A DNA stretch of 63,473 nt, the filler included, from Collodictyon triciliatum (taxonomy: Eukaryota), in the NCBI GenBank assembly GCA_043381765.1. It is 7 parts of 7 records of this genome, joined end to end, with 100 filler letters (N's around TTAATTAATTAA, not from the genome) between each part and the next. Parts side by side here need not be neighbours in the genome. Positions count along the whole stretch, not along the records: positions 48,462 to 59,595 come from JBHJMP010000763.1; 6 more parts are not named here. One strand, written 5' to 3'. A program made the translations under genes and the position numbers. The notes beneath the pieces were generated by a model. It was not told the DNA's origin. It saw nothing but the letters and a program-made list of their open reading frames with translations, and did not search any database. Below are positions 1-63,473 of this stretch, in pieces. Every line of letters begins with the position of its first letter. Within the stretch, counting starts at the first letter, position 1.

Positions 1-36599: not shown

Positions 36600-39500
36600 T
36601 CAGAGCCGGCCAGTCCGCTGCGAGGCCAGATACGCATCGATGTCCAATATGTCGTGGAAATGGGGACGCAGGTCAGGGTTGGCTTCCCAGCAGCGAATCA
36701 TGATGGGGTAAAGCACAGGGTCGCCTTTGTTGAGGATGGGCGGGCGCATCCCACGGAGGACTTCAAAGGGGATGTGCATCAGCCCTACGTCGCGGTACGG
36801 AACCTCGCGAGTGATTATTTCCCACAGGACAATGCCGAAACTGTACACGTCTGCCTTCTCGTTGTATCGCTGTCCTTGTATCACCTGCACAATAAGGGGA
36901 TGGGGAGATGCTGTTATATTGCGAATCGTGAAGAGCGAAATGGCTTATGGGACACTCGCACATAACATGGTTTTATTTATCTTGGCATATTTTGGGCCGG
37001 TGGCATGGAGAGTATGTATGTATGTATGTATGTATGTATGTATGTATGTATGTATGTATGTATGTATGTATGTATGTATGTATGTATGTATGTATGTATG
37101 TATGTATGTATGTATGTATGCTTGTGTATTAGATAAAAACAATGGGTTCAAAGGTTACTTCAGGAGCTTGGTAAATGATGGTTCCGCATTTCGTCATTGT
37201 TTTGTTGAAGGCCTTCACACGAGCAAAACCAAAATCGCAGATGCGAACTTCCATTCGGCTGTTGACCTGCGAAATTATTTAATAACCATTTCCTTAGAAT
37301 AGCCCATTCATACAATAGTTTTTCTGGTTTTGTTCACGTGGGTATGTGTATTTGGCTAAAGAACGCGTGAACATGCATCAGCTGGTAGGAAGATAGGTAT
37401 GTGATGGAAACTTGAATTGATAAATTTTAAGTGTCAAAGTCTTTCGAAAATCCATACGAGTATATTTGCTGTTTTCAAATCTCTGTGAATGATGGGTGGT
37501 TTTCTATCATGCAAGTACGACATCCCCTTAATGATTTGTTCCGCTAGATTTCGCCTATATGTGTTGAAGAAAAAAAAGAGGGTATTACTATAAAGAATGG
37601 GGCAATTATTAGCTTCATTTTTCTTAAAAATAAAAAATGAGAAAATATTTAAAATTATGTGTTTTACTTTGTACGGCTGTCAAGGGTCTGATTTTTGTCT
37701 GCCAGCAAGCGCTTCAGGTCAGAGCCTTCGAAATATTCCATCACAATAGCCATGCGGGGAGGCTGCAAGCAGGCTCCAATAAATTTGATGATATTGGGGT
37801 GATTGAGTTTCCTGCAATAATTAATTTATTTTTAAAAAAAGAATGATAATAATAATCAATTTGTATGATATTGATATCAGAGCTAGCCGAAAGTGTATTG
37901 GTAAACATATCGAAAGAGTTTGACCACGGATAAAACGATGGGAATAATATCGCAATCAATTCATACTGGTGAATGTGAACTTCAGAGGCAAAACTGAGGT
38001 AATATGCATCTGTATCGTTCTGCTGTATAATTCTCTTCACGGCCACTTGACCTCCCTTGATTAGTTTCCGCCATTAAGAAAAAAAACTGGAAAGTATTAT
38101 TCTAAGGATTGGTACACAACGAACAGAGAGCTAAAAACCTTGTGTGTTGCAACAAACACACGTCCGTAGGAGCCCGAGCCGAGGAGCTGGTCAGACATTA
38201 TCAAGTCTTCCCACAAAATTTCAAAGCTTGATGTGACCCGTTCATCAGAGTTCGAATTGCGGCTTTCACCTGTAGTTATTGTTAATTTAAATTATTTTTT
38301 AGACGAAAGTTCATCGACTTGAAATCAACAAAACAAAAAACAAAAAACAAAAAATAAAAATAAAAATAAAAAATAAAAAAAACAAAAGAAATTAGGATAA
38401 ATTTAAGTAAGTAACTGACCTTTAGATTCATCACTGATTGTGTTTGGTAAATTCTTCTGACTATCATCTTCCTGTTATTAGGTTCTTAGACGTGCACTTT
38501 CGTAGTGAAAAAACTAAAGGGAAAAGAAATGTGTCATAAATCTAGCTTACGGCGCTAACTTGAAGAGGATTTTCTTGTATGACTCGAGCATCATATATTT
38601 TGAATAAGTTTGCTCTTCCTTGAAGCGATATGGGGACAACCTGTAAATCATTTTTAAGATATAATATATAAATTAAGGCACGAGTCAACATCAAAACCGT
38701 GTTATACACACGAAATTTTCGTAACTTGATCCAATCCCTGAAGAAATACCTCGATAATCTTTTGGGCATTGGGGTCGGCGCCCTCTGGGACAGGAATTTG
38801 GCGAAACGAGGCTTGAAGCTTCCCTATCTTCTTTTCGATAGCCTATCGGTAAAAATAACAAAAGTGTATAAATTTGCCAAGTGGTCATATTTGCCACTAC
38901 AAAGCCAATCCTGTAAATATCCAATAAAGTGGTGCGATGATAGTATATTGCTTTCCTTTTTGCAAACGTTCATATTTTTTTTTCGGGTGACGATGAATGA
39001 TAAGTGATTCATTATGTAGATTTTGATGTCAGTGATAAAGGTGAATGACTTATTCGCTGTTTATTATTTTTATTGCTATTATTATTAAAAAAAAAATCTC
39101 AATTCAGTGTCTACCTCATACATAACACCAGCCATCAGTACTTGCCCGCCTTGGGATAAGCGGCATAAGTTCTTGGCAGCCCTGGTCGCCTTTAAGTTTT
39201 AATTGGCATCGTTAGAATACGACCAGTGAGAAAATTGGGAGTTTCATTGCCTATTTCGAATAGACATTCAATCAAATATACCTCTCCAGAGTAGATGGGC
39301 CTCTGAATTTGCGAATTATTGATTATCTTGCAGAATCCTCGACTTGTTCCCTATGTTTTAATTCATTTAGTTTTTTTTTTTTTTAAAAAAAAAAAAGGGA
39401 AGTGAGAAAAGAAAGAAGAGCAACCAAAGTTAAAGATTATGAACAAATTTTGGCGCATGAGAACCATTTTAATACGGAGACCCTTGAACAATCCATCGTA

Positions 39501-42079
39501 TTGGGGCTTTGCAGAGGGGTGAGCAAGTAAAGCATCAGACCAGTCAAGTTCGTTCAGTTTTTCTTGAAGCATGATACAAAACCTAAATGTATACACATGA
39601 AAAATATTTCGTCATAATACAAAGCAATGTTGTAAAAAAAAAAAAAAACAAGGAAAATTCGCAAATCAGGGGTGCTTTGAGAACTTGATGCCTGAGATAT
39701 AGAAGAAAACATACTTCAGAGCTTTCAGGGCATCTTCAAAGAGAATCAAAGAAATATGTCCATCGGATTTTGACTCAATACCACGAAACTGGTTATTAAC
39801 CTAGATACCAGTGCAAGATTTGATGATGGTGATGATGGTGATGCCCATATTATTAAGAATAAAAAATAAAAATAAAAACAATAGCGATATTTAAATAATT
39901 GTAAATTATACATATATTGTCAAAAAGACATTTATTCAGCCATAAAAAAATCCCGAGAGTTGTATCTCTAGAGTATAAGACCATATAAAGGAGGCTAATA
40001 GCATGTAAGAGAAGAAATATATATAAAAAAAATACCTTGTGAACAAGGTCGTTGAACATAATAATTGAATCCACCATCGCATCTGGAATATCCTCCCATA
40101 TCCTTCCAACGTCTGATATGGCCATGGCTACAACAGAGTATGTTCCTTCTGAGGACTTTGATAGGTCGGTGGTGGAGCTATCCTGTAGGTGAAATGAGAG
40201 AATATACGGTTCGCTGTTTAGCATCTTTGAATGAATGGCATGTATGCCCTATAAGTACGCACCTTTGTAGGATGACTATTCGGGGATGAGGATCCATGTG
40301 TTGATTGAAGGTTCTGAATGAGACAGTTTGGTTATTAGATTACAGTTCAAAAAAGAGGGAAAATGGGAGGAATGGACTGTATTTGTGGTGTAAGATTTTC
40401 TAGTTTAGTCTACCGTGACAGTCGCAGTAATCTCGCTAAAGTCTGGTCTTTGAGCTGGGTCGTGATGCCAGCATCTCTCCATCAACGATTTCAAATCTGG
40501 GTGAGTGTCTGATGGGATAGCCGGACGCAGCTTGTCTGTACTAACCTTCACAGCGACAGTTAGGGGACTTTCTATTTCATGGTAGGGTTCCAGGCGTGTA
40601 ACCACTTCCCAAATTGTGATTGCGTAGCTGTAAGTGTCTGCCTTTTCTGAGTATGGTTGACCATTCAGTATCTCTGGCGCTACCCAAGGAATGCTTCCGA
40701 TTCCCTCATCTTCCATGCGTTTCTGCCCTTGGAGAGTGGAAAGCCCAAAGTCGCTGTGTTTTATGTCAAATTTTTATATTTCATAAGGTAGTTACCCCTG
40801 ACGAAACATTGGGGTTCTATTAATTCATAAGAAATAGAATATGTAGGCATTTTATTCGCGAATACTTCAAATTCGTTAATTTATTTCTTCCTTTTTAAAT
40901 TATTTGATAGAGCCTCAAACCATAGCTTCACACTCCATTTGTTGTCGAGCTAGGTCAATGAAATTGGATTTAATGCAAGTAGACACTTTATTAAGTCTTG
41001 GCAGATCATAGATTTATGCTGATGAAAGAAACACTCACAAGAACATTAGGACTCTTCAAGTCACGATGCCACACAGGGGGATTACATGAATGAAGATAAT
41101 GCATTCCTATTTCGTGTTATCATATTAGAAAGCTACAGAGAAGTGCATTATGAAGCGGGTAAAAAGAGAGCTCCCAGCAATATCTTCTACGAAAATTGTA
41201 TACATTAGAAGTCGTTTTTTTTTCAGTAATATTTTCTTGTGTGAAACGAACCTTGTGCAATTCCATTGATAAAGCCCATCTTCTTGTTGATTGTAAGGTC
41301 AACTTCAGGGCGGTGAAGAATATTATATAAAGAACCTTGATTCATAAATTCCGAGATGACGCATGGCACTGATGTATCAACAGAGGCACTCATGTACAGC
41401 AGAATATTAGGATGACGAAGTTCCCTATTGAAGGAATACAGAAAATAGTTGAGCTAATCCAAATCCCTTAAATCAGCTGCACTGATGTATTGGGCTCCTC
41501 ATTTTGAATGATTGATTACTCACACCATAACCTCGATTTCGGATTGGAACTTTTTTAAGAGTTCATCTTTCAGATTTACAAGAAGAATTTTTTTAATTGC
41601 TACGTCAGTCCCTCTCCACGCGCCGCGGTATACCTTAGAATACAATGATTTCAATACATGTGTCATGATGGTCATATTTTGTGAATAGAGTCCTATCAGA
41701 AGCTGTTATATAATTGTAGCGTTTTCTTTTGTTTGTCCCTTTATATTTCTCCTTTTTTTCTTTTCTTTTCTTTTCTTCTTCTTTTTCTTTGTCGTTGTTG
41801 TTTTAAAAAAATTATCTTTAATAATTCTAGTGGATGTATTAATTACCTCTCCAAAACTCCCAGAGCCAACTAATTCATAAAACCTCAGTTCCTCAAAATC
41901 GCAAAAAAGAAGCTGTTTTTCTTCTTTGTTCACTGCTCGCGAAAGTCTTTTCCGGAACAAATATACTATGACAGATAGTGTGACGACTGAAAAAGCACCC
42001 ACAGAAGCTACTGTGGGAATTAGAATGCTAATGACACCATTCGAGTCTCCATCATCTGCATGATATAAGAAGTTCCATA

Positions 42080-42174
<95 letters not shown>

Positions 42175-43435
42175 AGAAAAAAGAAAGAGGAACTAATGGC
42201 CAAATGTTACGCAGGGTACACATGTTACGCATCATAAACATAAATTTTACTTGTCTGTTTACACTCGGGCTGAGTCTGAATTTTAAATAATATTATGTTA
42301 CTTTGTGGCTAAAAACAGTTTGCAAAGAATTATATAAATCATGTCTTGGGATTCATAGTGTAGGTTCTTGAAGCGTAAAAACAAATATGTATATAAAATG
42401 AAAACGTGAGCGAGCCATTACCTTAGCATCACCTACGCGACATACTTCACATCGAAGTGAAGAGGAAGAGAGAAACATTCCTTGTGGGCAAGTACACCTC
42501 TGCTCAACAATAGATGCTTCGAGCGGACATGCTATTGTTGATAAGGTTTAAAATCCGCCCCACATAGAAATATTGAGGATTCCCAGAAAAGAAGGCATAA
42601 ATAAATTACAAGAGTAGCATGAATAGAAAAAAAATCCATTTTAATGAAAAATAACCTATGTGGTTTACAGTAAACCCTGCCCCGCCTATAGAAGTAAACC
42701 CCTTTGAAATGAGATGAACTTCAAAGTTGGGATGTGTTGTTGTGTCTGAGAAATTCCCTGCACCGGTCAATGAAATCGAGAGGCTGGTATTGCGAGAGAA
42801 ATAGGAAACAACAAGCCTATTGCGTTCGAAAAACAATCATTACGATACATGAAGAAAAGAAGAAAGGAATGGGTATGCGAAGAAAACTCATACGAGTAGA
42901 GCATCGGTGCCATTATGTTCAAAAGCATGCCAATTGAATTCATAATACTAATAATAATGGTTGCGCACCTGTCGTAATTTGCCAGTGCGTATGTGATAGC
43001 TATTCTATTAGACTTCAGAATATTCCAGCGACAGTATGAGCCTGGTACGTATGAAGCCGTACGACTTCCGTCATTGAAAAATTGCCAGGTGGTATTCCCA
43101 GCAACTTGTTGTGGCGTGTCCCAGGAGCAATACGCTTGGTTAATGTGTGAAGTGATTAAGCCGGTAATATATTTGGGGGACAATCATGGAAGGACAGAGA
43201 AATAATTGGTAATTGATAATTGATTATTGCTATTGATGATGATATTGACAAGAGCTAATCAGCAGTATACATGGCATATATCCAATTAAGGCGTTAGAGT
43301 ACGAGCCTCCCGATTGGCCGCCGAACATGACCATCATAGATTGAATAGATATGGCAACACGACCCTCAGATGTCACATAGTCTCTTGTGTATGAATCAAC
43401 AGCTGCCGGAGCAAAGGTGTTCGTTTCTGAATTTA
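36600..43435 (-). CDS. Single-pass receptor kinase: Kelch-like/CUB-like/Cys-rich ectodomain, TM, TKL kinase, degenerate class III cyclase-like domain, second TKL kinase. 5'-truncated.
   Basis: Kinase 1: GSGSFGEV, VAIKK, HRDLKSPN, DFG, WVAPE. Kinase 2: GSGSYG, VAVKR, HRDLKTAN, DFG, YQAPE. Between them: ISDV..IWE...AM, LQEKL..LDW...L and FKGLRIKMG. TM segment VGAFSVVTLSVIVYLF. Confidence 0.9.
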
Positions 43436-43444
43436 GCGAAGTGT

Positions 43445-43538
<94 letters not shown>

Positions 43539-43955
43539 NNNNNNNNNNNNNNNNNNNNNNNNNNNNNNNNNNNNNNNNNNNNTTAATTAATTAANNNNNN
43601 NNNNNNNNNNNNNNNNNNNNNNNNNNNNNNNNNNNNNNGTTTGTTTGTTTGTTTGTTTGTTTGTTTGTTTGTTTGTTTGTTTGTTTGTTTGTTTGTTTGT
43701 TTGTTTGTTTGTTTGTTTGTTTGTTTGTTTGTTTGTTCTTTCTGTTTGTCTGTTTGTTTGATTTATTCTTTTTTAATTCTATTGGTTTCATTTTTAATCG
43801 CATCTTATTCGAAGAAAAACATTTCTCCCTTTAAAACAAAAGTTGCAAAAACAAAAATTGCAAAAACAAAAAATGCAAACACCATGCAAACAAAATAATA
43901 AGGAATAAAAATTAAGCCTTCATTCTATTACAAAAAGAAATATAAGGAGCTGCAG

Positions 43956-46900
43956 ATGGGCCAGGAAAGTCGTCATTGTCCTCAAGCGGACGTTCATGCT
44001 ACTTTTTGTATACTTCTCAGTTTAGTCGTAATATCAACCTCAGCAAAGCTTCAACAGGGCTTCAGTATGGAAAACAAAGTTACCCAGATTTATGACTGCA
44101 TGATCGGCAGGTTTGTTGTGTATTTTTCTACATGGCATATTTTCCGTCTTTATTCTATTTAGTTGCCTTCATAGTTTTTTTTTTTACATTTCTTGTAACA
44201 ATTCATCTTTTTTTCCCTCAAATAGTTGCATATGGCCCCTCGAAGAGACATACGAAATTGTCGATGAAATTGACCCACAAGCTCTAAAAGGGATTGTAAA
44301 GCATATCATCACATTGGAATTTCAAAAGAATCATCATCCTTTCAAGATAGAGCCAGCACAAGCAACTTATAACATCGATAATACTTACCAAAGTCGCCCC
44401 CTCAAGATAGCTTCAAATGAAATTTCTCGCATTAAAACGTCACAAACAGCACCATTAAAGAACATTTATAAAAAGATGGGAGGAGAATATTGGAGACACC
44501 AAGAATATTGGTTAAACGACACTGTTTGTTATTGTAATTGGTATGGTATCAGCTGTTTATATGGATGCACTGATGAACAATGCCAGGTTTTTATTTTGAT
44601 CTTTTCAACTCTAAATTTATCAGCTAACAACAACTGAAACAATTATATTTTTTTTTATTCCTATCATAAAATATATTCAAATATTTCAGCATAATATACG
44701 TTTAATGTATACCAGTTGATTTGATAAATGCTACTGAATTGCATATCTAGAGACAAGAGTGTGCCGTTACTGGAATTGGGCTATTCGAGAACAACTTGGT
44801 TGGTAATTTAACAGACATCGAATCTGACTTAACAGACTTGCATTATCTGATATATCTCGATCTTGAGTACAATACATTAATTGGTTCGTTACCTCATGGT
44901 CCGATGCCGAGTCTGAGATATTTGCTTTTGAAAGGAAACAGGCTGAGTGGGGGAATTCATAATTTTGCCAATGCACCTGAGCTAACAGATATTGATTTAT
45001 CATCAAATAAATTTGATGCTATCAATTTTCATATGAACTCCACGGTAAATTTAAAAAGCTTTGAAGTTTCGACTAATTCTATTCGTAGTCAACTTCCAGA
45101 GTTTATTTCGCCGGTTTTATCCATTCTTAATTTGAGGGATAACAAGTTGTATGGAAATATTAAAAAGTTTTACTATGTACCTTCACTGGAAATAATCAAT
45201 CTTAGCAGAAATCTGTTAGGTGGGAATATACCAGAGTTACAATTTAATTACTTGACGATCCTTGATGTTTCATCAAATTACTTTGTGGGCAGCTTACCAA
45301 AAGTTTATAATGCAGGAGAATTGATAAAAAATGATGGGTCATTTTCTTCAACTGACCCAAAATCCATGGCATCATTCATACCACAGATATCGCTGATCAA
45401 TTTATCTAATAATTTGATTACGGGAACAATACCTAAATATAACATTCCATCAATGATGTTGATAGACGCATCGAGTAATTTTTTGACTGGGGTCATACCC
45501 AGTTTTGAAACTATGAGCAATTTAATGACGATTGATTTTTCATTCAACTCATTAAAGTTGTTTGATGACCGACTCCCATTTAACCTTCAGTCTCTTTTTA
45601 TTAACAGAAATCAGATACATGGCACACTGCCTGTAGAACTCCCTCCAGCCATGCATTTTTTCATCGGAAGAGACAATATTGGTCTTGTCGGTACCTTGCC
45701 ATCCTCATATGGGCGATTGATATCACTCGCAATCGTAGACTTGACAAACACATCGATATCAGGAAATGAAAAAGATGGTTACATTCCAGAAACCTTCATC
45801 TTATCTGAGAATGTAGAGTTATCTAATTCAAAGATGGATTACATGTGTCCTCATTTTATTGGAGAGAACACTTTAGTGGACATATATATCGACCCATCGT
45901 ACTTTCAATACGAATTTTGTTCTTGTTTGCCTGATCGATATGGATATCGTAATAATTGCATCCCGTGTGAGAGCCCATGTCTATGCCAAGAGGGAAATAT
46001 TGTTTCAAATTGCTTTCCATCACCAGACCACTTTTCTGTTGTGGAGTTAGTGCAATGTCCTTTAAATGAAGTCTGCAATCCCAAAAGTTCGTTCCCCTTC
46101 ACTTGTGAGGTGGGCTATACTGGGAGGCTATGCACTGCTTGCCAAACAGGATATTCGCCACAGGGAAGGCACTGTTTGGAGTGCCCACCACAATCAGAAT
46201 ATTACCTACCAATAATCCTCGCGCTATTCTTGGTAGCTTTTCTGGGATATATAATATATATTCCACCCCAATCAACTGGTATTTTTTTTTTGTGATCAAA
46301 TTTCTGCTAATTTCTTCTATCCTTAATTTTTATAAGTAAAGAAAAGAAGAAAAGAAGAAAAGAAGAAAAGAAGAAAAGAAGAAAAGAAGAAAAGAAGAAA
46401 AGAAGAAAAGAAGAAAAGAAGAAAAGAAGGAAAAAANNNNNNNNNNNNNNNNNNNNNNNNNNNNNNNNNNNNNNNNNNNNNNNNNNNNNNNNNNNNNNNN
46501 NNNNNNNNNNNNNNNNNNNNNNNNNNNNNNNNNNNNAAAAAGGAAAAAAGGAAAAAAGGAAAAAAGGAAAAAAGGAAAAAAGGAAAAAAGGAAAAAAGGA
46601 AAAAAGGAAAAAAGGAAAAAAGGAAAAAAGGAAAAAGAGGAAAAAAGGAAAAAAAGGAAAAAAGGAAAAAAAAGGAAAAAAGGAAAAGGAAATAAATAAA
46701 AAAGAGTTATATATGTTTTTTTTTAAATCTGGATGCATGATAGGCCGAGCCAGTTTATAAATTTTTCTACTCGCAAATCCTTATGATATCACAATTTCAG
46801 GACTGGCCAAAATATTCCTATTTCATGTCCAATCATTGGAAGTTGTGTATTATACGGCCGTTTTAAATGCAGAAGGGAGTTCAAGCATCGAATTGTTTAC

Positions 46901-48220
46901 TTCAATAGCAACCCTCCGAATTCCTTTTGTCAGATGCATGATATCAAATGAAAAATCTCACATTGTCTTGCTCATATATGTGCTCTTTGTATTCATGGTT
47001 TTCGTGGCCTGTGGGATTGGACTTTTCTTTTTTCAGACTCAAAAAAAATCGGACAAGGTATTTACTATTGTCTGTGTATTACAAGGGCGTATTCAATATA
47101 TAACTGTCTCTGATGCGTCCAGTTCATAAGTAGCTGTTCGCTTATCCTTGTTTTCTTTCTTCCAATCTTGTCATATTTCACGTTTATTCTTAATTGCATG
47201 ATAAATCCCGATCTCCTAGGTAATCTTTGTGACTTTATTTCTCCTTCACGCGATGTATTTCGGAATAAGTCGGCAGGTATTCGGGACGTTTGGGTGTACT
47301 TTATACGATAAGACAACCGAAAAATGGTATCTTAATTCGTTGCCATGGCTTGCCTGCCACCCGATGGATGCTGATTATAGCCCTATGCTCGAGTTGGCTT
47401 TGCCAAGTTTTGTGATTTACATAGTGGGGTTTTTCGTTGCTACCTACTACTTGCTTGTGTCACTTCGCTCGTACATGAATAATGAACGCATTATGCAAAG
47501 CTATGGATTTCTATACCTGTCCTACAGACCAGTAATGATATTTTTTTCTTACAATATATATATTTGTTGCGTGAACCAATATCATAACGTTGTATGATAA
47601 TTTTTTTTAAACTTTCATCGGACATTGTTAAGGTGCATTGGTACTGGGAACTCATATCGATGGCTCGTCGCCTTTTATATAGTTTTATGCTGAGTTTAAT
47701 TCCTTTTCACTACGAAACGACTCTTAGGATATCAATATTTTTAGTTATGTTGGTGAGTGTAATTAGTCATGAAACTGATATTTTTTTTCTTGCCAATAAG
47801 TAAAACTGGATGTCAATCTAATTCAGCACACTTTCTTGGGGCTACCTATTCATATATCAATAATTCCACTAGGCATCCCTTTTCCTCCAGCATACACAGA
47901 AACCATATGTATCAGACCTTGAAAACCGAATGGAGTTATTGTGCCTATACACCTTAATGCTGTCCTTTTTTGGGGGACTACTGTTTGATTTTTACGGGTT
48001 TGAAGTTTGGGTCTTTGTGTTGATTGCAATCCCCAACGTGGCGGTGGCAGGGTCTTTTGGATATTTGTTATATCCGCGCTTTCTGAGCGCAGCAAAAAGA
48101 TTAACCGTGGCTATACGATATTCTACAACAGATATTACGGGCCTCGATCTTTCATCTCTGTTGCAAGGTGCTGAACACAGTCCTCCGACAGAGCCCATGA
48201 TTCATTCACCAACAAAGTAG
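43956..48220 (+). CDS. Signal peptide + LRR ectodomain + Cys-rich region + ~7-TM domain (GPCR-like receptor architecture)
   Basis: LRR cap CNWYGISC, repeated LxxLxLxxNxLxGxIP, CEVGYTGRLCTAC, then KIFLFHVQ, FGC...YLNSLPWLAC and YGFLYLSYRP-VHWYWELISMARR with multiple hydrophobic helices. Confidence 0.88.
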
Positions 48221-48266
48221 AATTACAGTCGGGCATGAGCAAACAGCCTTTCCTCTTGTAATGAAC

Positions 48267-48337
<71 letters not shown>

Positions 48338-48461
48338 AAAAAAAAAACACAAAAACAAAAANNNNNNNNNNNNNNNNNNNNNNNNNNNNNNNNNNNNNNN
48401 NNNNNTTAATTAATTAANNNNNNNNNNNNNNNNNNNNNNNNNNNNNNNNNNNNNNNNNNNN

Positions 48462-48540
<79 letters not shown>

Positions 48541-48884
48541 AAAAAACAAAATAAAAAAACAAAATAAAAAAACAAAATAAAAAAACAAAATAAAAAAACA
48601 AAATAAAAAACAAAATAAAAAACAAAATAAAAAAATAAAAAAATAAAAAATAAAAAAATAAAAAAATAAAAAAATAAAAAAAATAAAAAAATAAAAAAAA
48701 AAATAAAAAACAAAATAAAAAACAAAATAAAAAAACAAAAAAACAAACAAACTTTAATACCACGGACTGATCGAAAAATAAGAAAACAGCCCAGAAGCGC
48801 ACTGATCCCGACACAGATCGAGTTCCGCGTCCACCCCATCAGAGCGATCGCCAGGAACACTCCACCGGCCTCACAGAGCCCGGG

Positions 48885-51800
48885 ATGAATCCAGGTTCAA
48901 TCCCCTGTACCTCAACGAACTCTTCTCTCCTTTCTCCTTTCTCTTTTTTTTTCTCACTCTTCTCACCCTCCACCCTCCACCCTTCTATCTTGTCTCTTGT
49001 CTTCACTTGTCTTCTCTCTCAATACTTTACTGAGTAGCACAATAAACAGCACATTATCCTGTCTCTGGCCGCCCTTCGGTTTCTTCCGTCAGGACAGGCC
49101 TGGTTACCGGCGGCCCACATCAATATGCAGCTCCACCCCATCCAAACGCAGGACCGCAAAACATGCCGCGCCTATCCTCATTTTCCAACCTAGCCAATCC
49201 AGCATATGCTACGGTTCTCCCTGCCGTCGGCCCGGCCCCGGTCGCCATCTCTTCCTCTCAAAGCCACATACAAGTTCCGGGCCAAAGTCCGGCCCATCCG
49301 GGCTCATCGGCGCTCTCCGCACCCGCACAAGCAAAAATCGGACATGCAACAAGCCAGACTCGTCCACCCAACCCTGATGTCGGCACCGGGGTCTTTGCAG
49401 GCCATGCATACGGAAACGCTGCCGCGCAAAACACGGTTGCACCTGGTTCGGCCTCGGTTGGAGTCTCTCCCCGACAGTTAGGTAGTCCAGCCGCACAAAA
49501 GAATGATGTTGCTTTCTCAGGATCTCTGCAAGGGTTTAAAGCACCACCAAGGGCGATTCCTCCTCATTCAGCGGTATACTCTGAGCACAAAGTGCCTCGG
49601 ATTAAAGACCTTGAAATCAGTGGCGGTCCTTATCACACAAATAAGCTTATGCTTTCATTTACCATTTCTGGTGGGCTGGAAGGTTCCTCCAGGTTCTCAT
49701 GGCATCGATCTTCCCATAGTGACTGGTTTTCTCCAATCCCGGGTGAATGAATGATAGCTTCTTTGCTTGTCCTTCTTACTTAGCAGCCAATTCTCTCATG
49801 TGTTCATGTTTTTCATGTCCTATCTCTATCTGCGAAAGCGTAGTAGAAGAAAAAGTCGTCTTCAATATATTTATAATCGTAGATAATTGCATCTTAATTG
49901 ATATGCATTAATTAGGTGCTTCGAGTCGAAGCTACCAACCAACAGCAGAGGATTTAAACTGCAAGGTTAGAGTCGAGATAACGCCTGTGCTATCCAATGG
50001 AATCGAAGGCCCTTCACATCTCTATATTTTGCCCGATGATTTGATGTCAATAGGTCAAATTTTATTTATTTTTATCATTATTATCTCATCTCCAGGGCCT
50101 CGTTCATCCGAAAATTAATTATCCATATAATTCCCTTGCCCTCTTCACATCCGATTTCCTTTTAAATCATAAAATTTCTACAGATCCAAAGATTAAAGAA
50201 AGTGTCGATGCACTATATGAGCAAGGAAGAGCTGAATGGAAGGTGTTACTCAATAGGAATCATATATGAGCTCTAATATTAATATGATTATATATTTACG
50301 TGATTTCAAGTGACATCCACAGAAATGGAATGTGATTTTCTTAAAGCTAACCCTTCTTTATTTATTTGTTTTAGGTTATTCACATGAACGAACCATATAC
50401 ATTACTGGCCAATAAGAGGAAAATTAAGATTAGGAAAGATGGGAAAACGATCAAGAAATCTCGATACTCTGACGATTTCTATGTGAGATATTTTTTTCTC
50501 AAGTATTTTCATATTTGCGAGCCTGCCATTATAAATAACATGCCTGTAAAAATAAACGTAAACAAACAAGACAAAAAAAAATCTAGATACAATTTCACCA
50601 AGCGAATGAATGCATATTTGTTGTGATTATTGATGATGAGCGCTTTGATGTAACCGTCGATAGTAGCTTGACAAGAGATATCATCGGACTGCTAGTTGGT
50701 GCATTCTACAATGGAAATATAGTAAGTTACCGAGCTAAGTACGCTCGATAGATACAAGCTTCGAATTTTAAATGATTTTTTGAATGGTTGGTGCCTCCAC
50801 AATACATGCATTCATTCCTTAATTTTTAGGATGTGTATGAGATCCCTCACAAATTGCGTGTTTCTACATGTGATGTTAACATAAATCAAATTCTTGATTT
50901 GAAACGTAAGGGAGGTTAGTAAAACTTTTTCATGTTAGCACCTCACCTTACTTATTTCATTACATGCCATCCTTTTATCACTTAATTAATTTGTGTGCCC
51001 ATGCATATATGTGTTCTTTCTGCTTTCATTATCAAACAAACAAACAAAAACAAAAACAAAAACAAAAACAAAAACAAAAACAAAAACAAAAACAAAAACA
51101 AAAACAAAAACAAAAACAAAAACAACATTGGAATACATAAACAATGGTATTTATTTTAGTTAAGGACATCACTTCAAATACAAATCAAACTGCAATAACA
51201 GTCTCTGGGGGTCCTTATTTTACTCGTCCATTAATGCTCATTATTAAAGGAGCTAATCAAAGCCAACCCAACGCACCTAAAGGGTATTTAATTCGAATTA
51301 TTTTCTCGTTTTTTTCTCTCAAAGGAAACACATGGCAGCATGATATAAAACTGAACTATGCAATATTCCATTAGGGAAATAAAATGGTACCGTTCAAGAA
51401 GGGAGTGGGAGGATGAAGAAATAGAGGGTTTCTTTTCTTTCCTTTTTTTTTTTTTTTTTAGTCTACTGTCGTTACTGGCGTCAATCTTTGAGAACTTTAA
51501 TATACCTTTGATCAATATTCTTTCATCCTGTTCCTCAATAACTCTAACTCGATGAGAGAACTTTCACACCATTTTCTTCAAAAATTACAGGAGCTGTTGG
51601 TACTGTTTACCAACCCACGGCCGAGGACATTTTTTGTAGCCTGCGAGTTGAATTCACACCAATCAAAGTAAGCTTTGAAAAGATGTATACTTTATCTACG
51701 CCAAAGATTTCATCCAGCTTCTCCTTAATCGATTACATGTATAATCAAATCAAAACTTAACATGTCTTTTGGGATATAACAGGACGGTGTTCGAGGAAAA

Positions 51801-54800
51801 ACATTAAAGCACGATATTCCTCAAGAATACTTGGAGATTGGTATTATTTCAATTTATTGTCGATAAGTTATCATCTCTTCTGAAGCAACACATAATTCTA
51901 TTTCCCCTTCTCTTTTCCCATCACTATCTTCCTCAAGAACAAAAATTACAGACTAAATTTTGATGTATAACTTAGACCCGCTTATCTCAAACTCTCTTGA
52001 TACTGGTGTCAACACTGGGGAAGCTATATTTGAGGTTTTCTATTCCATCCAGATTTCTCGTGCAGCAATTGCTATATAACATTTAAATGGATTGATTTGA
52101 CGATATGAATCATATCTAAATTCTAGGTTTATTACAAAACCACTGGATATTATATCATCGAAACCATAAATTAATGAATACATGAGCCGACCAAACTTAA
52201 CGCAATTCATACGTCAGGTTGTCTTAGCTAAGAAGACACATGAAACAAGAAGACTCTATCTTCAAAAAGCTGACCTCAAGATTCTCCGATTCCTTAAAGT
52301 CTTGCATAAAGTTAAATACAACCGAATTGAGGTCAGTTACTCGAATATCCATACATCCATACATCCATACATCCATACATCCATACATCCATACATCCAT
52401 ACATCCATACATCCATACATCCATACATCCATACATCCATACATCCATACATCNNNNNNNNNNNNNNNNNNNNNNNNNNNNNNNNNNNNNNNNNNNNNNN
52501 NNNNNNNNNNNNNNNNNNNNNNNNNNNNNNNNNNNNNNNNNNNNNNNNNNNNNAAAGAAAAAGAAAAAGAAAAAGAAAAAGAAAAAGAAAAAGAAAAAGA
52601 AAAAGAAAAAGAAAAAGAAAAAGAAAAAGAAAAAGAAAAAGAAAAAGAAAAAGAAAAAGAAAAGAAAAAGAAAAGAAAAAGAAAAGAAAAAGAAAAGAAA
52701 AAGAAAAGGAAAAAGAAAACGCCAAAGCGTGCATTTCAGAGAAATCCTTGTTGCCATCGCCTTGTTTCCACTTCATCCCCACGAAAGCAGGCAGCCGAAG
52801 GAGTCAAAGCAGCAAAGACCACGGAATGGCAACCACCACGGCAACCACGACACCCACCACAAACCGCGATCTGTTCTCTGCGGTTTCGATCCACACGCCA
52901 CATTCCCACGCACAAACCCCGCCCAAAGCAAACACCCGCGCGCTCGTTCTCCCGCACATCCACACAAACCCGCAGAACAGCGAATCAAGCGCCAATGCCA
53001 AAGCCTTGCCCGCAGGTTTCTTTGCCCGCGATGCCAATCAAGCGCAGTCAACCACGGCAAATGCGAGTGGAAAAGTTCTGACGAGTGATTATCGTGCGTT
53101 GGGCCGGTCCGGGGCCATTGAGGCGTCTCCAGCCATCGTCCACTTTGCCGGCTTTCGACTCGATCAGGAGCATCGCATCTCATTCCGCATCGTCAATGTT
53201 TCTCAGGCTCGGACGCGCATTCAGATACTCGCCCCGACCGACCGACAGCATTTCACGATACATGGGGAGCGTAAGGTCTGTCCAACAAATCCACAAAGTT
53301 TCTCGAGCTATTATTTACATTTGGCTCACAAACATCCCAGCTTATTCAGCAATATCATATGACTCTATCTATCAGCTTCTCAGTTTTTGCTGTATCGTTT
53401 ACTCCATAATATTTAGTTAACGATACAAAAGTTTTTTGTTTTATTTTATTTTGTGATTAATCTCACCCTCGCTATATACAAGACTTTTTTTTTTGATTGC
53501 CTAGCATTTGACATTTATACTTTTTTTTCGTCTTTGTAAGTCTAATTGGTCGTTTCCTTAAGGAATAGAGTTCTTATATTAGAGAGGAAAAGAAGAAGAC
53601 AAGGATATACTTATACTGGAAAGTAATCATCAATTATGGATTTGGTTTAGGGTGACCTTGCTCCTGGTATGGGAGAGACAATCACGATACACTTTATCCC
53701 AACCGAGTACAAGTATTATTACGACTGTGTTCGTGTTCACGGCGTGGATGGAAATTTGATTGTCCCTATACATGCATATCCCACCATGAACAAGGCCATT
53801 TTCCCGAAGATGATGGACTTTGGTTCTTGCGCAATTAATGAAGAGTATGTGATTATGCTTCCTCCATGGGCTTAACGATTTAAATATTTCACAACATATA
53901 TATATTTTACTTTAGGTATGTCCGAACCCAAAAGATTAGTTGTACAGTTCCAATTGACTTCGAATACAAGTTTGAGATGGTTGAGCCGAATCCTTATCTC
54001 ACAATAGAGCCCATGAATGGTCTTTCCCTATACATGCCAGCATAAAATACCATCAAATATAAAACAACATACATCCATACATCCATACATCCATACATCC
54101 ATACATCCATACATCCATACATCCATACATCCATACATCCATACATCCATACATCCATACATCCATACACCCATAACTCCAAGAAGAAAAAGTTAAAAAG
54201 ATCTCTTGATTTCTAACTTTCTGCATAGTTCTCTTGATATGTTCATCAACATGACAAGTTAACATATTACTTAATAACTCATTTAGACCAAAATAGAACA
54301 CTCTGATATTGGCCGATTCTCACTGATAATTAAAGGTAGAATCAAATATGATTTGATAGCACGGGATAACATTCAAAGGGATGCCATTGTTCTTTCTATC
54401 CGAACATTCGCAAGCCTATATCGGGTGACTTTTTTTTTTGTTTCTATTACTTTATTATTACTGTCTTCATCGAGATGAAGCTTTCAATTGCGATATCCAC
54501 TTACACTATGAATTGGGACCATCTTTTTCTGAAAATTATACGTCGGAATCTGGAAATAAACTTTGCATTTGTATCGCAAACATAATTTTGAATTATTTAT
54601 TTTAGATTTTTTCTACCTTATCAACATCTTTCTGTTCAATAGATTTCAAAATATGCATTCCTTCAAAGATTCAGAGGGCCTGCGGATGATGATGATGATG
54701 ATAGGAGTGATGGCGATGAAGAGGATATTGATGATGACGAATTTGATGACACTATCTACCACCAAGATGAGTTCTCCGATGCTCAGAATCCCTCTGAAAA

Positions 54801-55578
54801 TGCACAGAAAAAGGGAGCCTCATTGCCACCAGGCCTGAAGAAGTCGAAAAAGCACGGAAAAAAGCCAAAGTCACGATCTTTTTGGTTATTTTCTTGCTTC
54901 AAGGGTGATGATGATGATGAAATTGGAAGTAGAGAAGGGAGACACGCAAAATCAGTATCCGAAAATAAAGGAACCGGTGGAAAGGGAGGTGCCAAACCAA
55001 ATGAGAACAGCCGCTTGGACAAGGGTAAGCCAGAAGATAAAGCTGATGGACACACTGTTCAGGATGCTGTTGCCTACACTGGAGATGATGGTGATGAGGA
55101 CGATGAGACTCGTCCGTTTACGGTGAAGTTCGGAGTTCGCAAAGCAACTATTGTTCGACGAGACTCTTCTGCAGCTAGGCCTGGAAATAAGGCTGCTCTG
55201 GTTCCTGACATCCCAAATGCCGCTTCGAAGCGACCCGCGCCAAGAAAAGGCTCCATGCATCAACCTCGACCTCGTCCATCAGTGAGTATTTCGTGTCTTT
55301 GATTTTGTGTGTACATAACGAGCAAGGCACAATTATTAGATGAAGGGGAATTTTTTTTCCCGCTCTACTTTCTCTGCTCTTTTAATGCTGCTTTTTTTTC
55401 TCCCATTTGCTGATCAAATCCTCACTTCAGGGAAATAGCGCACACAAAATGATGAAGCCCGGTGAACCATACGAAATGAACATGCTATTTCTCATGAAAG
55501 TACACCATACGCTCACATTAATTTACACACTTTTACACACAGAAACATCATATGAATGACAATGACAATGACAATGAT

Positions 55579-55631
<53 letters not shown>

Positions 55632-58600
55632 CAATCAAATGAATACATGATGAATAAACAACCCCAATCTAACCTGACTGTCCATTTATTTGTGCGAACC
55701 CACAACAGCCTAAGAGGGCTGGCAAAGTAAAGAACAAATTCTCGCCCCTGGAGGCTGGGATGACCAAGGAGATGCCTGTTGCTGCAGCGCAACCCACAAC
55801 CACAGGAACAAACGGCGGTCCTCCTCCGCCTCCTCCGCCTCCGCCACCCCCAGGAAGTTCCGGAGGACCGCCACCACCTCCGCCTCCACCTCCGCCTCCT
55901 CCGCCTCCAGGAAAGTCCGGGGGACCGCCTCCCCCGCCTCCACCTCCTCCACCTCCTCCGGGGATGTCGGGCGGTCCTCCACCTCCACCTCCACCTCCAG
56001 GTGGCGCAGTCGGGAACGCTGGCGCCGCGGCTGCAGATGGTAAAATGTCTTGTTACTTTTGACTGTCAGGCGATATGATAGAATTTTTTTTTTTTTTGTT
56101 TAGTCAAGTTGATAACTCTGATGTTGTTCATAGCATCGAAGACGAAGCAGTTGCATTGGAACAAGGTCGGAAAGGCTGACCTCCAAAAATCCATCTGGAT
56201 GATCGCCTCTGACAGAGAAGTTGACATCGATGACGAATTATTGGGTGCCATGTTTGTGAAAGAAGATACAAAGGATTTAGGTTTCTATTTCTATTTCTAT
56301 TTCTATTTCTATTTCTATTTCTATTTCTATTTCTATTTCTATTTCTATTTCTATTTCTATTTCTATTTCTATTTCTATTTCTATGTCTTTTTCTTTTTTT
56401 TTTCATATACATTAAACACGTATGCTTAACACGACGACTTGCAGCTGTCAAAGAGAAGGGAGACGACGCCCCCCTGGTTTCCCAGCGACGGCAATACCTT
56501 TTTGGTCCGATGATTTCTTAATTAATTGCTGTTGCATATATTTCCTTGTTAGAACTTTTCCAATCAAAAAAGTTTCTGTCTTGAATTTATATGTACACGC
56601 ATATATAAATTTTTTTTTATAAAAAAATCAGTATAGAGCTCAATAAACACGATTTTCTAATCACACAATTTCTTATTATCGAATGTATTTAAATAGACAT
56701 TGTTCTGAGACCGCTTAAGAAGGACATAATGGAAGTAATAAAGATAATTACGGACATGAGTTCAGACGAGCTACCTCCACAAACTTGGGCACAATTAGAG
56801 CAACAGCTACCCACCGAAGAAGAGGTATATACAACGATATAAAATAGAGGAACATACTTATTTTCGAACTTGCTCTATTGAATTACATTTGATCTGAATA
56901 CCGTGTATTCGACGTTGTACATTTTGATAGGAGCATTCCCTTCTTGAATTCAAAGGAGATGAGAGTAAACTATCAACGCCTGTACTTTTCATGTTGAAGG
57001 TTACTAACATCTTTTAAAGACATGTGCTGTCATTTGCAAAATCTTCATAATCAAAATCTTCATGGGTTTGATAAATTTAGCTCATTCAATATTTACGTGA
57101 AAAAAATTATTTCAGTTGGTCAAAATCCCATGCTTCTCGCTTCGATGCAAAGCTGTAGCATTTGAACTCAGAGTTAACGAGATGATTACAGATACTCAGA
57201 GAGAAATTGATGTAGTGAAATCTACCTGTCGCCAAATAATGACAAGCAAAAGATTCATCCGGTTATTGCAGGTAAAATTGTGAATAAATAATAATAATAA
57301 TAATCCTACTCTGATTTGCATTATATAAATCTATATTCTTTCATAATCTTTGTATCGAGTAAAGGAAAAATTCTTTCATAATATTTATATATATATATCT
57401 ACTTGTCAAAAGTATTTCGAATGGCTAAAAATGATACACATACTTATTAGGATCCTATTTCTTTAAAATAAGAAACAGCTATTAACAGTGCCCCCTTCTT
57501 TCTTTCTTTCTTTCTTTCTTTCTTTTTTTTTTTTTTCTTTTCACAGTTTGTCCTTGCATTTGGAAACTTTCTCAACTTTGGAACTGCAAAAGGATTTGCC
57601 TTAGGATTCCGTATTACCTCCTTGTTGAAGGTCATCATTTTATTTTCAGTTAACATACTATATCTGATGAACTCTAATGATATCTATTCGTACAATTTTG
57701 CAAGTTTCGATTATTTTGACGCAGTCGGTTATCTTAGTTATCAGAAGTGAAGGCTGTAGATCAAAAGACCACGTTACTTCATTTTCTCGTAAATCATATC
57801 GAAGAGAAGTAAGTATCGCAAGTGATAGACTTTTTATTGCCATTTTGAATGATTAATTTTTATTTTGTTTTTGCCTATTATTCTTCGCATATTTTTAATA
57901 CAAAAATTAGATTCTTAACGAGTCGTATTAATTAGTGACATAGATTGCTTTAAATTTTCGAATGAGATGAGTTCTTTGCCCGATGTCATTAATGGTTTGA
58001 ATTAGATTGGTGTCATATTATTGAAAAATTGCAATGAAATAGCGCTGAACCAATGCCATAACTCGTGGTATAATTTATAATACAAGAAATTAACTTACAA
58101 ATTGAAAGGAAGAATATATATACTCTTACAAGAAACTAACCAACGTATACCTCGCTCCACAATACTATCCCCAAGTTTCTGTCGGGGAATTGAATGAAAA
58201 AGTTACAAACTTAGTTAAGGAACAAAAAACGTTGAGCGAGGCTGTAATCATGGCTCGTGGGATGATGCCTGCATCGCCAGGAAATGATAAATTTATCGAA
58301 AGAATCAAGGCATGCATGAAATTCAACCCAGTGGTTTGATATATATTTATTGTGAATCGTTCGTGTACTAACATTCAGTCAATAGAATTCTATTGAAAGA
58401 ATTGGGAAAAAGCTCGAGCTTATTGTACACAACGCTTCTTTTATGAATCAAGAAATAAAAAAATTGGCAGGTATGTTTTAATTTGATGATTAATAAATAT
58501 CGGGAGCAATATTTTACCATATTCTTTTCAATTTTTCTACACATATATATCTATATATTGAAAAATACTAATATTCCTTCGCATCGCAAATATGTCAGGA

Positions 58601-59074
58601 TACTTTGCTGAGCCAGAGGAAAAGTTTGACCCCGATGGTACTTTCAAAATGCTCTACGACTTTATCGCTCAATTCCAGGTACCTGTTCTGCAGATGGTGC
58701 AAATTAGTTCTGAGAAACAAAAAAAAAAAAAAAATTATAAAACTATCTTTGATGAGCATTTATTATAAGAAAACTATAAAGAACTTGTGCTCACAACTTT
58801 CATTACTTTTATTGTTAAAACAGCTCTGTTGTCGATATCATCGTTAATTTTTTCCCTTGAATGCTTACCCACCTCCCAGAAAGCATACGAGCACAATGCG
58901 GCTGAAAAAAGGAAGTTGGGGTCTTTGGCCAAGGTAAAAATCCTCAAACATCCACGCTTGTATTCACTCTTCCCTATATCTTTATGAGTGCGACAAGGTC
59001 TTTAAAAAAGAATGATGTTTTACTCTTATATTTGTTTCATTACGTTATCCAGTATTGTTTTTATTACAATTTTT

Positions 59075-59115
<41 letters not shown>

Positions 59116-59457
59116 TATCATCGTCACTATCATCAGAATACTCAACCCGCCCAACCAACAACTCCTCAAAGTGTAAGATTATTCCATCGTATTAATTTTT
59201 AAATTTTCAAAAAATGAGCAAGGAAAACATGCCATTCGTTTACATTATTACATACCATTTCTACGATTTATTAGACTTTCTTTGATATATTTTTTTGTCT
59301 ATTTTTTTTTTCTCCGTGTCAGGGCAAACTCAACGCCGGCAATCTTCTCCTGCAAGTACACAAAGATTTTCAAGGGAACGAGTCCGGAGAGGAAGAAGAC
59401 AAAGCAGGTTCTGACGTGGAGGAAGACGACCCAGACGCAGAGTATCGAAAGGACTAG
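48885..59457 (+). CDS. Formin (FH1+FH2) with two N-terminal AIR9/SCAB-like Ig+PH modules. The model spans the gap and CFAP221 fragment at 52454-54050.
   Basis: Poly-Pro FH1 at 55820-56000. FH2 motifs TKQLHWNKV, SIW, LPTEEE, VLAFGNFLNFGT...GF and KTTLLHFLV. Upstream duplicated SGGPY...W.RS...GA...YQPTAED...RVE.TP modules. The splice junctions I traced from the start codon to the FH2 N-terminus are phase-compatible. Stop TAG at 59455. Confidence 0.8.
52347..52453. repeat. (CATCCATA)n microsatellite, same motif and strand as 54070-54170
   Basis: Directly visible. The first copy runs into the 52454-52553 gap. Confidence 0.95.
52826..54019 (+). CDS. CFAP221: CFAP221/PCDP1-like ciliary central-pair protein, N-terminal fragment only. 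Exons 52826-53275, 53651-53844, 53916-54019.
   Basis: PAIVHFAGF...IVNVS...RIQILAP, G.LAPGM...IHFIPTEYKYYYDCVRVH...NLIVPIHAYP.MN...FP and SCTVPIDFEY match the remembered CFAP221 N-terminal ASH-like region. No further exons were found. Confidence 0.85.
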
Positions 59458-59829
59458 GCTGCTTCAAGAAATACTATCTTTCGTTTTCGAATCTATACCC
59501 TCAGTGATTCACCGCCCTTCCCCTCCCAAAACAAAAAAAAAAAAAAAAAAAAAAAACATAAATCAAAAAAACAAAACAAAAACAAAAAAAAAAAANNNNN
59601 NNNNNNNNNNNNNNNNNNNNNNNNNNNNNNNNNNNNNNNTTAATTAATTAANNNNNNNNNNNNNNNNNNNNNNNNNNNNNNNNNNNNNNNNNNNNCAAAC
59701 AAACAAACAAACAAACAAACAAACAAACAAACAAACAAACAAACAAACAAACAAACAAACAAACAAACAAACAAACAAACAAACAAACAAACAAATCAAC
59801 ATACAAACCAAGAACACCTGTTTCTATCT

Positions 59830-62800
59830 ATGTGCATAAAGCTTTCATATCGTCAATTAGTGTTACTTGAAGCATCTGGTACTATTCCGAATCGAAAGGG
59901 ACGACTACAATCTAGTTTATCATGCGGGCTTCCTCTTTGGGTTCTCTCCCTTTGTGGGGTCTTTCTTACCTACCACTTATACTTTTGGTACAAAGTATCT
60001 CATGATAAGGGGTACATTTCAACTGCGAATTGGCCGACTCTGCAAATGAATGGAGAATCTCACCAGTCTCATACAAGAGCTACATTTCATGATAATAAAC
60101 ACCTTGAAACGGAAAATATTATGGATTTAGTTGAAATAACAAACTCAACGAAATTCTTAATGTTTGAAGTGTGCGGTAGATTTTCAAAACAGAGAGTCTC
60201 CATACTCAATGCCGGGGTTTTGGCCCATCTGTTAGGTCGCACTCTTGTTTTGCCTATGTTACATTACAATACGAATAAAAAGGAACATAAAGTCCCATTC
60301 TCCACGTTTTACGACGTCCCGAAATTATTTTCGAATTGGATGCCTTTGGTCACTCTGGTACCGAAAATCCCGGATTCTTTTACTAACCGAAAGTCAAGGA
60401 GGCTTTTGTCATACAATAAAAAATACAGTTCGGGGAACATACAAAATATCATCGATAGTTTTGGCGATGAACCTATACTCAAGCTAGATTGCACTTCTGC
60501 ATCCGTTGCATACTATAAATTTGATGAGGTTGGTAGGAATGTCATGACCAAAGGACATATTTATTCGACAACTATACATCTCTAGTGCGATACCTGGATT
60601 TAGGTTCCAGTTAATTATTAAAATATACTATAATGATGATTAATTATGTGAACATCTGTTTATTTAGGCCATAAAAACCTATTGGAACCTCAGCCTCGGA
60701 CTTGTATTCTCCGACCTTATCCAAGAAGGGATCGACGAAGTTAAAAAGAATATAGGGACGTCATTGTTTACTGTTTTTCATGGAGATTTCACAGAAAAAT
60801 ATCGCCAAAAATGCAAAGTCAGATTAATACACATTGATTTTCTCGAGTATTCATTCAGCCAATACTCCTTTTTCTTTTCTTCTTTGTGAACATCCACTGC
60901 GTACAATCAGTATCAACTGACCGAGAGAACGACTCATCCATTTACTCACAAATTCTATCATCAGAAAAAGGGAGAAAATTGCTACGTTGATATATTTGAT
61001 GCAATAATTAAATTTAAAGCAAAGAATGTAAGTTCTGTTTGCTTCAAACATATATACTTAATCGCAGTTTCTTGACTTAATTATTGTAACAAAATTTCAC
61101 CTCATCAAAATATATGGCAATAAAACTTATCCGAAAAAAATAAACCAACAAAATCTAGCTGAGGAAAAGAGGGCCGGTCTACTTTTTCACGTATTTCGAT
61201 AGATATTTCAACATGAGTCTTGTGCGTTCAAAGCTTGAATATACGACTTTGGATGAGATCGCACCAGTCTCTTACAATCTTGTATCTGGGAACCCAGAGC
61301 TGATTTCAGGCAATCATTTTCTTATTCACATAGCAATTCTTGTATATAGATATGCACCCAAATTCTCGCTAAATTACGCATTATTTACCATTCTTTTTTT
61401 TTTCCACTTGACTTCAATCACAAAGTACATAACTAGTCTACTGAAATAAAATTATCTCCTAGCAATTAATTTTGGAGTATCACTCGAAGCCGATATTTTC
61501 TTTGGGAACGCTGGAATCCACGTTGCCTCTTTATCTATGTTAGAGCGAAAGCCAACATACAAACCAAATCTCAGATACGACCAAAGCAAGACTTACGGGT
61601 TCAATCTGCTCTACGCTCCGTCATATGGTGGGCAACTTAAACTCTTCCTCTGTATGATGCCCAACATTCCCTACCCCCCCCCCCCCCCCCCCCCCCAACA
61701 AAAAAAAAAAAACTTCTCTTTTTTTTTTTTTTACTTGTAACCGTCCCCTTTTTTTTTTTTTTTTTTTTTTTTTTNNNNNNNNNNNNNNNNNNNNNNNNNN
61801 NNNNNNNNNNNNNNNNNNNNNNNNNNNNNNNNNNNNNNNNNNNNNNNNNNNNNNNNNNNNNNNNNNNNNNNNNNTTCTATTTCTCTTTCTCTTTCTCTTT
61901 CTCTTTCTCTTTCTCTTTCTCTTTCTCTTTCTCTTTCTCTTTCTCTTTCTCTTTCTCTTTCTCTTTCTCTTTCTATTTTCCTTTCTATTTCTATACATGC
62001 AAGTGTGATTTAGATCAAATACGATTATCCAGTTTATTTTTAGTGAAATTGTGACAACCAACGCTACCTGATCCTCGCTATTTCTTGTTCATTTTTCTTG
62101 TAATTTCTTTTAATATGTATCCTTTGTAGTTCAAAATAGACACACGGTGAGTTGGGTATTTACTCTCAATAACAGTACGACATATTATGACGATATGACA
62201 AAAGTGGCTGTTCTTTCAGCTGAAAAGTACATCGATATTCCAAAATACTGTATCTACGGAGGGAGTCCCAATGATTTTACTCAATGGATGGAGAAGCACG
62301 GAGTGCATGTTATTATTCTTTTTCTCTTCCACTAGGATAAATATTGTCAACATACCATTTTTTCATAATATTTAAATCATGACCCGTTTTATACGTATTT
62401 CATTTTTTTTTTATTCTTCCTCTCAATTTTGTGCAGAATTGGGAAGTTTATACGTATTCCATAAATTAGTTCGCCAATACTACAATTAGTAATTCGACTA
62501 AATTTCTTGATCTGTTGGATATGACGATTACGTTTTTCTCTCTCTTTTAAACTACATATTATCTCCTTCCTTCCTTTCTCATCAGGTTATACACCATGAA
62601 TTAACATGGTTTTCGGAGCTCCTCAAGCTCAATATCACATACAATAAGTTTGATGACACAAGTCCAAATTATGCATCTCCGGGCTCACTTGCAGCAACGT
62701 TTTTGCGCACTGATGTGCCTGTAATGAAAGGCCTGGAAAATTATGACTTTGTATTGTATACAGACGTGGACATTATGTTTGTTGGAGACATCACATCAGA

Positions 62801-63377
62801 GTCCTTTTCGCTTTGGCCTAGGTAACACACTCTGTATATCTCATCATTTTTTTTTATTTTTTTTAGAGAAAAAAGCAAACTAAAATGGCTTGTAATTGGC
62901 ACTAAAAATTTTGCGATAGTATACTAATGCATACGTTTTGGACTCTATCATACAAGATTTTTCTCTTGTGGCCCCGAATCAATGATAAGAAGAAAGTTTC
63001 CATGTAATATGGGTATTATGCTCATGAATATGAAAGGGCTTAGAAGAACACACAATGAGTTTCTGAAGTTTATTTTGAAAACCGGCAACTTGCGATTCCG
63101 CAACGGACCAGCTGACCAAGGTGCATACAACTCGTTTTACAAGGAAAGAATTGATGCAATGAACCCGATATACAATTGGAAGCCTTACTGGCCCATGTCA
63201 GATTCGGCAAAGATTGTACATTTTCATGGACCAAAGTTGAAGGACTACCTCGCTTACTTTCGCAAAAAGAAGGTTTTAAATCCTCTCTTTGCATATTTGT
63301 TGGAGGACTGCAAACGAGGTGCATGCAGAGAATATGTTGACGAATATAAGACCTACTTGGAGGCAATTGAAGAATGA
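59830..63377 (+). CDS. Type II membrane glycosyltransferase: O-fucosyltransferase-like domain fused to a GT8-like (DxD) domain
   Basis: N-terminal TM, CGRFSKQR...LGRTLVLP and AINFGVSLEADIFFGN. An in-phase junction (61651/62130) leads to YDDMTKVAVLSA, FLRTDVP, VLYTDVDIMF, NMGIMLMN, DQGAYN, NWKPYW and HFHGPK. Confidence 0.82.
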
Positions 63378-63473
63378 GACCTAGGCCCGCGATGAACTTT
63401 TTTTTTTTTTTTTTTTTTTTTACTGCTTATTTTTTTTTACCTAATTTTTCTTATCTCCTCCCTTTCCTGCGTT

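What the first reader, a model, noticed from the sequence alone, without database searches (positions are those of the whole stretch)
48885..59457. Formin with tandem AIR9/SCAB-like Ig-PH modules in place of GBD/FH3
Seen: two internally homologous modules. Module 1 (49590-50721) reads SGGPY..W.RS..YQPTAED..RVEITP, then KIKIRK..Y and TRDIIGLLVGAF. Module 2 starts at 51160 and breaks at a phase-0 donor (52332) midway through its PH-like half. The missing half reappears as a phase-0 exon at 54287-54424 (TKIEHSDIGRFSLIIKGRIKYDLIARDNIQRDAIVLSIRTF). That exon splices in frame to an acidic/basic linker, four poly-Pro FH1 tracts and an FH2 that appears to keep the actin-binding Ile and Lys positions. 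Established: Ig(A9)+PH-like units occur in the microtubule-associated protein AIR9 and the plant F-actin cross-linker SCAB1; known formin N-termini are GBD/FH3, PTEN-C2, TM, PDZ and similar. Inference: this is a formin class I do not recognise. It may be targeted to microtubules, filaments or membranes without Rho-type autoinhibition. The ORF track and probably automated annotation would split it into separate genes.
Basis: partly seen in the sequence, partly recalled or inferred. Interest (0 to 1): 0.8.

Follow-up and report, generated by a model that had tools for sequence, protein, structure and literature searches.

The report
Formin with tandem AIR9-type Ig–PH modules
This is one 30-exon gene of a collodictyonid-like protist for an actin-assembling formin whose usual Rho-binding front end is replaced by two copies of an Ig-plus-PH-like module otherwise known from the plant and trypanosome protein AIR9, an unusual but not revolutionary domain combination.

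Summary
A 30-exon, all GT-AG, stop-free model (48885-59457, 1391 aa) reads as follows:
- a disordered N-terminus;
- two homologous modules (32% identical, z about 28);
- an acidic/basic linker;
- four poly-Pro tracts;
- a complete FH2.

Single exons hit Pfam IG_AIR9 (27.1, 20.6 and 17.1 bits) and PH_AIR9 (18.4 bits). They hit no SCAB, GBD, FH3 or DAD family.

The two modules share four intron positions and phases, including the mid-PH intron (50482/50587 = 52331/54287).

A Diphylleia rotans transcript ORF (P0003) runs collinearly from the end of the first PH2 half-exon through the second half, the linker, the small exon, FH1 and FH2. So PH-like domain and FH2 lie on one mRNA in a relative. RNA contigs confirm two FH1/FH2 junctions in this organism.

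This is probably a scaffolding artefact.

None of 77 Pfam-scanned nearest FH2 relatives carries AIR9 domains.

The PH fold, the start codon and the function are untested.

Verdict: a new variant of a known kind, of moderate interest.

The parts
48885..48894 (+). putative first coding exon (ATG + 7 nt). Uncertain: the alternative start is the ATG at 49163 inside exon 2.
   Evidence: The GT donor and the AG acceptor at 49049 keep frame. There is no RNA or homologue support.
49050..49742 (+). exon 2: P/A/S/G-rich disordered N-terminus (about 180 aa, net charge +6), followed by the first half of Ig (A9) domain 1
   Evidence: Pfam IG_AIR9 at 27.1 bits, E 3.7e-6, profile positions 2-41 of 87, on 49589-49741. 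There is no Pfam hit on 49163-49588.
49916..50053 (+). second half of Ig (A9) domain 1 (YQPTAED motif)
   Evidence: Pfam IG_AIR9 at 20.6 bits, E 4e-4, profile positions 52-82 of 87. It enters in phase 1.
50184..50242 (+). Ig-PH connector exon of module 1
   Evidence: It is in frame with GT-AG borders. It is paralogous to 51976-52034.
50375..50721 (+). PH-like half-exons of module 1 (50375-50482 and 50587-50721), split by a phase-0 intron
   Evidence: They align with the module 2 PH-like exons. They have no Pfam hit of their own.
50830..50914 (+). inter-module exon, needed to go from phase 0 (50721) to phase 1 (51160)
   Evidence: It has no Pfam hit.
51160..51840 (+). Ig (A9) domain 2 in four exons: 51160-51283, 51375-51427, 51591-51667, 51783-51840
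   Evidence: Pfam IG_AIR9 at 17.1 bits on 51593-51667. It aligns with module 1. All borders are GT-AG.
51976..52331 (+). connector exon (51976-52034) and first PH-like half-exon of module 2 (52218-52331)
   Evidence: The first 13 residues of P0003 align to the end of 52218-52331.
52332..54286 (+). interval between the two PH2 half-exons. It holds (ATCCATAC)n at 52347-52453, a 100-N gap at 52454-52553, (AAAGAA)n, and a truncated FAP221/CFAP221 5' gene piece (exons 52826-53273, 53651-53847, 53916-54010, the last ending open in phase 1). (ATCCATAC)n then appears again at 54073-54168. It is probably a mis-scaffolded piece.
   Evidence: Sequence and repeats. PDB FAP221 chain 7sqc_M0 residues 94-158, E 3.9e-22. 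Pfam Ig_CFAP74_1st at 20.2 bits. P0003 has no insert at this junction.
54287..54424 (+). second PH-like half-exon of module 2 (phase 0 to phase 0)
   Evidence: Pfam PH_AIR9 at 18.4 bits, E 0.0029, profile positions 57-95 of 97. 26 of 61 residues are identical to the N-terminus of P0003 across the 52331/54287 junction.
54643..55499 (+). linker exons 54643-55281 and 55431-55499: an acidic run, then a basic-aromatic patch (KK..K.RSFW type), then a mixed-charge region
   Evidence: It has no Met until near its end and no Pfam hit. It is collinear with P0003, small exon included.
55709..56039 (+). FH1 exon with four poly-proline tracts (11, 14, 12, 8 P)
   Evidence: RNA contigs of X1 and X2 join 56038/39 to 56133/34 with GT..AG.
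56134..58678 (+). FH2 domain in 11 exons: 56134-56280, 56445-56504, 56697-56824, 56931-56999, 57116-57271, 57547-57630, 57738-57808, 57936-57994, 58176-58333, 58386-58470, 58599-58678
   Evidence: Pfam FH2 pieces. An RNA loose end after 56280 equals 56445-56474. P0001 (Collodictyon, 88.7% identity over 151 aa) spans the junctions between the five exons from 57116-57271 to 58176-58333. P0003 is 41% identical over 444 aligned positions, E 6e-100.
58880..59457 (+). C-terminal tail exons 58880-58933 and 59323-59457 (stop at 59455-59457): a short conserved LLL-type helix motif, then an acidic tail
   Evidence: It aligns with the tail of P0003. There is no Drf_DAD Pfam hit.

Best explanation
Positions 48885/49163 to 59457 (+ strand) hold one protein-coding gene of a collodictyonid-like eukaryote (Diphyllatea, CRuMs). 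The lineage is inferred from the nearest proteins. The gene encodes a formin of about 1390 aa with these parts:
- a disordered P/A/S-rich N-terminus;
- [AIR9-type A9 Ig domain + PH-like domain] twice, a tandem internal duplication;
- an acidic/basic linker with a conserved basic-aromatic patch;
- FH1 with four profilin-binding poly-Pro tracts;
- FH2;
- a short conserved helix motif and an acidic tail.

How it most likely works:
- The FH2 dimer nucleates actin filaments and rides on their barbed ends, while FH1 feeds it profilin-actin. This follows from established formin mechanism and is inferred from the conserved Ile and Lys.
- The Ig-PH pair and the basic-aromatic linker patch place the enzyme on a membrane or a cortical protein scaffold, in place of Rho-GTP/GBD recruitment (inferred).
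- Classical DID-DAD autoinhibition is absent.

The 1.95-kb interval between the two halves of the second PH-like domain contains an assembly gap and the truncated start of a FAP221 gene. This is most likely a scaffolding artefact inside a much shorter microsatellite-bearing intron.
For: Shown:
1. The 30-exon model has only GT-AG introns and no internal stop.
2. Modules 1 and 2 are paralogous: score 201 against 32 +/- 6 in 300 shuffles. They share four intron positions with the same phases: mid-Ig phase 1, before the connector phase 1, before PH phase 0, mid-PH phase 0. So 54287-54424 is the true partner of 52218-52331.
3. Pfam hits in the right order: IG_AIR9 on three exons and PH_AIR9 on 54287-54424.
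4. The linker exon has no Met for about 200 codons and opens with an AG acceptor in phase 0, so it needs an upstream exon.
5. P0003 is a Trinity transcript ORF of Diphylleia rotans in EukProt. It aligns collinearly from the last 13 residues of the 52218-52331 exon through 54287-54424, the linker, the 55431-55499 exon, FH1, FH2 and the tail. The N-terminal part scores 450 against 70 +/- 11 in 300 shuffles. Identity is 26 of 61 in the PH piece and 184 of 417 in FH2 plus tail.
6. P0001 (Collodictyon triciliatum, EukProt) is 88.7% identical and spans four FH2 junctions.
7. RNA contigs of two coded runs show the joint 56038->56133 (GT..AG) and a loose end that equals 56445-56474.
8. P0003 aligns to mDia1 with I and K at the columns of Ile-845 and Lys-994 (passage in PMC3937091). 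The window keeps I and K in the same motifs.
9. No exon hits GBD, FH3, DAD, PTEN_C2 or canonical PH families.
10. In a tree of 50 FH2 domains the window pairs with P0003 (SH-aLRT 100). The pair lies outside the well-supported PTEN_C2 clade.
Against: - No RNA of this organism was seen across 52331->54287, 54424->54643 or any module exon. The laid contigs covered only 55859-56280.
- P0003 starts with Met inside the PH-like domain. It therefore shows neither the Ig domains nor module 1 on the formin mRNA. It comes from another genus, and only 44% of its FH2 residues are identical.
- The link between 52331 and 54287 crosses a 100-N gap, so modules and FH2 lie on two contigs joined by a scaffolder.
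- Two word-based searches with module exons found no protein at all.
- PH_AIR9 is below Pfam's cut-off (18.4 against 27 bits). It is hit by one of four PH-like half-exons and not by the N-terminus of P0003.
- The spliced modules could not be scanned or folded as wholes.
- The start codon is unproven.
- All statements on targeting and regulation are inference.
Confidence: 0.8

Rival explanations
1. Two separate genes: an Ig-PH repeat protein (49050-52331) and an FH1-FH2 formin (from about 54287 or 54643). They were brought together only by scaffolding across the 100-N gap, or they are simply neighbours.
For: The N gap at 52454-52553 separates them. An unrelated gene start (FAP221) lies between them. 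No RNA cover of the junction was obtained. The assembly is very fragmented, with 23 N runs in 63 kb.
Against: - The upstream piece ends in the middle of a PH-like domain at a phase-0 donor, and the downstream piece starts with exactly the missing half at a phase-0 acceptor. The position and phase match the module 1 intron.
- P0003 carries both sides of that junction plus FH1/FH2 on one transcript.
- The linker exon has no usable start codon.
Confidence: 0.07
2. The FAP221-like exons (52826-54010) are a real part of the locus. They would be a nested gene, a gene fragment inside a genuinely long intron, or an alternative 5' end of the formin transcript.
For: They are physically contiguous with the 54287 exon, with no N between 52554 and 59595. 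They lie on the same strand and have good splice sites and their own ATG.
Against: - Only about the first 210 codons of a protein of about 970 aa are present (7sqc_M0 is 971 aa).
- The last exon ends open in phase 1, whereas 54287 starts in phase 0.
- P0003 has no insert at the junction.
- The only two (ATCCATAC)n arrays of the window flank the piece, and one of them runs into the gap. This is the pattern expected from a repeat-mediated mis-join.
Confidence: 0.25
3. The N-terminal modules are not Ig+PH units related to AIR9. They would be a lineage-specific beta-rich repeat that matches the Pfam models only by chance or by a shared short motif.
For: - Every Pfam hit is below the gathering score when taken alone (27.1 against 27.5; 20.6; 17.1; 18.4 against 27).
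- The PH1 exons, the first PH2 half and the P0003 N-terminus hit nothing.
- No PDB sequence match was found.
Against: - Two adjacent exons hit the two consecutive halves of IG_AIR9 (positions 2-41 and 52-82 of 87). Their bits sum to 47.7, and a third exon in the paralogous module hits the same part.
I did not check that order in AIR9 itself.
- E-values of 4e-6 to 5e-3 on fragments of 25-51 aa are not typical of chance.
Confidence: 0.12

Closest known systems
[quoted passage not shown]
   Same: The modules are the only Pfam families hit by the N-terminal exons: A9-type Ig followed by a PH-like piece. AIR9 proteins are cytoskeleton-associated (PMC3488599, passages).
   Different: - AIR9 has leucine-rich repeats, 5-11 A9 domains and, in plants, a basic Ser-rich microtubule-binding N-terminus. 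It has no FH1/FH2.
- This protein has no LRR hit, only two A9 domains, and a formin core.
- It is not an AIR9 orthologue. It only shares the module.
SCAB1 fused Ig-PH domain (plant actin bundler)
   Same: The same kind of unit: an Ig domain fused to an atypical PH domain in an actin-regulating protein. That unit binds phosphoinositides (PMC10730221, passages).
   Different: No sequence relation was detected. No SCAB Pfam family was hit at E up to 10, and no PDB chain matched. SCAB1 has no FH2. The resemblance is architectural only and was not tested by structure.
PHCF formins of holozoans (PH-PH-FH1-FH2-PH) and PH-bearing formins of stramenopiles and apusozoans
   Same: These are formins whose N-terminus carries a pair of PH-type lipid/protein-binding domains instead of GBD/DID (PMC5628938 and PMC2386819, passages).
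   Different: - Those have canonical PH domains without Ig partners. Here no canonical PH family (PF00169) is hit, and each PH-like domain is preceded by an A9 Ig.
- One FH2 neighbour with a C-terminal PH (P0093) was scanned, but it did not enter the tree.
- No kinship to PHCF was shown or excluded.
Diaphanous-related formins (GBD/FH3-FH1-FH2-DAD)
   Same: The FH1-FH2 core. The best solved relative of P0003 is mDia1 (E 8e-43), with the Ile and Lys actin contacts kept. A short Leu-rich helix in the tail is faintly DAD-like by eye.
   Different: No GBD, FH3 or DAD family is hit. The tail is acidic rather than basic after the helix. There is no room for a GBD/FH3 upstream, because the preceding gene's ORF ends at 48220.
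P0003 (Diphylleia rotans) and P0001 (Collodictyon triciliatum) transcript ORFs in EukProt
   Same: These are the nearest relatives and probable orthologues. P0001 is 88.7% identical over 151 aa. P0003 is 41-44% identical over FH2 and is collinear from the PH-like domain onward.
   Different: Both are fragments. P0001 covers only part of FH2. P0003 begins inside the PH-like domain, so neither shows the Ig domains.

Membership tests
Formin (FH2 family, Pfam PF02181) | A complete FH2 domain | tested here: met
   Four exon ORFs hit FH2 profile positions 9-42, 86-130, 150-205 and 204-233. The spliced model aligns over 444 positions with P0003 (E 6e-100). P0003's FH2 scores 284 bits against Pfam over positions 9-371 of 372.
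Formin (FH2 family, Pfam PF02181) | The conserved Ile (knob) and Lys (post) actin contacts, Ile-845 and Lys-994 of mDia1 | tested here: met
   The P0003-mDia1 HMMER alignment places I and K at those motifs. The residues are named in PMC3937091. The window has I and K in the same motifs. The numbering was mapped by motif context, not by a numbered structure.
Formin (FH2 family, Pfam PF02181) | An FH1 poly-proline region directly upstream of FH2 | tested here: met
   Four tracts of 11, 14, 12 and 8 P at model residues 891-950. FH1 is joined to FH2 in RNA contigs.
Formin (FH2 family, Pfam PF02181) | Actin nucleation and processive elongation activity | not testable with these tools
   This needs pyrene-actin and TIRF assays.
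AIR9-type A9 Ig domain (Pfam IG_AIR9, PF23197) | A match to the family profile at or above the gathering score (27.5 bits) | tested here: inconclusive
   Only single exons could be scanned: 27.1 bits (positions 2-41), 20.6 bits (52-82) and 17.1 bits (54-74). The two halves of module 1 sum to 47.7 bits, but no single scan reached the cut-off.
AIR9 PH-like domain (Pfam PH_AIR9, PF23218) | A match to the family profile at or above the gathering score (27 bits) | tested here: inconclusive
   18.4 bits, E 0.0029, positions 57-95 of 97, on 54287-54424 only. There was no hit for 50375-50482, 50587-50721, 52218-52331 or P0003 residues 1-74.
AIR9 protein family (orthologue of AtAIR9/TbAIR9) | Leucine-rich repeats followed by an array of five or more A9 domains | tested here: not met
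   No LRR family was hit in any exon, and there are only two A9-like domains. The AIR9 layout is taken from PMC3488599.
SCAB1 Ig-PH (Pfam SCAB-Ig / SCAB-PH) | Sequence match to the SCAB families or to the solved SCAB1 chain | tested here: not met
   No SCAB family at E up to 10. No PDB match with exons or with the profiles A1 and A2. Fold-level likeness was not tested.
Diaphanous-related formin | GBD/FH3 (DID) at the N-terminus and DAD at the C-terminus | tested here: not met
   No Drf_GBD, Drf_FH3 or Drf_DAD hit on any exon, including the N-terminal 142 aa and the last exon.
PTEN-formin (plant class II type) | An N-terminal PTEN phosphatase/C2 domain | tested here: not met
   No PTEN_C2 hit. 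The window lies outside the PTEN_C2 FH2 clade, which has SH-aLRT 100.

The most novel reading that the evidence does not exclude
The A9-Ig + PH-like unit may be an old, portable cortex- or membrane-recognition device that existed before plants and trypanosomatids built AIR9. In the deep-branching CRuMs lineage, a tandem pair of it was fused to FH1-FH2. That would create a Rho-independent formin class that reads a cortical or membrane landmark directly and builds actin there, for example at the feeding groove or at pseudopodia of collodictyonids. A bolder reading is that such Ig-PH formins are the missing non-metazoan kin of the orphan PH-PH-FH1-FH2-PH (PHCF) subtype.
Probability: 0.15. Interest if true: 0.7.

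Novelty: new variant of a known kind. Interest (0 to 1): 0.5.

Why it matters
Formins are defined by FH2, and their N-termini decide where and when actin is made. Surveys list GBD/FH3, PTEN-C2, transmembrane, PDZ, PH, ANK, C2 and RhoGAP-like fronts (PMC2386819 and PMC5628938, passages). In what I could search, none lists an AIR9-type Ig-PH front.

If the model is right:
- It adds a domain combination from a sparsely sampled supergroup (CRuMs) next to Amorphea.
- It shows that the A9/PH-like module is not confined to AIR9-type proteins.
- It offers a compact test case for what that module binds, which is unknown even for AIR9.

It also has a practical use as a warning. The locus contains a probable scaffolding artefact that would make automated annotation split or corrupt the gene.

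The finding is not a new mechanism. Lineage-specific formin fronts are common in protists, so a specialist would be interested rather than astonished.

Tried and rejected
- Whole genome: none is held for this window.
- Word-based protein searches, 'longer' class: the Ig exon region and the 54287 exon gave no hit. This is weak evidence only.
- RNA:
  - The look-up of sequencing runs listed no holder on record as RNA.
  - The part 54170-56281 was then laid. Contigs covered only 55859-56280, so there was no cover of 54170-55850 and no verdict on the PH-to-linker junction. No run was left for the module exons.
- PDB sequence searches with single exons and with small profiles (A1, A2) for SCAB1 or any Ig/PH relative gave only chance-level rows.
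- Earlier findings of this scan: nothing by place, by words or by sequence.
- Pfam on the last exon for DAD and on the linker gave nothing.
- Considered and rejected: the FAP221-like exons are part of the formin. The phases do not fit and P0003 has no insert there.
- Considered and rejected: the formin continues from the upstream LRR/membrane gene. That ORF ends in a stop at 48220.
- Literature searches found no paper describing such a formin:
  - AIR9 + formin;
  - formin + Collodictyon;
  - AIR9 + SCAB1, 0 papers;
  - FH2 domain + Ig-like domain + formin, 5 unrelated papers.
  The library lacks most subscription journals. InterPro architectures could not be queried.
Only unbroken window translations or database proteins can be handed to those tools.


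Full report
**What the window is.** The window is a fragmented eukaryotic scaffold with 23 runs of N in 63 kb. Its exons are G+C-richer than its A+T-rich, microsatellite-laden introns. No whole genome is held for it.
- The nearest proteins to the gene studied here are two EukProt transcript ORFs.
- P0001 is from Collodictyon triciliatum: 152 aa, 88.7% identical over 151 aa.
- P0003 is from Diphylleia rotans: 785 aa.
- The organism is therefore most likely a collodictyonid (Diphyllatea, CRuMs) or a close relative. This is an inference from best hits, not a proof.

**Check of the observation.** I then extended these to a full model of 30 exons.
- All introns are GT-AG. The model has 4176 coding bases, 1391 codons and no internal stop.
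- Modules 1 and 2 are clearly paralogous. The local score is 201, against 32.3 +/- 5.9 (maximum 60) in 300 shuffles, with 59 of 182 aligned residues identical.
- They share four intron positions with identical phases: inside the Ig (phase 1), before the short connector (phase 1), before the PH-like part (phase 0) and inside the PH-like part (phase 0).
- The last of these is 50482/50587 in module 1 and 52331/54287 in module 2. This is strong internal evidence that the 54287-54424 exon is the true continuation of 52218-52331.

**What the modules are.** Only unbroken translations of the window can be given to the family and structure tools, so each exon was scanned alone.
- Pfam IG_AIR9 (AIR9 A9 domain) is hit by 49589-49741 (27.1 bits, E 3.7e-6, profile 2-41 of 87).
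- It is hit by the next exon, 49918-50052 (20.6 bits, profile 52-82).
- It is hit by the paralogous exon 51593-51667 (17.1 bits).
- Pfam PH_AIR9 is hit by 54287-54424 (18.4 bits, E 0.0029, profile 57-95 of 97) (the same families appear).
- Each hit is below the family's gathering score when taken alone, and the other PH-like half-exons hit nothing.
- I therefore regard the Ig assignment as good and the PH assignment as probable.
- No SCAB, canonical PH, LRR, GBD, FH3, DAD or PTEN_C2 family appears for any exon.
- Neither single exons nor small profiles of them find any solved structure by sequence.
- 'AIR9-type' is thus supported. 'SCAB-like' is at most an architectural analogy: SCAB1 has a fused Ig-PH domain that binds phosphoinositides (PMC10730221, passages).

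**The formin part.**
- The exon 55709-56039 carries four poly-Pro tracts of 11, 14, 12 and 8 residues.
- Eleven short exons (56134-58678) make a complete FH2. Four exon ORFs hit Pfam FH2 in order.
- The spliced model aligns with P0003 over 444 positions (41% identity, E 6e-100).
- In HMMER's alignment of P0003 to mDia1 (E 8e-43), I and K stand at the motifs that hold Ile-845 and Lys-994. These are the two actin-binding centres (PMC3937091, passages).
- The window keeps I and K in the same motifs. I mapped the numbering by motif context.
- The tail has a short Leu-rich motif conserved with P0003, followed by an acidic stretch. It gives no Drf_DAD hit.

**One gene or two?** Four lines of evidence point to one gene.
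1. The PH-like domain of module 2 is split exactly between the two assembly pieces, with matching phases (see above).
2. The 213-codon linker exon opens at an AG acceptor in phase 0 and has no Met until its last 10%. It therefore cannot start a protein.
3. P0003, assembled from RNA of a related genus, is collinear with the model.
   - The collinearity runs from the last 13 residues of the 52218-52331 exon through 54287-54424, the linker, the 23-codon exon 55431-55499, FH1, FH2 and the tail.
   - The N-terminal 345 residues score 450, against 70 +/- 11 (maximum 109) in 300 shuffles.
   - 26 of 61 residues are identical over the PH-like piece.
   - So the junctions 52331->54287, 54424->54643, 55281->55431 and 55499->55709 all have a counterpart on one mRNA, without any insert.
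4. RNA contigs of two coded runs, near-identical to the window, show the joint 56038->56133 (GT..AG). They also show a 110-letter loose end after 56280 whose first 30 letters equal 56445-56474, the start of my next exon.

P0001 likewise spans four FH2 junctions.

What is missing:
- There is no RNA of this organism over the module exons or the PH-linker junction. The laid contigs covered 55859-56280 only.
- P0003 begins with a Met inside the PH-like domain. It is presumably a truncated or partly spliced isoform, and it says nothing about the Ig domains or module 1.

**The interval 52332-54286.** In order, it contains:
- an (ATCCATAC)n array that runs straight into a 100-N gap;
- an (AAAGAA)n array;
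- a G+C-rich exon with its own ATG (52826);
- two further + strand exons;
- the same (ATCCATAC)n array again.

These are the only two such arrays in the window. The middle exon matches residues 94-158 of Chlamydomonas FAP221 (971 aa) at E 3.9e-22, and also FAP360 and human CFAP221. So this is the first 200-odd codons of a central-apparatus gene. It ends open in phase 1, and its remaining exons are absent. It cannot be spliced in frame into the formin, and the Diphylleia transcript has nothing there. The simplest reading is a repeat-mediated mis-join of a small contig inside a short microsatellite intron. A true nested fragment is not excluded (I give it about 0.25).

**Relatives and novelty.**
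- An exhaustive HMMER search with P0001 against 1.84 billion representatives gave 5395 hits at E <= 0.001.
- In the phmmer ranking only P0001 itself and P0002-P0004 reach E <= 1e-30. Against the whole spliced model, only P0003 stands out: in BLAST the next best FH2 domains are 25-28% identical.
- I scanned 77 of the 149 other listed hits with Pfam. These were all 76 of 500 aa or more, plus P0005.
- 0 of the 77 carry IG_AIR9 or PH_AIR9. 17 carry PTEN_C2 and 26 carry GBD and/or FH3. The rest carry FYVE, SH3, ANK/WW, C-terminal PH or nothing.
- The tree held 50 FH2 domains. Rows were kept if they were at least 500 aa long and had at least 300 aligned positions.
- In it the window pairs with P0003 (SH-aLRT 100) on a long stem, outside the PTEN_C2 clade, in an otherwise unresolved region.
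- The two broad formin surveys I could read in passages list GBD/FH3, DAD, PH, ANK, C2, PDZ, PTEN, transmembrane and RhoGAP-like fronts, and the PH-PH-FH1-FH2-PH 'PHCF' subtype. They list no Ig/A9 module (PMC2386819; PMC5628938).
- Four literature searches found no paper describing such a formin.
- InterPro architectures could not be queried, so 'not catalogued' is not proven.

**How it most likely works.**
- Shown: the domain order and the conserved FH2 contacts.
- From established formin mechanism: a dimeric FH2 nucleates filaments and stays on the barbed end, while FH1 delivers profilin-actin.
- Inferred, probability about 0.5: the tandem Ig-PH modules localise the enzyme to a membrane or a cortical protein scaffold. 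A basic-aromatic patch in the linker, conserved with P0003, would act with them.
- Regulation is not by Rho/GBD-DID-DAD.
- Microtubule binding through the A9 domains is less likely. In AtAIR9 that activity lies in the basic Ser-rich N-terminus, and A9 domains are regarded as Ig-like interaction domains (PMC3488599).
- The N-terminus here is P/A/S-rich with a net charge of only +6 over 183 residues.

**Verdict.** It is a formin with a tandem AIR9-type Ig-PH front end, conserved at least from the PH-like domain onward in two collodictyonid genera. It is a new variant of a known, notoriously modular family. The assembly around it is faulty. The fold of the PH-like part, the 5' end and all functional statements remain to be tested.

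Noticed in passing
window 52826-54010 (+): This is the truncated 5' part of a FAP221/CFAP221 (PCDP1-type central-apparatus) gene. It has three exons and its own ATG, and it ends open in phase 1. It is flanked by a 100-N gap and by the only two (ATCCATAC)n arrays of the window. It is likely a mis-scaffolded contig.
   Followed up: partly
window 55885 (FH1 exon): One RNA contig of run X1 carries 12 extra letters (four more Pro codons) in the poly-Pro region. This suggests an FH1 length difference between strains, species or alleles.
   Followed up: no
window 54830-54900 (linker exon): A basic-aromatic patch (Lys-rich, then Ser-Phe-Trp-Leu-Phe) is conserved with P0003 (Lys-rich, then Phe-Ser-Phe-Phe). 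By eye it recalls MARCKS-type membrane-binding effector motifs. It was not tested.
   Followed up: no
window 44104-48220 (+): The upstream neighbour has a 514-aa ORF of leucine-rich repeats and a Cys-rich region, followed by several hydrophobic segments. It ends in a stop at 48220. This is read from ORFs only.
   Followed up: no
window 25320-27850 (-) and 1494-3563 (+): By motif reading of ORFs alone, these look like kinesin motor exons (- strand) and a Ser/Thr protein kinase with a long Pro-rich tail (+ strand).
   Followed up: no
window 4473-5641 (-): These ORF pieces look like a mitochondrial ATP synthase gamma subunit, by motif reading only.
   Followed up: no
window 35199-36221 (+): This is a 340-aa ORF with a Ser/Asp-rich region and a C-terminal C3HC4 RING-like Cys pattern, by eye.
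   Followed up: no
whole window: There are 23 N runs (10, 44 or 100 N). Many lie next to homopolymers or microsatellites, and several are paired 44-N runs 12 bases apart. Gene models across gaps in this assembly need care.
   Followed up: partly
P0002, P0004, P0006-P0008, P0018 (database proteins): Several of the high-scoring FH2 neighbours show two or three FH2 stretches in one protein, some with PTEN_C2. They may be tandem FH2 proteins or fused gene models.
   Followed up: no
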